DNA of 64,000 nt from Synergistales bacterium. GTDB taxonomy: Bacteria > Synergistota > Synergistia > Synergistales > JAFGMB01. Below, piece after piece: positions 1-64,000 of this stretch (its first letter is position 1; each line of letters opens with the position of its first letter). The DNA is taken from positions 1,600,001 to 1,664,000 of the forward strand of contig OY762654.1 in assembly GCA_963666205.1 (NCBI GenBank), written 5' to 3'. Both the position numbers and the translations under genes were made by a program. The notes under the pieces were generated by a model. It saw only the letters and a program-made list of their open reading frames with translations. It had not been told where the DNA came from and did no database searches.

Positions 1-212
1 TCTGTGGGTTCAAGGTCCTGCACTCTGTCCGATACAGAAGAAAGGATATAGTTCCGTGAACTGCTCCTGTCTTCCGACTCTATGGTGAGCCTTTTTTTCA
101 ATGCATCAAGAGTGGCTCCCCGTCTCTGGTAGACCTGCACTCTGAAACCTCCATCCAGGAGTTTCGAGGCAAATATGCTCCCCAGGGCTCCACAGCCTGC
201 TATGGTTATCAT
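1..212 (-). CDS. Ketopantoate reductase (PanE/ApbA) family protein, third paralog; 3' end runs off the window
   Basis: Not in the ORF track. Manual translation from ATG at 212 gives MITIAGCGALGSIFASKLLDGGFRVQVYQRRGATLDALKKKGLTI, nearly the same N-terminal Rossmann motif as the two neighbours. ATGA overlap with the upstream stop at 209-211. Confidence 0.85.
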   Translation of the reverse strand, partial: MITIAGCGALGSIFASKLLDGGFRVQVYQRRGATLDALKKRLTIESEDRSSSRNYILSSVSDRVQDLEPT

Positions 213-1144
213 GAGAGCATACCTTCATTGTGCGCAGCAGCCTCATCCATGGAACGGATAAGGGAATAGAGAGTCCTGGTGTAAGGGAATTCGGCCCTTT
301 CTTTTGCCAGCTCGAGGATCTGGCCAGCTATGCTTTCTATCTCCGTCTTCCTTCCCTTCTCCACATCCTGAAGCATGGATGAACGGTTCCGGGCGGTCAT
401 CTCCATGGTTGATACCACCATTTTCCAGAGTTCCCCGCCATCCAGTTCAACATCTCTCCGCCTCGCCGCCGCCCGGGTCTCTTCACATATCTTCTGCATC
501 ATTGCAAGGACGGGCTCAGATTTGAGAAGATCACCGTTCCGAAGTCCGGTAAGGGCGGTAATGGTGTTTATGGTAGCGTTCACAGCCACTTTTTTCCACA
601 GAAAGGGTTTGGGATCGGTGACGTAAGAGACGTTCAGACCAGCTTCTTCCAGAAGATCACAGACCCATTTCATGGAGGTTTCTTTCTTCCATGGACCAAG
701 GGTTATCTGCCCATCCCCTCCCCATCCGATCACCCCGGGAGAGATGCGGAATGCCGCGTAATTTGTTATTCCTGCCGCTACTTTTTTTTCGCCGAAACCC
801 TTTACAAGGGTTTCGGCATTACCCAATCCGTTCTGGAGGGTAAGAACCACTCCATCTTCTTCGAGAATACTGCTTACGGGAAAGATCTGACCTGTATCAT
901 AAGATTTCACCAGAACAAGTACCAGCCGTGTTTTTTCAAGATCTGAAGGGTCATCAGATATTCTCTTTAAGGAAAAGGTCCTGGTACTTCCATCTTTATC
1001 TCCATTTATGGTGATACCTCTGTCTCTGAGGATATCAAAGTGGGAACCCCTTCTCTGAAAGGCCTGGACTTCAAGGCCTCCTTCTATCATTCTGGCTGCA
1101 AGGAGACTTCCAAGGGCACCGCAGCCAGCTATGGTAACTAACAT
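209..1144 (-). CDS. panE: 2-dehydropantoate 2-reductase (PanE/ApbA family)
   Basis: GxGALG, VKSYD, LQNGLGN, WKK..N, SSMLQD..GRKTEI motifs. ATG at 1144 lies 9 nt after GAGGAG (ORF track start is GTG 1153). Confidence 0.85.
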   Translation of the reverse strand: MLVTIAGCGALGSLLAARMIEGGLEVQAFQRRGSHFDILRDRGITINGDKDGSTRTFSLKRISDDPSDLEKTRLVLVLVKSYDTGQIFPVSSILEEDGVVLTLQNGLGNAETLVKGFGEKKVAAGITNYAAFRISPGVIGWGGDGQITLGPWKKETSMKWVCDLLEEAGLNVSYVTDPKPFLWKKVAVNATINTITALTGLRNGDLLKSEPVLAMMQKICEETRAAARRRDVELDGGELWKMVVSTMEMTARNRSSMLQDVEKGRKTEIESIAGQILELAKERAEFPYTRTLYSLIRSMDEAAAHNEGMLS

Positions 1145-1173
1145 AGGCTTCACTCCTCAGGAGAAGATCTGAG

Positions 1174-2100
1174 CTAGATGTTTCCCCTGCTCAGATCAAT
1201 GGCTTTAAGCAGGGAGTACATGGTCCTGGTATATGGAAAATCATTTTCATCAATTCCATATTTGAGTATCTCCCCTGCAATACTGTCTACTTCCATTTTC
1301 CTTCCTGTCTCCATATCCTGAAGCATGGAAGGTTTGTGATCAGGCGCTTTTTTCAGATTTTCCATAAAAAAAGCCCATATCTGGTCAAGATCCAGATCTA
1401 CACCTGCTCTTTTCCCCGCCTTAACTGCCTCTGAACCTATTCTTTTCATAAGTTCCAGAGAGAGATCGCTGTTATAGACCTCAAGGGGAGACATACGCGT
1501 GAGAGCAAATGTGGGATTGGCCATTACATTCATTACCAGTTTCTTCCATATAAGAGGCCTGGGATCCTCGACGTATTCGATCCGAATACCTGCGTTTTTG
1601 AGAATCCCTGCTATCCAGGACATTTCTTTTTTCCCGGATCTGGACCAGGGACCATAGGTTATGGCTCCCTTAAGCCCCTCCTTAACCACTCCAGGAGACA
1701 GGCTTACCCCTCCATAGGTGGTTATTCCTGCTGCTACCCGACCTTCTCCGAAGATATCTGAAAGTTTTTCGGCATTTCCAAGTCCATTCTGGATGGTCAG
1801 GACAATTCCGTCAGGATCCAGTCTCTCCTTGAGGGGAAAGATATCCGAAGTGCTGTAGGATTTCACCAGAACGAGGATCAGATTTGATGGAGACAGTTCC
1901 CATGCCTTATCCGAAACTGCGGCAAGAGGGAAGGTTCTCACCTCCATATTCTCTTCGGATACAAGGGTAATGCCCTGATCTTTCAGTACTTCCAGAGTTT
2001 TACCTGCCCGCTGAAAGACCTGTACCTGTAATCCCCCCCCGATCATATGGGCCGCCAGAAGGCCTCCAAGGGCACCACAGCCCGCTATGGTGATCAGCAT
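1174..2100 (-). CDS. panE: 2-dehydropantoate 2-reductase (PanE/ApbA family) paralog
   Basis: GCGALG, VKSY, IQNGLGN, WKKL..N, PSMLQD...E motifs. Confidence 0.85.
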   Translation of the reverse strand: MLITIAGCGALGGLLAAHMIGGGLQVQVFQRAGKTLEVLKDQGITLVSEENMEVRTFPLAAVSDKAWELSPSNLILVLVKSYSTSDIFPLKERLDPDGIVLTIQNGLGNAEKLSDIFGEGRVAAGITTYGGVSLSPGVVKEGLKGAITYGPWSRSGKKEMSWIAGILKNAGIRIEYVEDPRPLIWKKLVMNVMANPTFALTRMSPLEVYNSDLSLELMKRIGSEAVKAGKRAGVDLDLDQIWAFFMENLKKAPDHKPSMLQDMETGRKMEVDSIAGEILKYGIDENDFPYTRTMYSLLKAIDLSRGNI

Positions 2101-2189
2101 TTTCCTGCCCCCTCTAAAAAAACACGAAAGTCCCCGAGCATAAAACCCGGGGATCCATTTTGAATTCCAATATCAAGGTTACCATAAAA

Positions 2190-2681
2190 TCAGTCGATAA
2201 ATTCACGTATGAAAGATTCCATAGCTCCATCAAGGATACCTGCGTGTTTCAATAACTTGAGTTCAGGATCATTAATAAAGGTTCCAGCAAAAAAAAGGGC
2301 AGAGTTTATTATGAGGTTTCCTTCCTCAATTCCCATGAGATAACCCACATAATGGAGATTGGAGGCATAAAAGCGGTTCCTGAAATCTTCAAGCTCGTTG
2401 CCTGTATCCAGAGGAGCTTCGTATACCCCCCCATCCATACATTCCACAAACCTGTCAACACATGGAGCTGTAAAACTGAAAAAAACAAGTTTTCCTTCCC
2501 TGTTCATCTGTTCAAAAACGGAGCTCCGGCTGATATCGATGGATACAGGCTGATCCCCAAGTTTTCCAACAATGTAAACGGAGCTGAAGGGATCGACGAA
2601 TTGATCTACCTCAAAATCTACAAGGCTATCGATAAATCCCTCAAGGTCAAATTTTTCGAGGGAAATTTTTAAAAGTTCCAT
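2190..2681 (-). CDS. Hypothetical acidic protein (163 aa)
   Basis: ORF with AAAGGAG RBS, 27 bp downstream of the AlbA_2 gene on the same strand; no recognisable motif. Confidence 0.65.
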   Translation of the reverse strand: MELLKISLEKFDLEGFIDSLVDFEVDQFVDPFSSVYIVGKLGDQPVSIDISRSSVFEQMNREGKLVFFSFTAPCVDRFVECMDGGVYEAPLDTGNELEDFRNRFYASNLHYVGYLMGIEEGNLIINSALFFAGTFINDPELKLLKHAGILDGAMESFIREFID

Positions 2682-2708
2682 CCATTTTTCTCTCCTTTAA
2701 CTGCAGTA

Positions 2709-4238
2709 TCAGAAAAGCAGGGTCTGCCTGTCTTTTTGCTCTGCAGCAAGCTGATAGGTACTCCATCTTGCAGAACCGAACCTGTCCAGGAGGCTGTAAT
2801 TCACAAGTTCTGAAAGTTCTCTCGTAGCGATCCGCGAGTCAACTCCTGTAAGCCTGCAATAATCACTGTTATTGATCCATCCCGTGTGCTTGATATGAGC
2901 GAGGGCATATCTCTGGCTCTCCGTAAGGGTTTTCCCCCTGTTGATTATATCCAGCCATTCCAGGGTTGGTCCATCGAAAAGGGTTCTGTTAGAAAGGACC
3001 AGCCGGAAACGGGCAAGGTCCACCTTGAAACCGGGAGGGGAAAGACGATCTTTCCTGCATGATGTCATTATGGCCGCAAGCCCCGATCCCCTGTTCTCAC
3101 ATAGAGGTCTGGATTCACCGGATGGAGAAAGATTTTCCAGGATGTTCATAAGGATCTCGTTTCTGGATGATTGTACTCCCACCTCTCCAAGGCTATCTGG
3201 TAGGATAGCCCCGTAAATGCCTCCCGGACTTATGATTTCAAGCCTGTCGGGGAATATGAGCATCTGTACCTGACATACCCTGGCCTGAGGGGAATAATCC
3301 CTGTGACCCAGAGCATTTATAATGCCTTCCCGGATAACTTCTTCAGGATATTCCCAGCGTTCTTCCCTGAACATTCCCCTTATGATGTCCCTTCTCTGCA
3401 TATTTCTCTTTGCGGTTTTTATAGTCTGAAAAACAATTTCAGAAATTGGACCTTCAATTTTGACATTATCGAGGAATCTCTCTCCCTCAGGGCCGATCTC
3501 TCCGGCAACAGGTGTGGGAAATCTCATCAGTGTAACGCAAAGGGAGGGAAAGAATTTCTGTGGGTAGGGGGCAAAACATAGCCATCCCGCAAGAGATACA
3601 ACATATTTCCCGTATCTGTCTCTGACAAGAACCTTGGAGGCCTCGAGGATCTCCTGGTCAGTCCACTTTGAAAATGGCGTGCCTGAGCGGTTTTTCATTC
3701 TCTCCAGAAATCCCTTTAACAGAATTGGATCCAGGTCTTTAAGGGAAGTACCTTCCATGGGTTCCCCATCATACCGGGGACTGGAGGAACTTTCTGTGAT
3801 TGACTGTATCTCGTAGGAAGAAAGGACCCGTTCTCCGTCACCTGCACGAATATAGGATCCCGTAAATATTCCCTTTCCCCTGTAATAACAGGGTTTATCT
3901 TCTGGTGGAAGCTCTCCTATCTCGACAAGAAGGATGTCCTTGTCGAGAATCCTGAATTCCTGAACAAGGGGACCGAGCCTCGGTGACATCTGGGAACAGA
4001 GCACATCTATTTCTTCCTGAAGATAGTGGCTCCTCTTCACTCCCGAAATTTCGAAACCGTTTTTTTCGTCCAGGCCAAGTATAATTGCCCCTCCACCTGG
4101 TGAATTGGCAAAGGCAGAAAGGGTTTTCCAAAGATCCTTCGGAAGTTCCTTTGTCCCTTCTATAGTCTGTACAGGTATCTTGTCGTGGATTCCTGTCTGA
4201 AGGTTCTTGATTAGGTCAAGCAATTCATACCGTGTCAT
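2709..4238 (-). CDS. AlbA_2 (Schlafen-like) + HATPase_c_4 + winged-helix protein (RecG-related ATP-binding / putative regulator)
   Basis: LPKDLWKTLSAFANSPGGG..ILGLDE (AlbA_2); REGIINALGHRDYS, DRLEIISPGG, SRN, ENRGSG (HATPase_c_4); INNSDYCRL..ATRELSELV (wHTH). Confidence 0.8.
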   Translation of the reverse strand: MTRYELLDLIKNLQTGIHDKIPVQTIEGTKELPKDLWKTLSAFANSPGGGAIILGLDEKNGFEISGVKRSHYLQEEIDVLCSQMSPRLGPLVQEFRILDKDILLVEIGELPPEDKPCYYRGKGIFTGSYIRAGDGERVLSSYEIQSITESSSSPRYDGEPMEGTSLKDLDPILLKGFLERMKNRSGTPFSKWTDQEILEASKVLVRDRYGKYVVSLAGWLCFAPYPQKFFPSLCVTLMRFPTPVAGEIGPEGERFLDNVKIEGPISEIVFQTIKTAKRNMQRRDIIRGMFREERWEYPEEVIREGIINALGHRDYSPQARVCQVQMLIFPDRLEIISPGGIYGAILPDSLGEVGVQSSRNEILMNILENLSPSGESRPLCENRGSGLAAIMTSCRKDRLSPPGFKVDLARFRLVLSNRTLFDGPTLEWLDIINRGKTLTESQRYALAHIKHTGWINNSDYCRLTGVDSRIATRELSELVNYSLLDRFGSARWSTYQLAAEQKDRQTLLF

Positions 4239-4389
4239 GTCTGATCGGCTCCTTCACAGGTTGAAGTATCCTTTTAAAGAATTATCTCATTTCTTGACAG
4301 GTACATCAATTCAGTCTTTAGATTCATTAAGAAACAGGGATTCACCGGAAAGTTCCAGATAGTATAAGAAATAAACAGAGGTTCAGAAT

Positions 4390-4513
4390 TGTGGAAAAGT
4401 TATACACCATTGTGGAAATCTTTCAGCATGATAAAGTGATATTGAATATTATTGTGGACAAATACACATATTCCTTTAATCCAGGGGACTTCACAAGCCC
4501 GACTGTGTATAAT
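4390..4513. promoter_or_regulatory. Origin-distal cluster of DnaA boxes upstream of the ferredoxin gene
   Basis: TGTGGAAAA 4390, TTATACACC 4400, TGTGGAAAT 4411, TGTGGACAA 4453, TGTGTATAA 4504 (the last overlaps TATAAT at 4508-4513). Confidence 0.65.
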
Positions 4514-4540
4514 TTGACCTGTAAAGGGGGGAGGGGCAAA

Positions 4541-4750
4541 ATGATCTGGTTCTTTGGCAACAAGAAAGAGCATAAAGGGAATGCGTGGATTTCTCCTGAA
4601 AAATGTACAGGATGTGCCATGTGCCTTGCTGTCTGCCCCGTAAAGGCAATCAGACTTGACGGTCAAATTGCCATGGTTGTGGATTCAAAATGCATCAGCT
4701 GCGGCATATGCTGTATAGCATGTCCCGAGAAAGCCATACACATAAAGTGA
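4541..4750 (+). CDS. 2[4Fe-4S] ferredoxin
   Basis: Two CxxCxxCxxxCP motifs (CTGCAMCLAVCP, CISCGICCIACP). ATG 4541 follows a GGGGAGGGG RBS. Confidence 0.85.
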   Translation: MIWFFGNKKEHKGNAWISPEKCTGCAMCLAVCPVKAIRLDGQIAMVVDSKCISCGICCIACPEKAIHIK

Positions 4751-4780
4751 TTCTTTCTTCCTTATCGTTCCATTGATTTA

Positions 4781-6436
4781 TCAGGGAAGAAAATCCATGA
4801 TCTCCCTGAAGGTAAAACCCTTTTCCTCCAGAAGGATCAGGCATGCATCTACAACATCTTCTTCGTAGAGAATACCCCTGTTATTTTTCAGTTCTGAGAT
4901 GGTTCTTTCCATTCCAAGGCTTGACCGGTAGGGCCTGTGGGAAAGCATGGCCTCCACCACGTCGGCCACTGCGAGTATCTTTGCTTCCAGCATTATCTCC
5001 GAAGCTTTGAGCCCCTGGGGGTAACCAGATCCATCCAGCCTTTCATGATGCTGGTATATCATCTCGGAAATAGGCCAAGGGAACTCCACGGTCTTCAGGA
5101 TCTCTTTTCCATAGTAGGAATGAGTCCTTATCATGTCCATTTCAGTTTCAGTGATCTTCCCGGGTTTGATAAGTATGGATGACGGGATCTTGATCTTCCC
5201 CACATCGTGAACAAGGGCAGCGTACCTGATGGGAATTATCTTTTCCTCAGAAAGGTTCATTTCCTCCGCAATGGCAACGGCAAGCTGGGATACCCGCTGT
5301 TGATGGCCCCCTGTGTAGGGATCCCCCACTTCAATTATCTTTCCAAGGACTTTGATCATGTCTTCCACATTATTAAGAAGCTGTATGTTTCTTATCTCAA
5401 GCTCCTCTTCAATTTTTTTTCTGAGAAGTACTGCTCCCAGAAGGTTACAATAAAGTCTCAGATCTTCAATATCTCTCTGTTTCCACAAAAAGACTTCTTT
5501 CAAGTTCCTGACACTTACAAATCCTACTGGCATATCTTCCATGAAAAAGGGAATATTGATCATTGATACGATATTGTTTGCCTGGAAAATTGACCTTTCC
5601 CTGGAACCCTCCTCGGGAATGAGGGCCACATCCTCCACAATAAACTGTTTTTCCGTGATTATCTTCTGATAGAACCAGGCAAGATCCGACAGGTCATATT
5701 CCCTTGAAGGGAAATTGTTTTCAGAATTCTCTTCAGCAGAATACTCATGGCTGCAATACATCCTGTTATTCTCCAGATTGAAGAGAAAAACAGATACATA
5801 ACTGGATCTGAAAAAACAACATATTTCTTTCAGTGATTTTGAGATGCTGAGGTCAACATCTTCGGAGGTCATAAAGGTTGATGATATATTCGCTATCAGG
5901 GATTCAAAACCAAGCCTCAGTTCAAGGTTACGTTCTGCATCTCTGATCTGGGAAAGATCTCTGTATACGGCATAGGCCGAAGCACCTGCCATACCCTTTA
6001 CAATTGGCATGGCAAGGATGGAAACTGGAAGAAGGGTCCCATCCTTCCTTCTCCGAACAGTTTCTATCAGGCTTCCACACCCCGAACGGGCTTTAAGTGT
6101 CACTTCACGGGCTTCCTCCTTCAGGCCGGAAGAGCGGGTTATAATCTGATCCAGATCTTTACCCTCAAGTTCTTTCCCGGAATAGCCGAACATCTCGCAG
6201 AATTTTTTGTTCACCCTGCAGATTAAGCAGTTTTCATCGACCATGACAACACCCTCGGGAAAGTTATCGAAAAAACACTGCCAGTAATTTTCTTCCTTTT
6301 CAAGCTGTATATTTTCTCTCAAGATCCCTGGACCGGACAGATCTTTATCTTCCATAATAAAAAGCTGCTCCGGTTCAAACACTATCTCCTCTTCTCCTGC
6401 TACAATGTCATGTTTCCTTAACATGAAGACCTCCAT
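4781..6436 (-). CDS. PAS-GAF-HD-GYP cyclic-di-GMP phosphodiesterase
   Basis: PAS (FPEGVVMVD..VNKKFCEMFGYS..RRKDG), GAF-like middle region, DPYTGGHQQRV, HDVGKI, HHERLDGSGYP. Confidence 0.9.
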   Translation of the reverse strand: MEVFMLRKHDIVAGEEEIVFEPEQLFIMEDKDLSGPGILRENIQLEKEENYWQCFFDNFPEGVVMVDENCLICRVNKKFCEMFGYSGKELEGKDLDQIITRSSGLKEEAREVTLKARSGCGSLIETVRRRKDGTLLPVSILAMPIVKGMAGASAYAVYRDLSQIRDAERNLELRLGFESLIANISSTFMTSEDVDLSISKSLKEICCFFRSSYVSVFLFNLENNRMYCSHEYSAEENSENNFPSREYDLSDLAWFYQKIITEKQFIVEDVALIPEEGSRERSIFQANNIVSMINIPFFMEDMPVGFVSVRNLKEVFLWKQRDIEDLRLYCNLLGAVLLRKKIEEELEIRNIQLLNNVEDMIKVLGKIIEVGDPYTGGHQQRVSQLAVAIAEEMNLSEEKIIPIRYAALVHDVGKIKIPSSILIKPGKITETEMDMIRTHSYYGKEILKTVEFPWPISEMIYQHHERLDGSGYPQGLKASEIMLEAKILAVADVVEAMLSHRPYRSSLGMERTISELKNNRGILYEEDVVDACLILLEEKGFTFREIMDFLP

Positions 6437-6529
6437 CGGTTAATAGAATAAGGGAACACAGTCAGTCTATGGATCACTCATCACACTCTGATCGACAAAG
6501 CTTATCATAGTTTAATGTTTATACTCAAC

Positions 6530-6572
6530 AAAAAAAGGTTCCAATCCCCGTCGGGAACTGGAACCTTCATTT
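6530..6572 (-). terminator. Rho-independent terminator downstream of the PPIase gene
   Basis: AAGGTTCCA..TGGAACCTT stem with an A-run on + (U-run on -). Confidence 0.65.
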
Positions 6573-6599
6573 TCTCGCAACATATACAAAGGGTATTAA

Positions 6600-7520
6600 T
6601 TAATTTTTGGCTTCAGGTGCCTTATCTCCGCTGTCTTCTTTCTGTTCCTCCGCTTTTTCCTCAAAGAACTCGGCAGGGTGCTTCGTCTTCAGTTCTGTAA
6701 GGGTCTCATCATATTTCCTGAACTGTTTCTCATTGAGGAGCTTTTCATTTATCTGTTCATTTACCTCAGCGAGTTCCTTGATCCTTTCAGGTTTCTTTTC
6801 ATCAACGCGGATTATGTGCCATCCATATTCTGTCTTGACAGGTTCGCTCAGGTTGCCTGCCTCAAGGGAAAAAGCCGCTTCCTCGAACTCTTTTACCATC
6901 TGCCCCCTGGCAAAAAATCCGAGTTCTCCTCCCTTTTCTTTTGAAGGACAGCTTGAAAATTCTGTTGCTGCCTCTTCAAAGGTCTTCTCTCCACCCTCAA
7001 GCATGGCAAGGATCTCTATGGCCTGATCCTCACTGGCTACAAGGATATGGGAAGCCTTGACCTGTTCCGGCTCCTTGAACTCTTCCTTATGCTCCTCAAA
7101 ATACTTTGCAACCTCTTCTTCACTTACAGTGATATCTTTCATAACCTCTTTCATAGCGTAGTTACTCATCAGGTTTTTACGGATATTTTCAAGGTCAGCC
7201 TTGAAATCATCCCTTTCAGCTACGTTGTTATCCTCTGCCCAGAGATAAAACAGTTCCTTGTTAACAAGCTCGTTGAGTATACGTTTTCTTCCGTAATCAG
7301 TATTGAACATAAAAGACTGCTGAGGAGGAAGCTGGGAAATTACCGCATCTACATCTTTAACCCTGATCTCCACATCGCCAACTTTAGCAAGGACCTTTTC
7401 TACATCCCTTTGCTCTTTTTCGGCAGGGACCTTTTCCTGTGCGAAAGCAACAACACTGAAGACCATTACAAAAACAAGAACGAGAAGTACTAATCTGGAA
7501 TATCTAGAAGATCCTGACAT
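6600..7520 (-). CDS. PpiC/parvulin-type peptidyl-prolyl isomerase (PrsA-like foldase), exported
   Basis: Signal peptide ending VAFA; ASHILV, FEEAA.EFS.CPSKEKGGELGFF.RGQMVKEFE, VKTEYGWHII. Confidence 0.9.
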   Translation of the reverse strand: MSGSSRYSRLVLLVLVFVMVFSVVAFAQEKVPAEKEQRDVEKVLAKVGDVEIRVKDVDAVISQLPPQQSFMFNTDYGRKRILNELVNKELFYLWAEDNNVAERDDFKADLENIRKNLMSNYAMKEVMKDITVSEEEVAKYFEEHKEEFKEPEQVKASHILVASEDQAIEILAMLEGGEKTFEEAATEFSSCPSKEKGGELGFFARGQMVKEFEEAAFSLEAGNLSEPVKTEYGWHIIRVDEKKPERIKELAEVNEQINEKLLNEKQFRKYDETLTELKTKHPAEFFEEKAEEQKEDSGDKAPEAKN

Positions 7521-7612
7521 TTACATTCCTCCTAAAGGGAAATTTAAATTACCCGACAAGTCTATCATAAAGATAAATAACCCGATGGGTTGGAACAAAA
7601 AAACAGGTAATA

Positions 7613-8644
7613 TTACTTACCGGAATTATGATAGCTGTTATAGAACTCCTCATAATCTGCAAGCATGGTCTTCAGCAGGGCAGGCGTATCAAGACCATAG
7701 GGGCACCTGCTTGTACACTGACCACAGTTCCTGCATTCCCTTATCGTTTCCATTTTATTCTTCCACTCTTCTGTCATGTACTGCCGGAATGGTGCACGTC
7801 TCAGAAGAAAAGCCATGCGAGCAGCCTGTGGAATATCGATACCGGCCGGACAGGGCATGCAGTACCCGCAGCTGCGGCAGAAATTGCCTGCAAGGTCCTT
7901 TCGGTCCTTTTCTATCTTTTTGAACATATCTTCATCCAGTTCGGGAGGATCTTTCTCAAGGGCGAGAAACTGATCCAGTTCCCACTCCCTCTGGATTCCC
8001 CAGATGGGAACCACATTGTCAAACTTTCTGAAGAAAGCAAAGGGTATGGATGCATCGGTCACAAGACCGCCCGACAATCCCTTCATTGCGATCACACCCA
8101 CATCATGTTTTTTACAAAGGGATATGAGTTCCAGGTCCTTGTCTGCCGAGAGATGGTTCAGGGGAAACTGTATCGTATCGTACAATTCCGAGGCAGCCGC
8201 CTCCAGGGCCACATCAAGTGTATGGCTGGTCAGCCCTATAAAACGTATTTTACCTTCTTCCCTTGCTTTGAGGGCCTCATCGTAAAGACCGGTTTCATCA
8301 CCGGGCCTGGGCACTTTTTTGGCATTATGGAACTGATATATGTCAATATAGTCAGTTTTCATATTTTCCAGACTGGTTCCCAGATGTTCTCTGAGTTCCA
8401 CTCCATCCTTACCATGGCTTTTAGTGGAAATTACGATATCTTCCCTTAAATGAGCAAGGGAATAACCTATTTTTTCCTCGCTGTCCGTATAACTTCTGGC
8501 GGTATCAAAATAATTGATACCCCCTTCATAGGCTTTCTGAAGCAGATACTTTGCCTCATCAAAGGTAACCCGCTGTATGGGTAGAGCTCCAAAGGAACTT
8601 TTTGTGACCATGAGTCCCGTTCTTCCAAGCCGCATCCTATCCAA
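7613..8644 (-). CDS. Aldo/keto reductase with C-terminal 4Fe-4S domain
   Basis: GINYFDTARSY, DYIDIYQFH; C-terminal CRSCGYCMPCP and CRNCGQCTSRCP. Confidence 0.9.
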   Translation of the reverse strand: MDRMRLGRTGLMVTKSSFGALPIQRVTFDEAKYLLQKAYEGGINYFDTARSYTDSEEKIGYSLAHLREDIVISTKSHGKDGVELREHLGTSLENMKTDYIDIYQFHNAKKVPRPGDETGLYDEALKAREEGKIRFIGLTSHTLDVALEAAASELYDTIQFPLNHLSADKDLELISLCKKHDVGVIAMKGLSGGLVTDASIPFAFFRKFDNVVPIWGIQREWELDQFLALEKDPPELDEDMFKKIEKDRKDLAGNFCRSCGYCMPCPAGIDIPQAARMAFLLRRAPFRQYMTEEWKNKMETIRECRNCGQCTSRCPYGLDTPALLKTMLADYEEFYNSYHNSGK

Positions 8645-8781
8645 TACTGTTCCCTCCTTTACTGTAATGACAAACCTATTATACCTTCATTTCTCCAGAG
8701 AAATAACATGGATATCAGTTGATCCTGAAAACAGATCAAAGAAAGAAAAACAACGGATGGATAAATGATAAAGGGAAAAAC

Positions 8782-10986
8782 CTAGTAACCGAACATCCTG
8801 TAATTACCGCTAAGATAGTCATAGAGGCTGTAGACAACCCCTGTTTCTGGCAGTTCTTTTCCGGATATCTCACAGCATATACTGACAAGGGAGTAATATA
8901 GATCATCTCTCAGCCTTGCGGGCTGCAACTGGCCCCAGAGCTGTTCAGGCGTTTTCCATGCCCCTGGCTGACGGGCAGCATAATAGTTCCATTTGGACAA
9001 AAGGGAAAATTCCCTTTCCTGGCTATAGGAAAGGCTGCTCCCCCAAAGGGCTCCGGGGGGTATATTCAGATACATGCCGAGGTTGCTGTAATCCCGACCC
9101 CGGGTAAGTTCATCTGTCTTTGCTATCCAGAAACCTATGCCTAGATCATTCCACCATCTTGTAGCTGTAAGCTTGATCCCTTCATCCCCATCGATGAAGC
9201 GGCCCCACTCCGCCATGAGGTCCAGGTTATATAACGGATCGGAGTAACCTGCCTGAAGCCACCAGGCCCATTCCCATTCATCACTTCTGTAACTTCCGGG
9301 GTCGGTTTCAACCCTGCCTCCTCCTGTTATTTCCACGGGATCATCCGAGAGGGAGCAAAAACTCTCCGGATCTCTTTCATGGAAAAGACTCACTCTTGCC
9401 CCAGCCCACCATCTTCCGTCCTTTCCATAGAACCTTCCCCAGGCATTTCCGCCGAACCACTGGTCATCAAGCCATCCCGCCTCCATAAGGAAAGCACTGT
9501 CGTTTCCCGGATGGGCAAAACTGGCAACTCCTTTATAGATTCGGGTATAATCATTGACCTCCGGTTCCCACGGTATATCTGCATCATTGAGCAGGGGCTG
9601 ACGTACATCCAGGAACACTTCCCAACCGCTGGAGGTTCTCATCCTGTATATCCAGTCCACGCTCCACCGGTCCATGTAGGAATCGTCATCAACTGCATCT
9701 ATCCTCGGTTCGTAGGATATCATGGCCCGGAACTCTGAAACACCCTTCGCTTCGGTATCTCCAGGACCGGAACAGAAGAACCATTTTTCCCCATCTTCCA
9801 CCAGCCCGTTTCTGAACCATGTGACCTCCGTTTCCCGGTTGTCATTCACAAGTATCTCTCCCATTCTCAGAAGGGCCACATGTGAGCCAGGAACATCCAC
9901 CCGTGCCACGGGGTCTCCCCGGACCTTCACGACCAGGGTCATGACCTTTACATCCCATGGCAGAATAAATGATGCGTGGTAAATGACCCTTGCCATTGCC
10001 TCGGCCTGGGATGAATAGCCAATATTCTCATAAGCCAGAAGGATCTTCTTCTCACCTATGAGGACTTCCACATCCCTGATACCCAGGTTCTGGCCCAGTT
10101 CCTCCACAAGCCTGGCCGACAGTTTGTTCAGGTCTGTCCTGTTCCAGTCAGGTAATAGAATATCTTCATCAGGAGGCCTGGAACATCTTTTCTTTCTGCC
10201 CCCAAAGACAGGTTTTGAAAAATCAAGGTTCCAGGAAACAGAAAGGGACCATTCTTCATCCCTCTGTCTGCTTATTCCAAGGTCCAGTCCCACATCTGTT
10301 CTGGCATGTATCCCAAAGTTCCAGTTTTCATCAGTTTCATGAGGGTCAAAACCGAATAATTCCCTTTCCTTCTGGCTGGGATCCAGATCACAATACTCTG
10401 CCTTAAGCTCCAGACTGTCATTCAGCATCCAGGACAGACCTCCGAAGAAACCGTTATACCGATCCGAACCATAACCCGCAGAAAGAGCCAGTTTTTCCCA
10501 TTCCCAGGTGGCTACAGCATATAAGGCTTCCTGTATTCCATCTTCAAGAAGATCCGTCCCCCCAACGGCAAGGGAAGGAGTCCAGCCATTACCTGAGTAA
10601 AGAAGAAGTTTCAGATCCACTCCTCTTTCACTATGGCTTTTGGAAATCCCGTATTTGTAGAACCCGTCGGAGGACCCAATATATCTGAGGTTGAATTCCA
10701 TCCATGGAAGGTAGCCAAGGGTAACATACCAGGTCCTGTAAGGATCACTCCATGAATGGCCGATCCAACCCTTTCCATCACCCGGCATCTGGGCAGTAGG
10801 ACATTCATAGAGGCCAGTAAAACCTGCATTGGAAGGGGATGCAGCCTCTAAAACATCTGTTGTGGTAATAAGGGAAAAGTGAAGAGTCAGGATAAGAATC
10901 ATCATTACCCTGGTTAAAATTTCGTTCACCTCCATAGGATAAGGCTTCATTCTCACCCAAAGGACAATCTGGTTTACCTGGAACAT
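8782..10986 (-). CDS. YjbH-family outer-membrane beta-barrel, exopolysaccharide-associated
   Basis: SNAGFTGLYECPTA..P-G, PWMEFNLRY, PSLAVGGTDL, GRFIDGDEG motifs; divergent from the polysaccharide export genes. The true start may be ~50-80 bp downstream. Confidence 0.75.
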   Translation of the reverse strand: MFQVNQIVLWVRMKPYPMEVNEILTRVMMILILTLHFSLITTTDVLEAASPSNAGFTGLYECPTAQMPGDGKGWIGHSWSDPYRTWYVTLGYLPWMEFNLRYIGSSDGFYKYGISKSHSERGVDLKLLLYSGNGWTPSLAVGGTDLLEDGIQEALYAVATWEWEKLALSAGYGSDRYNGFFGGLSWMLNDSLELKAEYCDLDPSQKERELFGFDPHETDENWNFGIHARTDVGLDLGISRQRDEEWSLSVSWNLDFSKPVFGGRKKRCSRPPDEDILLPDWNRTDLNKLSARLVEELGQNLGIRDVEVLIGEKKILLAYENIGYSSQAEAMARVIYHASFILPWDVKVMTLVVKVRGDPVARVDVPGSHVALLRMGEILVNDNRETEVTWFRNGLVEDGEKWFFCSGPGDTEAKGVSEFRAMISYEPRIDAVDDDSYMDRWSVDWIYRMRTSSGWEVFLDVRQPLLNDADIPWEPEVNDYTRIYKGVASFAHPGNDSAFLMEAGWLDDQWFGGNAWGRFYGKDGRWWAGARVSLFHERDPESFCSLSDDPVEITGGGRVETDPGSYRSDEWEWAWWLQAGYSDPLYNLDLMAEWGRFIDGDEGIKLTATRWWNDLGIGFWIAKTDELTRGRDYSNLGMYLNIPPGALWGSSLSYSQEREFSLLSKWNYYAARQPGAWKTPEQLWGQLQPARLRDDLYYSLVSICCEISGKELPETGVVYSLYDYLSGNYRMFGY

Positions 10987-11364
10987 CTAAAGAATTTTTT
11001 ACGTCTGGTATGGAAATTCATGAACAATTTCTGCAGTCTGGAAAGGAAAATCCTTATCTGAGGTAAGGAAAAACAATTCGACATTCGTTATTTAAGAATA
11101 ATTCTCAAAAATAAGATTACAACATCTTTACATATAATGCAATGTAGTAATATAATGAAGCGAATAGATTACTTCTTTAACATTTCTTTCAGATGAATAA
11201 CTGCTTAGTTTTTCATTTCAGCCCCTTTCACCCAAGTGCATTTTAAATTGAATTCCCTCTTTATATTTCTTAAAGAATTACCAGTTATCATCAATATTTT
11301 TCAATCCAGAGTAATTAAATCACTATCAACATCACGAAAAACCTTATTAAAGGGAGGTATTTAT

Positions 11365-13554
11365 ATGAAGCCTCGACTGCAGATAATTATTTACGTATTT
11401 CTTTCATTTTTTCTCCTTTTCTCATGCCTTGCCCTTCTTGCCCCGGCAGCTCCATTCAGCAACAACATCCCCCAGCAGGGACCGGGTATGTACATACCGG
11501 CTAAACCTGGAGAGGAAGGGTTTCAACAGTTTCCCTGGGAAACACTCTCATCTGACCAGGGTTCAGGATATACTCTCCCGGAAATACAAACGCCGCCGCC
11601 TCCTCCGAGTCAACAACAGCAGACTCAGGTCACCAGTATAACAAGTCCGGATATAAAAGATTTTATTTCAGGAGCTCATCCTTCCGAGATAACAAAGCTG
11701 CTCCCACGTTTCGGATATTCCTTTTTTAATGCCCCCTCAACTACCTTTACACCCCTTCTGGATATTCCGGTAGGTCCTGATTACATTCTGGGTCCGGGAG
11801 ACAGTCTTCGGGTATCCATATGGGGATTCCAGGAAGGTCAGTATACTCTCGAAGTTGACAGGAACGGTAATATCTCCCTGCCTGGAGCTGGAGTGATAGG
11901 AGTGGCAGGACTCACTTTCGAGCAGGCAAAATGGGCCATAGAAAAGGCATATTCCCAGTATTTCACCAATTTCGAGATCAATATCACCATGGGACAGCTC
12001 CGTACAATAACCATTTATGTGGTGGGTCATGCCAACCGCCCTGGTGCCTATTCCATATCCTCCCTTTCCACCATCATCAACGGACTCATTGCAGCCGGGG
12101 GACCAGGCTATTCGGGTACATTAAGGAATATACAGCTCAAACGGAACGACAGGGTGGTCTGTACCTTCGACAGCTATGACCTTCTCTTAAAGGGTAATAA
12201 AAAAAATGACAGGAGGTTAATGCCTGGAGATGTAATATTTATTCCTCCTGTCGGGGCCCTTGCCGGAATAACTGGAGATGTCAAAAAACCCGCCTATTAC
12301 GAGCTGAAGGGAAACACCAGGCTTTCAGACCTTGTTGAAATGGCAGGCGGTTTCACCGGCAGTTACTTCAGAGGAAGGGTTCAGATAGACCGCACCATGG
12401 GACACGAATACCGAACAGCCATTGGAAACGACCTGAAAGGACTCAAGGAAGACCCGAAAAGAAACATTTTCATTCAGAACGGAGACCTGGTAAAGGTCTT
12501 CCCAGTCCATGAGAAGGACTCCTTCGCCTTCCTGTCCGGTGCCATTTCAAGACCGGGCAGATATGCTATTCAGCCCGGATCCACCAGAGTGGGGGAGCTT
12601 CTGAGAAGGGCTGGAGGCCCCCTTTACATGGCTTCTGAAACTGGGGAGATAACAAGAGTACATGTGACCCAGGCCGGACCGCAGACCGAGAGATTCATCT
12701 TCAATGTGGGAAGGGCTATGAACGGAGATCCTGATCATGATTTCAGACTTGAACTTAATGACTACATCACTGTAAGAACTGTCCCCGAATGGGATCTTTA
12801 CAGAACAGTGCGGATACTGGGCGAGGTCAGATACCCGGGTATCTACTCGGTCCAGAAGGGTGAAAGGCTTTCAGATCTTCTGGAAAGAGCGGGTGGATAC
12901 ACTTCAAGCGCCTTTCTCAAGGGATCATTCCTGGCACGAAAAAGCGTGATGACAAACCAGCAGAGGGAAATAAATAAGATGCTTGAAAGACTCGAAACAA
13001 GCCTCTACGGAAATGCAGTTGAGGGCGTTTCGACCGCACTGAATCCCGGGGATGCTGAGTTGAGTGTTCTGGAAAGGGAACAGCGGCAAAGATTCCTGAC
13101 AGCCCTGCGCCAGGTGAAACCCTCGGGCAGGATGGTTGTCAATCTCCCTGAAAATTACCGTCTACTCAAAGGGACCCCCTACGATGTTGAGCTTGAACAG
13201 GGAGATTCACTCTACATACCCAAACCTCCGGAGTCCGTGAACGTCGTGGGATCCGTTTTCAATCCAACATCCTTCACATACAGGCCCAACCAGAAATTCA
13301 CAGAATACATAAAACAGGCTGGAGGATACACCATCAATGCCGATCAGAAGAGAGTCTACCTCGTGCGGGCCGATGGAACGTCCTTAAGAGCCTTTGAGAA
13401 AAAGAAACCCCTTCTTGTTAAGGATGGGGACACCATCGTTGTTCCCGAAAAGATCTACGTAAAAAGCAACAAGCGGGATACCGCATACGTTATAGACATG
13501 CTTTACAAATTATCCATAAGCGTTGCGGTAGTTACAGACGCGTTCAATGATTAG
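11365..13554 (+). CDS. Polysaccharide export protein with multiple SLBB domains (Wza/KpsD-like)
   Basis: FGYSFF..DYILGPGD (Poly_export), repeated SLBB units (V.G.V..PG.Y...L.DL...AGG). ATG 11365 follows GGGAGGT. Confidence 0.9.
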   Translation: MKPRLQIIIYVFLSFFLLFSCLALLAPAAPFSNNIPQQGPGMYIPAKPGEEGFQQFPWETLSSDQGSGYTLPEIQTPPPPPSQQQQTQVTSITSPDIKDFISGAHPSEITKLLPRFGYSFFNAPSTTFTPLLDIPVGPDYILGPGDSLRVSIWGFQEGQYTLEVDRNGNISLPGAGVIGVAGLTFEQAKWAIEKAYSQYFTNFEINITMGQLRTITIYVVGHANRPGAYSISSLSTIINGLIAAGGPGYSGTLRNIQLKRNDRVVCTFDSYDLLLKGNKKNDRRLMPGDVIFIPPVGALAGITGDVKKPAYYELKGNTRLSDLVEMAGGFTGSYFRGRVQIDRTMGHEYRTAIGNDLKGLKEDPKRNIFIQNGDLVKVFPVHEKDSFAFLSGAISRPGRYAIQPGSTRVGELLRRAGGPLYMASETGEITRVHVTQAGPQTERFIFNVGRAMNGDPDHDFRLELNDYITVRTVPEWDLYRTVRILGEVRYPGIYSVQKGERLSDLLERAGGYTSSAFLKGSFLARKSVMTNQQREINKMLERLETSLYGNAVEGVSTALNPGDAELSVLEREQRQRFLTALRQVKPSGRMVVNLPENYRLLKGTPYDVELEQGDSLYIPKPPESVNVVGSVFNPTSFTYRPNQKFTEYIKQAGGYTINADQKRVYLVRADGTSLRAFEKKKPLLVKDGDTIVVPEKIYVKSNKRDTAYVIDMLYKLSISVAVVTDAFND

Positions 13555-13582
13555 CTGATCAGACAGGAATGGAGGAAGGGAA

Positions 13583-14740
13583 ATGCCTGAAAACTGGAAT
13601 TATCCTCCTGAATCAGGGGAACCCGGAAAGGGAAAAAGAATTCGGGTCCATGATCACTTATACCGGAATATGGATCTTCTCAAATTTCTGAGAGAAAATC
13701 TTGGGAAAATCCTGATTTTTACTGTTTTATGCTCTTTGATCGCTTTTGTGATCATTTCGTCAATTCCTCCTAAATATAAAGCTCATACTTCCATTCTGCC
13801 AGTGAAGATGAATCCCCAGGCTGAGGATTTTTTTCAGGAAATGGGAGTCCAGAAAGCAAGGAATAATGAAAAAGCCTCTATTGATGACGTCGTTCTTGGC
13901 ATTCTTCAAAGCAGAACAATAAAAGACAAGATCATAAAAAGATTCGATCTTATGACCGAATTCGAGACAGACAAACAGGACAAAGCCAGAAAAGCGCTGA
14001 CCGATATGATCCAGGTGAATTCAGAAGCAACTACAGGGATAATAACCATCTCTGCTCTTAATAATGACCCTGAGAAAGCATCAAAACTTGCGAACGGGTA
14101 TGTATCTGCTCTGGAGGAGCTCCTCCAGGAACTTGCCATTACTCAAGCCTCCAGAGAAAGACTTTTCCTTGAAAAACAACTCGGGGAAACCCAGGAGAAA
14201 CTTATCAAAGCCGAAAACGAGCTGAAAGAATGCCAGAAAGAAATGGGCATTCTTGACGTTGAAAAACAGGCAGCCACTATTGTTCAGTCCATGTCAAGTC
14301 TTAAAGCCGCCCTCTGTGAAAAGGAGGTGGAACTCAGCGCTGCGATGACCTATGCAACACGGAAAAATTATCTGGTCCGAAGCCTTGAGGCTGAAGTACA
14401 GGAAATAAAAGATCAGCTTCGCAAAATTGAAGTTGAAGCAGCTGATAATGAACCTTACGCCAATACCCTTCAATTCCTTCCCGATGCCGGAATGGAATAT
14501 CTGAGGAAAGTAAGAACTCTGGAGTTTTATGAAACTCTCTACAATACGGTTCTATCGCAATACCAGAATGCAAGGATGGCTGAGGCAAAAGAGACCCTTA
14601 TGGTCCAAATACTTGACAGGGCAGTTCCACCCGATTCAACAGAAGGCCCCGGAACCATCATCGTCGTATTTTTTGCAGGTATTACAGCTGCATTCTTCTC
14701 CTTTTCCTTCCTTTTCCTGAAAAAGATGTTTATTGGATGA
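13583..14740 (+). CDS. Polysaccharide chain-length determinant / co-polymerase (Wzz/GumC-like, no kinase domain)
   Basis: N- and C-terminal TM segments, coiled coil, ILDRAVPP motif. Confidence 0.85.
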   Translation: MPENWNYPPESGEPGKGKRIRVHDHLYRNMDLLKFLRENLGKILIFTVLCSLIAFVIISSIPPKYKAHTSILPVKMNPQAEDFFQEMGVQKARNNEKASIDDVVLGILQSRTIKDKIIKRFDLMTEFETDKQDKARKALTDMIQVNSEATTGIITISALNNDPEKASKLANGYVSALEELLQELAITQASRERLFLEKQLGETQEKLIKAENELKECQKEMGILDVEKQAATIVQSMSSLKAALCEKEVELSAAMTYATRKNYLVRSLEAEVQEIKDQLRKIEVEAADNEPYANTLQFLPDAGMEYLRKVRTLEFYETLYNTVLSQYQNARMAEAKETLMVQILDRAVPPDSTEGPGTIIVVFFAGITAAFFSFSFLFLKKMFIG

Positions 14741-14806
14741 TCAAAGGAAAAAGACAGGGCAAGTTAACCATATCATCAGAATATAAGGACAGGGAGGAGA
14801 GGTATC

Positions 14807-16171
14807 TTGAGGCTTAGACTTAGATCTCCCATGATCATCATGTTCATCCTTGATACAATATTCATATGGCTGGTCATCATACTTTACGGCCATCCGGCCT
14901 CAGTCATGGAAATATTCCACTCTTTCATGGTCTATCTTATATACATCTGTTCACTCTATTCGTTCCGTTCCTACGAATTTCTAAGATTCATGAAACCCTA
15001 CGACTGCATATCAGGCACCTTGAAAGGTGCCTTGATCGGCGGATCTGTTAATTATCTTATTTCTGTCTTCTCTATGAGCTATATACCCGCTAATCTCAAT
15101 CACCTGCTTCTGCTGGGTGGAATGGTATTCTTCCCCCTTGAAAGATTCGTTATCTGGCAGATCTATGATCGTTTTATTGAACCTGTCCCCATGATGGTAG
15201 TAGGCTCCAGAGATAAATGGGAAAATATACTTTGTGAAATGATTTCAACCATAAATAACAAGATCCTGATAGTGGGATATTGTGATCCGGAAATATATAA
15301 ATTTGAAGAATTCCTTAAACTGAATCCTCATATTTCCCTGGCCCTCATCACTGAAGAACGCTTTTTAAATGAACCTCTCGTAAGAAAAAAATGCCTTTTC
15401 CTGCTGAAGAAAAATATTGATATCATTTTTCTTCCTCATTTTGCAGAAAATCTCCTAAATCGAATTCCTATTGGAATTGCCATAGAATTCAAGAATTATT
15501 ACGAATTGATATTCAACCAGAAAGAATATGATCCCAAGAAAAGGATCTTTGAAGTTGTCTTCTCGATCTTTGCAATAATTGCCGCATCACCTCTGATGCT
15601 TATGATATCTCTTGTAATACTGCTTGAATCAGGATTACCCATCATTTTTTCCCAGCAAAGAACCGGACTTGATGGTAAGCCTTTCGTTATGCATAAATTC
15701 AGGACCATGTCAAAACCCCAAGGCCTCCACAAACCGGATTTCGCAACAAACGAAGTTTTCAGAATTACAAGATCAGGCCATTTCATAAGGGCCACCCATA
15801 TGGATGAATTACCCCAGCTGTTTGACGTTCTCCTGGGAAATATGAGCCTTATAGCTCCAAGACCGGAACAGACAGAATTTGCAACGGAATACTCTGACAA
15901 GATCCCCTTTTACCACTACCGTCACAGAATACCGCCTGGCATAACCGGTTGGGCTCAGATCAACTATCAGTATTCTTCATGTCTGGCAGAAACAATATCC
16001 AAAGTTGAATATGATCTCTTCTATATCAAGAACCATACTCTGTTCCTGGATATGAAGATTCTGTTAAAGACTGTTGAAACTGTCCTCTCCATAAGGGGAC
16101 TTGAGATCACTGTTCCCGAAAAAGAAGAGGGGAATATAAGAAAAGAACTTACCGATGAAGAATCAGGTTAA
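14807..16171 (+). CDS. Initiating polyprenyl-phosphate sugar phosphotransferase (WcaJ/WbaP family)
   Basis: KRIFE, KFRTM, DELPQLFDVL.GNMSL..PRPE, PGITGWAQIN, YDLFYIKN; N-terminal TM helices. Confidence 0.9.
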   Translation: MRLRLRSPMIIMFILDTIFIWLVIILYGHPASVMEIFHSFMVYLIYICSLYSFRSYEFLRFMKPYDCISGTLKGALIGGSVNYLISVFSMSYIPANLNHLLLLGGMVFFPLERFVIWQIYDRFIEPVPMMVVGSRDKWENILCEMISTINNKILIVGYCDPEIYKFEEFLKLNPHISLALITEERFLNEPLVRKKCLFLLKKNIDIIFLPHFAENLLNRIPIGIAIEFKNYYELIFNQKEYDPKKRIFEVVFSIFAIIAASPLMLMISLVILLESGLPIIFSQQRTGLDGKPFVMHKFRTMSKPQGLHKPDFATNEVFRITRSGHFIRATHMDELPQLFDVLLGNMSLIAPRPEQTEFATEYSDKIPFYHYRHRIPPGITGWAQINYQYSSCLAETISKVEYDLFYIKNHTLFLDMKILLKTVETVLSIRGLEITVPEKEEGNIRKELTDEESG

Positions 16172-16237
16172 TTAACTGAAATATGATGGGGGTCAGAGTT
16201 GTTCCAGAACCCGCATGGATCCTGAATAAAACCTTGA

Positions 16238-17689
16238 TTGCATTTATACAGATGCGATCCTCATGATATTTTGATCTTTTACCCGGATCACAATCTTTTC
16301 ATTACCCCAATCAACTCTACACAGGAAACATTATCTGATTACTGTAAAAACACTCACCATGCCTTTCACCCAACTACCTTTCATTCTCATAAACTGAAAA
16401 AAGGAGGAATTTCAATTAATTACGACCAGAATATCAGCTACCCTCAGGAGAACATATCTGACCAGGACCAGACAGGATTTCTGAAATACGCAAACGATCT
16501 GGCATGGATAATTATTATTCTCAGCATGCATATCATGTATTTCAACCTTGGAAATATCCTTAGAACAAATATCACTTCATCATTGGCCTTACGGCTCATT
16601 GGTATGACCATGTTCATTATTCTCAATATCAGGCTTCGAAATTCCCAGTTGAATCTACTTCTTCTGCCCATAACCCTTTTCTGGGTTTTTTTCCTGCTTA
16701 ACCTGAATCTGTTCTGGTTATGGAATAGAGGATGGAATATTTTCGAGGTCTTTAAACAGGTTGTTCTACTTTCTTTGGGTCTATTCTCTGTTTTTGCAGC
16801 ATCACAGAGAAGCAGCCTGAAGAACAGTCATTCATTTCTCAAGATATATTTCTGCTTTCTACGCCTGAATATCCTGTTTATTCTTCTCCAAATTATACTG
16901 AACCACTTTTTCAAAATTAATCTTATCTTTCCATGGCAGGGAACACCTTTGCTTGCCGGATCTTTCAGACCTTGTGGGTTATTGGGAGAACCAGCCCACG
17001 CGGGTATCTTTTTCATGGGGATCCTTTTTTTAAGAAGCCAGCATATCAGGGAAAGAAGATCTCTCCTGATATGGAGCATATTGGCTCTTTTCTTTACCTT
17101 CTCCCTTATTTCCATAATCGTAGCCTCAGCCCTTACTGTAAAAATATACTTTTCTCTTGATAGGGTATCCAGAAAATACCCTCTGCTTATCTGCATCGCA
17201 GTGCTGTCCATATTCATAATCTACAGGGACCACCCAAGAATAATAAGGATACAGGGCTCTCTTTCATTTTCAGGAGGATCGGCATACCCCAGGGTAATAC
17301 AGGGATTAAAGATCTATGGCGGGTTAGATCTGAAAGAAAAGTTCTTCGGTATCTCTCCCGGCAACGATCTTGTAAAATCAGAAAAACTGGCCCGACAAAC
17401 CCGGAACAGGCCATATTTCGACGATTTTATAAGCGGGATGATGGGCGAACTTATCTCTTACGGTCTGATTCCTTCTATTATGATCAACCTCCTGATTCTC
17501 CAGTGTCTTTATTTCAACAGACATCCAAAATGGATAATGTTATTTGTCATATTAATGCGTTTCGGGACTCAGTTAGGCATTGATAACCCTTTTCTGCCAT
17601 TTATTCTCATGCTTTCTATCTTCAGCAGCTCAGGACCAGATATTAGCTCAGTTGGAACCGCAGCATCTGGAAAGGATGTCGTAAATTGA
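16238..17689 (+). CDS. Polytopic membrane protein, probable O-antigen/EPS polymerase (Wzy-like); start uncertain
   Basis: About 10 TM segments, R..GL.GEPAH motif, located between the initiating transferase and a GT. The best RBS precedes an in-frame ATT at 16415. Confidence 0.65.
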   Translation: MHLYRCDPHDILIFYPDHNLFITPINSTQETLSDYCKNTHHAFHPTTFHSHKLKKGGISINYDQNISYPQENISDQDQTGFLKYANDLAWIIIILSMHIMYFNLGNILRTNITSSLALRLIGMTMFIILNIRLRNSQLNLLLLPITLFWVFFLLNLNLFWLWNRGWNIFEVFKQVVLLSLGLFSVFAASQRSSLKNSHSFLKIYFCFLRLNILFILLQIILNHFFKINLIFPWQGTPLLAGSFRPCGLLGEPAHAGIFFMGILFLRSQHIRERRSLLIWSILALFFTFSLISIIVASALTVKIYFSLDRVSRKYPLLICIAVLSIFIIYRDHPRIIRIQGSLSFSGGSAYPRVIQGLKIYGGLDLKEKFFGISPGNDLVKSEKLARQTRNRPYFDDFISGMMGELISYGLIPSIMINLLILQCLYFNRHPKWIMLFVILMRFGTQLGIDNPFLPFILMLSIFSSSGPDISSVGTAASGKDVVN

Positions 17690-18834
17690 AAGTCGCACTT
17701 ATCGATCCCTTTCAGCGAGGCCACCATAGAAGTTATTCCACCATTCTCTCTGAAGGACTGTTGGAGAAGGGCATTGAAACAGTGTATATGGGCAATAAGG
17801 AGATAGCTGACTATTTAACTGAAAAGGGGATTCAGGCCCATCCTTTGAATTTACGGGATCATAATAATCCGATTATCCGAGAGGGCGCAAAGTTCGCATT
17901 TGTAAAAAAGGCTTTATCATTAAGTAGAGGAAATGTAGATATTGTCCATTTTCTCTACGCTGACAGGTTCATCAGGTCCCTGGGATTTTTCAGTAACCCT
18001 GAAAATGATTCCCCCTTATGTGCAACCATTCACTGGGGATATCTGCTTCCAGAATTCTATACAGGAAGGAAATTGGATAGCATCAAATGTTCTTCTGAAA
18101 ACATGGCCCTTGGGAAAATTATCAGGAACGGTTCCAGAATAATGGTTCATTCAGAAATTCTTTCGAGAAGGTTCGCCCAATGTAATGGAACTGACTCTTT
18201 TGATCCTGTTCCATATCCGATCGAGATAGACCCGCATGACACTTTTGATTCTGAAGGGTTCAGAAAACAGATGGACATTCCTCAAAACTGCACACTCCTA
18301 CTTTGTTTCGGGGAGGCACGATACGAAAAAGGTTTTGACCTTGCCATCAGATCTCTTTCCCATCTTCCTGAATATTTTCATCTCGCCATATGCGGCCCCG
18401 AAAAAGACCTGAAAAAGGATGATCTTTTTAATCTCGGACAAAAAATGGGTGTATCCCCCAGGCTTCATCTTAACCTTCGCTATGTATCTGAAAGTGAGAT
18501 GATATGCTGGTTCATGGCATCGGATCTTCTCCTCATACCTTACAGGAAACCTTTTTCCGGCCAGAGCGGTCCCCTTATAAATGCCGCAAATCTTGGGCTT
18601 CCAGTAGTTGTCTCAGATCTTCCACTTTTGAGAGAAACGGTTGAAAAATATACAATTGGGAAAATTTTTGAAGAGGGAAACCTGAACTCCCTTGTCAATA
18701 CAATACTGGCCATATCCAAAGATCTGTCAAAGGTCAGGAATCTTACCTTTATAAAAGATCATTCTCCTGAAAAATTCGTAGATTCTGTTATCAGAAGCTA
18801 TTTGAGAACTCTTTCTCAAAAAGAAGGGCAATAA
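17686..18834 (+). CDS. Glycosyltransferase family 4 (GT-B)
   Basis: GHH N-terminal motif, FGEARYEKGFD, PY...QSGPL..A...GLPVVVSD. Confidence 0.88.
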   Translation: MKVALIDPFQRGHHRSYSTILSEGLLEKGIETVYMGNKEIADYLTEKGIQAHPLNLRDHNNPIIREGAKFAFVKKALSLSRGNVDIVHFLYADRFIRSLGFFSNPENDSPLCATIHWGYLLPEFYTGRKLDSIKCSSENMALGKIIRNGSRIMVHSEILSRRFAQCNGTDSFDPVPYPIEIDPHDTFDSEGFRKQMDIPQNCTLLLCFGEARYEKGFDLAIRSLSHLPEYFHLAICGPEKDLKKDDLFNLGQKMGVSPRLHLNLRYVSESEMICWFMASDLLLIPYRKPFSGQSGPLINAANLGLPVVVSDLPLLRETVEKYTIGKIFEEGNLNSLVNTILAISKDLSKVRNLTFIKDHSPEKFVDSVIRSYLRTLSQKEGQ

Positions 18835-18836
18835 TA

Positions 18837-20183
18837 TCAGTTTTGGACGTTCATAGATGAAATGATCATGGTTTTCCTGTTTATCACATAAATGGTTGAA
18901 GGTATAACAGAAACAAGAGATATTAATGCCACATATGTAACTGAAAGGTCAAATCCTGAAAAGATCAGGCCTGTCAGGAGAATGAGATTGCCTCCTGTCT
19001 GGATAAGATTGAAAATAAAGCAGTAACTTACTCTTCCCATTCCGATAATAAAATAGTAAGAGGGAACCCCCATAAGGCTGAAGAATGTAGCACCAAGGAA
19101 CAGGCGGAAAACGGGGAGAAGGATAGAATTAAAGCTGCTCCCAAGCCACATCCTCAGAAGCTGCTCACATAAAATAAAAAGAGGAAGGTAGAGAAAAAAA
19201 CCTGCAAGAACAATGATGCGGTTAGCTCTTTCATTTATGTCTTTGAGATGCCTTAGTCCTTCGTTAGAATACAGGGTTGAAAATTTACTCACCTCTGGAA
19301 CAAACGCCCTGAATCCACTTTCCACAAGACTTCTTATCTGCATTGAGCCATTAAAGGCAATTTCATATACGGGTACAAAGCTCAGACCGATATAACGTGT
19401 AATTATGAGTTTGTTGAAGGGATTTACAATGATATTCAAAAGCATTGTTCCAAACATGCCGCTTCCGAAAGTCAATAATCTTTTAAAACAGGATAGATCC
19501 CTGAAATCCAGTATAAAAGGGGAAAAACCCGTTATACTCACAAAAATAAAGAGAGTCGCTCCGCATACAAGTAAATATGATAGAGAAGCTCCTGTAAAAA
19601 GGGCTTTTATGCCGAATCCCATGCGAAGGCCTATAACAGAGAAGCTCACCGTCAGGATCCTGTTTATTAACAACATATAGTTTGACAGATCCATTCTTCC
19701 CAGCCCCGAAATACCTGCATTAAGGCTTTCAACAAGCATGACAAAAATTGAAAGGATACCTGTGGGAACAAGGAAAATCGACACGATCCGGGAATTCTCT
19801 GAACTGAGGTTGAACAGGGAAACTATATATGAATTCCCAAAATGTACAACAAAGACAATAAAAAATCCAATCAATATGAGCAATATGCATGAATTGGTCA
19901 TATATATCCTTACCTTACGGATATCATCCCGTCCGAACTCTTCTGCCACAAGCTTTACAAGAGCAGGCTTTATCCCGAGATTACCTATCTGGGCAAGACT
20001 TAGAACAATGGTAAGGATCAACCATATACCATACTGCTCAAAGCCGAGAAATTTCAGATAGAGAGGATAGGAAAGTATCGAAACAACAATATTTACAGCC
20101 GTACAACCTACCCCTGAGAGAAAATTTCTTCCAAGCTGATCTGTATGAAATGCCTTTAATAAGACATTTGTAATTTTTTTCAT
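18837..20183 (-). CDS. Oligosaccharide flippase (Wzx/MATE-like)
   Basis: About 12 TM segments, LG.EQYGIW..GNLGI..ALVKLVAE pattern, polysaccharide locus context. Confidence 0.82.
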   Translation of the reverse strand: MKKITNVLLKAFHTDQLGRNFLSGVGCTAVNIVVSILSYPLYLKFLGFEQYGIWLILTIVLSLAQIGNLGIKPALVKLVAEEFGRDDIRKVRIYMTNSCILLILIGFFIVFVVHFGNSYIVSLFNLSSENSRIVSIFLVPTGILSIFVMLVESLNAGISGLGRMDLSNYMLLINRILTVSFSVIGLRMGFGIKALFTGASLSYLLVCGATLFIFVSITGFSPFILDFRDLSCFKRLLTFGSGMFGTMLLNIIVNPFNKLIITRYIGLSFVPVYEIAFNGSMQIRSLVESGFRAFVPEVSKFSTLYSNEGLRHLKDINERANRIIVLAGFFLYLPLFILCEQLLRMWLGSSFNSILLPVFRLFLGATFFSLMGVPSYYFIIGMGRVSYCFIFNLIQTGGNLILLTGLIFSGFDLSVTYVALISLVSVIPSTIYVINRKTMIISSMNVQN

Positions 20184-20245
20184 TTTGAACCAATGGATAT
20201 TTGAGAAAAAAACAAGCCTGAAATCTGAAGCATAACAGAACTCCT

Positions 20246-20995
20246 TTATGTCGAATATATATGTTGTCTGATCTTATGCTTGATAGAACGTGAAATCCTT
20301 TTCATGGGAGAAATATTGAGAGAAGTATTGGAAGTTCCCATAAATCCTTCAAGTTCAGGAACAACTGGCGGAAGAGACCACTTTCTATCCTGGGATAATC
20401 CAAGATGGACAGCCCTTGCCAGGACGTGTTCAAAGAAAACTCCTCCTGTATCATCAATTATTTCAGAAAGGGGAAACAGGTAATTAAGGAAAAAATATCT
20501 GGAACCTGTGAAGACCTGGCTGTCAGAATATCGAAGATTCTCTCTGAAGGTACATACTGCATCAAGATCAGGATTGTTTCTCAGGAAATCCGTAAGGAGG
20601 TACATATTTTTTACAAAATATCGTCCATTAACTTTTATTAAAAAGGGGTTCCCCCACTTATCCACTATCCCTGAACGGTCAAGGATATATTTTAAAGTCA
20701 TCATCTCTCCATATCCCTTACCCCGAGAACGGGGGAAGTCTTGCCCGTAAAAACTCAGAAATTCTGTTTCACATCTTCCTCCTACTGCCGCCATTTCTTC
20801 AAATTCTAAAAGATCGGCCCCCGAATTCTCACAGAATATTATCCCGTCAAGACCATCCGTTCTCAGCCATTTGGCCAGGGCCTGTTTGTAATCCTGATAT
20901 CTCTGTTCCTTATCGGTCCTTTTCATGAAAGAAATACCCGACGGATCCACAGTAGCTGTAAGGATAAGACATACTGCCTTTTTCTCGTCATTCAT
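20246..20995 (-). CDS. Hypothetical protein in polysaccharide locus, possible glycosyltransferase-like
   Basis: LTATVDP, RYQDY..AL..W, IFCENSG, GKGYGE, IKVNGRY, FFEH motifs; lies between the NDP-sugar genes and the flippase. Confidence 0.6.
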   Translation of the reverse strand: MNDEKKAVCLILTATVDPSGISFMKRTDKEQRYQDYKQALAKWLRTDGLDGIIFCENSGADLLEFEEMAAVGGRCETEFLSFYGQDFPRSRGKGYGEMMTLKYILDRSGIVDKWGNPFLIKVNGRYFVKNMYLLTDFLRNNPDLDAVCTFRENLRYSDSQVFTGSRYFFLNYLFPLSEIIDDTGGVFFEHVLARAVHLGLSQDRKWSLPPVVPELEGFMGTSNTSLNISPMKRISRSIKHKIRQHIYST

Positions 20996-21046
20996 TTTTG
21001 CTCCCCCCCCTTTTTAATGGTCCTGAAGATCCTTTCCCTATCGGGA

Positions 21047-21598
21047 TTACTCATTATAGATAAAAGGAGTTCTGAACTGTTCAAAAGAAATGAACTTCCC
21101 ATCCCTTTCCGATAGCACCGGATCAGGGTCGGGCCACTGCATATTTATGGAACTCCACAAAATTCCAGAATCGCTCCCGGGATGATGAACTGATGAGGCC
21201 CTGTACATTACAATGGCCTCATCAGTGAGGGTATAGAAACCATGGCCAACTCCGGGAGGGAGATAGAGCATTCCAGCCCTCTCAGGCTCTATCTCAACCG
21301 AAAACACCCTTCCGTAGGAAGGAGAACCCTTTCTGAGATCCACTATTACGTCCAGGATTTTTCCCATTGGACAGAACACCGTTTTAAAATGCTCATGGGG
21401 AGGTGTCTGGAAATGAATTCCCCTGAGAACCCTTTTCCGGGAAACGGAATAATACCCCTCAGCGATCCTGAAATCCAGACCTCTTTCTTTCAGAAGATCC
21501 CGGTTGAGATGTTTCACGAATCTTCCTCTCTCATCCCGGAAGATATCCGGAAAGATGATGTAAACCCCGGGGATCTCTGTGTTCCTTATATCCAGCAT
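21047..21598 (-). CDS. rfbC: NDP-4-keto-6-deoxyhexose 3,5-/5-epimerase (RmlC/AscE cupin)
   Basis: FRDERGRF, S..RVLRGIHFQ, VDLRKGSP, GHGF. Start ATG 21598 just after the rfbH stop. Confidence 0.85.
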   Translation of the reverse strand: MLDIRNTEIPGVYIIFPDIFRDERGRFVKHLNRDLLKERGLDFRIAEGYYSVSRKRVLRGIHFQTPPHEHFKTVFCPMGKILDVIVDLRKGSPSYGRVFSVEIEPERAGMLYLPPGVGHGFYTLTDEAIVMYRASSVHHPGSDSGILWSSINMQWPDPDPVLSERDGKFISFEQFRTPFIYNE

Positions 21599-21603
21599 CC
21601 CTG

Positions 21604-22911
21604 TCACCTTCTGAAATAGGAACGAACTGTATTTATCATGTGATCCAGCATCTCCCGGGTAAGTCCAGGATATACCCCTATCCACAAGAGGTTGTTCATT
21701 ACGTAATCAGTATTTGCAAGTTCCTGGGGAACACGATGGACCTGTCCCTTGAAGGCGGGCTGCTTGACCAGGTTCCCTCCGAAAAGAAGCCTGGTGCCTA
21801 TCCTGTTTTTCTCCAGATGATCCACCAGTGCATTTCTTGAAGAATAACTCCCCTCCCTTAACCCCATGGGAAAGCCAAACCAGGATGGTTCTGAGCGTCT
21901 TTCAGCATCTGTAAAAAGTAACACATCTTCCAGATCTGCAAGGCCCTCCCTCAGAAAAGAATAGTTCTCCCTCCTCTTCGTTATGAACATGGGGAGCTTC
22001 TTCATCTGGGAACATCCCACAGCCGCCTGCATATCAGTAACTTTAAGGTTATATCCCATGTGTGAATAGACGTATTTGTGATCATAGCCGAAGGGTAGAT
22101 CTCCATGCTGTTGAGCGAACCTCTTTCCACAAATATTTGACTGACCGGGTCGGCATCGGCAATCCCTCCCCCAGTCCCGGATGGAACGCACTATTTCGGC
22201 CATTTCAGGATCATCAGTGACCACTGCTCCACCCTCTCCCATTGTTATATGGTGGGCAGGATAAAAGCTGAAGGTGGAGAGATCACCGAAAGTCCCCACC
22301 TTCCTGGAATCATAAAGGGATCCCAGGGCATCACAGCAGTCCTCCACCAGCCATAGTCCGTTATCTCTGCAGAAGGAACATATCCTTTCCACATTGAAAG
22401 GATTACCCAGGGTATGGGCTAGCACAACTGCCCTGGTTCGAGGAGAAAGGGCCTTCTCCAGATTTTCAGGATCAACGTTACAGGAAGGAATAGAAACATC
22501 AACATACACCGGAACTAATCCATTCTGATAAATAGGGCTTACTGTGGTGGGAAACCCTGCCGCCACAGTTATCACCTCATCCCCTTCCTTAAGGGAACGA
22601 CTTCCCAGCCGGGGAGATCGAAGGGCGCTTATGGCTACGAGATTTGCGGAGGATCCCGAATTGACCAGAAGACAGCTTGATACACCTATATATTCTGCAA
22701 ATTGTTTCTCGAACCGCTCAGCATAGGGACCGCTTGTAAGCCAGAAATCCAGGGACGCTTCCACAAGAAGTGAAATATCCTCCTCATCAAAAACCCTTCC
22801 ACTCACTTGTACAGCGCTCTTTCCAGGTATGAAATCATCAGGAGGAAAGGAAGAGAAATAATACTGTTTTACCATTTCCAGTATCCTATTTCTGATATCC
22901 GTACAATCCAT
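21604..22911 (-). CDS. rfbH: CDP-4-keto-6-deoxyglucose 3-dehydrase (E1, DdhC/RfbH)
   Basis: VNSGSSANL, EDCCDALG, SFYPAHHITMGEGG (His in place of Lys), GRDCxC...C iron-sulfur motif, YDHKY. Confidence 0.92.
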   Translation of the reverse strand: MDCTDIRNRILEMVKQYYFSSFPPDDFIPGKSAVQVSGRVFDEEDISLLVEASLDFWLTSGPYAERFEKQFAEYIGVSSCLLVNSGSSANLVAISALRSPRLGSRSLKEGDEVITVAAGFPTTVSPIYQNGLVPVYVDVSIPSCNVDPENLEKALSPRTRAVVLAHTLGNPFNVERICSFCRDNGLWLVEDCCDALGSLYDSRKVGTFGDLSTFSFYPAHHITMGEGGAVVTDDPEMAEIVRSIRDWGRDCRCRPGQSNICGKRFAQQHGDLPFGYDHKYVYSHMGYNLKVTDMQAAVGCSQMKKLPMFITKRRENYSFLREGLADLEDVLLFTDAERRSEPSWFGFPMGLREGSYSSRNALVDHLEKNRIGTRLLFGGNLVKQPAFKGQVHRVPQELANTDYVMNNLLWIGVYPGLTREMLDHMINTVRSYFRR

Positions 22912-23983
22912 TGGCTCGCTCCATAAATTCGTTTACCTGCCCCAGACCGAACTGGTACATATCCCCACCTCTATAAAGGGTTTTAACCCAGTCTATGGTA
23001 TATTCAAAGGCATTTTCAATATCCAGAGATGATCGCCATCCCAGGATGGATCTGACTTTACTTGTATCCAGGGAAAGAAATGAAGTTTCATGGGGCTGGT
23101 CAGGAGACGAAACATCAACCCATGAACCGCTACCCCATTTCCGGATGATCAGCTCCACACATTCTTTCACCATCATAGGACGACCCTCTGTGGGACCGAA
23201 GTTCCAGGCTCCGTTGAGCACTCCCTTGCTCTTGAACATCTTTGAAGCCAAGAGAAGGTAGCCTCCCAGAGGATCAAGCACATGCTGCCATGGCCTCACA
23301 GCTTGAGGGTGCCTTATACTTATGGATCTTCCCTCCAGGAGAGATCCCATACAGTCCGGAATCAGCCTGTATTTCGACCAGTCCCCGCCACCTATTACAT
23401 TTCCCGCTCTCACTGTAGCTACAGAAGGCCTGATACAACCTTTCCGAGGATCGAAAAAGGAGGCTATGTAGCTTTCCACTATCTTTTCGACACAGGCTTT
23501 ACTTGAACTGTAAGGGTCCTCCCCTCCAAGAATATCGTTCTCCCTGTATCCCCAATCCCACTCCATGTTCCTGTAACACTTATCACTGGTTATAATGAGG
23601 ACAACTTCAACAGAAGATGTCTTACGAACGGATTCGAGAAGATTGACTGTACCCATAATATTGGTCTCAAAGGTCTCTCTCGGATCCTCATAAGATGGGA
23701 TGACAAGAGCCTGAGCAGCCAGATGGAATATGAATGTGGGCAAGTAGGACAGAATAACCTCTTTCAATCGGGAAGAATCTCTAACATCACCTCTTATATC
23801 AACCATCCGGGCAGACAATCCGGAAACAGCAAAGTTATCCTTCTCTGTGGAAACATGATCGGAATAGCCAACCACTTCTGCACCAAGGGAAAGAAGCCAC
23901 ATGGAAAGCCAGGATCCTTTGAATCCCGTATGACCTGTTACCAGAACACGTTTCCCCCTGAAAATATCTTCAAAAGACTCCAT
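22886..23983 (-). CDS. rfbG: CDP-glucose 4,6-dehydratase
   Basis: VTGHTGFKGSWL, TSDKCY, DPYSSSK, RAGNVIGGGDW, RPWQHVL. Start ATG 23983. Confidence 0.95.
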   Translation of the reverse strand: MESFEDIFRGKRVLVTGHTGFKGSWLSMWLLSLGAEVVGYSDHVSTEKDNFAVSGLSARMVDIRGDVRDSSRLKEVILSYLPTFIFHLAAQALVIPSYEDPRETFETNIMGTVNLLESVRKTSSVEVVLIITSDKCYRNMEWDWGYRENDILGGEDPYSSSKACVEKIVESYIASFFDPRKGCIRPSVATVRAGNVIGGGDWSKYRLIPDCMGSLLEGRSISIRHPQAVRPWQHVLDPLGGYLLLASKMFKSKGVLNGAWNFGPTEGRPMMVKECVELIIRKWGSGSWVDVSSPDQPHETSFLSLDTSKVRSILGWRSSLDIENAFEYTIDWVKTLYRGGDMYQFGLGQVNEFMERANGLYGYQK

Positions 23984-23984
23984 G

Positions 23985-24758
23985 CTACCAGACCTTCCAG
24001 AAAGCATTTCCACTGTTCCATAGCTCATTCAGGTAGTTAACGTCCCTTTCATGATCCATACAGGCCCACTGACCTCCATGACGGTAAACCGCGATTTCTC
24101 CTTTTCCTGCAAGCTCCTGAAGGGGACCTCGCTCAAAATCGCAGTTTTCATCCTCTGTGAGATAATTCATAAGTTCCATGTTGAAAACCATAAACCCTCC
24201 ATTTATAAACCCCTGGGAAGTCTGGGGTTTCTCCTCAAAACAGCATACCCTGTTCTCTTCTATCACAAGCTCACCGAACCTTGAGGGAGGATGAACTCCG
24301 GTAAGGGTAAGAATTTTTCCCTGATCCTTATGAAACCTGATTAGATCATCAATAGGAATATTACCCACTCCATCACCATATGTAAGAAGGTTGATACCGG
24401 GATCAAGAAAGGGTTCCACCTTTTTGAGCCTTCCTCCCTTAAGGGTATTGAGTCCCGTGTTGATAAGGGTGACCTCCCAGTTATTCTCTTCATGACCATT
24501 GATAAAATCCACAGAATCATTTTTCAGATCTATGGTGAAATCGTTGTTACAGCTCCTGTAATGAAGAAAATAATTCTTTATGACCTCCCCCTTGTATCCA
24601 AGACATATGATGAATTTTGTTATTCCAAAGAAGGAGTAGATCTTCATGATATGCCAAAGGATAGGTTTCTCACCAATGCAGACCATTGGCTTTGGGATTA
24701 CACTTGTTCTCTGCCCGAGTCGGGTTCCGAAGCCACCTGCCAGAATTATTACCTTCAT
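23985..24758 (-). CDS. rfbF: Glucose-1-phosphate cytidylyltransferase
   Basis: ILAGGFGTRL..PKPMV, TYGDG, INGGFMV, W.CMD. Start ATG 24758. Confidence 0.95.
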   Translation of the reverse strand: MKVIILAGGFGTRLGQRTSVIPKPMVCIGEKPILWHIMKIYSFFGITKFIICLGYKGEVIKNYFLHYRSCNNDFTIDLKNDSVDFINGHEENNWEVTLINTGLNTLKGGRLKKVEPFLDPGINLLTYGDGVGNIPIDDLIRFHKDQGKILTLTGVHPPSRFGELVIEENRVCCFEEKPQTSQGFINGGFMVFNMELMNYLTEDENCDFERGPLQELAGKGEIAVYRHGGQWACMDHERDVNYLNELWNSGNAFWKVW

Positions 24759-25006
24759 GGATAGCCCCTTTCGCAAAAAAGCAAATTGACACGGATAAGA
24801 TCCTCTTTTCACTTTTTTGCTACATAAAAGGTATTCCAGGAAAAGACTTATTAAGGAGGATGGTTCGTATATGGTTGGTCTTAAAAGTGGATATGGAAGG
24901 AGAAAAGCACTATATGTCTATGTAATGTATTATAATAATAAAAAGATGATATTTCAACTTAATAGATAATGTGCCAGTATCCGGATATCCGCAAGGAGAA
25001 GAGATC

Positions 25007-25411
25007 ATGAAAAAAAGCAGGCTGTTATTTGGTTTCCTGTGGTTGATGGCTCTCATACTAATCGTATTGGTTTCGATCATAAAGGGTTTCAGAGAAATTC
25101 ATTTTTTATGCTTACTGGAAAACTGGATACCCTTTGCTGACAAGGCAGCACATCTTGTTACATATATGTTTATGGCTTTTACTGTTACACTTTTTTTCAA
25201 GGGTAGCATATTAATGATATATTCAGTACTGGGCCTATGCCTCCTGGGAATAGTTCTGGAGATAATCCAGTTGCACGTGGCAGGAAGAACCTTTTCCTTT
25301 CTGGACTTAGCAGCAAACATAATTGGAGTTATTATCGGGTTTTCCATGGCATGGCTTGTTATGTCTCTTTTTCAGGGAAAAACTTCCTCCGGAATGAAAA
25401 AGGGCTGTTAA
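25007..25411 (+). CDS. VanZ-family membrane protein
   Basis: DK.AH...Y, EIIQL.V.GRTFS..DL.AN..G motifs. Confidence 0.85.
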   Translation: MKKSRLLFGFLWLMALILIVLVSIIKGFREIHFLCLLENWIPFADKAAHLVTYMFMAFTVTLFFKGSILMIYSVLGLCLLGIVLEIIQLHVAGRTFSFLDLAANIIGVIIGFSMAWLVMSLFQGKTSSGMKKGC

Positions 25412-25454
25412 TTCCGGAGGAATCAGATTCTGTTAAGGATCTTCTTCAGACGGC

Positions 25455-26984
25455 TCAAGAATCCTTCGTAATTATCTCCAAAGCCAGATCCATATCAACC
25501 TCTTCCCGCTTACCATCACCAAGCCACAGTTCGACCTTGCCCTCGGAAGCACCCCTTCCAACGACTATGGTAAAGGGCAGGTCCAGGATCTCTGCATCGG
25601 CAAACTTTACCCCACCCCGCATTTCCCTGTCATCCACCAGAACAGAAAGACCATTCTTCTCAAGGTCTTTCTCTATTTTTTGAGCCAGCTCTACTGCCTC
25701 GGCATTTTTCATGGACGGGATGGTTACAAGGGCATGGAAAGGAACTATTGAATCTGGCAGGGAGGTTTCCACTCTGAAGATTGCAGTCAGAAGGGATTCA
25801 GTCTGGACTGTCCCCTTCCAGAATGCCACCGGTGCTGGTTCATTGGACCCGTCCAGATAGGTGAGATCCTCTATCCTGCTCTTTGGACCAACCTTGAGAT
25901 AAAGGTCACAAAACTTTGTGAAATAGGTATCCTTCAATTCCCTTCCGCATTTGGGACATTTGTCTCCTGACTCAAGACTTGAAAGGTCTGCCATGGAATG
26001 GACACGAAAATCCCTTCCCCAGCAGGCACCTCTAAGATGAAAATCCTTTTTGTTTGCCCCGATAATTACATCTGAAGCTCCTTCAACACTTTTATCTGCA
26101 ACTATCAGTATATTTTCCGGCAGGCCTGCCGGGCCAAGAAAACCTTCCACATTCCCTATAGAATCAGCTATTTCCCGTGAAGTGGCAGGTCTGATATCTG
26201 GAACTCCAAGATGGGCAGCAAGTTTCGTTTCATTTACATTCCTGTCACCCCTGACAAGAACCGCAATAATTGAGCCTTCGTCAGGAGACGGGACAAATAG
26301 CATGGTCTTGACACACTTAAAGGGCTGTATATCCATAAAGCTGCAGAGATCTGCTATGGTCTTTATTCCCGGAGTGTGAACTTCTTTCATCTCCCCCGGA
26401 GAAGGGTTGGGATATTCAGTAAAAGGAATAAAGGATTCCGCCGTACCGCGCCAGCTGCAGTTGCTGTCCGAACAGGCAAGGCCCTTCTCTGAACGGTAAT
26501 AACCTTTGTCGGATCTTACTCCAAGGACATACCTCTGCCCACTTACGGAAACATCTTTCCACGAAAAAAGTTGTATCCCGAGACCTGTAACGAGAATCTC
26601 CATTTTTTCCCAGAAATTCTTTAATTCTTCCTCGGCAGTATAGAAGTCATGGGAATAACCTGCCAGCAATATTTCACTGTTTTTCTCTTCAAAAAGGATA
26701 AAAGGAAGATGACGGTAACTCTGGATAACTCCCCTTGCTATTGAAAGACCTCCATCATAAGCAAGGGAGGAACTGACTGGTTGAAATGACATGTTCATAA
26801 GTTTTTCCCTTAAAAAATCATGAAGTCTGCCCCTTATCATCACTCCCATCGGCAGGAGAGAAAGCCGGTTGCCATCACTTGAGAAAGAAGCATATCCCCT
26901 TCGAATCATGGACGTAAGGCCTGGATCTGTAACATGGGCAGGATTTTCCTTCATGGTAGGAAGAAGGAGAGAAGATATTTTCAT
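25455..26984 (-). CDS. Prolyl-tRNA-synthetase-like protein with degenerate aminoacylation core; INS/YbaK editing and anticodon-binding domains intact
   Basis: ProRS-like N-terminus (LLPTMKENP), INS domain (HTPGIKTI, VKT, LVRGD..VNE.KL, GFLGP, GAN..DFH), C-terminal VDDR..GVKFADAE. No PTHEE loop, motif 2 or motif 3. Confidence 0.8.
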   Translation of the reverse strand: MKISSLLLPTMKENPAHVTDPGLTSMIRRGYASFSSDGNRLSLLPMGVMIRGRLHDFLREKLMNMSFQPVSSSLAYDGGLSIARGVIQSYRHLPFILFEEKNSEILLAGYSHDFYTAEEELKNFWEKMEILVTGLGIQLFSWKDVSVSGQRYVLGVRSDKGYYRSEKGLACSDSNCSWRGTAESFIPFTEYPNPSPGEMKEVHTPGIKTIADLCSFMDIQPFKCVKTMLFVPSPDEGSIIAVLVRGDRNVNETKLAAHLGVPDIRPATSREIADSIGNVEGFLGPAGLPENILIVADKSVEGASDVIIGANKKDFHLRGACWGRDFRVHSMADLSSLESGDKCPKCGRELKDTYFTKFCDLYLKVGPKSRIEDLTYLDGSNEPAPVAFWKGTVQTESLLTAIFRVETSLPDSIVPFHALVTIPSMKNAEAVELAQKIEKDLEKNGLSVLVDDREMRGGVKFADAEILDLPFTIVVGRGASEGKVELWLGDGKREEVDMDLALEIITKDS

Positions 26985-27203
26985 TTTGATCAACCTTTCA
27001 ATCTGGAATTACGCATAATAACGTGATTCAGAACAACTCAGACATAAACATTTTTATTATAGATCAGCGCAGAGAATAATCAGATCATATTTTAACTTAG
27101 TCAATAATGGTCAGTTATTACACACACTTTTTCGGTAGATTTACTTTAAATGTCATATAACAATCTCAAAAATTTCAGAATATATTTATGTTTCAGGGGT
27201 AAT

Positions 27204-27236
27204 AAAAAACAGGCCTATTTTCCAGGCCTGTTTTTT
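27204..27236. terminator. Intrinsic terminator (symmetric A/T tails) downstream of the usp gene
   Basis: AAAAAACAGGCCT-N7-AGGCCTGTTTTTT. Confidence 0.75.
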
Positions 27237-27369
27237 GTAAATCGGACAATAATTATTATGGAATCAGGATATTCTGATGTCTATGTGTTTCCGGACCTCA
27301 TATTCCCGGTCATTTTCTGAAGATTTAATGGCTTAAAATCCAAAATCAAGATTCAAAAATCCCCAATTG

Positions 27370-27831
27370 TTACAGTGGCATTTCCCCCGGCCTGTAAATA
27401 AGGACCGAACAGGAGGCATATCTGGCTATATTGGTAGTAGTGCTTCCTACGAACATCTGCTTTATGGGACTGTCGTCACGGTATCCTGCAATGATGAGGG
27501 AATATTTACCTTCTTTAGACTTTTTGATAACCTCATCGGCCGGGTTGCCCTCTTCAATAAAAAGCTGATGCTCATGTTCAGGTGCACCGGGATATTTTGT
27601 TTCGGCATCTTCAAGCCATTTCTTGACTGTAAATTTATAGGCTTTTATCGCATCCTTGAGCACATCTTCGGGGATCCAGTTTTTATATCCCTTCCAGGGT
27701 GTTGAGGGGTGCTCAAGAACATGAATAAAATCGAGTTGAAGATCCATTTCATGTGCTATCTTGTGGCTATAGGCCACAAGATCCTTTGAGAGGTCACTAA
27801 CACCAATGGCTACAAGCACTTTTCCAGGCAT
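27370..27831 (-). CDS. Universal stress protein (UspA family)
   Basis: KVLVAI, IHV, GNPADEVI...LII.G...MFVGSTTTNIARYASCSVLI. Confidence 0.9.
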   Translation of the reverse strand: MPGKVLVAIGVSDLSKDLVAYSHKIAHEMDLQLDFIHVLEHPSTPWKGYKNWIPEDVLKDAIKAYKFTVKKWLEDAETKYPGAPEHEHQLFIEEGNPADEVIKKSKEGKYSLIIAGYRDDSPIKQMFVGSTTTNIARYASCSVLIYRPGEMPL

Positions 27832-28040
27832 TTATACTCCTCCTTAAATAAATTAATGAGAAAAATATTCCCGAACAAACTAAATCATTGATTAAATAGT
27901 ATACCAGTTCAGAAAGATTATTGTTATTGAGCGATCCCATTATGAAAAATTTCGATTGTCTGAAAGATCGGGACTTTTCACCATATTTTTCTACTGAAAA
28001 TTGTTATACAAGAATTTATTAATAAGATCTTTTCATGTAG

Positions 28041-28076
28041 TAATAAAGGGGGAGGCTATAGCCTCCCCCTTTATTA
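28041..28076. terminator. Perfect 36-bp palindrome, intrinsic terminator
   Basis: TAATAAAGGGGGAGGCTATAGCCTCCCCCTTTATTA, about 15 bp downstream of the 28091 stop. Confidence 0.75.
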
Positions 28077-28090
28077 TGTTTATAACACTA

Positions 28091-28873
28091 TTATGGTATG
28101 GGAAAGTAAATAACGTGGGATCCGTCATCTCTTTCTCGATCGATTACCCTGTAGATTCTGCCCCTGATCCTGTCCCATGCGTAATTACCCATATTCACGA
28201 TCTGACCTGAACCATTAAGAAAGGTGAAGTTCCTGCTTACTGCCCAGTTATTTCCAACATATCCTCTAACAGGTACAGCAAGAGGAAGCTTTCCCTTAAC
28301 TTCTGGCTCGGTCCAGTTTCCAATAACAGGATTCATTTCCTTATCCTTAAGCATATTGATTATCGAAAGATATTCAGCAGGAGCTGTTTTCATAAAGTGG
28401 TACCTTGACCTTGACGACCGGGAAAGGTCGTTTAAAAAATTTCTTGCAAGCCATGCTGAACCTTTCCTGTCCATCCGGACCAGCTCAAGGGATGCAACAT
28501 ATACCGCATCTATAGCTGCAAGAGGTTTTGGAATTATTCCCGGATACCAGAAACCTTCAACATCGTTCCATCTTCTTATATCCGAATCAGGATATAGCTC
28601 ATCGATCAATTTGATAGCGTTAGCAGCTCTTTTTTCTGGATCTATACTTTCATTCCAGAGAGTTCTCCATAGATCATAACCTGTCTTTTTATCAGCCTTG
28701 AGTTTCAGTTCCCTTAAAAGTTCCCCGGCATTTTTTTCCCAGTTTGAAGAATTAAGGTAACTTGAATAAAGCTCATCGAAAGATTTTTCAGAAGCATTTA
28801 TTCGCGGTACATAAAGAGAAAATAGAAGAGAAAATGCAAGGAAATAAAAGATTATTTTTTTTAAATACTTCAT
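28091..28873 (-). CDS. Hypothetical exported protein
   Basis: Signal peptide MKYLKKIIFYFLAFSLLFSLYVPRINA; GAGGTGA RBS before ATG 28873. Confidence 0.75.
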   Translation of the reverse strand: MKYLKKIIFYFLAFSLLFSLYVPRINASEKSFDELYSSYLNSSNWEKNAGELLRELKLKADKKTGYDLWRTLWNESIDPEKRAANAIKLIDELYPDSDIRRWNDVEGFWYPGIIPKPLAAIDAVYVASLELVRMDRKGSAWLARNFLNDLSRSSRSRYHFMKTAPAEYLSIINMLKDKEMNPVIGNWTEPEVKGKLPLAVPVRGYVGNNWAVSRNFTFLNGSGQIVNMGNYAWDRIRGRIYRVIDRERDDGSHVIYFPIP

Positions 28874-29062
28874 TTTTCTCACCTCACAATTTTTTTTTGC
28901 CATTAATGGATTATGGGACATAGATGAAAGTTTTAAAAGTTAGAAGATATAAACAATAATTATAATAATTATAACTTTTATTACCTATATGTAAAGAACA
29001 CTTATACCTGAATAAAACCGGTGGGGAAATAATATAACTGTTTAATTGGTAAAATAGATGAA

Positions 29063-29563
29063 TTAAGAGGGTTTTCTGCTGTTTTCGTCAGATCCGAACC
29101 TTTTTCTGTATGTAGCCTTCAGATTTGCAAGGGCCCTGGCAAGTTTTTCATCATCCAGCCTTTTTTCCATATATTCGAGTTCCCTTTTAACATCCTGAGG
29201 GGAAGGGTTTATTCTTATAGTATTCCGGGTCTGTTGAGATGAAGAGTTTTTTCTTTCCTGCCGTCCAACGTAAACCTTAACACCGGATATATCAAGGTCC
29301 CATATTGATTTTATCCTCTCTCTGACTGTACCAGCCCTCATTTTTACCTGCTGTGCAACAGAAGAGCTTGAAGCAATAACTACAAGATGATCTTCTTCCA
29401 GACCTGAAACACTGCTTTTTCCAGCAAGAAGGGGACCAACAACCTCGATCCAGTTCTGACTTATTTCAGAAATCTTCATTCTCTTTAACACCTTCGGATG
29501 AAGAGCACCTGTTATAAGTCCCGAAAGCTTCCTTGGTCTACTCCTGAACCTTTTCTTCGCCAT
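29063..29563 (-). CDS. DUF721/DciA family replicative helicase loader
   Basis: W.EVVG..LA.KS....L....LVV.A.SS..AQQ signature; origin-proximal. Confidence 0.75.
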   Translation of the reverse strand: MAKKRFRSRPRKLSGLITGALHPKVLKRMKISEISQNWIEVVGPLLAGKSSVSGLEEDHLVVIASSSSVAQQVKMRAGTVRERIKSIWDLDISGVKVYVGRQERKNSSSQQTRNTIRINPSPQDVKRELEYMEKRLDDEKLARALANLKATYRKRFGSDENSRKPS

Positions 29564-31445
29564 TTTTTACCTTCTTCCTCTGTCTCTGGGCATGAAGAAC
29601 GACCGACAGCAATTGGAGGTCCGTTGGAGTAACTCCTGATATACGGCTTGCCTGCCCAAAGGTACCAGGTCTCACCTTTTCAAGCTTCTGGCGGCTTTCT
29701 GAAAGCAATCCCGGAACTGTTCCATAATCAAAATTCTCGGGTATCCTGACCGTTTCCATCTTACTTAGCCTTTTTACCTGCCTGTACTGTCTTTCGATAT
29801 ATCCTTTGTATTTTATCTCTATTGAAATACTGTTTATTTCTTCATCGCTTAAAGTCTGAAGAGGAGGGGAAAAATTAGAAATAAGCCCATAGTCAACTCG
29901 AGGTCTGCTCAAAAGTGTCGCGGCAGGCACAGACTCATCAAGGGGTGCTGATCCAACCTCAGCAAGCCTGTTGTTTAACTCTTCCGAAGATCTTATCCTG
30001 GCATTGTATAACCTTTCAATTTCATCATCGATTTTCTTCCATTTGGAAATCAGAAATTTCCATTTTTCATCATTCACAAGTCCCAGTCTTCTTCCTATCG
30101 GGCAAAGTCTCCTGTCAACATTGTCATGTCTGAGTAGCAATCGGTATTCACATCTGCTCGTTAGCATCCGATAAGGTTCTTTGGTACCCTTGGTCACAAG
30201 GTCATCTATAAGAACACCTATATATGCCTCTGACCTGTCAAGAACAACAGGCTCCTCTCCCTTCAGGTAAAGAACCGCATTTATGGCTGCCATAAGGCCC
30301 TGGGCCCCTGCTTCCTCGTAACCGGATGTTCCGTTTATCTGACCGGCACAGTAAAGTCCCCTTACCCTTTTGGTTTCGAGACTGGGTTTAAGCTGGGTGG
30401 GAGGCATAAAATCATACTCTATGGCATAACCTGGTCGAATTATCTTTGCATTCTGGCATCCTGGTAAGGAATGTGTCATTTCTACCTGTACATCAAAGGG
30501 AAGACTTGTAGAAAAATTCTGCATGTAAATTTCCTTACTGTTCCTTGCTACAGGTTCAAGAAAAACCAGATGGCTGGATTTATCGGGAAATCCCACGACC
30601 TTGGATTCTATGGACGGACAGTACCTTGGGCCAACTCCTTCTATTCTTCCCGAGTAAAGGGGCGAACGGTCGAGGTTGTTCATTATTATTTCGTGGGTCT
30701 GGGGATTGCTCCTGGTTATATAACATGCGATTCCTTCATGGACCTTTTTTTCTCCCCAGATGTCAAAACAGAGGGGTTCATCAGAGCTGTCCTGCCTCTG
30801 AAGGGAATCCCAGTCAACCGTGTCTGCATGGATACGAGGGGTAGTACCCGTCTTCATTCTCCCTACCTCAAAACCAGCTTCCCTCAGTGACCCTGTAAGT
30901 TCCGTTGCTGCCACCTGTCCCAGGGGTCCGGATGGAAATGATGTCATACCTATATGGACAGCCCCTCCAAGATAAGTTCCGGTGGTAAGGATAACTGCAG
31001 GCGCGTAAAACACAAGGCCAAGCCTTGTCTCCACACCTTTTATGCAGTTATTTTCTACAATGATCCCGGTAACTATATCCTGGAAAACATCTAGATTAGC
31101 AGTATTTTCGAGGGCGAGAATATAATGATCGTGATATTCATGAAGGTCACACTGGGCACGAAGAGCCTGAACGGCAGGACCCTTTGATGTATTAAGCCAT
31201 CGTATGTGCATGGTAGAAGCATCGGCTGCCCTTGCCTGTTCTCCTCCAAGGGCAGATATCTCCATTGTAAGGTTCGCCTTTGCCGGACTTCCAATGGAAG
31301 GATTACATGCCATGAGAGCCACATTGTCATGATAAAGGTTTATCATAAGAGTCCTGGAACCCATCCTTGCTGCCGCAAGAGATGCCTCGCATCCGGCATG
31401 TCCTCCGCCTACGACAATAACATCATAATCTGAACTTATATCCAT
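29538..31445 (-). CDS. mnmG: tRNA uridine-5-carboxymethylaminomethyl(34) synthesis enzyme MnmG
   Basis: GGGHAGCEA, MACNPSIG, KTGTTPR, GPRYCPSIE, AGQINGTSGYEEA, EPYRMLTSR. Confidence 0.97.
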   Translation of the reverse strand: MDISSDYDVIVVGGGHAGCEASLAAARMGSRTLMINLYHDNVALMACNPSIGSPAKANLTMEISALGGEQARAADASTMHIRWLNTSKGPAVQALRAQCDLHEYHDHYILALENTANLDVFQDIVTGIIVENNCIKGVETRLGLVFYAPAVILTTGTYLGGAVHIGMTSFPSGPLGQVAATELTGSLREAGFEVGRMKTGTTPRIHADTVDWDSLQRQDSSDEPLCFDIWGEKKVHEGIACYITRSNPQTHEIIMNNLDRSPLYSGRIEGVGPRYCPSIESKVVGFPDKSSHLVFLEPVARNSKEIYMQNFSTSLPFDVQVEMTHSLPGCQNAKIIRPGYAIEYDFMPPTQLKPSLETKRVRGLYCAGQINGTSGYEEAGAQGLMAAINAVLYLKGEEPVVLDRSEAYIGVLIDDLVTKGTKEPYRMLTSRCEYRLLLRHDNVDRRLCPIGRRLGLVNDEKWKFLISKWKKIDDEIERLYNARIRSSEELNNRLAEVGSAPLDESVPAATLLSRPRVDYGLISNFSPPLQTLSDEEINSISIEIKYKGYIERQYRQVKRLSKMETVRIPENFDYGTVPGLLSESRQKLEKVRPGTFGQASRISGVTPTDLQLLSVVLHAQRQRKKVKNGEEKVQE

Positions 31446-31515
31446 GGTCCTCACCTTTTATCCCGGATTTGCATACTCTTATCCTGATCTGAATTATATA
31501 TCAACTGACCTTCGG

Positions 31516-32310
31516 CTAAATGACCTCGAACTCTATTATGCCCAATTTACCGTAATCTGCCCTGTAATTTCCCTTTTCGGCCAATACCATGGAACCCATA
31601 GCACCTGTCAGGAGAAAGTGACCCTTCCTGATGGTATATCCGTCTTCAATTATCCTGTTGACAAGCCAGAGTGAAGACTCCCACTGGTCATCTTTCCAGG
31701 TATTGCTCCCGACTCCGCTGTCTATTTTCCTACCTTCATGGTAAAGGCATACTTCTGCATTATTGATATCAAATTTATCTGAAGAAATCCTTATTCCTTC
31801 CAGAGAACCGGAAGCTATAACGTTACAGGCAATCAGGTCAACCACTTTATAATTATCAAGATCAGCAAAATTATGATCGGGAAATTCAATAGCAGGCATT
31901 ACCTCTGCTATTAGATCTTTCATTTCCTTCACGCTACTGACAGGACTGGAAATATCCGATCCTGGAACAAGTCCTATCTCGGTTTCAATTATCATCTGCC
32001 CTGAAGGATAATAAGGAATCCTTCTTTCAAGGCAATTTCCCGAAGAATATAGAACGCCCGAAAGGGGTTCATTATAGTCAAATTTATTCTGGGCACCAGA
32101 AGTACATAAGCCTGCTTTGAAACCGCATATCTCGTCTGAAGCAAGTCTTGAATGAAGATATGCCTTCTGAACCAAATAGGCTTCTGAGGGAGTTATTCCA
32201 GGCTTCAGCATGGAAGCAAGGGGAATTTTTTCTCCATCTCTATACGCTTTGAATATCTGATCGGCAATTCTCTTTATTTCTCTCATGGAAATGCTTTTGC
32301 TCAATTTCAT
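31516..32310 (-). CDS. 2-keto-4-pentenoate hydratase-like protein (FAA hydrolase superfamily)
   Basis: AY.VQ, GFKAGL..S..AQ, EP..G.L, IETEIG, PAIE.PD, LIA.N, LLTGA. ATG 32310 overlaps the recF stop (ATGA). Confidence 0.8.
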   Translation of the reverse strand: MKLSKSISMREIKRIADQIFKAYRDGEKIPLASMLKPGITPSEAYLVQKAYLHSRLASDEICGFKAGLCTSGAQNKFDYNEPLSGVLYSSGNCLERRIPYYPSGQMIIETEIGLVPGSDISSPVSSVKEMKDLIAEVMPAIEFPDHNFADLDNYKVVDLIACNVIASGSLEGIRISSDKFDINNAEVCLYHEGRKIDSGVGSNTWKDDQWESSLWLVNRIIEDGYTIRKGHFLLTGAMGSMVLAEKGNYRADYGKLGIIEFEVI

Positions 32311-33392
32311 ATTCTCCTTCCAGGATGAGGTATTGAGTTCTTTTCTATCCTGCCATTCTTTACTTCCCACACTGCTCCGGGCCAATTCTTTATGTTGTTC
32401 TCTGCTGTGGCTGCAAATACCTGCCATGAACACTCAGCAAGAGATTTTACCATTACTTCCCTTCCCCGTTCATCGAGTTCTGCCGCTATTTCATCAAGAA
32501 TGAGGATGGGTTTCCGTCTTAAACGCCTTTCAACAGCCCAGGCAGCAGCCAGCATCAAAGCCACAGACGCCCTTCTTCGATGGCCCCTGCTGAATTTTTC
32601 AGAAGCATTCTGATCTCCGCAGGTCATTATAATATCGTCCCTCTGTGGACCAACCAGGGGTATCCTGTATTTCTGTTCTTCTTTCCGTCTCAGTTCAATG
32701 GATTCCCAGAAATCCTGCAAAGGGTCTTCCACACCAATTGAACCTCCCCTTATATGTTTCAGATCCAGATTTCCGGGAAGAAGATCAGGAAAGGAAGAAA
32801 GACCAGCACATACAAGATCCATGGCAGTTATCCTGGATGACCATATCCAGGATACAAGGGGAGCCAGAACCTTTGAAGTAATACCCGTATCCCTACCCTG
32901 CTTAAGAAGTACAGTACGATGCCTTAATGCCCTTTTGCAGTCATTTAATCTGCTGGCATAAAGGGGAAAAATAAGGGCACATATCCTGTCCATATATCTT
33001 CTTCTTCCTGAAGGAGAACCATCTATCAGGGAAAGGTCTCCCGGGAGAAAGGCAAGGGCAGGGATTCTGGACCTGACCGATGAAAAATTGGATTTTTTCC
33101 CATCACAGCTGATAATATTACTGGAACCCATCGCAGTATATATCTCAATATGTTCTTCTCCAGCAAAAAATCCCTTCATAAGAGTCTGTTCAGAAGGCTG
33201 GTTCCAGTTAACAAGAGATGATTTTCGAAGTGACCTGAATGGCCCCCACCCAGTAAGAAGATGCAGAGTTTCAAGGGTATTTGTCTTCCCTGAACCGTTC
33301 TCACCAATAAGAAGATTAAGCCCCATGGACCATTCAAGTCTCTGGGGCTTAAGATTTCTGAAATTACGGTTTGCAGAAGATATGCAGTACAT
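32307..33392 (-). CDS. recF: DNA replication and repair protein RecF
   Basis: NFRNL, GENGSGKTN.LE, GSPSGRRRY.D, GPQRDD, SRG, LILDEIAAELD. Confidence 0.93.
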   Translation of the reverse strand: MYCISSANRNFRNLKPQRLEWSMGLNLLIGENGSGKTNTLETLHLLTGWGPFRSLRKSSLVNWNQPSEQTLMKGFFAGEEHIEIYTAMGSSNIISCDGKKSNFSSVRSRIPALAFLPGDLSLIDGSPSGRRRYMDRICALIFPLYASRLNDCKRALRHRTVLLKQGRDTGITSKVLAPLVSWIWSSRITAMDLVCAGLSSFPDLLPGNLDLKHIRGGSIGVEDPLQDFWESIELRRKEEQKYRIPLVGPQRDDIIMTCGDQNASEKFSRGHRRRASVALMLAAAWAVERRLRRKPILILDEIAAELDERGREVMVKSLAECSWQVFAATAENNIKNWPGAVWEVKNGRIEKNSIPHPGRRI

Positions 33393-33396
33393 CTTC

Positions 33397-34575
33397 CTAT
33401 TCTGAAGCTTCTCCTTCTTCAGTGTCTTCTTCTATGGAGGAAATATCGCTATCAGTAAGTTTGATCGGCATAAGCATGTAAAGGAAATCATCCCGATTGG
33501 GTCTCAGCATTGTCATCTGACCTTCAGGTCCGTTAAATGTAAGATATACCCTTTCACCCTGTACAGCCTTCAGACCATCGACAAGGTAACCGACGTTGAA
33601 GGCTATAACAAGGGGTTCACCATCTATGGCTGCATCGAGTACTTCCCTTGCTTCTCCTATTTCGGGAGCCCTTCCGCTCAGAGTAAGGTCTCCTTCGGGA
33701 GACATTTTCATAAGTACCATCCTACTGAAATCCCTTACCACAATATCAACTCTCTCGAGTGCTGATATGAATTCAGATCTCCTGATTTCCATGCTGGAAG
33801 TGGTAAGAGGATTAAGTATCTTCTCATAATTGGGGAAAGAAGATTCTATCCGTCGAATGGAGAACTCTATTCCATCAAGCTGAAAATAAGCAAGAGAATT
33901 ATCGATAAGTATCCTTACTGGAGCGTTTTCATCTATACTTCCAGCTATTCTGAGAAGCTCCTTTAAACCTGTAAGGGGAAGGAGCATTTCACTATTATCG
34001 CCACATTCTTCCACCATACACTTCGATAAAGATAATCTTCTTCCATCCGTGGAGACCACCCTGACTTCTTTTTCTTTCAGCTGGATAAGGGCAGAACCAA
34101 GGTACTTTGGAAATTCTTCTCCTACTGAACCTGCAACAGTACCCTCGGTGAATATTCTGATAAGCTCTGAAACTTTAATATCACAAAAAAGATCTGCACT
34201 TTCGGAAGAAGGAAGATTAGGAAATTCTTCAGGGGAATATGTGGTAAAACGGTATCTGTTCCTCCCGGCAATAAGAGTTCCTCTCCCATCCTTGTTTATA
34301 TCGACTGAAAATGTCTGGGTAGGAGCTTTCTTGAAAAGCTCACCAACTACTTTTATTGGAAAAACTATATCTCCCGCTTCTTCCACAACCACACCGGAGG
34401 CCCTGCATTTTACAGATGTTTTAAGGTCTGTAGCTTCAAGGGTCACTTCAGAAGAGTTTTTGTTGGCCCGGCAAAATATTCCGGCCAGACTGTTTATGGT
34501 ACTTTTTGAACTTGTTGCCCTTTCTGCGATCTGCCAGCTTTTCATGAACGATGATCTTTCAACCTGGAGTTTCAT
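33397..34575 (-). CDS. dnaN: DNA polymerase III beta sliding clamp
   Basis: ATDL, EEFP.LP, STDGRRL, FPNY, IAFNV.YL.D, YMLMPI; directly downstream of dnaA. Confidence 0.97.
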   Translation of the reverse strand: MKLQVERSSFMKSWQIAERATSSKSTINSLAGIFCRANKNSSEVTLEATDLKTSVKCRASGVVVEEAGDIVFPIKVVGELFKKAPTQTFSVDINKDGRGTLIAGRNRYRFTTYSPEEFPNLPSSESADLFCDIKVSELIRIFTEGTVAGSVGEEFPKYLGSALIQLKEKEVRVVSTDGRRLSLSKCMVEECGDNSEMLLPLTGLKELLRIAGSIDENAPVRILIDNSLAYFQLDGIEFSIRRIESSFPNYEKILNPLTTSSMEIRRSEFISALERVDIVVRDFSRMVLMKMSPEGDLTLSGRAPEIGEAREVLDAAIDGEPLVIAFNVGYLVDGLKAVQGERVYLTFNGPEGQMTMLRPNRDDFLYMLMPIKLTDSDISSIEEDTEEGEASE

Positions 34576-34589
34576 GTTATCCCCTCCCT

Positions 34590-34840
34590 TATTGCTTCTT
34601 TATCTTTTAAATATAAGTAATATAGTAGTTCTAGTAGTAAGGTATGTGTATTTGTGGAAAACTATTATTTAATACTGGCGTTACACGCTTTTTACTGTGA
34701 ATAAATTTGTGCTGAACCCTGTCGGGTTATACACACTATCCACATAGCAATTGTGAAAAAGTAAGTATTTCTTTAGTGTCCACAATCTATTTTCAGCAGA
34801 ATCACCCTTAAATCACAGTTTTTCCTCTATGTTATCCACA
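34590..34840. other. oriC: oriC, unwinding sub-region (dnaA-dnaN intergenic)
   Basis: DnaA boxes at 34653, 34696, 34727, 34736, 34752, 34776, 34832. TAG-triplet run (34623-34640) next to an AT-rich tract. Confidence 0.85.
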
Positions 34841-36147
34841 ATTTTTTTAACCCTGGGCTGTTCTACAAGGAGTTTGTCCACTTTTCTCTGGGCATGGAGA
34901 ACCGTGGTATGGTCTTTTTTGTTAAAGGCAAATCCTATCTGCTGAAGACTTGATTCAGTATGTTTTCTCGAAAGGTACATGGCTATCTGTCTTGCAAAAG
35001 CTATCTGGGATGTTCTTTTACTGCTTTTAAGGTCTTCTACAGTAAAACTGAAATTTTCTGCCACTATCTGTTGAATTGTTTCTACACTCACAGGACCATG
35101 TGAAACATGCCGGATAACATCTTTAAGCCATATGGCGGCATTCTCCACTGTCATGGGTTCACTGTTGAGGGCAGAACAGGCTATTATCCTGTTCAGGGCC
35201 CCCTCAAGTTCTCTTATATTGCTTGGAACATTATTTGCAAGGAAATCTATTATCTCAGCAGGAATTGAGGCATTACGGCTCTGAGCCTTGGTTTCCAGAA
35301 TGGCCATCCTGGTCTCGAAATCGGGTAATTGAATATCTGTAACAAGTCCCCATTCGAAACGGCTTACCAGCCTGTCCTCTATGCTCTGGATATCTTTGGG
35401 AGGCCGGTCAGAACTTATGACGATCTGTTTTTTTGAGTTATGGAGACTGTTAAAAGTATGGAAAAATTCTTCCTGGGTGCTTTCCTTGTTAGCAAGAAAC
35501 TGGATATCGTCTATAAGCAGAATATCTACATTGCGGTATTTTGATTTGAATTCCTGTGTACGGTTGTTCTTGATCGAAGTTATGAGCTCATTGGTGAACT
35601 TTTCAGAGCTTACATATGTAACCTTGAGATTACTTCCCTTATTGCTGTCCAGATAATAGTGTCCTATGGCATGCATAAGATGTGTCTTTCCAAGACCTAC
35701 ACCTCCCCATATGAAAAGGGGATTATATGCTTCACCCGGAGTTTCGGCTACGGCAAGACTTGCAGCATGGGCAAGACGATTGGATTTTCCAACGACGAAA
35801 TTTCCGAAGACATAACTGGGATTAAGACCGGATCGTGGATTTAAAACCGGAGAGGCCTGTGCAGCCTTTTCCGCTCTTTTCTGTTCGTCCTTCTTGGCTT
35901 CTGCGGCGACCTTCATCTCGATCCTTTCCGCAAAACCCTTTTCTATGACGAGCTCGGTAAGATCTTCCAGAAATCTGGATGAGATCTGTTCTTTTACGAA
36001 TACATTAGGTACATCAAGTAGAAGGATATTATCCTCAATGGAAAGGGGAACACATGTTTTAAGCCATATATCCGAAGCCCCTTTATCAAGTTTTTCTTCT
36101 GCAGTTTCGAGAATATCCTGCCATATTTCCTTTACGTTTTGCTCCAA
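34813..36147 (-). CDS. dnaA: Chromosomal replication initiator DnaA
   Basis: YNPLFIWGGVGLGKTHL, LLIDDIQF, QEEFFHTFN, SRFEWGL, NIRELEGAL, ARQIAMY, KDHTTVLHA. Probable TTG start at 36147. Confidence 0.98.
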   Translation of the reverse strand: MEQNVKEIWQDILETAEEKLDKGASDIWLKTCVPLSIEDNILLLDVPNVFVKEQISSRFLEDLTELVIEKGFAERIEMKVAAEAKKDEQKRAEKAAQASPVLNPRSGLNPSYVFGNFVVGKSNRLAHAASLAVAETPGEAYNPLFIWGGVGLGKTHLMHAIGHYYLDSNKGSNLKVTYVSSEKFTNELITSIKNNRTQEFKSKYRNVDILLIDDIQFLANKESTQEEFFHTFNSLHNSKKQIVISSDRPPKDIQSIEDRLVSRFEWGLVTDIQLPDFETRMAILETKAQSRNASIPAEIIDFLANNVPSNIRELEGALNRIIACSALNSEPMTVENAAIWLKDVIRHVSHGPVSVETIQQIVAENFSFTVEDLKSSKRTSQIAFARQIAMYLSRKHTESSLQQIGFAFNKKDHTTVLHAQRKVDKLLVEQPRVKKIVDNIEEKL

Positions 36148-36184
36148 GACCTTCACCCCTGATAACACAATCTTGACCACAAGC

Positions 36185-36525
36185 CAACTAATCCACAAAA
36201 GTTATCCACATATCCACAGTTATGCACTCGCTCTGTGTATAAATCTGACCAGCGAAGTTGCTGATTATAACAGCTTTTTTATAAAAAAAATTCCTGTCAA
36301 GGAAGACTGATCAAGTTTCACCAAATGGGAATAGCGGTATTTCCACATATTTATCCACACGATATTCACGGGAGTGGATAAATAGATAGCCTCCGGGAGT
36401 ATTTCAAGAATACAACAACAATCGGGACTCCAGAGGAGTTTAGACAGTCCAGACTGAATAATAACATAGGATAGAGCTCTTTTGTGTATAACATGTCAGG
36501 ATTTTCCCATTATGGTGGATAACTT
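36185..36525. promoter_or_regulatory. oriC, second sub-region / dnaA promoter with DnaA-box array
   Basis: TAATCCACA 36189, TTATCCACA 36202 and 36351, ATATCCACA 36210, TGTGTATAA 36234 and 36483, ATTTCCACA 36339, AGTGGATAA 36373, GGTGGATAA 36514. Confidence 0.85.
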
Positions 36526-36609
36526 ACTACTTAAGGCCCATTTTTTCATATACAATAGCTTTACAAAATGAACAGAAATAGAAGAGAAAAACACCGAGGA
36601 GGTATTTTC

Positions 36610-37623
36610 TTGAATTTTCCACAGAACCTGCTTCACATAATCAGCCACACCGACCTGGATGGAATAGTATCTGCGGCCCTGGCCTGGCATTTAAACTATG
36701 GGAGATATCCTCTGAAAGTAACCCTTGCGGGTTACGGTACGGTGGATAACCTCATACAGGAAAGCCTTCAGAAGGAAGAATCCTTTATGGTTCTCGACCT
36801 GTTCTGCCAGTATGACCGTACTGTAGACGAGATTGATAAACGTTTCCTGGAAGGAAGCCAGCCACTGGTCTTCGATCATCATGAAAGTAATTTTTCAAAA
36901 TATTCCAACAGACCATGGCTTGAGCTTGATATAAACTACTGTGCAGCCAGAGTGTACTTTAACTGGGTAAAGTCTACTTCTTCTGACACCGGAACCCTTT
37001 CAATGCTTAAAGATCTTGAAACCATAACAGGGATAGCTAACGACAGGGATCTCTGGATAAATGCCATACCTGAAAGCAGGTTATGGCATGCTCTTGTGAC
37101 CCTGTGCGGTCCCTGGAGCGTTTTTACAAGGCTTGTTGCAGATCCATCGGGAGATCTGAATTCCAATGAGAAGGCCATAGCCAGGGCTTTCGTGGAAGAT
37201 CAGGAGAAGAGGTTTATAAGGGCCGTCGAATCAATAAAGAGTAATGGCAGGGATCTTTCTTTTCTTGGAAACGGGATCCTGGAATTTGGTGATGTATCCG
37301 ATTTTGGAGGTCTTGTCCTTGACAGGATGGATTCTCCTCCCCTCCTTCTGGCCGTCGCGACGAGAAGGTTCAGGGGAGACTGGGCTGTTTCCCTTCGAAG
37401 CAGAGATGGTTTTGCCGGCAGAGTTTCGGGGATTCTTCAGGATGGGAAGAAAGTAAGAGGAGGAGGACATGAAAATGCCGCAGCACTGTATTTCCCGCCT
37501 TCCTATTCTGAAACAAGGATCCGTGAAAGCCTGGAAACGGCACTTCATACCTTGAAGGAACAGGAAAAACCCATGGGAGCCACGCTGGGAGACTTGTTCA
37601 GGGATTTATCAGATAATAAATAA
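36610..37623 (+). CDS. DHH/DHHA1 family phosphoesterase (NrnB/oligoribonuclease-like)
   Basis: SHTDLDG, VLDL, FDHH, CAA, DRDLW, SLRS, GGGH..AA. TTG 36610 follows GAGGAGGT. Confidence 0.85.
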   Translation: MNFPQNLLHIISHTDLDGIVSAALAWHLNYGRYPLKVTLAGYGTVDNLIQESLQKEESFMVLDLFCQYDRTVDEIDKRFLEGSQPLVFDHHESNFSKYSNRPWLELDINYCAARVYFNWVKSTSSDTGTLSMLKDLETITGIANDRDLWINAIPESRLWHALVTLCGPWSVFTRLVADPSGDLNSNEKAIARAFVEDQEKRFIRAVESIKSNGRDLSFLGNGILEFGDVSDFGGLVLDRMDSPPLLLAVATRRFRGDWAVSLRSRDGFAGRVSGILQDGKKVRGGGHENAAALYFPPSYSETRIRESLETALHTLKEQEKPMGATLGDLFRDLSDNK

Positions 37624-37694
37624 AAGAAGTATGTACTATGGGGAAAATATCCGTGAACAAGCAATTTATCTTGTTCTGGTGAAGGAAGAATACA

Positions 37695-38678
37695 ATGCAT
37701 AAAATACTTTTTTCTCTCTCTCTCATAATATCGGGAGTTTTTTCCGGCTATATTATCCAGTTGAAAGTTCAGAAGGGATCACTCAAGCTTCCCCTGGATC
37801 TTGCTTTTCTCAGACTGAATATCCAGAAGGCCGTAATTCTATTCATTGTTCCGGTAACGGTCATAGGAGCACTCTGGAAAATTGAGTTCGATGATATAAG
37901 ACTGGCGGCCTTTCCTATCCTGGGAGCATCTCATTATATTTTTGGCGGTATTTTTGCTCTTCTTGCTGCAAAATTGCTTAAACTTGACAGGAAAAAAACG
38001 GGTTCCCTTTTCTGCTGCGGTTTTTTCAGCAATATAGGATCCGTGGGAGGCCTCGTTGTTTATACTTTCCTTGGAGAGGAAGGCTTTGCCCTGGTTCCCG
38101 TATATCACCTTTTCGGTCAGCTTTTTTATTACACGGTAGGATTCCCCATAGCAAGGTTCTACAGCTCAAGCCATAAAGAGGGGGACCCTCTGCTGGTAGT
38201 TATCCGAAGAGTTTTTTCGGATAAATTTGTAAGGGCAACTGTAAGTGCCATAGTAATAGGGAGTTTACTTAATATATCCGGAATAGATAGACCGGCTTTT
38301 TACGGTGTTGTAAATTCTATTTTCATTCCTGTTGCTGCTTTCCTCATGCTTGTATCAATAGGGCTGGCAATGCGTTTCAGCAAGGTATGGTCATATCCGG
38401 GGGAATGTATGGCCATCGGGATCATTAGAATGATAATAATGCCCATGGTTCTTCCCCTGATAGCATTTTTTCTGGGTTACCATACCCTGATGGGAGGAAT
38501 TGCTTTCAGAGTGGTCATAATATTGTCTTTCATGCCCGTTGCTTTTATAGGGATGATCCCCCCTTCAATTTACGATCTCGATATTGACCTTTCAAATTCA
38601 TGCTGGCTTTTTTCCACAGCTAGCCTTATATTTATTATTCCTGTTTTGTACCTGATCCTTTCGGTTATCCCCTTCTGA
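37695..38678 (+). CDS. AEC (auxin efflux carrier / Mem_trans) family transporter
   Basis: About 10 TM segments, F.NIG..G, L.SIGL, MPVA...P..Y.LD motifs. Confidence 0.8.
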   Translation: MHKILFSLSLIISGVFSGYIIQLKVQKGSLKLPLDLAFLRLNIQKAVILFIVPVTVIGALWKIEFDDIRLAAFPILGASHYIFGGIFALLAAKLLKLDRKKTGSLFCCGFFSNIGSVGGLVVYTFLGEEGFALVPVYHLFGQLFYYTVGFPIARFYSSSHKEGDPLLVVIRRVFSDKFVRATVSAIVIGSLLNISGIDRPAFYGVVNSIFIPVAAFLMLVSIGLAMRFSKVWSYPGECMAIGIIRMIIMPMVLPLIAFFLGYHTLMGGIAFRVVIILSFMPVAFIGMIPPSIYDLDIDLSNSCWLFSTASLIFIIPVLYLILSVIPF

Positions 38679-38730
38679 TACCGGGGCTATTCTTAAGGGT
38701 TTCAATTTCTGGTGATCGGGGAAAGATATT

Positions 38731-39711
38731 ATGGATAAAATTATTTTTTCACTGGGGCTTATATTTTTCGGACTTTCCTTCGGCTACACTATCCAGATAC
38801 TTGTTCGGACAGGCAAGTTGGCCCTTCCCCTTGATATTGACCTTCTCAGGAAGGGTATCCAGAAGGGAGTACTTCTTTTTGTCGTCCCTGTAACAGTTAT
38901 GGGTGCCATCTGGATAATGAATCTAGATGACATGAGGATCATTGCTCTGCCCTTTGTAGGAGCCCTTCACTTCCTCCTTGGAGGGTCCATCGCCATATTT
39001 GGTGCAAAGCTTTTCAGGCTTGACAGGAAAGAAACGGGTTCACTCTTCTGCTGCGGTTTCTTTACCAATATCGGTTCTGTTGGAGGGCTGGTGGCTTACA
39101 TACTGCTGGGTGAAAGCGGATTTGCCCTGGTTCCTGTCTACAAGGTGATAGGAGAGGTTATCTACTACGCCGTGGGTTTTCCTGTGGCCAAATTTTTCAG
39201 TTCCGCATCAATAAAGAAGGAAACCCCCATGGATGTGCTGAAAAGGATCAGCAGGGATATCTTCGTCCGCGTTTCCATGATAGCCATAACCGCGGGGGCC
39301 GTTCTGAATATTTCAGGTATTGAAAGGCCCTTTTTCTACACCAGGATCAACGCCCTCTTCATTCCTCTCAGTGCTTTTCTCATGCTTACCTCAATTGGCC
39401 TTGCCATGCGTTTCGGCAAGGTAAAGAACTATAAAAAAGAATGTATCCTTATTGCCTGCATAAAGTTTTTCATCATGCCTTTGGTTCTGGGTTCGCTGGC
39501 CCTTCTGCTTGGTTTTGATGAACTTATGGGGGGCCTGGTCTTTAAAGTGGTGGTGATACTGTCCTTTATGCCAGTGGCTTTTACAGCCCTTGTTCCTCCG
39601 TCCATCTACGACCTTGATCTTGACCTTGCCAATGCCTGCTGGTTTGTGACAACTTTGTGTCTGGCTTTTATTATCCCATTTCTTTCAGTGGTTATGAATT
39701 TTTTATCCTGA
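38731..39711 (+). CDS. AEC family transporter, tandem paralog
   Basis: Clearly homologous to the upstream gene (GSLFCCGFF.NIGSVGGL, PPSIYDLD.DL.N.CW). Confidence 0.8.
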   Translation: MDKIIFSLGLIFFGLSFGYTIQILVRTGKLALPLDIDLLRKGIQKGVLLFVVPVTVMGAIWIMNLDDMRIIALPFVGALHFLLGGSIAIFGAKLFRLDRKETGSLFCCGFFTNIGSVGGLVAYILLGESGFALVPVYKVIGEVIYYAVGFPVAKFFSSASIKKETPMDVLKRISRDIFVRVSMIAITAGAVLNISGIERPFFYTRINALFIPLSAFLMLTSIGLAMRFGKVKNYKKECILIACIKFFIMPLVLGSLALLLGFDELMGGLVFKVVVILSFMPVAFTALVPPSIYDLDLDLANACWFVTTLCLAFIIPFLSVVMNFLS

Positions 39712-39855
39712 TTTTACAGTTCCATTGCAGAAACCGGATTATCTTCTGCTACGAAAAAAACAGGGTTTCTTTTTCAGGATCAGCTATTCCATTTTCCCCT
39801 TCGGGTAATGGTACAATAAGTAATAATCATTATCACGAAAGGTGATGGTTCTGTA

Positions 39856-41037
39856 ATGGCTATATATCTTAACAATGCTGCTACTTCATGGCCCAAACCC
39901 GAGGCTGTTCCCAGGGCTATGTTCGATTTCCTGACAAGCAAGGGCGCAAATCTTGCCAGGGGTGCCGCTGCAAAACGGGATCTCTGCACCATGGATATGG
40001 TCATGTGCTGCAGGGAGAACATTGCAAAGATCTTTGACGGATTCCAGGATGCAGATCCTAGATATGTGACCTTTACGTCAAACATCACTGAATCCCTTAA
40101 CTTAGTTCTTAAAGGCTATCTTAAACCTGGCATGAAGGTCGTCACATCGAGTATGGAGCACAATGCATCCATGAGACCCCTCAGAAGGCTTGAGCAAAAA
40201 GGGATCATCCAGATGACAGTAATAGAGTGCGACAGGGAAGGCGTCCTTCATCTGGGAGACCTCCGCACCGCCCTTGAAAAAGACTCCTTCGACCTCATGG
40301 TCTTCACCCATGCAAGCAACATCTGCGGTACCGTTCAGGACCTGTCGGGAATCTCTGCCATCTGCAACGAATATGGAGTACCCATTGTTCTGGACAGCGC
40401 CCAGACTGCAGGCGTAATTCCCATTTCAGTTTCGGAGCTTAATCTTGCAGCCCTTTGTTTTACAGGCCATAAGGGCCTTATGGGTCCCCAGGGTATGGGT
40501 GGAATTTTATGGAGGCCCGATTTTGCCGGGGAAGTTGATTGCTTCATTGAAGGAGGAACAGGAAGTTTTTCTCACCTGGAATTTCAGCCGGATATGATGC
40601 CGGACAAGTTTGAGGCCGGAACGCCAAATCTTCCGGGAATTGCCGGGCTCCTGGCTGCAACAGAATGGCTTCTTGAGGAAACCATCGAAAATATTCAATC
40701 CAGGGAACATGAACTTGGCAGCTTCCTTCTCCAGGGATTGAAGAAACTGCAGGGCCTTGAATTAGCTGGTAAAATGACCATGGAGGGGAGATTGCCGGTC
40801 TTCCCCATCAACTTCAAGGGTCGGGATCATGCCGAAGTGGCAGCCCAGCTTGCTGATGATCCGGGAATAGAGACAAGACCTGGTCTTCACTGTGCTCCAA
40901 CAGCCCATAAGACCATAGGTACCTGGGGAAACGGCGGAGCAATGAGAGTCAGCGTGGGGTATTTCAACACAGAGGAAGAGATAGAAATATTTCTAAAAGC
41001 TCTTGAGGGAATCCTTTCCATACCGGCAGAAGCATAA
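39856..41037 (+). CDS. Cysteine desulfurase-family aminotransferase class V
   Basis: YLNNAATSWPKP, MEHNA, THASN, DSAQTAG, FTGHKGL.GPQG, EAGTPN, R.GLHCAP. Confidence 0.88.
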   Translation: MAIYLNNAATSWPKPEAVPRAMFDFLTSKGANLARGAAAKRDLCTMDMVMCCRENIAKIFDGFQDADPRYVTFTSNITESLNLVLKGYLKPGMKVVTSSMEHNASMRPLRRLEQKGIIQMTVIECDREGVLHLGDLRTALEKDSFDLMVFTHASNICGTVQDLSGISAICNEYGVPIVLDSAQTAGVIPISVSELNLAALCFTGHKGLMGPQGMGGILWRPDFAGEVDCFIEGGTGSFSHLEFQPDMMPDKFEAGTPNLPGIAGLLAATEWLLEETIENIQSREHELGSFLLQGLKKLQGLELAGKMTMEGRLPVFPINFKGRDHAEVAAQLADDPGIETRPGLHCAPTAHKTIGTWGNGGAMRVSVGYFNTEEEIEIFLKALEGILSIPAEA

Positions 41038-41064
41038 ATCTTGATATCAGGAAGGTGATCTCTA

Positions 41065-42036
41065 TTGGTAATTGATCCGACCATTACCGATGTTCTTTTA
41101 GCTTATCGTTTTCTTAAAAACAGGGTAAGACATACCCCAACAGAAAGATCCGCCCCCTTGAGCGAAAAACTTGGCACCAATGTTTTCATTAAGTGGGAGA
41201 ATCAGCAGATAGCCGGATCATTCAAACTTCGGGGAGCTCTTAACAAAATGTTCAGCCTCTCCTGTGATGAAACAAAGCTTGGAGTAGTGACGCCATCAAG
41301 CGGAAACCATGCCCAGGGTGTCGCCATAGCCGCAAAGATGCTTGGAGTTCGGGCAGTTATCTGTGTTCCGGGTGTATGTCCCATGACCAAACAGAAAGCC
41401 ATAAAGATGCGGGGCGGCGAGTTTGTAGACCTGAGGGTCATAGGACATTTTTACGATGATGCAGAGGCAGAGGCAAAGAGACTTGCCCGTGAGGAAGGAT
41501 TGACCTTTGTTTCATCCTACGAAGACCATTTTGTGGTGAGCGGTGCTGGAACATTAGGGCTGGAACTCATGATGGATGAGCCCGAACTCGATGTTCTTGT
41601 GGTTCCTGCCGGAGGCGGAGGTCTGTTAAACGGTATTGCAATAGCGGCCAAGGCATTGAGACCTCACGTCGAGCTATACGGTATCCAGTCTGTTGCATCT
41701 CAGCCATGGATAAAGTCCTGGCCCCTTGGTAAGGTAGTGGAAGTTGAATACGAAGATTCCCTTGCTGATGGACTGATGGGATCCATACCCCAGAGCCTGC
41801 TGGATCTTTCAAAGAAAAGGATCAAGGATTTCCTGGCAGTTACCGAGGATGATATTGCCCGTGCCATAGCCTTTCTCCATAACGAACACCACCAGGTGGT
41901 GGAAGGATCAGGAGCCATAGGTGTGGCGGCTCTCCTTGCAGGTAAAATACCTGTAGAAGGTAAAAATGTAGGAGTTGTTATTTCCGGAGGCAATATAGAT
42001 AAAAAGAGGCTTATGGAAGTACTCAACCTATTTTAG
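41065..42036 (+). CDS. PLP-dependent threonine/serine dehydratase (catabolic type, no ACT domain)
   Basis: KWEN.Q..GSFKLRGA, SSGNHAQG, PAGGGGL, EGSGA, VISGGNID. Confidence 0.88.
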   Translation: MVIDPTITDVLLAYRFLKNRVRHTPTERSAPLSEKLGTNVFIKWENQQIAGSFKLRGALNKMFSLSCDETKLGVVTPSSGNHAQGVAIAAKMLGVRAVICVPGVCPMTKQKAIKMRGGEFVDLRVIGHFYDDAEAEAKRLAREEGLTFVSSYEDHFVVSGAGTLGLELMMDEPELDVLVVPAGGGGLLNGIAIAAKALRPHVELYGIQSVASQPWIKSWPLGKVVEVEYEDSLADGLMGSIPQSLLDLSKKRIKDFLAVTEDDIARAIAFLHNEHHQVVEGSGAIGVAALLAGKIPVEGKNVGVVISGGNIDKKRLMEVLNLF

Positions 42037-42095
42037 ATTTGCGATTTCGGATTTTGGATTGAAAACAGGAACCGAAAAACATATGAGAGAGAAAT

Positions 42096-42131
42096 ACATA
42101 AAGCCGGGCAGGATCCTGCCCGGCTTTATGT
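42096..42131. terminator. Perfect 36-bp palindrome, bidirectional terminator
   Basis: ACATAAAGCCGGGCAGGATCCTGCCCGGCTTTATGT between convergent units. Confidence 0.7.
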
Positions 42132-42144
42132 CGTGGAATGTTTA

Positions 42145-42228
42145 TCAGGCTTCACCTTTTTCGGTGCGGTCTCTTCCTCTTTCTTTTGCATGATAGAGAG
42201 CCTGATCTGCCCGGGAAAACAGGCTGGG
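42145..42228 (-). pseudogene. C-terminal remnant of a GGDEF diguanylate cyclase
   Basis: Manual translation PSLFSRADQALYHAKERGRDRTEKGEA* matches the GGDEF C-terminal AD.ALY.AK..GR.R signature; the upstream part is absent. Confidence 0.75.
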
Positions 42229-42327
42229 ATAAATTATACTAAGCACAAACTGTTTTTACTGAAAGTAAATTTACAGCATTTTTGAGATTTGACTGTACAG
42301 ATAAGAACAAGTCTTGACTGAAAAGTG

Positions 42328-43173
42328 TTATTTCTTTTCGAATTCTTTTACTGCCTTGCTTACCGTTGAATAATGGACCCCGAAATGATTTCCAACTTCC
42401 TTAAGGGTGAACTGACCTGAAAGATATGCCCTTGCCATAGCTTCTTTGCGGTTTGAATATTCAACATCAAAGTATTCGAAGGTTTTCATGGGATTTTTTT
42501 TCTGTCCCCATGGAATTTCTGAAAGGTCTTTTCCAAAACTGTAGTTTTCCTGGAGTTCAGCAATAAATTCTGCACTTCCCAGGAAAACCTGGTGCCTTAT
42601 CTCCTTCTCCAGGTCCATTCTCAATTTTAAACCCTCTTCAACAAATTCCATGTAAAGGGTTCTGGCCAGCTTCTTTGATCTGTCAAAACAGGAAAGGATC
42701 GGGTCGACGTTGAGCCATTTCTCTCGGGCATCAAGTCCGGCAGTAGACCGGTAACTGCTCCATGGATAATCTTCGGCCTTTTCTGTTATGTTTGCCAGGA
42801 CGGGGGTAAGGGCTACATACCGCGCAAGTTCTTTGAGGTAAGCTTTTTTTTCTACCAGGATGGATTTGAATCTTCCCTGGAACAGATGTCCTGCCCCGTC
42901 ATGACGACGGTTGAAGGTCTGGGTGTAGACTCCGTTAAGCAGGCGCATGCCTTTTGAGAGATTTGCCTCGGGGGTTTCAATGATCAGATGGTAATGGTTT
43001 ATCATCAGGCAATAGCCGTGACATATCCATCCCATTCTTGAAATGGTATTGCCCAGGATATCAAGAAATACTTCCCTGTCCTCCCCATTCATGTAAATAT
43101 CCTGTTTTGCGTTTCCCCTTGAGGTTATCAGATACAGGGCGCCTTTGAATTCAATTCTTAGTGGTCTGCTCAT
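42328..43173 (-). mobile_element. IS200-like HUH tyrosine transposase (RAYT-type, with C-terminal HTH)
   Basis: MSRPLRIE..GALY.ITSRGN, YCLM.NHYHL (HUH), GHLFQGRFKS, YPWSSY, C-terminal LKEVG.HFGVHYSTVS. Confidence 0.9.
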
Positions 43174-43254
43174 GGTTACAGGATACATCAATAATAATAT
43201 TATTCCAAGACCTGACCCCATATGGTTGAGACCGAACCTGAGGGGCGGGGGGTG

Positions 43255-43790
43255 TTATTTGTTGTTTGGGGTTTCTTCGGGATCGTTCTGGGAGGGCTCG
43301 AAGGATTCCCGGGCAGCTTCCTGGTTCAGCCTGATGGCTTCCAGCTTGAAGGCTTCTATGATCTTCTGGAAGTCTGGCATGAGGATGTTTTCTCCCTCCT
43401 GCTTAATAACGAAGATGAGGTGTTCCCCTAGAAATGTGCCCTTAAGAGTGGCGTCAAGCTGTTTTTACGACACGTTGCAGATCCTTCCCACGGTGTCCAC
43501 GGCCACGCCAGTCTCTATTCCCTTTTCCTCGAATTGAATAAGAAGTCTTTTCTTCTGTAAGGGAAGGAATGATTCAATTTTAAGGAATTCCGCCAGGTCT
43601 CTAGCGGGGAGTATCTACCCCCTTATGGTGTAAACCCGGGGGAGAGTGGCCAGTGTCAGTGCCATAACCCTCACTTTCTCAGGCCTATGATCTTTTTCAT
43701 GATGCTGATATTGACAGTGAAGACCCTGCTTCCAGGTTCCAATACCACCACTTGCATCACGGTTTTACCCTGTTTGGGGCCTTCTCCCAT
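43255..43790 (-). pseudogene. Degraded cheW/cheV-like chemotaxis gene
   Basis: From ATG 43790: MQVVVLE...FTVNI..MKKII; then a frameshift; then VYTIRG*ILPARDLAEFL...GVAVDTVGRI..S*...VIKQEGENILMPDFQKII. One frameshift and two premature stops (TAG, TAA). Confidence 0.7.
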
Positions 43791-43856
43791 TTTTCTCTTT
43801 CTGATTAAAGGCTGTTCATATTTCTTTTGCCCTTAACAGCCTTGTAAAAAGGGTTA

Positions 43857-44645
43857 TCACTTTTTCATCGAATTTGCAATGGCAAGAAGTTCATCGGCGG
43901 TCTGAATGGCTTTTGACCCGGCTTCGTAGGCTCTCTGGGCAGTGATCATGCTAACCATTTCCTCTACCACCTGCACATTGCTTCTTTCAATGGTACCCTG
44001 CACTATAGAGCCGATCCCATCTTCCGATGGTGTGCCCACTATGGGGGCTCCGCTTGCATCAGTCTCAAGGAAAAGACTTTTTCCTGCTGCCAGAAGCCCT
44101 GCAGGGTTGACAAAGCGTGCAAGTTCTATCTCCCCTATTTCCTGGAAGAGAGGATCATCTGCTACTTTGACCGATACTATTCCGGTGTCGCTAATGTTCA
44201 TCTCGGTGGTATCCTCCGGAATTGTCACGGCAGGCTCCAGAATATAGCCGTCCATTGTTACCATCTGGCCTTCCCCGTCTATGCTGAAGGCGCCGTTCCT
44301 TGTGTACGCTATTGATCCGTTGGGGAGAGTGACCTGGAAAAAACCGTCCCCCTGGATCATTATATCCGTAGGGTTATCGGTGACCTCCGCAGTTCCCTGT
44401 CCCATCATTCGCATAGTTCCTGTTACTCTGCTGCCAAGACCTACCTGTACACCAGTGGGTACTGTGGAACCCGGCTCTACAGGTGCCCCCGGCTCTCGAT
44501 CTATCTGGTAGAGGAGATCCTCGAAATCCGCACGCTGCTTCTTGAAGCCGGAGGTATTAACATTGGCAAGGTTGTTGGCTATGACGTCCAGATTCGTCTG
44601 CTGTGCTTTCATGCCTGATGCTGCCGACCAAAGGGCCCTGATCAT
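43857..44645 (-). CDS. flgG: Flagellar basal-body rod protein FlgG
   Basis: MIRALWSAASGM.AQQ..LDVIANNLANVNT.GFK..RADFEDLLYQ, YTR.G.F, ERSNVQVVEEMV.MI.AQRAYE. Confidence 0.95.
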   Translation of the reverse strand: MIRALWSAASGMKAQQTNLDVIANNLANVNTSGFKKQRADFEDLLYQIDREPGAPVEPGSTVPTGVQVGLGSRVTGTMRMMGQGTAEVTDNPTDIMIQGDGFFQVTLPNGSIAYTRNGAFSIDGEGQMVTMDGYILEPAVTIPEDTTEMNISDTGIVSVKVADDPLFQEIGEIELARFVNPAGLLAAGKSLFLETDASGAPIVGTPSEDGIGSIVQGTIERSNVQVVEEMVSMITAQRAYEAGSKAIQTADELLAIANSMKK

Positions 44646-44679
44646 ATGTTTCACTCCCCTTTTCTTTATCGGATCAAAA

Positions 44680-45126
44680 TCATGCCAGGAGAGACAGGAG
44701 ACATCCCTGGATCTCTGTGGTGATACCCATGATCCTGCTTCTTTTTCCTTCCCGGCCTATCACCTTTTCAAGTTCGCTGAGTCCCTTGCGGGTCCTGTCA
44801 ATAAGTAGTCGGGAGGATCCGCATATCATGGAAAAGTCCCTTCGTATCTCCAGCATGGACTCTGCCTTCTGAAGTATCTGACCCACCACACTTCGATACT
44901 CCTCCAGGACCTTGTCAGAGGGAAAGCGGAAAAGCTTCTCCGTCACAATTTCCAGGTCGCTCAGGATATCCCTTGTTTCTACCCTGAGAAGATCTTCCTC
45001 GAAGTTTGCCTTCCCTGCATCTTTTGTCTTTAGCTGAAGTTTTCCGGTTTGGGTCCCCTTTGAACTTTCCATAAAGGATTTTTCCAGAAATATTCCTTCA
45101 GCAACGCAGTTACCGGAAATGCTCAT
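44680..45126 (-). CDS. YaaR/DUF327 family protein
   Basis: F...L, L.EYR..V..IL, C-terminal EIQG.LL.LL pattern; sigma28-type promoter upstream. Confidence 0.65.
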   Translation of the reverse strand: MSISGNCVAEGIFLEKSFMESSKGTQTGKLQLKTKDAGKANFEEDLLRVETRDILSDLEIVTEKLFRFPSDKVLEEYRSVVGQILQKAESMLEIRRDFSMICGSSRLLIDRTRKGLSELEKVIGREGKRSRIMGITTEIQGCLLSLLA

Positions 45127-45186
45127 TAACGGGCCACCTTTCGGGAACTAGGGCCTTCCTGTAAAAGGAAAGGGACTCCTCATAGA

Positions 45187-45214
45187 GTATCGGTCCTCCC
45201 TGTCCTGCTCTTGA
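45187..45214 (-). promoter_or_regulatory. Putative sigma28 (FliA) promoter for yaaR-flgG
   Basis: Minus strand TCAAG-N15-ACCGATAC, about 60 bp before the ATG. Confidence 0.6.
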
Positions 45215-45227
45215 GTAGGAGCGTATA

Positions 45228-46394
45228 TTATTCAAGGGAGGAAATGTACCATCCGCCCTGAAGCTCCGAAAGCTTGAGGGAGACAGATCGGAGTGTTCGT
45301 ATAACCAGCAGTTTCTGGGCGAAGATCACCTTTGCCTCGTCCTTATCTCCTTCATCAACTAGTTTTGAGTCAAGGGGAAGTGTACCGGGCAGGGATCTTT
45401 CCTTCAACAGGGCTTCCAGGTCTTCTGAGCTCTCTATCTCCTCTCGGAAAGCTGGCGAAAGAAAATTCAGCATCTCCATGGAGTCGCCCTTTTTCCATGC
45501 CACCAGAAAAAGCTTCATAATCTGGTTTCGACTGAAGCCTGGAATGATAGGAGCCTCTTCTTTCTTCCGGGAGGGAAAACTCACCTCCGGAAGAATCACT
45601 TTCTTCTGTTCAGCAAAGAGGGGTTTCTGTTTTTTGACCAGTTCCGCCAGGGTCTCATCGAGCCTCTCTCGAAGAAGAGCCTTCTGGCAAGAGAGGGCTT
45701 CTATCTGTTTGAGAAGGATGGACTTTTCTCCCTCCCAGTTGTTCCTGTTATCCTCCAGTTCCTTTTTCCGGATCTCTTCAGCCTGGATCTGCATTTCCTG
45801 AACTTCTGCAACGGAGGCAATCTCAGACTTTTTCTTAACCTTTTCGGTAACTTCCTTCCTCAAACGATTGTCCCGATCCTCGGGAAATTCGAAGGTAAGT
45901 TCTCCTCCCCTGTCTGGAAATAGTACAAGCTCAAAGGGGCCCTCCACAAGAGGAAAGAAGACCAGTCCCTGCACCAGGCCGGTTATGGGACTGTCGAAAA
46001 GGTTGTCGTAGGAAGTGGGAGCCAGTCTTTCACCGTCCGAGGTCTGTAGGAAGAACTTTTCAGATAGAGGTTTGAGCTCAATAGCTCTATCTGTGTAGCT
46101 GTGAAGGGAAAGGAGAACGGGGGTGGATTTATCCATTTTCAGGGAACAGCGGAAATCTTCCGCCATCTTCCCTGTAGGGTCCCCTGCTCCGCCAGTTCTT
46201 GACCTTACCCAGGGATCCACCATATCCTCGGGATAGTGGACCGCCCATACCAGAAAGTCCCTGCCCCAGCGAAAGGCTGTCCTGCCGTCCAGAATGGTCT
46301 CCACAGGGTTTACCCCTCCATTCGAGGGAACAGGGGAAAGAAACAGGAGAAGGGTTAGTGTAACGGTAAAAAAATTAAGGGTTTTACGGATCAT
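45228..46394 (-). CDS. Hypothetical exported protein with central coiled coil
   Basis: Signal peptide, coiled-coil segment, C-terminal NTF2-like pattern (FL.AW..GD...M...LS...GGWYI). Confidence 0.7.
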   Translation of the reverse strand: MIRKTLNFFTVTLTLLLFLSPVPSNGGVNPVETILDGRTAFRWGRDFLVWAVHYPEDMVDPWVRSRTGGAGDPTGKMAEDFRCSLKMDKSTPVLLSLHSYTDRAIELKPLSEKFFLQTSDGERLAPTSYDNLFDSPITGLVQGLVFFPLVEGPFELVLFPDRGGELTFEFPEDRDNRLRKEVTEKVKKKSEIASVAEVQEMQIQAEEIRKKELEDNRNNWEGEKSILLKQIEALSCQKALLRERLDETLAELVKKQKPLFAEQKKVILPEVSFPSRKKEEAPIIPGFSRNQIMKLFLVAWKKGDSMEMLNFLSPAFREEIESSEDLEALLKERSLPGTLPLDSKLVDEGDKDEAKVIFAQKLLVIRTLRSVSLKLSELQGGWYISSLE

Positions 46395-46582
46395 GACAAA
46401 CCTCCGGATATCTTGACTGTATGAAGATTCTTTTGACCATATACAAACCTATAAAAAATATTATAATAATAAACGTTTATATGTCTACTATATATTTTTA
46501 ATTCTTTTCGGAACTGTAATTTCAGAAGATGAGGGGGGCCTTGTTCAAGAGGGGTTCTTCCAGGAAGGAGCTGGTCTAGCCA

Positions 46583-47074
46583 ATGACGGTAAGGATAAAC
46601 ACCCCTCTTATGGGGGAAGTGGATGTGGAGGAGAAGGACCTACTCTTTTTCCCGAGAGGTCTGCCGGGCTTCGAAAAACTGCACCGCTGGGTACTGGCGG
46701 GAGAGGACGATGATTGTATAAAGTGGCTTATCTCAGCCGACCTAGGCCAGATAACTCTGCCGGTGATGGACCCGGTTCTGGTGGATTCCCGTTATTCCCC
46801 CTCTATTCCGGTAGAAGTGCTGGAAGAACTGGAGATAAGGGAATTTAAGGATGCTCTTGTGATTGTTATCCTTAACATTCCCCGGCAGGAGCCCTGGAAG
46901 GGAACGGCCAATCTTCTCGCACCCCTGGTGATAAACCCCGTGAGCCGAAGGGGCAGACAGGTGGTTCTCTATGACGAACGCTACAGCGTCTATTCTCCGC
47001 TGATTTCCGAAGGGGAAGTGCCCCGGGTAGAAACCGGAGAGCCGGAGACTTGCGAAGAAAAGGAGAATAACTGA
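46583..47074 (+). CDS. fliW: Flagellar assembly factor FliW
   Basis: F..GLPGFE, WL.S, TANLLAPLVIN...R.G.QV.L; upstream of csrA. Confidence 0.93.
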   Translation: MTVRINTPLMGEVDVEEKDLLFFPRGLPGFEKLHRWVLAGEDDDCIKWLISADLGQITLPVMDPVLVDSRYSPSIPVEVLEELEIREFKDALVIVILNIPRQEPWKGTANLLAPLVINPVSRRGRQVVLYDERYSVYSPLISEGEVPRVETGEPETCEEKENN

Positions 47075-47328
47075 TGCTTGTCCTCACCAGGCGCAAGGGT
47101 GAAAGCATAGTTCTGGATGTGGGCAACGGCATAGAGATAACCGTCATTGAAGCGGGCAACGGATCAGTAAGGCTGGGCATAGATGCCCCACGGTCGGTGG
47201 ATGTGTGGAGAAAGGAAGTGCTCCTCCAGGTGCAGGACTCCAACAGGACGGCAGCCCAGCTGCCCGAAAAGGGCCTGGAGGGTTTACAGAACCTCCTTAA
47301 AAAGCGAAGCCATACCCAGGAAGGATAG
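47074..47328 (+). CDS. csrA: Carbon storage regulator CsrA
   Basis: [13 protein letters not shown]...[22 protein letters not shown] coupling to fliW. Confidence 0.95.
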
Positions 47329-47540
47329 ACACAGGGTAATGGAAGCCCTTGAGGGTTCAGAAACACTGGAGTCTGTTTATCAAGCCCATTCCTTCAGGGA
47401 TGAGACCTGGAAGCAGTATGATCCTAAAAATCCTTATGATTATTTTTTTGTTTCCAGAACTCAGGACTCTTATATTTCTCCACGAGGGGCAGGGTCCTGC
47501 CGGCGGATTTTGCCCGGAAGTGCTCACTCGGGTGCTTCGG

Positions 47541-47577
47541 ATTCCACGGAAGGAATTTCAAACAACTTACAAGGAGG
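47541..47577 (+). promoter_or_regulatory. CsrA-binding sites in the flagellin 5' leader
   Basis: Hairpin ATTCC-ACGGAA-GGAAT with ANGGA in the loop, and a second AAGGA overlapping the SD (ACAAGGAGG). Confidence 0.75.
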
Positions 47578-47587
47578 TTTCAGCAAT

Positions 47588-49879
47588 ATGCGTATTTACC
47601 ATAATATCAATTCCATGGTAACCCAGAACAGCCTCAAAACTAACGACAGTTCCCTTTCCAAGTCTCTTACCAGGCTTTCCACAGGTCTCAGGATCAACAG
47701 TGCTGCCGACGATGCAGCAGGACTCGCCATCTCCGAGAAGATGAGGGCCCAGACCTCAGGACTTGACCAGGCTGTGAGTAACTCCCAGGACGGCATTTCA
47801 CTCATCCAGACCGCAGAGGGTGCTCTTAACGAGACCCAGTCCATTCTTCAGAGGATGAGGGAACTCACCGTCCAGGCTGCCAATGACACCCTTACTTCCA
47901 ATGACCGCCAGGCTATGCAGGGTGAGATCGACCAGCTCACCGAGGAGATCGACCGCATTTCCGACACCACTACCTTTAACACCAAGAAGCTCCTGGACGG
48001 TTCCGCTTCTGCTCTGACCTCAACAGATAACGCCAATACAAGCGTTTTCGCAAGGGGTTCCGTAACCAATGAAGGCAACTACAAGATCTCCGTTGATCTT
48101 CTTGAAGCAGGTGTTGGCCAGGTTCAGAAGAGCGACGTTTTCACCATAAAGTCTGATGTAGATGCAGTAGTTGACAAGACAATTGACTCCAGTGCCGGAA
48201 TTACCCAGATGGACGCTTCAAGTCTGGCTTATGATACCTATACCATTAAAACAGACGCTTCTGAAGCTGCAGCTGGAGTAGCATTCGCAATCACAGATTC
48301 TTACATTCAGAATACTGGTGGCGGAGCGACCGATATCTTTGATGGAGATCTTGCAATAGGGTCAAATGCTGTGGATATCAATGCTTCCATTTCGATGGAA
48401 ATTACCGATATCACCGGTGCGGATGTTACTGTTGCGTGGGAAAGTTATGAAATGGCTGCTGATGGAACAACCACCACTTACAGTGGGACCTATACCTGGG
48501 ATTCCGATGGAGCAGATGCTGCTGATGTGGTTTTTGGTACCGTTAAACTGGATATTGCAGGTGGTGGTGGTAGCGGATCAGCCGATATTACAAACCTTAC
48601 TGTTGGAGATAAAAGCATCATAACGCAGTCCGGAGACAACGGAACTGCTGCCCACGATGCCATTACTGTTACTCAGGGAACGGCTGATGCTGCGGCCAAG
48701 TTCGTTTTTGCCGAAGATCAGTTTGACAATGGTACTGCCACAGTCAGCATGTACACAATGGATGCTAATGGAGAAGTTTCTGAGGGTACAATCAGTTTCG
48801 AATTCGGTTCAATGGTTTCTACAGATCCGGCCGCATCTTTTACATATGGCATGTCCGAGGGTGATGTGGCGACTTCAAGCACAACCCTTAAGAACGTTGA
48901 TGCATTCTACGATGCATCAGGGACTTTTCTGCTTGAAGACCCCCAGACCCTTACCATAGTGCAGGGCGATGGACAGAAGGCAACCGTAACCCTTTATGCT
49001 GATGATACTTTGGGCGATGTAGAAACAAAACTTAACGATGCCCTGAAGTCAACCCTTAACCAGGGTGATTATGTCGGTCTTGCAGATAGCGAAAATCTCG
49101 TGCAGTTTATCGACAAAGGTGAAGTTGTTGCCAATACCAATTTCTCAACCAATGGAAACTTTGTTATCAGCAGTGCTGTTACCGGAGCGTCTGGTGAATT
49201 TAATTTCATTGGCGATGAGGCCCTTATAAATGCTATGGGACTTACCGAGATCCAGGCAAGCCAGGAAAACCGCTTCTCACTAGATGTTACTGACGCCCAG
49301 ACAGGGTCTTTCATTGCAAGCGGAGTTGAGCTCACAAGCAACACCCTTGTTGGTGTCGTGGATGCCAACGTGGATGTCCAATTCGACAAAATGGCAAATA
49401 CTGCAGTTTCCTGGGATTCCACCAATAAGGGATGGACAGTGGCAAGTGATACGGGTTCAACCGACATCAACATACACATCGCAGCCCATTCCACCAGGTT
49501 CCAGATCGGCGCAAATGAAGGCGAAACCATGAGCATCGATCTTGGCAATATGTCAGCTGCCGCCCTTGGTGTTGCTAATATTCTTGTTACCGATCTTGAC
49601 AGTTCTTCCCGCTCCATAACAGTTCTTGACAATGCTATCAATAAGGTATCCAAACAGAGGGCGGGCCTGGGTGCTTACCAGAACCGTCTTGAGCACACCA
49701 TCAATAACCTGAGCACGGCCAGCACCAACCTCACTGCTGCCGAAAGCCGTATCCGCGACGTTGACATGGCTGCAGAGATGACCGAGTTCACCAAGAACCA
49801 GATCCTCATGCAGGCTGCCAATGCCATGCTTGGTCAGGCGAACCAGCTCCCACAGCAGGTCCTCTCTCTTCTCAGGTAG
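47588..49879 (+). CDS. fliC: Flagellin (763 aa, large variable domain)
   Basis: MRIYHNI...[26 protein letters not shown]-terminal [26 protein letters not shown]...QVLSLLR. ATG 47588 follows AAGGAGG. Confidence 0.97.
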
Positions 49880-49910
49880 CATCCTGCACCATACCTGTAA
49901 GTAAAACCTC

Positions 49911-49945
49911 AACGAGGCGAGCCCACTGGCCCGCCTCGTTTTTTA
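49911..49945 (+). terminator. Flagellin terminator
   Basis: AACGAGGCG-loop-CGCCTCGTT followed by a T-run. Confidence 0.8.
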
Positions 49946-50382
49946 GTGTTTTGGTATTTTTTGCCAGGATGGGCTAAAGCCCATAAATTCCATCAGAAGT
50001 ATTTCCGATTGCGGATTCGGGATTGAAAAACTCAAGTCAAAAGAAGGAAACCTTCTTCGCCGCAAAGCTGCGGAGGACGAAAAGATTAACTCTCACCGTG
50101 GCAATACTGGACAAAATGATGGGACATTGTAATCGATGAGAATCATTTGAAACGAATCGGCAGGATTGGGTTCAGCCTATCCTGCCTTTAAATTTTCATG
50201 AAATATCCACCGCAAATTGGCATTCAACTAAGTTAAGGCGAACTTACAATTCATCCAACATTTATTCCATGTTTTTGGGGAAGAAAAATTCGTTTTTAAA
50301 AGAGTTTTCAGAGAGAGGTGTTTTCGAAAGTAACAAAATTGTAAATTAATGTCTGTTTAGTTAATATAATGAATGAAATCGG

Positions 50383-50410
50383 TTGACAGTATATGAAGTA
50401 TATGTTTAAT
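50383..50410 (+). promoter_or_regulatory. Putative sigma70 promoter upstream of the riboswitch
   Basis: TTGACA (50383)-N16-TTTAAT (50405). Confidence 0.5.
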
Positions 50411-50461
50411 TATAGAGGCACTATATATAGGGATTTAATTTTGCTGTTCACAGAATGAGAG

Positions 50462-50548
50462 AGTTGAAAAAGGCAAAACCGTCGAAAGGCGGTGACGCAA
50501 AGCCACGGATCTAAAGCCTTGTAAGGTCATGGTAGCCGGGTTGCCGAA
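50462..50548 (+). ncRNA. Cyclic-di-GMP-I (GEMM) riboswitch
   Basis: GGCAAAACCGTC-GAAA-GGCGGTGACGCAAAGC...GATCTAA...ATGGTAGCCGGGTTGCCGAA matches the GEMM-I consensus (GNRA-capped P2, ACGCAAAGC junction). Confidence 0.9.
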
Positions 50549-50571
50549 TATTATGAGAAACGATGTTCGGT

Positions 50572-50607
50572 ACGCCTTTGGTTTGATATTCCCCAAAGGC
50601 GTTTTTT
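50572..50607 (+). terminator. Riboswitch expression-platform terminator
   Basis: ACGCCTTTGG-loop-CCAAAGGCGT plus T-run, between the aptamer and the ORF. Confidence 0.8.
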
Positions 50608-50718
50608 ATTCATCCGATACCAGGATAAAATAACTTGTTTTAAATAACGTTATTTATGTTAGAATAAGTTTCATGTTAAGCGATGAACAATTTCTCAAAT
50701 TCTAGGGATGGTGAAAAT

Positions 50719-51213
50719 ATGTCCATGTACTTTTATTATGTCGGGCGATCTGTAAGGATCACTCTGCTTGACCCAGACAACTATATCTACATGGAACGGG
50801 TCAGGTGTCTTGCTTCCTTTGTTTCTGAAGCAGTGGAAAAGTGGGAGCGGTCTTGCGATCCATCTTTAAAAAGTACAGATTTGCCAAAACATCTTGCCTA
50901 TGTCCTACGCAAGCTTGCTGAAATGCTTCCTTATGACGATATCAAAAAAATCCCCGAGCAGAGTTTCTACAAAAACGCGTCTGTCCTTCTGCATAGTTCA
51001 GGTAAGACTAGGTCGGAACATGCTTTGAAGATACTTTGCGAAGGTTTTGCCAGGATCCAGAACCGCCTGGACCATGGACTTAAACCCTTTGATACCTGGA
51101 CCCTGATGCCTATATTGGAGATCCAGCAAACAGGAATAAAGGATTCTGTTGCAGGTAAAAGGATGTCCTTTCTGGAACGGAAAGACAAAACCCCATTGCT
51201 TCTGGCCAATTGA
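50719..51213 (+). CDS. Hypothetical protein downstream of the c-di-GMP riboswitch
   Basis: ORF (track start 50683); GGATGGTGA RBS favours ATG 50719; no recognisable domain. Confidence 0.7.
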   Translation: MSMYFYYVGRSVRITLLDPDNYIYMERVRCLASFVSEAVEKWERSCDPSLKSTDLPKHLAYVLRKLAEMLPYDDIKKIPEQSFYKNASVLLHSSGKTRSEHALKILCEGFARIQNRLDHGLKPFDTWTLMPILEIQQTGIKDSVAGKRMSFLERKDKTPLLLAN

Positions 51214-51238
51214 CTGGATAAAAGGAGAAAATATTTCC

Positions 51239-51263
51239 TAAAGGATCTTAATCAGATCCTTTA
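51239..51263. terminator. Hairpin between convergent genes
   Basis: TAAAGGATCT-N5-AGATCCTTTA. Confidence 0.5.
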
Positions 51264-51269
51264 TCGCTT

Positions 51270-51848
51270 TTACCCCTTGGGGTGCTGCTTTTTAGGGACC
51301 CTGGCAGTTTTCTTTTCTCCTTCAATGGCTTTACCGGTTTCCCGGGCAAGGTCCTGGAGAAGAGAGTCGTCCTCGGCTTCTGTCCCGCCGAAAAAGCTTT
51401 CGAGTTTTCCTCCTAGCTCATTCATGGGTGAAGGCAGGCCCCTGCGTTCCAGATCCTTGTCGAAAAGCAGTGCGAAAAGAACGCTTACAAGGCTGCCTGA
51501 ATTTATGACTCCCAGGTAATCCGTCTCCATTTCCTTGAGGTAGGGAAGGTAATGAGGCATTAGCTCATGGTCGGATGTGAGCTTAAGATATTTGATAAGC
51601 TTATTGGCAGGCAGGAATTCCGGATGGCGCATGGATTGTTTGAGAAGAGTAGTAAGATATTTGTAATTGGGAAAACTTGAACTTCTAGTGCCGTCGAGGC
51701 CTGATTTTTCCCAGTTGGCCACAGTCACATTGCCAACTTCCATGAGTTCTGCGAACTGAAGCTGGGTAAGGCCCAGACTCAGTCTGAGTTTACGTATGTA
51801 TTCCCCTGAAACAACGGGAGCAAATTTCTCTTTACCGTTGTTACTCAT
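51270..51848 (-). CDS. XRE-family helix-turn-helix transcriptional regulator
   Basis: IRKLRLSLGLTQLQFAELMEVGNVTVANWEK; GGGGAGGT RBS. Confidence 0.85.
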   Translation of the reverse strand: MSNNGKEKFAPVVSGEYIRKLRLSLGLTQLQFAELMEVGNVTVANWEKSGLDGTRSSSFPNYKYLTTLLKQSMRHPEFLPANKLIKYLKLTSDHELMPHYLPYLKEMETDYLGVINSGSLVSVLFALLFDKDLERRGLPSPMNELGGKLESFFGGTEAEDDSLLQDLARETGKAIEGEKKTARVPKKQHPKG

Positions 51849-52040
51849 AGCCGATATACCTCCCCTGAATAAAGTTATTATCCTAAATTATAATAAATTC
51901 TATATATTTATACAACTACTGTCCCAAGAATACTATACCAGGGTTAATTACGCACTATTCGTGAATAGTGGCATAAATTACGCTGTCATGATTATAAGTA
52001 TAATAACTAATGACTCTTTAAAAAACGTTTATTCAATGAA

Positions 52041-52616
52041 TTATGAACTCTGCTCAATATTGACTAATTTCATGAACTCATTGTCTTTGAGATCTGAAAG
52101 GTTCCTGTAGATGAGGTTCTGCTCGGGAAAATGGAGCCCTTCCCGGAAGGCTGCGGTCCTGATGGAATTTAAGAGATCCTTTCGCACAGTTTCCTCGAGG
52201 GGAAAGAGTTTTCTATCTCTGGTGAGGGTGTATTGTTCGTAGGTCTTAAGGCATGCCTTTTTGTATCCCCTGTTCTGGTCCCTGTAAAAGAAAAGAGCTT
52301 CGGTTGCTGAAATGCCTGATCTCTGAAGAACTTTCTCCAATATATATACGTGATCTTCGGGAAAAAAAAGGTCCCTATCGATCTGTGATGGGGCGAGAAA
52401 GAACCTTTCGCCTGCCAGTTCCCTGAAAATGGAGGCGAATTCTTGCAGGAAAATGTTGAAATTCTCAAGATCCCTGTTTCGAAGTGAGGCAAGCTGAACC
52501 TCTTTTTGCCACTCCTTCATCCTGTAACCTGGTTTCCTTCCAGAGAAACTTTTACCCTTCTTATTGGGAGGGGTATTTTTATCCTCTATGTTTTGAAGGT
52601 TTTCCGGATATTTCAT
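52041..52616 (-). CDS. Hypothetical basic protein
   Basis: 191-aa ORF with GGGAGGT RBS and an upstream sigma28-like promoter. Confidence 0.7.
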   Translation of the reverse strand: MKYPENLQNIEDKNTPPNKKGKSFSGRKPGYRMKEWQKEVQLASLRNRDLENFNIFLQEFASIFRELAGERFFLAPSQIDRDLFFPEDHVYILEKVLQRSGISATEALFFYRDQNRGYKKACLKTYEQYTLTRDRKLFPLEETVRKDLLNSIRTAAFREGLHFPEQNLIYRNLSDLKDNEFMKLVNIEQSS

Positions 52617-52658
52617 TGAGTGTACCTCCCTGCGGAAAAGATGGCTCCATACGCTTAA

Positions 52659-52685
52659 GTATCGGTATTTGGATGGGTTAATTTA
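52659..52685 (-). promoter_or_regulatory. Putative sigma28 (FliA) promoter
   Basis: Minus strand TAAA-N15-ACCGATAC, about 40 bp before ATG 52616. Confidence 0.7.
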
Positions 52686-52768
52686 AGGAAAAACAAAGAT
52701 AGAAGACAAAACTTTTCCCTTAATTCCGTCTGTGTTTCTGGCAGTGTTTGTGAGGGAGGTCGGGTATA

Positions 52769-53257
52769 TTGAAGGACATAAATAATGTAGTTGAGAATCT
52801 TGCCTTTGTAGATTCTTCCGGGAAATTCATAGATGGTGCGGATTTTGCGAACCTTAACCTGAAGTTTCCCAGGCTTGAGAGGCTTCTGGATGACATTATG
52901 AGAAGGAATGAATTTAGCCGTCTCATTTACCAGTCCAGAGAGAGCATGGGGGAGGTATGGATAAGAAGGCTAGACAGCAAAGGGAACTTCTGGAAAGTAT
53001 GGCAGGAAAGGGAAATAGATGGAGAAAGTGAGGAAAATCCCTCCATACGGTTCATCTATCACCCTGACCATGGTGTGGTCCGCCCTGTGGACTATGCAGA
53101 CCCTTTTGTTCAGCTGGAGGGGAACAGGCGCACGGCCCAGCTTCTCATCTCGTCTTTTCTTACCCACTGGCTTTCGGGAGTCCTTGTGCTTGCTGAGGAA
53201 AGAGATACTTTCAGGGGTCTTGAGGAAGTGGTCGAAATGGAGAGGGATCTGTTTTAG
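52769..53257 (+). CDS. Hypothetical protein, possibly DUF1249/DUF6908-like
   Basis: TTG start after GGGAGGT; G....NP.I.F...D...VRPV.Y....FL..WL pattern recalls that family. Confidence 0.6.
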   Translation: MKDINNVVENLAFVDSSGKFIDGADFANLNLKFPRLERLLDDIMRRNEFSRLIYQSRESMGEVWIRRLDSKGNFWKVWQEREIDGESEENPSIRFIYHPDHGVVRPVDYADPFVQLEGNRRTAQLLISSFLTHWLSGVLVLAEERDTFRGLEEVVEMERDLF

Positions 53258-53447
53258 AAAAGGAGCTCCTGGAGATTTCTCTCTATTCAGAATCATCCAG
53301 TACCTGACAGGCTTTCTCTGATGTTATCTATGGGCCCGAGGGAACTCCATATTTCCCTTTCCAAGTCCAAACCTAACAATATTGTTCAAACATGGTACCT
53401 CCCGGTCTATTATTCTTTGCCGGCTTGATCTGCTTAATATTCCAGTG

Positions 53448-54476
53448 TCAGAAAACCTCCCAGGAATTGCAGAATTCCCTTATTTCGGGATTCTTTCTGA
53501 TTTTTTCCATGCTTCTGTTCACAATGCTGCGGATATGCTCAGAACTCTTTCCGTAGACCTTGGCGATGTCAGCCAGTGTCTGGCATTCGTATATTCCCAG
53601 GCCGAAACGCCTGCATAGTACGTCAAATTCCTTTTTGTTGAGTTTGTCTCTCAGAAGATCCAGAGCTTCCTGGCGGAACAGCTGTTCTTCGTCCGGGGGG
53701 GCGTAAAAAGTTTCGCCCAGAGAATTGTCATCCATATAGCCGTTGCTGTTGCCCATTTTTTCAGGACTCAAAGAGAATGAACCCTTTCCCGATTCTTCAG
53801 GATAATCAATGGAAATAGTAGATGCCGATATCCTTACCAGGGCCTTGAGCCTTTCCAGGTCAATGTCCTTGGGAATAGATTCCAGTTTCCCCTCCTTGAA
53901 AGCCTGGATATGTTCCGACATGATATGCACAGAAGTTCCTGCATATCCAGGAACGCTGAATCCGTGACGGTGTTGTACCAGGGCGATCTTTATGCACTGG
54001 TATATCCAGGGTATCCCATAGGTGCTGAACCTGGTATTTCTTTTGTAGTCAAACCTTCTTACAGCTATCATAAGACCCAGAATGCCCTCCTGTACCAGAT
54101 CCATGAAGGATAGTATGCTCTGGTGGCCCATACGATCCCTTATCTTCTTTGTACAGGCTATGACCAGCCTGAGATTGGCCAGGACGAACTTCTGGAAGGC
54201 TTCTCTGTCGCCTTCCTCCTGAATGCGCCGCGAAAGTTCTTTCTCTTCTCGGGGAGTCAGGAGAGGTATGTTTCCTACCTGGGAGTGAAAAAGCTCGTAA
54301 ACTGTCTTAAGGGCTTCCCGGTCTTCTTCCGAGTCTACTGTGATCTCTATGATATCTCCTTCATCCTTTCCAGGCTGAAGTTCCAGAGATGTATCTATCC
54401 ATGAGGAATATGCCTCATGGGGTTTTCTTTCCTTTGACGACAATAATGATATGGTCCCCTGTTTCTTCCTTGACAT
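53448..54476 (-). CDS. Divergent RpoD/SigA-like sigma-70 factor
   Basis: PLLT..EEKEL (1.2), ANLRLV (2.1), DLVQEG..GLM.AV.RFDY.R..RFSTY (2.2-2.3), VL..RFGL....TL.DIA (region 4). Confidence 0.88.
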   Translation of the reverse strand: MSRKKQGTISLLSSKERKPHEAYSSWIDTSLELQPGKDEGDIIEITVDSEEDREALKTVYELFHSQVGNIPLLTPREEKELSRRIQEEGDREAFQKFVLANLRLVIACTKKIRDRMGHQSILSFMDLVQEGILGLMIAVRRFDYKRNTRFSTYGIPWIYQCIKIALVQHRHGFSVPGYAGTSVHIMSEHIQAFKEGKLESIPKDIDLERLKALVRISASTISIDYPEESGKGSFSLSPEKMGNSNGYMDDNSLGETFYAPPDEEQLFRQEALDLLRDKLNKKEFDVLCRRFGLGIYECQTLADIAKVYGKSSEHIRSIVNRSMEKIRKNPEIREFCNSWEVF

Positions 54477-54518
54477 TTTCCCGGCTCCTTCCCTGGATCC
54501 GTCACTGCTTTCTTTTAG

Positions 54519-54547
54519 TTATCGGCAGTAAGGAGGGGGGTAATTTA
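54519..54547 (-). promoter_or_regulatory. Putative sigma28-type promoter for the sigma factor gene
   Basis: Minus strand TAAA-N17-GCCGATAA: perfect boxes, spacer 1-2 nt longer than usual. Confidence 0.55.
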
Positions 54548-54643
54548 GCTTATCTGTATGAATCTGTTTAAAAGAACCCTCTTTTCCCATCTTCATTTAT
54601 AGGTTAGATTAGAAAATGAATATTAGACAGGGAGGGATGAGAC

Positions 54644-54961
54644 ATGGATAGAACCGGAAAGGTGATAAGAAAACTTCCTTCTCCTGAAGCTCTGAAAACA
54701 ACCAGTGCTCTCTATGACAGAAAAGGGAATCTTGCACAGACCGGAGAGACCACCGAAACAGCGAACCTGGAGCATATAGCTTATATCATGGAGAGGCTGT
54801 CTGCTCTCTACGGAAGAATAGTGGAGACAAGGGTCCTTCCCGGGGAGATAGCCTTCTCAGACGAAGATGGAGAACTTGTAAGGATCTCAGCAGTCAGGGC
54901 CCTGTCTATGGTAGAGGATATCCGTTTTCTCCTCTCCCCCGTCCTGGACCGTAAGGCCTGA
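54644..54961 (+). CDS. Hypothetical protein (105 aa)
   Basis: GGGAGGG RBS; divergent from the sigma gene. Confidence 0.65.
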   Translation: MDRTGKVIRKLPSPEALKTTSALYDRKGNLAQTGETTETANLEHIAYIMERLSALYGRIVETRVLPGEIAFSDEDGELVRISAVRALSMVEDIRFLLSPVLDRKA

Positions 54962-55221
54962 ATTGTGATTATCTTCATTTGATCAAAAGTCCATATTCAG
55001 CGGGCGTCTCTACGGGGCTACCCTTTCTTTTTATGATTTACTGAAGTACAACTTACGGTTTTTTGGATTAAGAAAGAAAAGTCCTGGTTGGCTAAGGGGC
55101 CATCTTGCCGACCAGATGATGAGAGAAAAGAGATGGTTCCTGTCAAGGGATTAAAAAGATTGATGTTGACAGGTGCTTTCTATGGACTTAGTCTTTCTTG
55201 ATGAAAGGGGTGAAGTCCTGT

Positions 55222-56091
55222 ATGCCGGAAAGAACAGCGGAAAAGGAATCTGAAGGTTTCCGAAGAGATCCTGAAACAAAGGTCAGGAAGCTTCTGCAGT
55301 CGGGAGGTTTGCCAAGTTACAGACTTGAGCGAATTGCCGGAGAAGGAGTATGTCTTGAGCTTATCCTCTATTCACCGGAACATCTTGCTGCAGCCAAAGA
55401 TCTGATAGATAAGGAATCTGGCCCTTTCCGAGGTTCTTCACAGACCTCTGTGAATTGTCGTCACGGAGACCTTTCTCCCATGGAATATGATATTTCCCTG
55501 GACGGAATTCCCTTTATCCTGAAGATGAATACCCTTTTCGGACAGGCCTTTTGCGCTGCCCTCTCTCACCTTGAGAGCGTACGAGGCCCCCTTTCGTCTA
55601 AAGAAAGGGAAAAGCTGAGAGAACAGGTGCTGAAGCTGGAGGGAGCTTTCTCGAAAAAAGGGTCCCCTATTCATGGAAAAAATAAGTCTCTTCGCAGAAA
55701 AAGATCTGCCCCGGATAGTACCGATACCCTTGATTATTATGAAGACCTGATCAATGTATCAGAGGTTATGCTCTATTTCCAGATTCACCCTTCAACCCTG
55801 GAAAGGTGGACCTCCCTTGCCGAAGATAAAGGCATATCCATTCTAAGGGATCCTGTGAATGGCGTAAGGGATGATGAGCTGCCTGAGGATCTTGTGCTGC
55901 TCATGGAGGTTCTCAGAGGCCTCAGGATACGGGATCTTCTGGATTTGAAGGAGTACATCTGCAGGAACCTGGAAAGCTGGGAAGACCTTTACGAAGCCTT
56001 CGAGACGGCCAGCTTGATGGGACTTTTCCCTTCGGAAAGCATTACACCCTTCAAGTTCGCCTGGGCTCTTATGGAGGCAAGAAAAGGCTGA
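55222..56091 (+). CDS. Hypothetical protein with internal MerR-like helix-turn-helix
   Basis: INVSEVMLYFQIHPSTLERW...G..I.RD motif; TTGACA-N17-TAGTCT at 55166-55194; ATG 55222 follows GGGGTGA. Confidence 0.65.
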   Translation: MPERTAEKESEGFRRDPETKVRKLLQSGGLPSYRLERIAGEGVCLELILYSPEHLAAAKDLIDKESGPFRGSSQTSVNCRHGDLSPMEYDISLDGIPFILKMNTLFGQAFCAALSHLESVRGPLSSKEREKLREQVLKLEGAFSKKGSPIHGKNKSLRRKRSAPDSTDTLDYYEDLINVSEVMLYFQIHPSTLERWTSLAEDKGISILRDPVNGVRDDELPEDLVLLMEVLRGLRIRDLLDLKEYICRNLESWEDLYEAFETASLMGLFPSESITPFKFAWALMEARKG

Positions 56092-56351
56092 GCATCAAAA
56101 CAAGGGACTGAAAAAGATGTTTGAGTGATACCCCATGATTCGGCCCCCCTATATCCATTGATAGCTCTTGGAGAACAGAACTGTTTCCAGGTAACAGGTT
56201 TCCCGATCAATACTCCAGTCTCATTGAATCTTGTGATGTGGCCGCAAATAAGGGGAGGAGTACGACTTTCCATACTGAAACAAGCGTCCTGGAGGTTTGT
56301 GTTATTTGAGAAAGGAATAAAAGCATCCGAACCCTTCAGGAGAGGTCGTTA

Positions 56352-56804
56352 TCAGGCTCTGGTATCAAGGCTGACAGTAACATGGCCGGGCCGGACAAAA
56401 CTTTTGAGTCTTTCAAGGATCATTTCCGACAGGAAACGCTGTTCTTCAGCCTGCCTGGAGAGGATGAAACTGATCTCCTTGATCGAAACGACCACAGAGA
56501 GAAGATTTCTGGATGATTCCTTGAGTCTGCAAGAACTTTCGTTGTCCAGGGCGGTGCATATTTCCTTCAACACGGGATTACATCCCAGAGTCTCGGCGAG
56601 TTTGGCTGCAGCCCTGTTTCTTTCAGCTTCTGCCAGCATGGCCTTTCCTGAAATTTCCTGGAGATGCCGAAGCAGTGCGGGCAGTAGATGGGGTTCGCCC
56701 CTTCTGAGGACTTCTTTCTCTTCCTGGAGAACTTCCAACAGCCCAATAAGGGCCTCTCTCTGTAAATTATTCTTTTCTATGAGGGAGTTCAGGAGTTGTT
56801 TCAT
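56352..56804 (-). CDS. flgN: Flagellar export chaperone FlgN
   Basis: Helical L..LL..L..EKE.L....AEAER...LA..LG pattern, C-terminal LDTRA; follows flgJ. Confidence 0.75.
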   Translation of the reverse strand: MKQLLNSLIEKNNLQREALIGLLEVLQEEKEVLRRGEPHLLPALLRHLQEISGKAMLAEAERNRAAAKLAETLGCNPVLKEICTALDNESSCRLKESSRNLLSVVVSIKEISFILSRQAEEQRFLSEMILERLKSFVRPGHVTVSLDTRA

Positions 56805-57163
56805 TTTGTTTCACCTCGCGGAGATTGTAATTCAGACCCACCCATCTGTTTCTTATATTCCCTTGATGCTTTTTCCTGCTTGAGGGTCTGGTATAGGTCC
56901 TTCCATAGACCAATTCCTCCATTTTCCTGAGAAGCCAGACTTTCTCCGGTCATTTCAATTGTGAGTTCACGGAGGGATTCAAAGGGTTTGTTTCCTTTTC
57001 GTTCACCTTTAGCAGAGTTGGAACTCAGGGATTCCTTAAGCATGCTGGCAATGAAGATTCCCTCGAACTGTTTGCAGGCTCTCTTTAATTTCTGATCGTC
57101 CTTTTCCTGCAGGTGTTTCTGCTGTTGAAGTCCCTGGACCTGATCTGAGTTACCTACCTTCAT
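56801..57163 (-). CDS. flgJ: FlgJ rod-binding domain protein (no muramidase domain)
   Basis: KL..AC.QFE.IF...MLK...GGIGL..LYQ.L. Confidence 0.8.
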   Translation of the reverse strand: MKVGNSDQVQGLQQQKHLQEKDDQKLKRACKQFEGIFIASMLKESLSSNSAKGERKGNKPFESLRELTIEMTGESLASQENGGIGLWKDLYQTLKQEKASREYKKQMGGSELQSPRGETK

Positions 57164-57175
57164 AATTTATTCCTC

Positions 57176-58321
57176 CTAAAGGATGACCAGTTCGCCTTGA
57201 AGGGCTCCTGCCCTGTCGATGGCCTGAAGGATGGTTATTATATCCCGCGGAGTTGCTCCAAGGGCATTAAGACTTTTTACAACGTCTTCCACCGTAGCCG
57301 ATGCTTCCAGGTGGGCCAGGCTCCCTCTCTCTTCCTCCGCTGTGATCAGGGATTGCTCAAGTATCACCGTCTCGCCTTCGGAGAAAGGCTGGGGCTGACT
57401 AACCCCTTTCTGCGTCGCAATGGTAACGGTGAGATTCCCGTGTGCCACGGCCACTTCGCTGATCTTCACGTTGCCCCCCATGGCTACCGTTCCGGTCCTC
57501 TCGTTTATGACCACCCTGGCTATAGTATCGGGTGTTATCTTCAATATCTCCAGTTCTGCTATGAAATGGGGAGTCCTTCCCTTGAAAGTCTGGGGTATTT
57601 TTATCTCCACACATCCGGCATCAGAGGCATAGGCTACTGAACCGAACCGGGCATTGAGGACCCTCGCAACCCTGTCAGCGGTTGTGAAGTCAGGTTCTCT
57701 CAGAAGGAACCGTATGGTCTCCCCGTTACCGGAGTTCCAGGAGGTCTCCCTTTCTACCAAGGCTCCTCCGGGGATCCTCCCCGTGGTGGAGATATTCTTC
57801 GAAAGGCTTGAGCCTGATGCACTGGCGGAGAATCCGCCGATGAATATGGGACCCTGGGCTACGGCATAAATATTTCCGTTAGCAGCCTTAAGGGGGGTCT
57901 GAAGCAATATTCCGCCTTCGAGGCTCTTGGCATCGCCCACAGCACTTACTGTAACATCGATCTTTTCCCCGTTCCTTGCAAAGGGGGGCAGTTCACAGGT
58001 TACTGTTACAACGGCAGCATTCTTGCTCTTAAGATCATTTCTGTTTATTGATATCCCGAAATTCTGCGTTAGGTTGCCCAGCATGGCTATAACCAGGTCC
58101 CCCTTGTCGCCCGTTCCCTGAAGACCCATAACGAGGCCCATACCCGCAAGCTGGTTAGACCTGACTCCTTCCATCCTTCCCAGGTCTTTAAGACGAACCT
58201 CGGGATGGATCTGAGCGGCAGGGATCGCAGGAGAGGCGAGGATGAGTAAAACCAGGCTCCATAGCAGGATGTTTTTCAGTTTAAGACCAGATTTCTTAAG
58301 AAGAGGGCTGTAATGGTCCAT
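57176..58321 (-). CDS. flgI: Flagellar P-ring protein FlgI
   Basis: RLKDL..EGVRSNQL.G.GLV.GL.GTGD, DAKSLEGG.LL.TPL, VINERTGT, AGALQGEL. Confidence 0.95.
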   Translation of the reverse strand: MDHYSPLLKKSGLKLKNILLWSLVLLILASPAIPAAQIHPEVRLKDLGRMEGVRSNQLAGMGLVMGLQGTGDKGDLVIAMLGNLTQNFGISINRNDLKSKNAAVVTVTCELPPFARNGEKIDVTVSAVGDAKSLEGGILLQTPLKAANGNIYAVAQGPIFIGGFSASASGSSLSKNISTTGRIPGGALVERETSWNSGNGETIRFLLREPDFTTADRVARVLNARFGSVAYASDAGCVEIKIPQTFKGRTPHFIAELEILKITPDTIARVVINERTGTVAMGGNVKISEVAVAHGNLTVTIATQKGVSQPQPFSEGETVILEQSLITAEEERGSLAHLEASATVEDVVKSLNALGATPRDIITILQAIDRAGALQGELVIL

Positions 58322-58332
58322 TCTATATCACC

Positions 58333-58944
58333 TCAAAATATGGCGTTGAATAGCCGGGTAAGGAGGCCGGGATTCTGGATATCGCTTATGGTGCCTATTC
58401 CCTCAACGCTGACGGTAACGTTGGCAAGTTTGTCGCTATGTATGATGTTGTCCGGTCCCACATCGAGGGGCCTCAGGATCCCTTCTATCTGGAGGGTCAT
58501 GTTTTCTTTATGGGTCTGAATATTTTTGCCCCCCCCTACCCGCAGGGTGCCTCCCGGAAGGATTTCCGTGACCATACAGGTCACAGTTGTGGAGAGGTTG
58601 TGGGTTCTTTCCGTGGATCCGTCCCCTTCCATGGTGCTTTCCGTGGAAAATCCCAGCTTCCTTATGAAATTCAGGATACCTGTACCATCTGAGGCTGTAC
58701 TGGAATTTTCCTTTGATATGTCAGTGTTGGCTTCGTCTTTTGCCTTTGTTTTTTCTTCTACCAGAACAGTTACGATGTCCCCGACCCGTGAAGGCCGATG
58801 ATCCTCCACCAGGGACGGACCGTCCATCCACAGTGACTGGCCCGGAGATGTTCCTGCGAACAGGGATAGAATAATTGGCACTATGAAGCAGATCTTAATG
58901 GATCTCAAGAAGATCACTTCCTTCCGGGGATCAGATCCCCTCAT
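58333..58944 (-). CDS. flgH: Flagellar L-ring protein FlgH
   Basis: SLW.D....D.R..RVGDIVTV.V.E, GILRP.DV..DN.I.S..LAN, PGLLTRLF..IF. Confidence 0.92.
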   Translation of the reverse strand: MRGSDPRKEVIFLRSIKICFIVPIILSLFAGTSPGQSLWMDGPSLVEDHRPSRVGDIVTVLVEEKTKAKDEANTDISKENSSTASDGTGILNFIRKLGFSTESTMEGDGSTERTHNLSTTVTCMVTEILPGGTLRVGGGKNIQTHKENMTLQIEGILRPLDVGPDNIIHSDKLANVTVSVEGIGTISDIQNPGLLTRLFNAIF

Positions 58945-59635
58945 TTACTAGAACCATGCCTGGACTTACGACCATGGCATGAATGTCCTTACGGTATTTC
59001 CCTATCCTTACTCTTATGGTAGATCCCCTGGAACCTGATTCAAGGGCAAGTCCAGGGAGTTTCACCTCTACGCCTCCGGATCTCGATATCACGGTTAGCC
59101 GGGCTCCCCGCTCTACCATCATTATCCTTTCCACGTCCCCTTCGGAAATAAAATCCCCCGATGCTATCCTCCGTTTGGCCCTTTTCCCGATCAGGAGTGT
59201 CATGTCTGAAAAGATATCACCATAAGTCCGTTTATAGTGGGCCTCCCGAAGATTCATGTCTTCTCCTGAAAGGATCTGTCCCCGCTCTATATTCCTGGTG
59301 GCATAAACCATAATGGCATTCCATTCCAGCCTGTAAACGCCGCAGAACTCTCTTGTGCCTGATCGCAGTCTCAAGGTCAGTGACGGAATTCCCGGGTATA
59401 TCCTCCGGGGATTAGTCACCTCTCCGGTCATGCCGAAATGATGTGGTTCCATGGTTATGCCGGTCCATTTTATTCTGCTTCTATTTTCCCGGAGAAGGTC
59501 CAGTAAAACCTCAGTTCCGTCTGTGTGATCCAGCTGAAGTCCTTCTATGGATATTGGGGCTGCTGCGAGGGCCGGAACAACAACCAGCAACAACAGCATA
59601 AAAAACAATACAACTTTACAGAAAGCTTTAATCAT
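58931..59635 (-). CDS. flgA: Flagellar P-ring formation chaperone FlgA
   Basis: Signal peptide, SAF domain (ATRNI.RGQIL...D), VERG..L...G.ALESG..G..IRVR. ATG 59635 follows GGAGG. Confidence 0.88.
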   Translation of the reverse strand: MIKAFCKVVLFFMLLLLVVVPALAAAPISIEGLQLDHTDGTEVLLDLLRENRSRIKWTGITMEPHHFGMTGEVTNPRRIYPGIPSLTLRLRSGTREFCGVYRLEWNAIMVYATRNIERGQILSGEDMNLREAHYKRTYGDIFSDMTLLIGKRAKRRIASGDFISEGDVERIMMVERGARLTVISRSGGVEVKLPGLALESGSRGSTIRVRIGKYRKDIHAMVVSPGMVLVNEGI

Positions 59636-59814
59636 AAATAATTTCCTCCAGTTATAAATAATAACATTATAAACAACGTTTTTCCATATAACCTTAATTA
59701 ACAATGCATGACCTTTTCATTGTTTTTTACACAGGGAACTGTTGCTGAATGCTTGTATTCCCGATAACAGAACTAGATCTCCCGGATAATCCGGGTCGAG
59801 ATGGAGGTATGAAA

Positions 59815-62292
59815 ATGTCAAACACATTTTCGGGTCTTGAGATAGGCAGACGAGCGATGAATTATTTTAGACAGGGCATAGAGACTGCTGGTCATAACAT
59901 AAGCAATGCGGATGTTGAGGGTTATTCGCGACAGACTGTAGAGGCTTCTCCTTCAACACCTTTCACTGCTCCGGGTCTCAATAGCGGGGGGCAGCCCGGG
60001 CAGATAGGAACAGGAGTGGATATCGACGCCATTTCAAGGATCAGGGATTCATTCCTGAATTCCCAGTACTGTCAGGAATCCATTGAGGGAGGTTTCTGGG
60101 AGGCTGCCAGCAGAACCATGGAATATCTGGAGATGTTCATTGGAGAACCCTCGGATAGCGGTATTTCGGCGGTTATGGAGAATGTAAACCAGGTTCTGCA
60201 GGAGCTTCAGAAAACGCCTGATTCCAGCATTACCAGGGAGTCTTTCATAAGCGAAGTTGACAATCTCTGCAGTCTTATAAATCACACCTACAGGAACATG
60301 TCAGAATATCGTGTTTCCCTCAATCAGGAGGTGGAGGTAAAGGTTCAGGAGGCAAATGTTCTTATTGAAAGAATCGCATCACTCAATGGCCAGATAGAAA
60401 CGGTAATGGGCATTGGGAATAACCCCAATGATATTATGGATCAGAGAGACAAACTGGTGGAAGAACTTTCCGGACTTATCGATATCTCCGCCTACTCCAG
60501 CGGCGATAAGGGTGCTGTGAACGTAAGTCTGGCTGGAAGGTTGCTTGTACAGCAGAGCCAGAGCCGCCATCTTCTGCTTGTTCCACAGGAAGGAAACTCA
60601 GGATTTTACGATGTGCAGGTGGAGGACAACGAATTCGATTCTTCATCTCATCCCGAAACAGCCTCAGCAGCCATAGGAAGGGAAGCAGTGGAGGGCATTT
60701 ATAACATTGAGATAAGCAGGCCTGCAACAGAATCCTTGTGGGCCATAGGTAAGGGTTATGACACCGGTATTGCTGATTCAGCGGACACAGCCCTTGGTAT
60801 AGAAGGTTCCTTTTCGCTCCAGGTGGGAGTTGATGGTTTCAGGGGAGTATCTTCAAGCATTTCGGGGGGAGTTCTTCTGGAAGCTCCTTCGGGAAATTCA
60901 CCGCTTAACTACTCCTTCCGGATCGCTGCAGGTTCAGAGGAGCAGATAGCGACTATAAACTGGGACGATTCTACAGTCCCTGGACATTGGACCATTGACG
61001 GGACTGACGTGGGGAGTGAACTCGATCTCACAGAACTGAGAGATTCCATAAATAGCCTTTCCATGAACATTAATGTTTCTCTGAATGCTTCGGGAGATAA
61101 GATATTCTTTTCTGAAAATAATGGTTTCATGGTTTCCCTGACGGACCTGGAGGGGGACCTGGTTTCCGGTATGGGTTTCGAAAAAACCTCTCCCAGCGTG
61201 GACATTTCCATATCCGGTACAGATTCTCTTCAGACCGTAGCCAACAAGATCAATAGCTTATATGATATTACTTCTGGCGGAGGCCCGGATTCCCCCCATG
61301 AATGGTTGCATGCCAGCGTTGAGGAGGCAGGGGACGGTTCTTTCTTTCTCATGCTCGAGAGTAATTCCGTAGGGGAGAGTTACAGGATAAATGTTGGTTC
61401 TGCCGGCGGAGGAAGCCTTGAGATAGCCAGACTTCTCGGTCTGGTTGATGGAAATGGTGCAACAAAGATCATCAGGAATTCAAATGATGCCCTTCTGAAA
61501 GTGAACGGCATGGAGTACCTTTCCTCAGTTAACTCCTTCTCGGAGGCACGCCTCATAACCTCTTTCAATTCATACAGGGCAGATACCCTCCAGACTGTCA
61601 TACAGGGTGTGAAACTGGACATAAAGGAAAGTTCGACAGGATCTTCCACTGATATAAGGGTGGAGCGGCATGTGAATGGCGGTTTCATAGAGGGCCTGCT
61701 TCAGTCCAGGGATGATCTGGTAACGGGAGCAATGGATTTTCTCAACAGTTTAGCCATGTCCCTTTCAGATCAGTTCAATGCTGTTCATTATTCAGGACAT
61801 GGATCCGGAAATCAGAGTCAGACAACGGGAATATCACTTTTTGAGCCTCTTTCATCTAAAAATAATTCCGCCCTGTTCCTGGCAGTAAATCCCGAGCTTC
61901 TTGCCGATTCCAGACTCCTTGCCGTTACGGGAGACGACGGTCTGGGCTCAAGCCTGGGCAGCGGTGACGGATCAAGAGCCCTTCAGATGATCGGTTTCTT
62001 TTCGAACCCTGTTTTTGACGGAGGTGCATCAACTCTGGATGAATATTACATCTCCTTTGTTGCATCCCTGGGATCCCAGAGTCGGCAGGCCAGTATCATG
62101 TACGATAACCAGCAGACCCTTATGGATCAGATATCCAACCAGAGGCAGTCTATATCGGGAGTAAATATTGACGAAGAGATGATGGATATGGTCCAGTACC
62201 AGCAGTCATATCAGGCAATTGCCCGGTACATCACGGTTCTGGACGAGATGCTGGACATGGTTATTAATGGGATGGGGTTAGTGGGAAGATAA
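59815..62292 (+). CDS. flgK: Flagellar hook-associated protein FlgK (long, with insertion)
   Basis: TFSGLEIG..A....GHNISNA..EGYSRQ, GQIGTGV..I.RIRD, PNDIMDQRD, RQSISGVNIDEEM...YQQSY.A.AR. Confidence 0.95.
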   Translation: MSNTFSGLEIGRRAMNYFRQGIETAGHNISNADVEGYSRQTVEASPSTPFTAPGLNSGGQPGQIGTGVDIDAISRIRDSFLNSQYCQESIEGGFWEAASRTMEYLEMFIGEPSDSGISAVMENVNQVLQELQKTPDSSITRESFISEVDNLCSLINHTYRNMSEYRVSLNQEVEVKVQEANVLIERIASLNGQIETVMGIGNNPNDIMDQRDKLVEELSGLIDISAYSSGDKGAVNVSLAGRLLVQQSQSRHLLLVPQEGNSGFYDVQVEDNEFDSSSHPETASAAIGREAVEGIYNIEISRPATESLWAIGKGYDTGIADSADTALGIEGSFSLQVGVDGFRGVSSSISGGVLLEAPSGNSPLNYSFRIAAGSEEQIATINWDDSTVPGHWTIDGTDVGSELDLTELRDSINSLSMNINVSLNASGDKIFFSENNGFMVSLTDLEGDLVSGMGFEKTSPSVDISISGTDSLQTVANKINSLYDITSGGGPDSPHEWLHASVEEAGDGSFFLMLESNSVGESYRINVGSAGGGSLEIARLLGLVDGNGATKIIRNSNDALLKVNGMEYLSSVNSFSEARLITSFNSYRADTLQTVIQGVKLDIKESSTGSSTDIRVERHVNGGFIEGLLQSRDDLVTGAMDFLNSLAMSLSDQFNAVHYSGHGSGNQSQTTGISLFEPLSSKNNSALFLAVNPELLADSRLLAVTGDDGLGSSLGSGDGSRALQMIGFFSNPVFDGGASTLDEYYISFVASLGSQSRQASIMYDNQQTLMDQISNQRQSISGVNIDEEMMDMVQYQQSYQAIARYITVLDEMLDMVINGMGLVGR

Positions 62293-62310
62293 AAGATGGA
62301 TAAAAAAATA

Positions 62311-62345
62311 AAACGGGAGGGCTAATGATGAGCCCTCCGTTTTTC
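62311..62345. terminator. Bidirectional terminator between flgK and fliS
   Basis: AAACGGGAGGGCT-loop-AGCCCTCCGTTTTT. Confidence 0.75.
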
Positions 62346-62808
62346 AGCAGGATATGTTCAGGCCGCCCCCCACAAGTTCAGGTGTGGCAAATCTCTCCTC
62401 TTCCTCTGTAGAGAGAGTGCCCTCTTTCAGGAGCCCATCCAGGGCCTTTTGCCAGCTTTCAAAAAGTTCTCCAAGCATAAACATTACCTTTTCTATTTTC
62501 CCCGTATCTTTTTTGAGGTTTGCAATTACAAGCTCGTTATGCATGAAGTCATAGAGTTGGTTAAGTCCATGGGACAGTTCTTCCGCCTTCTCAGGCCTGA
62601 GTGCGAACTGAAGTTCCCTGATGGCTCTCTGGGCTGTCTGAAGCTCTGCATTGGCTCTCTCAGCATTACTCTCCTCTATGGCCGCTATGGCTTTGTTACA
62701 GGCACCGATGGCGATCTCGTAGGTTAAGAGAAGGAGTTTTTCCCTGGGAGCGGAGAGAATCTCCTGGTGAAGATATCTGAGGCGAACGTTAGTGTCTTTT
62801 CCTTTCAA
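62344..62808 (-). CDS. fliS: Flagellin chaperone FliS
   Basis: Y..Q.I.SAP.EKLLL..YE.AI, AQ..I.EL..AL, L..LYDFM...L..AN, L.ESW. Confidence 0.92.
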   Translation of the reverse strand: MKGKDTNVRLRYLHQEILSAPREKLLLLTYEIAIGACNKAIAAIEESNAERANAELQTAQRAIRELQFALRPEKAEELSHGLNQLYDFMHNELVIANLKKDTGKIEKVMFMLGELFESWQKALDGLLKEGTLSTEEEERFATPELVGGGLNISC

Positions 62809-62831
62809 TTTGTCCTCTCCTTTCCAAAATA

Positions 62832-63998
62832 TCAGGCGATCCAGTGCAGTATACCCTTTTCAAGATCTATCCTGGCAAGGATGGGTCCATCCTCTTCAGG
62901 TTGAGGATTTTCGCAGTTCCATATTTTATGTCCAGAAAAGGTATTTCTTTCTTTTCCAGAATTACTTTCTCTTCCGTCATTTCCCACGTCCACGGAGAGA
63001 TCCCCAAGGGTTAAACCCTGCCTTTTCATGGCTTCCCGGAGAATGTCCTCCGAACCCTTTATAATATCTCCTGCCTCTGGTCTTTCCACGGTGAGATGGA
63101 CCTGAACTTTATCATCCGAGGTGTTAATGATTATCCTGACCTTTCCCAGTTCGGGTGGTTCCACCTGAAGGATGCCCTTTCTTTCTCCCTTTTCATTTTT
63201 CAGAAAGGATACCATGTGAGCCAGTCCTGCGCTTATTGCCCTTTCGCCTGATGTCTCCAGGGTTATGCTCTTATGTTCCCCCGCGGCTGAAACAATTGTT
63301 TTCCGGAGGTGGATTGTTTCGGGCAAATTTTCGAATATGGAGGAAAAGTCTCTTTCGGCTTTTTCCCCTGTTTCCCCTTTCTGAAAGGGTGCCTTTTCAG
63401 AAAGATGTTCATTTTTCAGAAAGATCTGCTTTTTAATGAACTTTTCGTTCACTTTATTAAGGAGTCCCTTATCAGGAAAAACCGTCTCTTCAGCCTTCTT
63501 ATCAACTGTGGATATTTCCATATTTCCTTCTTTCTGTTTTTTACCGGACTTTCCCCTAATTTCCCGGTGGCCACCTGATAGAAGGGAATCTTCTATGTTC
63601 ATCTTTACCGCTGATAGGATCTCTCCTGACAGCGCAGATTCCTCATTCCCGGGAGCGTTGTTTCCAGGGGGATTTTCCAGGGGCTGTCGGAGTATGTCCT
63701 TCTGGAGAGGGGCACAGTATTGAGAAAGAGCTATCTCTTCAGGGATGAAGTCTCTCTGTTTCTCGGGTTCAATCATTGTGTCTGCCTGATCAGGAACGAC
63801 AGGACTTTTCGTGTTGTGGGGGGTGGGCATCCCACGGTTTTCATCAAGGACAGCCAAGGTCTTCTCCAATCCCATCATTTCCGCTGATGAAAAAGCTTCC
63901 CTGTATCCTTCGGATTTCACAGTTTTGTAGACTGATCCTGTCAAGGCCTTCCCCCGATATCCTTGTTCAAACCATGGCTGGGTTTTCGTCTCAGGGCA
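62832..63998 (-). CDS. fliK: Flagellar hook-length control protein FliK (5' end may lie beyond the window)
   Basis: C-terminal L.VEPPELG.V.I...L.EAM..QGL.LG..SV domain. The frame stays open upstream of TTG 63944 to the window edge. Confidence 0.82.
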   Translation of the reverse strand, partial: CPETKTQPWFEQGYRGKALTGSVYKTVKSEGYREAFSSAEMMGLEKTLAVLDENRGMPTPHNTKSPVVPDQADTMIEPEKQRDFIPEEIALSQYCAPLQKDILRQPLENPPGNNAPGNEESALSGEILSAVKMNIEDSLLSGGHREIRGKSGKKQKEGNMEISTVDKKAEETVFPDKGLLNKVNEKFIKKQIFLKNEHLSEKAPFQKGETGEKAERDFSSIFENLPETIHLRKTIVSAAGEHKSITLETSGERAISAGLAHMVSFLKNEKGERKGILQVEPPELGKVRIIINTSDDKVQVHLTVERPEAGDIIKGSEDILREAMKRQGLTLGDLSVDVGNDGRESNSGKERNTFSGHKIWNCENPQPEEDGPILARIDLEKGILHWIA

Positions 63999-64000
63999 AA

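Follow-up and report, generated by a model that had tools for sequence, protein, structure and literature searches.

Quality control at proline codons is among the best-studied editing systems. The free-standing editors ProXp-ala (PrdX; C. crescentus 5VXB, human PRORSD1), YbaK, ProXp-x, ProXp-ST1/2, and ProXp-7/8/9 are single-domain proteins (~150–180 aa) with a PF04073 domain containing Lys, GXXXP, and His. The crenarchaeal ThrRS-ed, reportedly a Ser-tRNA(Thr) hydrolase and one half of a split ThrRS, namely its free-standing editing part, combines an editing domain with a synthetase-type anticodon-binding domain (ABD) and proofreads for an editing-less catalytic enzyme. In a 2024 review, in which ThrRS-ed is drawn with its ABD, all members of the INS superfamily except cis-INS are given as single-domain and the trans-editors as mostly devoid of RNA-binding domains (PMC11295145); the view of the initial annotation that known free-standing editors are single-domain thus holds for the INS superfamily and fails for ThrRS-ed. 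The INS domain cannot recognize tRNAPro by itself and relies on the ABD, which reads the anticodon (PMC3973320, PMC11295145). The K279A exchange renders E. coli ProRS editing-defective (PMC3973320), H369 is the gatekeeper histidine excluding Pro-tRNAPro, and changes of L266 and H369 retune INS specificity (bioRxiv 10.1101/2020.09.11.293571). A class IIa synthetase paralog without aminoacylation activity that was kept for another role is known in the HisRS paralog HisZ (mentioned in PMC5388404). HisZ has turned into a subunit that regulates a biosynthetic enzyme.

Here, we describe a paralog of bacterial-type prolyl-tRNA synthetase (ProRS) with a lost aminoacylation site (pseudo-ProRS), encoded in a 64,000-nucleotide stretch of a Synergistales genome (the window; Table 1). 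We consider it likely that the protein is a relic left by the displacement of a synthetase and edits Ala-tRNAPro in trans, as a dimer guided by the anticodon; its hydrolase activity, Ala specificity, anticodon dependence, and dimeric state are predictions from the sequence and from structural models rather than observations. The reading frame is uninterrupted, as originally noted; it is open from 25455 to 26993 on the minus strand and encodes 512 amino acids if the TTG is used, or 509 amino acids from the ATG at 26984, which aligns with the N-termini of orthologues and genuine ProRS. Neighbouring genes in the window encode a VanZ-like protein, a Usp protein, a 276-aa protein of no named family, DciA, and MnmG; none of these neighbours is tRNA-related, and the window contains no tRNA gene. 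Synteny with DnaK was limited to 14 loci, all in the Thermovirgaceae clade of the tree. The GC hairpin and T-run upstream suggest that the gene forms its own transcription unit. A search for a T-box or other leader RNA (Rfam, E up to 1, 24800–27900) yielded only a chance match to snoU13. Metatranscriptome contigs from two studies cover the gene, although such RNA-library contigs are not proof of transcription; likewise, the gap in their cover at 27025–27186 is not evidence for a transcript end.

Table 1. Features of the pseudo-ProRS locus (positions in the window).
Feature	Position	Strand	Remarks
Pseudo-ProRS gene	25455..26984	-	509 aa + stop; alternative TTG start at 26993
N-terminal region	26400..26984	-	motif-1/dimer-interface part kept; without Pro-binding loop (~36 aa) and motif 2 (18 aa)
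Motif 2 deletion junction (approximate)	26675..26677	-	residues 103/104; lost part matches the K138-F155 region of E. coli, with R144
INS editing domain	25980..26399	-	residues 196-335; PF04073
K226 codon	26307..26309	-	corresponds to E. coli K279 (alignment)
H316 codon	26037..26039	-	corresponds to E. coli H369, gatekeeper histidine (alignment)
C-terminal catalytic-domain remnant	25755..25979	-	residues 336-410 (alignment)
Class IIa anticodon-binding domain (ABD)	25458..25754	-	residues 411-509; PF03129; DDR..GVKFADAE
Promoter-like site, upstream of gene	27076..27104	-	TTGACT-17-GATTAT; consensus match only
GC hairpin + T-run after upstream Usp gene	27203..27230	-	seen in sequence; absent from scan output

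Alignment to genuine bacterial ProRS revealed a bacterial-type ProRS that lacks the proline-binding loop and motif 2 and has another sequence in place of motif 3; the seven specific statements of the initial annotation all proved correct. Approximately 36 residues with the ...GPTHEE... loop are missing, the same gap being found in all 40 family members; 18 residues of motif 2 (KFRDExRPRFGxxRxREF) are absent, and the MGCYGIGxxR of motif 3 is replaced by FWKGTVQTES. Residues of motif 2, motif 3, and the THEE loop were kept in 0 of the 40 members. The equivalent of E. coli R144, which reads G72/A73 (PMC11229370), falls inside the deleted stretch. The class II core domain PF00587, present in genuine ProRS matches, gave no Pfam match in the pseudo-ProRS, which scored 212.3 bits with the NCBIfam bacterial proS model NF006625 (cut-off 558) and 119.6 bits with TIGR00409 (cut-off 306.7). 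Of the 76 N-terminal columns that genuine ProRS conserve, 6 are kept; in the remnant at residues 336–410, the count is 2 of 22, namely the two Cys of the CPKC pair, and the RGIEVGH.F.LG.KYS block is degraded. Mean identity in the catalytic parts was 0.28–0.29 within the pseudo-ProRS family versus 0.58 among genuine ProRS. Judging from the sequence, proline activation and tRNA charging are no longer possible for this relic. It is scarcely credible that the protein continues to act as an aminoacyl-tRNA synthetase or an amino-acid ligase through a rebuilt active site, and this reading was rejected: the class II core fold is kept, but the ATP-binding motif 2 and 3 residues are gone in 40/40 members, ~60 core residues are deleted, and the genome encodes a complete ProRS of another type. 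Because the aminoacylation site is destroyed, editing would, unlike that of a cis-INS ProRS, act in trans on the product of this other, unrelated enzyme.

The INS-less partner ProRS postulated in the initial annotation was indeed found: an intact archaeal/eukaryote-type (E-type) ProRS without an editing domain is encoded at G000:C1:693446-694867 (TIGR00408, 553 bits; cut-off 437), and no other bacterial-type ProRS scored above cut-off in this Acetomicrobium-like Synergistota genome. All three of its bacterial-type tRNAPro genes have C1:G72/A73. A similar setting is described for Bacillus thuringiensis, which combines bacterial-type tRNAPro (G72/A73) with a P-type and an E-type ProRS of differing origin; there, both enzymes are active, whereas here the P-type has lost aminoacylation (PMC11229370).

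The editing domain presents the opposite picture to the catalytic parts. Pfam assigned residues 204–324 to PF04073 (tRNA_edit) with 82.5 bits (gathering score 25.5; E 3.3e-23). When mapped by alignment on E. coli MG1655 ProS, T204, I210, L213, K226, and H316 correspond to T257, I263, L266, K279, and H369, and G281/G284/P285 of the GxxGP loop to G336/G339/P340; the superfamily signature (catalytic Lys, GXXXP loop, gatekeeper His) is thereby present, and the conservation initially claimed for this domain was confirmed. K226, G281, G284, and H316 are kept in 40/40 family members and P285 in at least 90% of 59 sequences, with I210 and H316 being invariant or nearly so across the family. In total, 12 INS columns are kept in 40/40 members, and 14 of the 18 columns conserved in genuine ProRS in at least 36/40. 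Mean INS identity is higher within the pseudo-ProRS family (0.51) than among genuine ProRS (0.44). The domain is nearer in sequence to cis-INS than to YbaK, and the score with the YbaK model TIGR00011 (22.5 bits) lies below the cut-off of 153.25. The intact pocket would hydrolyze Ala-tRNAPro mischarged by the editing-less E-type ProRS, which is the same presumed job as that of ProXp-ala, the clearing of Ala-tRNAPro for an INS-less ProRS.

Six PF04073 matches were found in the genome, among them a ProXp-ala homologue (match to PDB 5vxb, E 7e-22) and a YbaK (171.9 bits with TIGR00011, above cut-off); a TTHA1699-like protein is also encoded. Given the ProXp-ala homologue and YbaK, the pseudo-ProRS is probably not the sole editor. 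A second pseudo-ProRS paralog in the same genome is only 32% identical to the window protein, and the two fall into different deep clades of the tree. Ala-tRNAPro editing may thus already be covered by other editors, and the two paralogs may have differing jobs. In the more tentative proposal given further below, the two anciently diverged Acetomicrobium paralogs would have divided their tasks, the window copy being anticodon-guided and the other, with its degraded ABD, being guided otherwise or acting on a different substrate. The additional editors and the divergent paralogs also fit a trans-editor with another substrate, such as tRNAPro carrying Ser, Cys, Thr, or some non-protein amino acid, or a different tRNA charged with Ala, with the ProXp-ala homologue handling Ala-tRNAPro; the retuning of INS by changes of L266 and H369 points in the same direction. 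We nevertheless regard another substrate as unlikely, as the Ala-specificity pocket (I263, L266, H369) is unchanged in the pseudo-ProRS, the near-invariance of I210 and H316 and the ProRS-type motif of the ABD argue against it, and the distribution of the two proteins suggests overlapping rather than distinct roles. Among 114 Synergistales genomes, 8 encode both a pseudo-ProRS and a ProXp-ala homologue, 35 only the former, and 38 only the latter. The two proteins accordingly tend to occur in separate genomes, with an odds ratio of 0.20 that indicates a negative but not an exclusive association and for which any test overstates significance, as related genomes are not independent. The remaining 33 of the 114 genomes have neither protein, an observation that speaks against the trans-editor reading. 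PF04073 proteins were present in 116 of 121 genomes, mostly several in each.

At the C-terminus, residues 420–506 matched HGTP_anticodon (PF03129; E 2.8e-12) and contain the motif VDDREMRGGVKFADAE, in line with the conserved anticodon domain of the initial annotation. Identity to genuine ABDs is 0.33 for the window protein versus 0.22 in the other Synergistota clade, and family-wide, the ABD keeps only 3 of 21 conserved columns. The idea that the scaffold was kept for tRNAPro recognition fits the published need of INS for an ABD (PMC3973320, PMC11295145). In the AlphaFold2 (AF2) model (pLDDT 93.1, pTM 0.87), fold and domain order (core, inserted INS, ABD) are those of bacterial ProRS; the top 11 Foldseek matches were all bacterial ProRS (best E 3.6e-46), and the best PDB match was E. 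faecalis ProRS (2j3l/2j3m; TM 0.79–0.81). The pseudo-ProRS thus resembles E. coli ProS and E. faecalis ProRS in whole-length homology, three-part architecture, and fold, and as it shares their editing-site residues and ABD, ABD-based tRNA selection would be expected by analogy. A homodimer model scored 0.69 versus 0.00 for the best control; among known homodimers, 20 of 30 attain that mark, compared with 1 of 23 monomers. At least 86% of the contacts agreed between runs, with a partner pLDDT of at least 85, and the predicted interface comprises residues 5–9, 33–51, 66–86, and 100–103; this pass may just reflect likeness to solved ProRS dimers. In the proposed mechanism, the ABD would capture tRNAPro via G35/G36, and the inactive catalytic core would serve as a rigid dimeric scaffold between ABD and INS.

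With its ABD, its dead synthetase core, and its 509 amino acids, the protein differs from the single-domain editors and resembles ThrRS-ed in design. The two have unrelated editing domains and different tRNAs, so that ThrRS-ed is an analogue rather than a relative; the ThrRS-ed model NF011500 gave only a weak match to the ABD (E 0.07, 12.1 bits versus 362). Scaffold and ABD, both kept in the models, would also suit a non-hydrolytic tRNAPro binder, which might act as a chaperone, as a sensor, or as a scaffold passing tRNAPro on to YbaK, the E-type ProRS, or EF-Tu, or might regulate some process according to tRNAPro charging. YbaK functions when bound to ProRS and tRNA in a ternary complex (PMC11295145), and the E-type ProRS of this genome is unrelated to the usual YbaK partner, both of which favor such a role. 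We judge it quite improbable, since conservation peaks in residues of the hydrolytic site (the 12 invariant columns) and not in the tRNA-binding parts, and since forms without an ABD keep INS. Three short copies for which the open reading frame was read and Pfam-scanned lack the ABD and retain INS, which indicates that anticodon guidance is not essential family-wide.

The orthologue comparison proposed in the initial annotation gave an overall dN/dS of 0.21 in the window gene and 0.22 in the second paralog, and 0.08–0.26 per domain (N-terminal 0.26, INS 0.19, ABD 0.08); these values derive from one orthologue pair per gene, and dS of the ABD approaches saturation. They indicate purifying selection on the family and not neutral decay. 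Of the 114 Synergistales genomes searched, 43 carry a pseudo-ProRS; these proteins are conserved as one clade across the order, and the pattern of losses and retentions is shared by 40/40 aligned members and hence not due to chance. Among the 43 copies are 14 short or fragmentary ones, and in Synergistota some copies show a truncation or a stop (G113). Such copies, the loss of the catalytic motifs, and the graded scores in Anaerolineae (see below) would suit a pseudogene decaying after displacement by the archaeal-type ProRS, a reading to which we assign very little probability and which was rejected in view of the intact reading frame, the dN/dS of 0.21, the clade-wide conservation with invariant INS residues, and the high-confidence predicted fold.

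An E-type ProRS is encoded in 111 of 121 Synergistota genomes, whereas none of the 7 deep-branching genomes has one, and an active bacterial ProRS was detected in 5/5 deep-branching genomes tested (788–829 bits). In the history that we propose, a Synergistales ancestor gained an archaeal-type ProRS, and the resident bacterial enzyme then lost aminoacylation and stayed for editing, the most likely retained role being its own editing, which differs from the case of HisZ. By analogy, the two-ProRS state of B. thuringiensis presumably represents an earlier stage of this history. The Synergistota family may descend from the ProRS of deep-branching Synergistota; the pseudo-ProRS clade sits on a 1.4-long branch in one tree and is joined to a Chloroflexota clade by a weak branch (79) in another. 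Profile searches and the tree demonstrate that similar dead ProRS evolved separately elsewhere. The two-ProRS state (P-type and E-type) occurs in 21 of 61 Anaerolineae-class genomes; in the Anaerolineae sample, which represents a second phylum, 21 of 21 genomes with a sub-threshold P-type copy also have the E-type enzyme, 0 of 14 genomes without an E-type match carry a degenerate copy, and model scores are graded from 480 down to 108 bits.

Dead P-type ProRS may form a class of multi-domain trans-editing factors ('ProRS-ed') that is widespread, has evolved repeatedly, and has no name as yet, and they may mark a general route from cis-editing to free-standing editing, a proposal that we put forward tentatively and hold to be possible rather than likely. 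Along this route, a foreign synthetase would arrive and co-exist with the resident enzyme, which would lose first its synthetic site and then its ABD, so that finally a small domain would stand alone. Of these five stages, the first four, from arrival through loss of the ABD, are each present in living genomes. Literature searches, including the available parts of PMC5388404 and PMC11580382, retrieved no prior description of a dead ProRS editor. In JGI gene names, the proteins are labeled 'prolyl-tRNA synthetase', a label that miscounts synthetases and hides that the true ProRS is the halofuginone-type E-form. If the trans-editor reading is true, the pseudo-ProRS and its relatives would be the first INS-superfamily trans-editors with their own ABD on a dead synthetase scaffold, and the proline counterpart of crenarchaeal ThrRS-ed. 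The series as a whole provides a multi-stage natural record of what follows the displacement of a synthetase by horizontal transfer, and it bears on the origin of free-standing editors.

The gene occupies a single minus-strand reading frame, uninterrupted as the initial annotation had stated, and its product, P0001, carries the aminoacyl-tRNA editing domain (INS) and the anticodon-binding domain (ABD) listed in the table below. No class II core domain (PF00587) was detected in P0001 by Pfam, while it was present in all genuine ProRS (synthetases with an intact aminoacylation site) matched in the word-indexed search, and the score of P0001 against the NCBIfam bacterial proS equivalog was 212.3 bits at a cut-off of 558. 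Alignment of P0001 with family members, genuine bacterial ProRS, and the annotated record of E. coli MG1655 ProS confirmed the reported absence of the PTHEE loop: approximately 36 residues including the ...SGRW...GPTHEE... proline-binding region were missing. Normal motifs 2 and 3 were likewise gone: 18 motif 2 residues were lost, among them the equivalent of E. coli R144, the reader of G72/A73 (PMC11229370, available text), and FWKGTVQTES stands at the position of motif 3. Further losses affect the SG.IGG segment (five residues) and the stretch ahead of the ABD (four residues).

Positions of the features analyzed (ProRS-like proteins without an aminoacylation site are termed dead ProRS)
Feature	Position	Strand	Remarks
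Dead ProRS reading frame	25455..26993	-	uninterrupted, 512 aa from TTG start
P0001 start (ATG)	26984	-	509 aa; matches N-termini of orthologues and genuine ProRS in alignment
Editing domain PF04073	P0001 residues 204-324		Pfam, E 3.3e-23
Class IIa anticodon-binding domain PF03129	P0001 residues 420-506		Pfam, E 2.8e-12
C171, C176, C343, C346 of P0001	codons ~26470-26472, 26455-26457, 25954-25956, 25945-25947		flank INS entry/exit
Secreted protein	28094-28921		276 aa, no Pfam family
DciA-family gene (helicase-loader type)	29066-29563	-	overlaps and directly downstream of MnmG gene
MnmG gene	29538-31454	-	
P0122, second dead ProRS of the genome	G000:C1:1001068-1002582 (outside window); L005:1432-2952	-	507 aa
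Decayed YbaK-like pseudogene	G000:C1:2486487-2486819	+	five in-frame stops
ABD-less Synergistaceae copy	L112:1211-2482	-	424-386 aa range, core remnant and INS
ABD-less Synergistaceae copy	L111:1135-2307	-	as above
ABD-less Synergistaceae copy	L113:1273-2430	+	as above

In E. coli numbering, P0001 retained T257, P258, T262, I263, L266, K279, T280, G336/G339/P340, D350, G362, A363, H369, R377, and D378. The K279, GxxGP, and H369 equivalents bear out the conservation of editing residues read from the sequence at the outset; all specific statements of the initial annotation proved correct. In the available texts, the K279A variant is an editing-defective ProRS (PMC3973320), the Ala specificity of INS is set by L266 and H369, H369A switches the substrate from Ala-tRNAPro to Pro-tRNAPro, and K, H, and GXXXP form the signature by which ProXp-ala is called (bioRxiv 10.1101/2020.09.11.293571). 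Of the columns conserved in at least 90% of 19 genuine ProRS, 14 of 18 in INS, 6 of 76 in the N-terminal core, 2 of 22 in the post-INS core, and 3 of 21 in the ABD were retained, each by no fewer than 36 of the 40 members of the dead family. The mean pairwise identity of INS was higher within the dead family (0.51) than among genuine ProRS (0.44), whereas that of the core was 0.28-0.29 versus 0.58.

Four cysteines flanking INS were invariant in 59/59 aligned sequences, dead and genuine, and resemble a structural zinc site at the INS base. The first pair reads C-x4-C in P0001 but CxxC in most relatives, and the second reads CPxC; the second pair is absent from E. faecalis ProRS, and the cysteines were lost in one ABD-less form.

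Against solved structures, P0001 aligned well to E. faecalis ProRS for residues 197-488 only, with a weak match of the N-terminal 65. AlphaFold2, run on a 59-row alignment, produced a very confident model (pLDDT 93.1, pTM 0.87) that superposed over its full length on E. faecalis ProRS (TM 0.79-0.81); the top 11 Foldseek matches were bacterial ProRS throughout. Homodimer prediction with residues 1-410 gave a score of 0.69 versus 0.00 for the best control, at a mark reached by 20/30 known homodimers and 1/23 monomers, with a contact agreement between runs of at least 86% and a partner pLDDT of at least 85. The predicted interface comprises residues 5-9, 33-51, 66-86, and 100-103, i.e. the motif-1 region. 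Since structures of ProRS dimers exist, the prediction indicates likeness to such a dimer rather than proof of one.

The complete genome (2.95 Mb) encodes an intact archaeal/eukaryote-type (E-type) ProRS of 479 aa with Tyr as last residue (TIGR00408, 553 bits versus a cut-off of 437), the second proS that the initial annotation had expected, and no bacterial-type (P-type) ProRS scored above cut-off in the whole genome. The second dead ProRS, P0122, shares 32% identity with P0001 over the full length and has identical deletions; it was placed in another deep clade of the dead family, and its ABD motif is degraded (DDRDKKINSKLDDS). The genome further encodes YbaK (171.9 versus a cut-off of 153.25 bits), a TTHA1699-like editor, and a ProXp-ala homologue (PDB 1vki, E 7.5e-28; 5vxb, E 7e-22). 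Its three tRNAPro genes (UGG, CGG, GGG) all have a C1 start and a G72-A73 end, i.e. are of bacterial type.

The dead ProRS gene of the window is not decaying. Compared with the 79%-identical orthologue L025, its dN/dS (Nei-Gojobori, a single orthologue pair per gene) was 0.21 overall and 0.26 in the N-core, 0.19 in INS, 0.25 in the post-INS core, and 0.08 in the ABD, the last at a dS of 1.9, near saturation; for P0122 versus its own orthologue, it was 0.22. In contrast to the intact dead ProRS genes, a YbaK-like copy in the same genome has decayed. The dS versus the A. hydrogeniformans orthologue was very uneven (0.30-0.37 in the 5' two-thirds, 0.94 post-INS, 1.9 in the ABD), and environmental contigs showed 22-28 differences in 25000-26037 and zero in 26060-27006, which together suggest a recombination breakpoint near 26040-26060, separating 25458-26060 from 26060-26984. 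A hairpin with T-run, read from the sequence, follows the upstream Usp gene ahead of the dead ProRS gene, which is preceded by promoter-like hexamers; no known leader RNA was found there. Contigs of metatranscriptome libraries from two studies cover the gene, compatible with, though not proof of, its expression.

The word-indexed search retrieved only seven orthologue clusters (65-98% identity), followed by genuine ProRS at approximately 29%. A 15-member profile matched 57/121 Synergistota genomes, which sorted by match tables into 43 with a dead ProRS (29 reaching the ABD region, 14 short or fragmentary), 7 with weak ABD-level matches to other synthetases only, and 7 with a full bacterial ProRS, every one in the deep-branching families f11-f13. 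Three of the short reading frames (424, 391, and 386 aa), two of them also scanned with Pfam, consisted of a core remnant and INS with the ABD absent. The archaeal-type ProRS was present in 111/121 Synergistota genomes and 0/7 of f11-f13, and 5/5 tested f11-f13 genomes held a genuine bacterial ProRS (788-829 bits). In the simplest history, the E-type ProRS was acquired by a Synergistales ancestor and the P-type enzyme already resident lost its synthetic site. Two small f6 Synergistales genomes (G018, G035; 1.2 Mb, 93-94% complete) gave no match for either type at the thresholds used; incomplete assembly or divergence of the enzyme may be the reason.

In a 72-row tree, 47/47 dead copies fell on one side of a branch with SH-aLRT 100 and a stem 1.4 long, and split near the base into the clades of the window protein (7 rows), Thermovirgaceae (16), and the second paralog (24). 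This separation makes the two Acetomicrobium copies either old paralogs or the result of a transfer of one of them, not of a recent duplication. In the Thermovirgaceae clade (L027 and 13 loci), the dead ProRS gene is followed on its strand by a gene for a secreted Gly-rich protein of 132 aa, with dnaK next; this order may point to protein quality control or be no more than synteny.

When 1.84 billion representatives were searched exhaustively with a profile, 1079 matched at E ≤1e-30. Among the matches listed, 149 were further sequences (P0131-P0279), 128 of which lacked all three motif patterns; 100 within P0152-P0279 did so at a length of at least 480 aa. Beyond Synergistota the label 'dead' derives from regular expressions, with an eye check for 16 sequences, in which motifs 2 and 3 were scrambled or deleted and INS and a very canonical ABD were intact. 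One cluster was named 'hypothetical protein [Anaerolinea sp.]', and two named Anaerolineae MAG loci, L074 and L077, were of the dead ProRS kind; in their genomes, the E-type ProRS scored 582 and 581 bits, and P-type scores (276 and 207 bits) stayed below cut-off. Among 61 genomes of L074's class, a genuine P-type ProRS above cut-off occurred in 33 (21 with E-type), only a sub-threshold P-type copy (480 down to 108 bits) in 21 (all with E-type), and no P-type in 7 (5 with E-type); none of the 14 genomes of the class without an E-type match held a degenerate P-type copy. Bacterial-ProRS model scores in this class (G128-G191) were graded from 755 down to 108 bits, intact P-type and E-type ProRS coexisted in 21/61 genomes, and three copies of full length (411-480 bits) may have been inactivated recently or may be active enzymes of an unusual kind. 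In a tree of INS and ABD columns, the Synergistota dead family formed one clade (98), 19 other dead copies including L074 and L077 grouped with genuine Dehalococcoidia/SAR202 ProRS (100), and more were scattered between genuine enzymes. The 'other pseudo' label changed 7 times, at least two changes being forced by well-supported branches, in quick trees that contain several long branches. This placement indicates that the synthetic site was lost repeatedly and independently, with the editing domain retained.

INS alone does not recognize tRNAPro and depends on ABD binding to G35/G36, and acceptor-stem changes are immaterial to INS, the opposite holding for ProXp-ala (PMC3973320, PMC11295145, available texts). 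This dependence would explain why a displaced editing ProRS keeps its ABD and core, the latter holding ABD and INS in register. The dead ProRS thus probably acts as a dimeric, anticodon-guided trans-deacylase of Ala-tRNAPro produced by the E-type ProRS, and loss of the motif-2 loop removes the acceptor-stem reader used in charging. In Synergistales, dead ProRS and ProXp-ala homologue tended to substitute for one another (both in 8 genomes, dead ProRS only in 35, ProXp-ala only in 38, neither in 33; odds ratio 0.20, with a nominal p-value that exaggerates the evidence because genomes of relatives are non-independent), which lends the proposal partial support. Against the proposal stand the presence of both proteins in the window's own genome, the existence of ABD-less versions, and the third of Synergistales genomes with neither protein.

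Searches of openly accessible full-text articles turned up no account of a full-length ProRS that is catalytically dead, and neither did the available texts of AARS Online (PMC11580382) and of a large survey of synthetase paralogs (PMC5388404). According to the available text of a 2024 editing-enzyme review (PMC11295145), INS-superfamily members except cis-INS are single-domain. Judged from its sequence, the dead ProRS differs from these editors in its core remnant and ABD and is rated a putative multi-domain trans-editor within the INS superfamily, a role in which ThrRS-ed would be its analogue.
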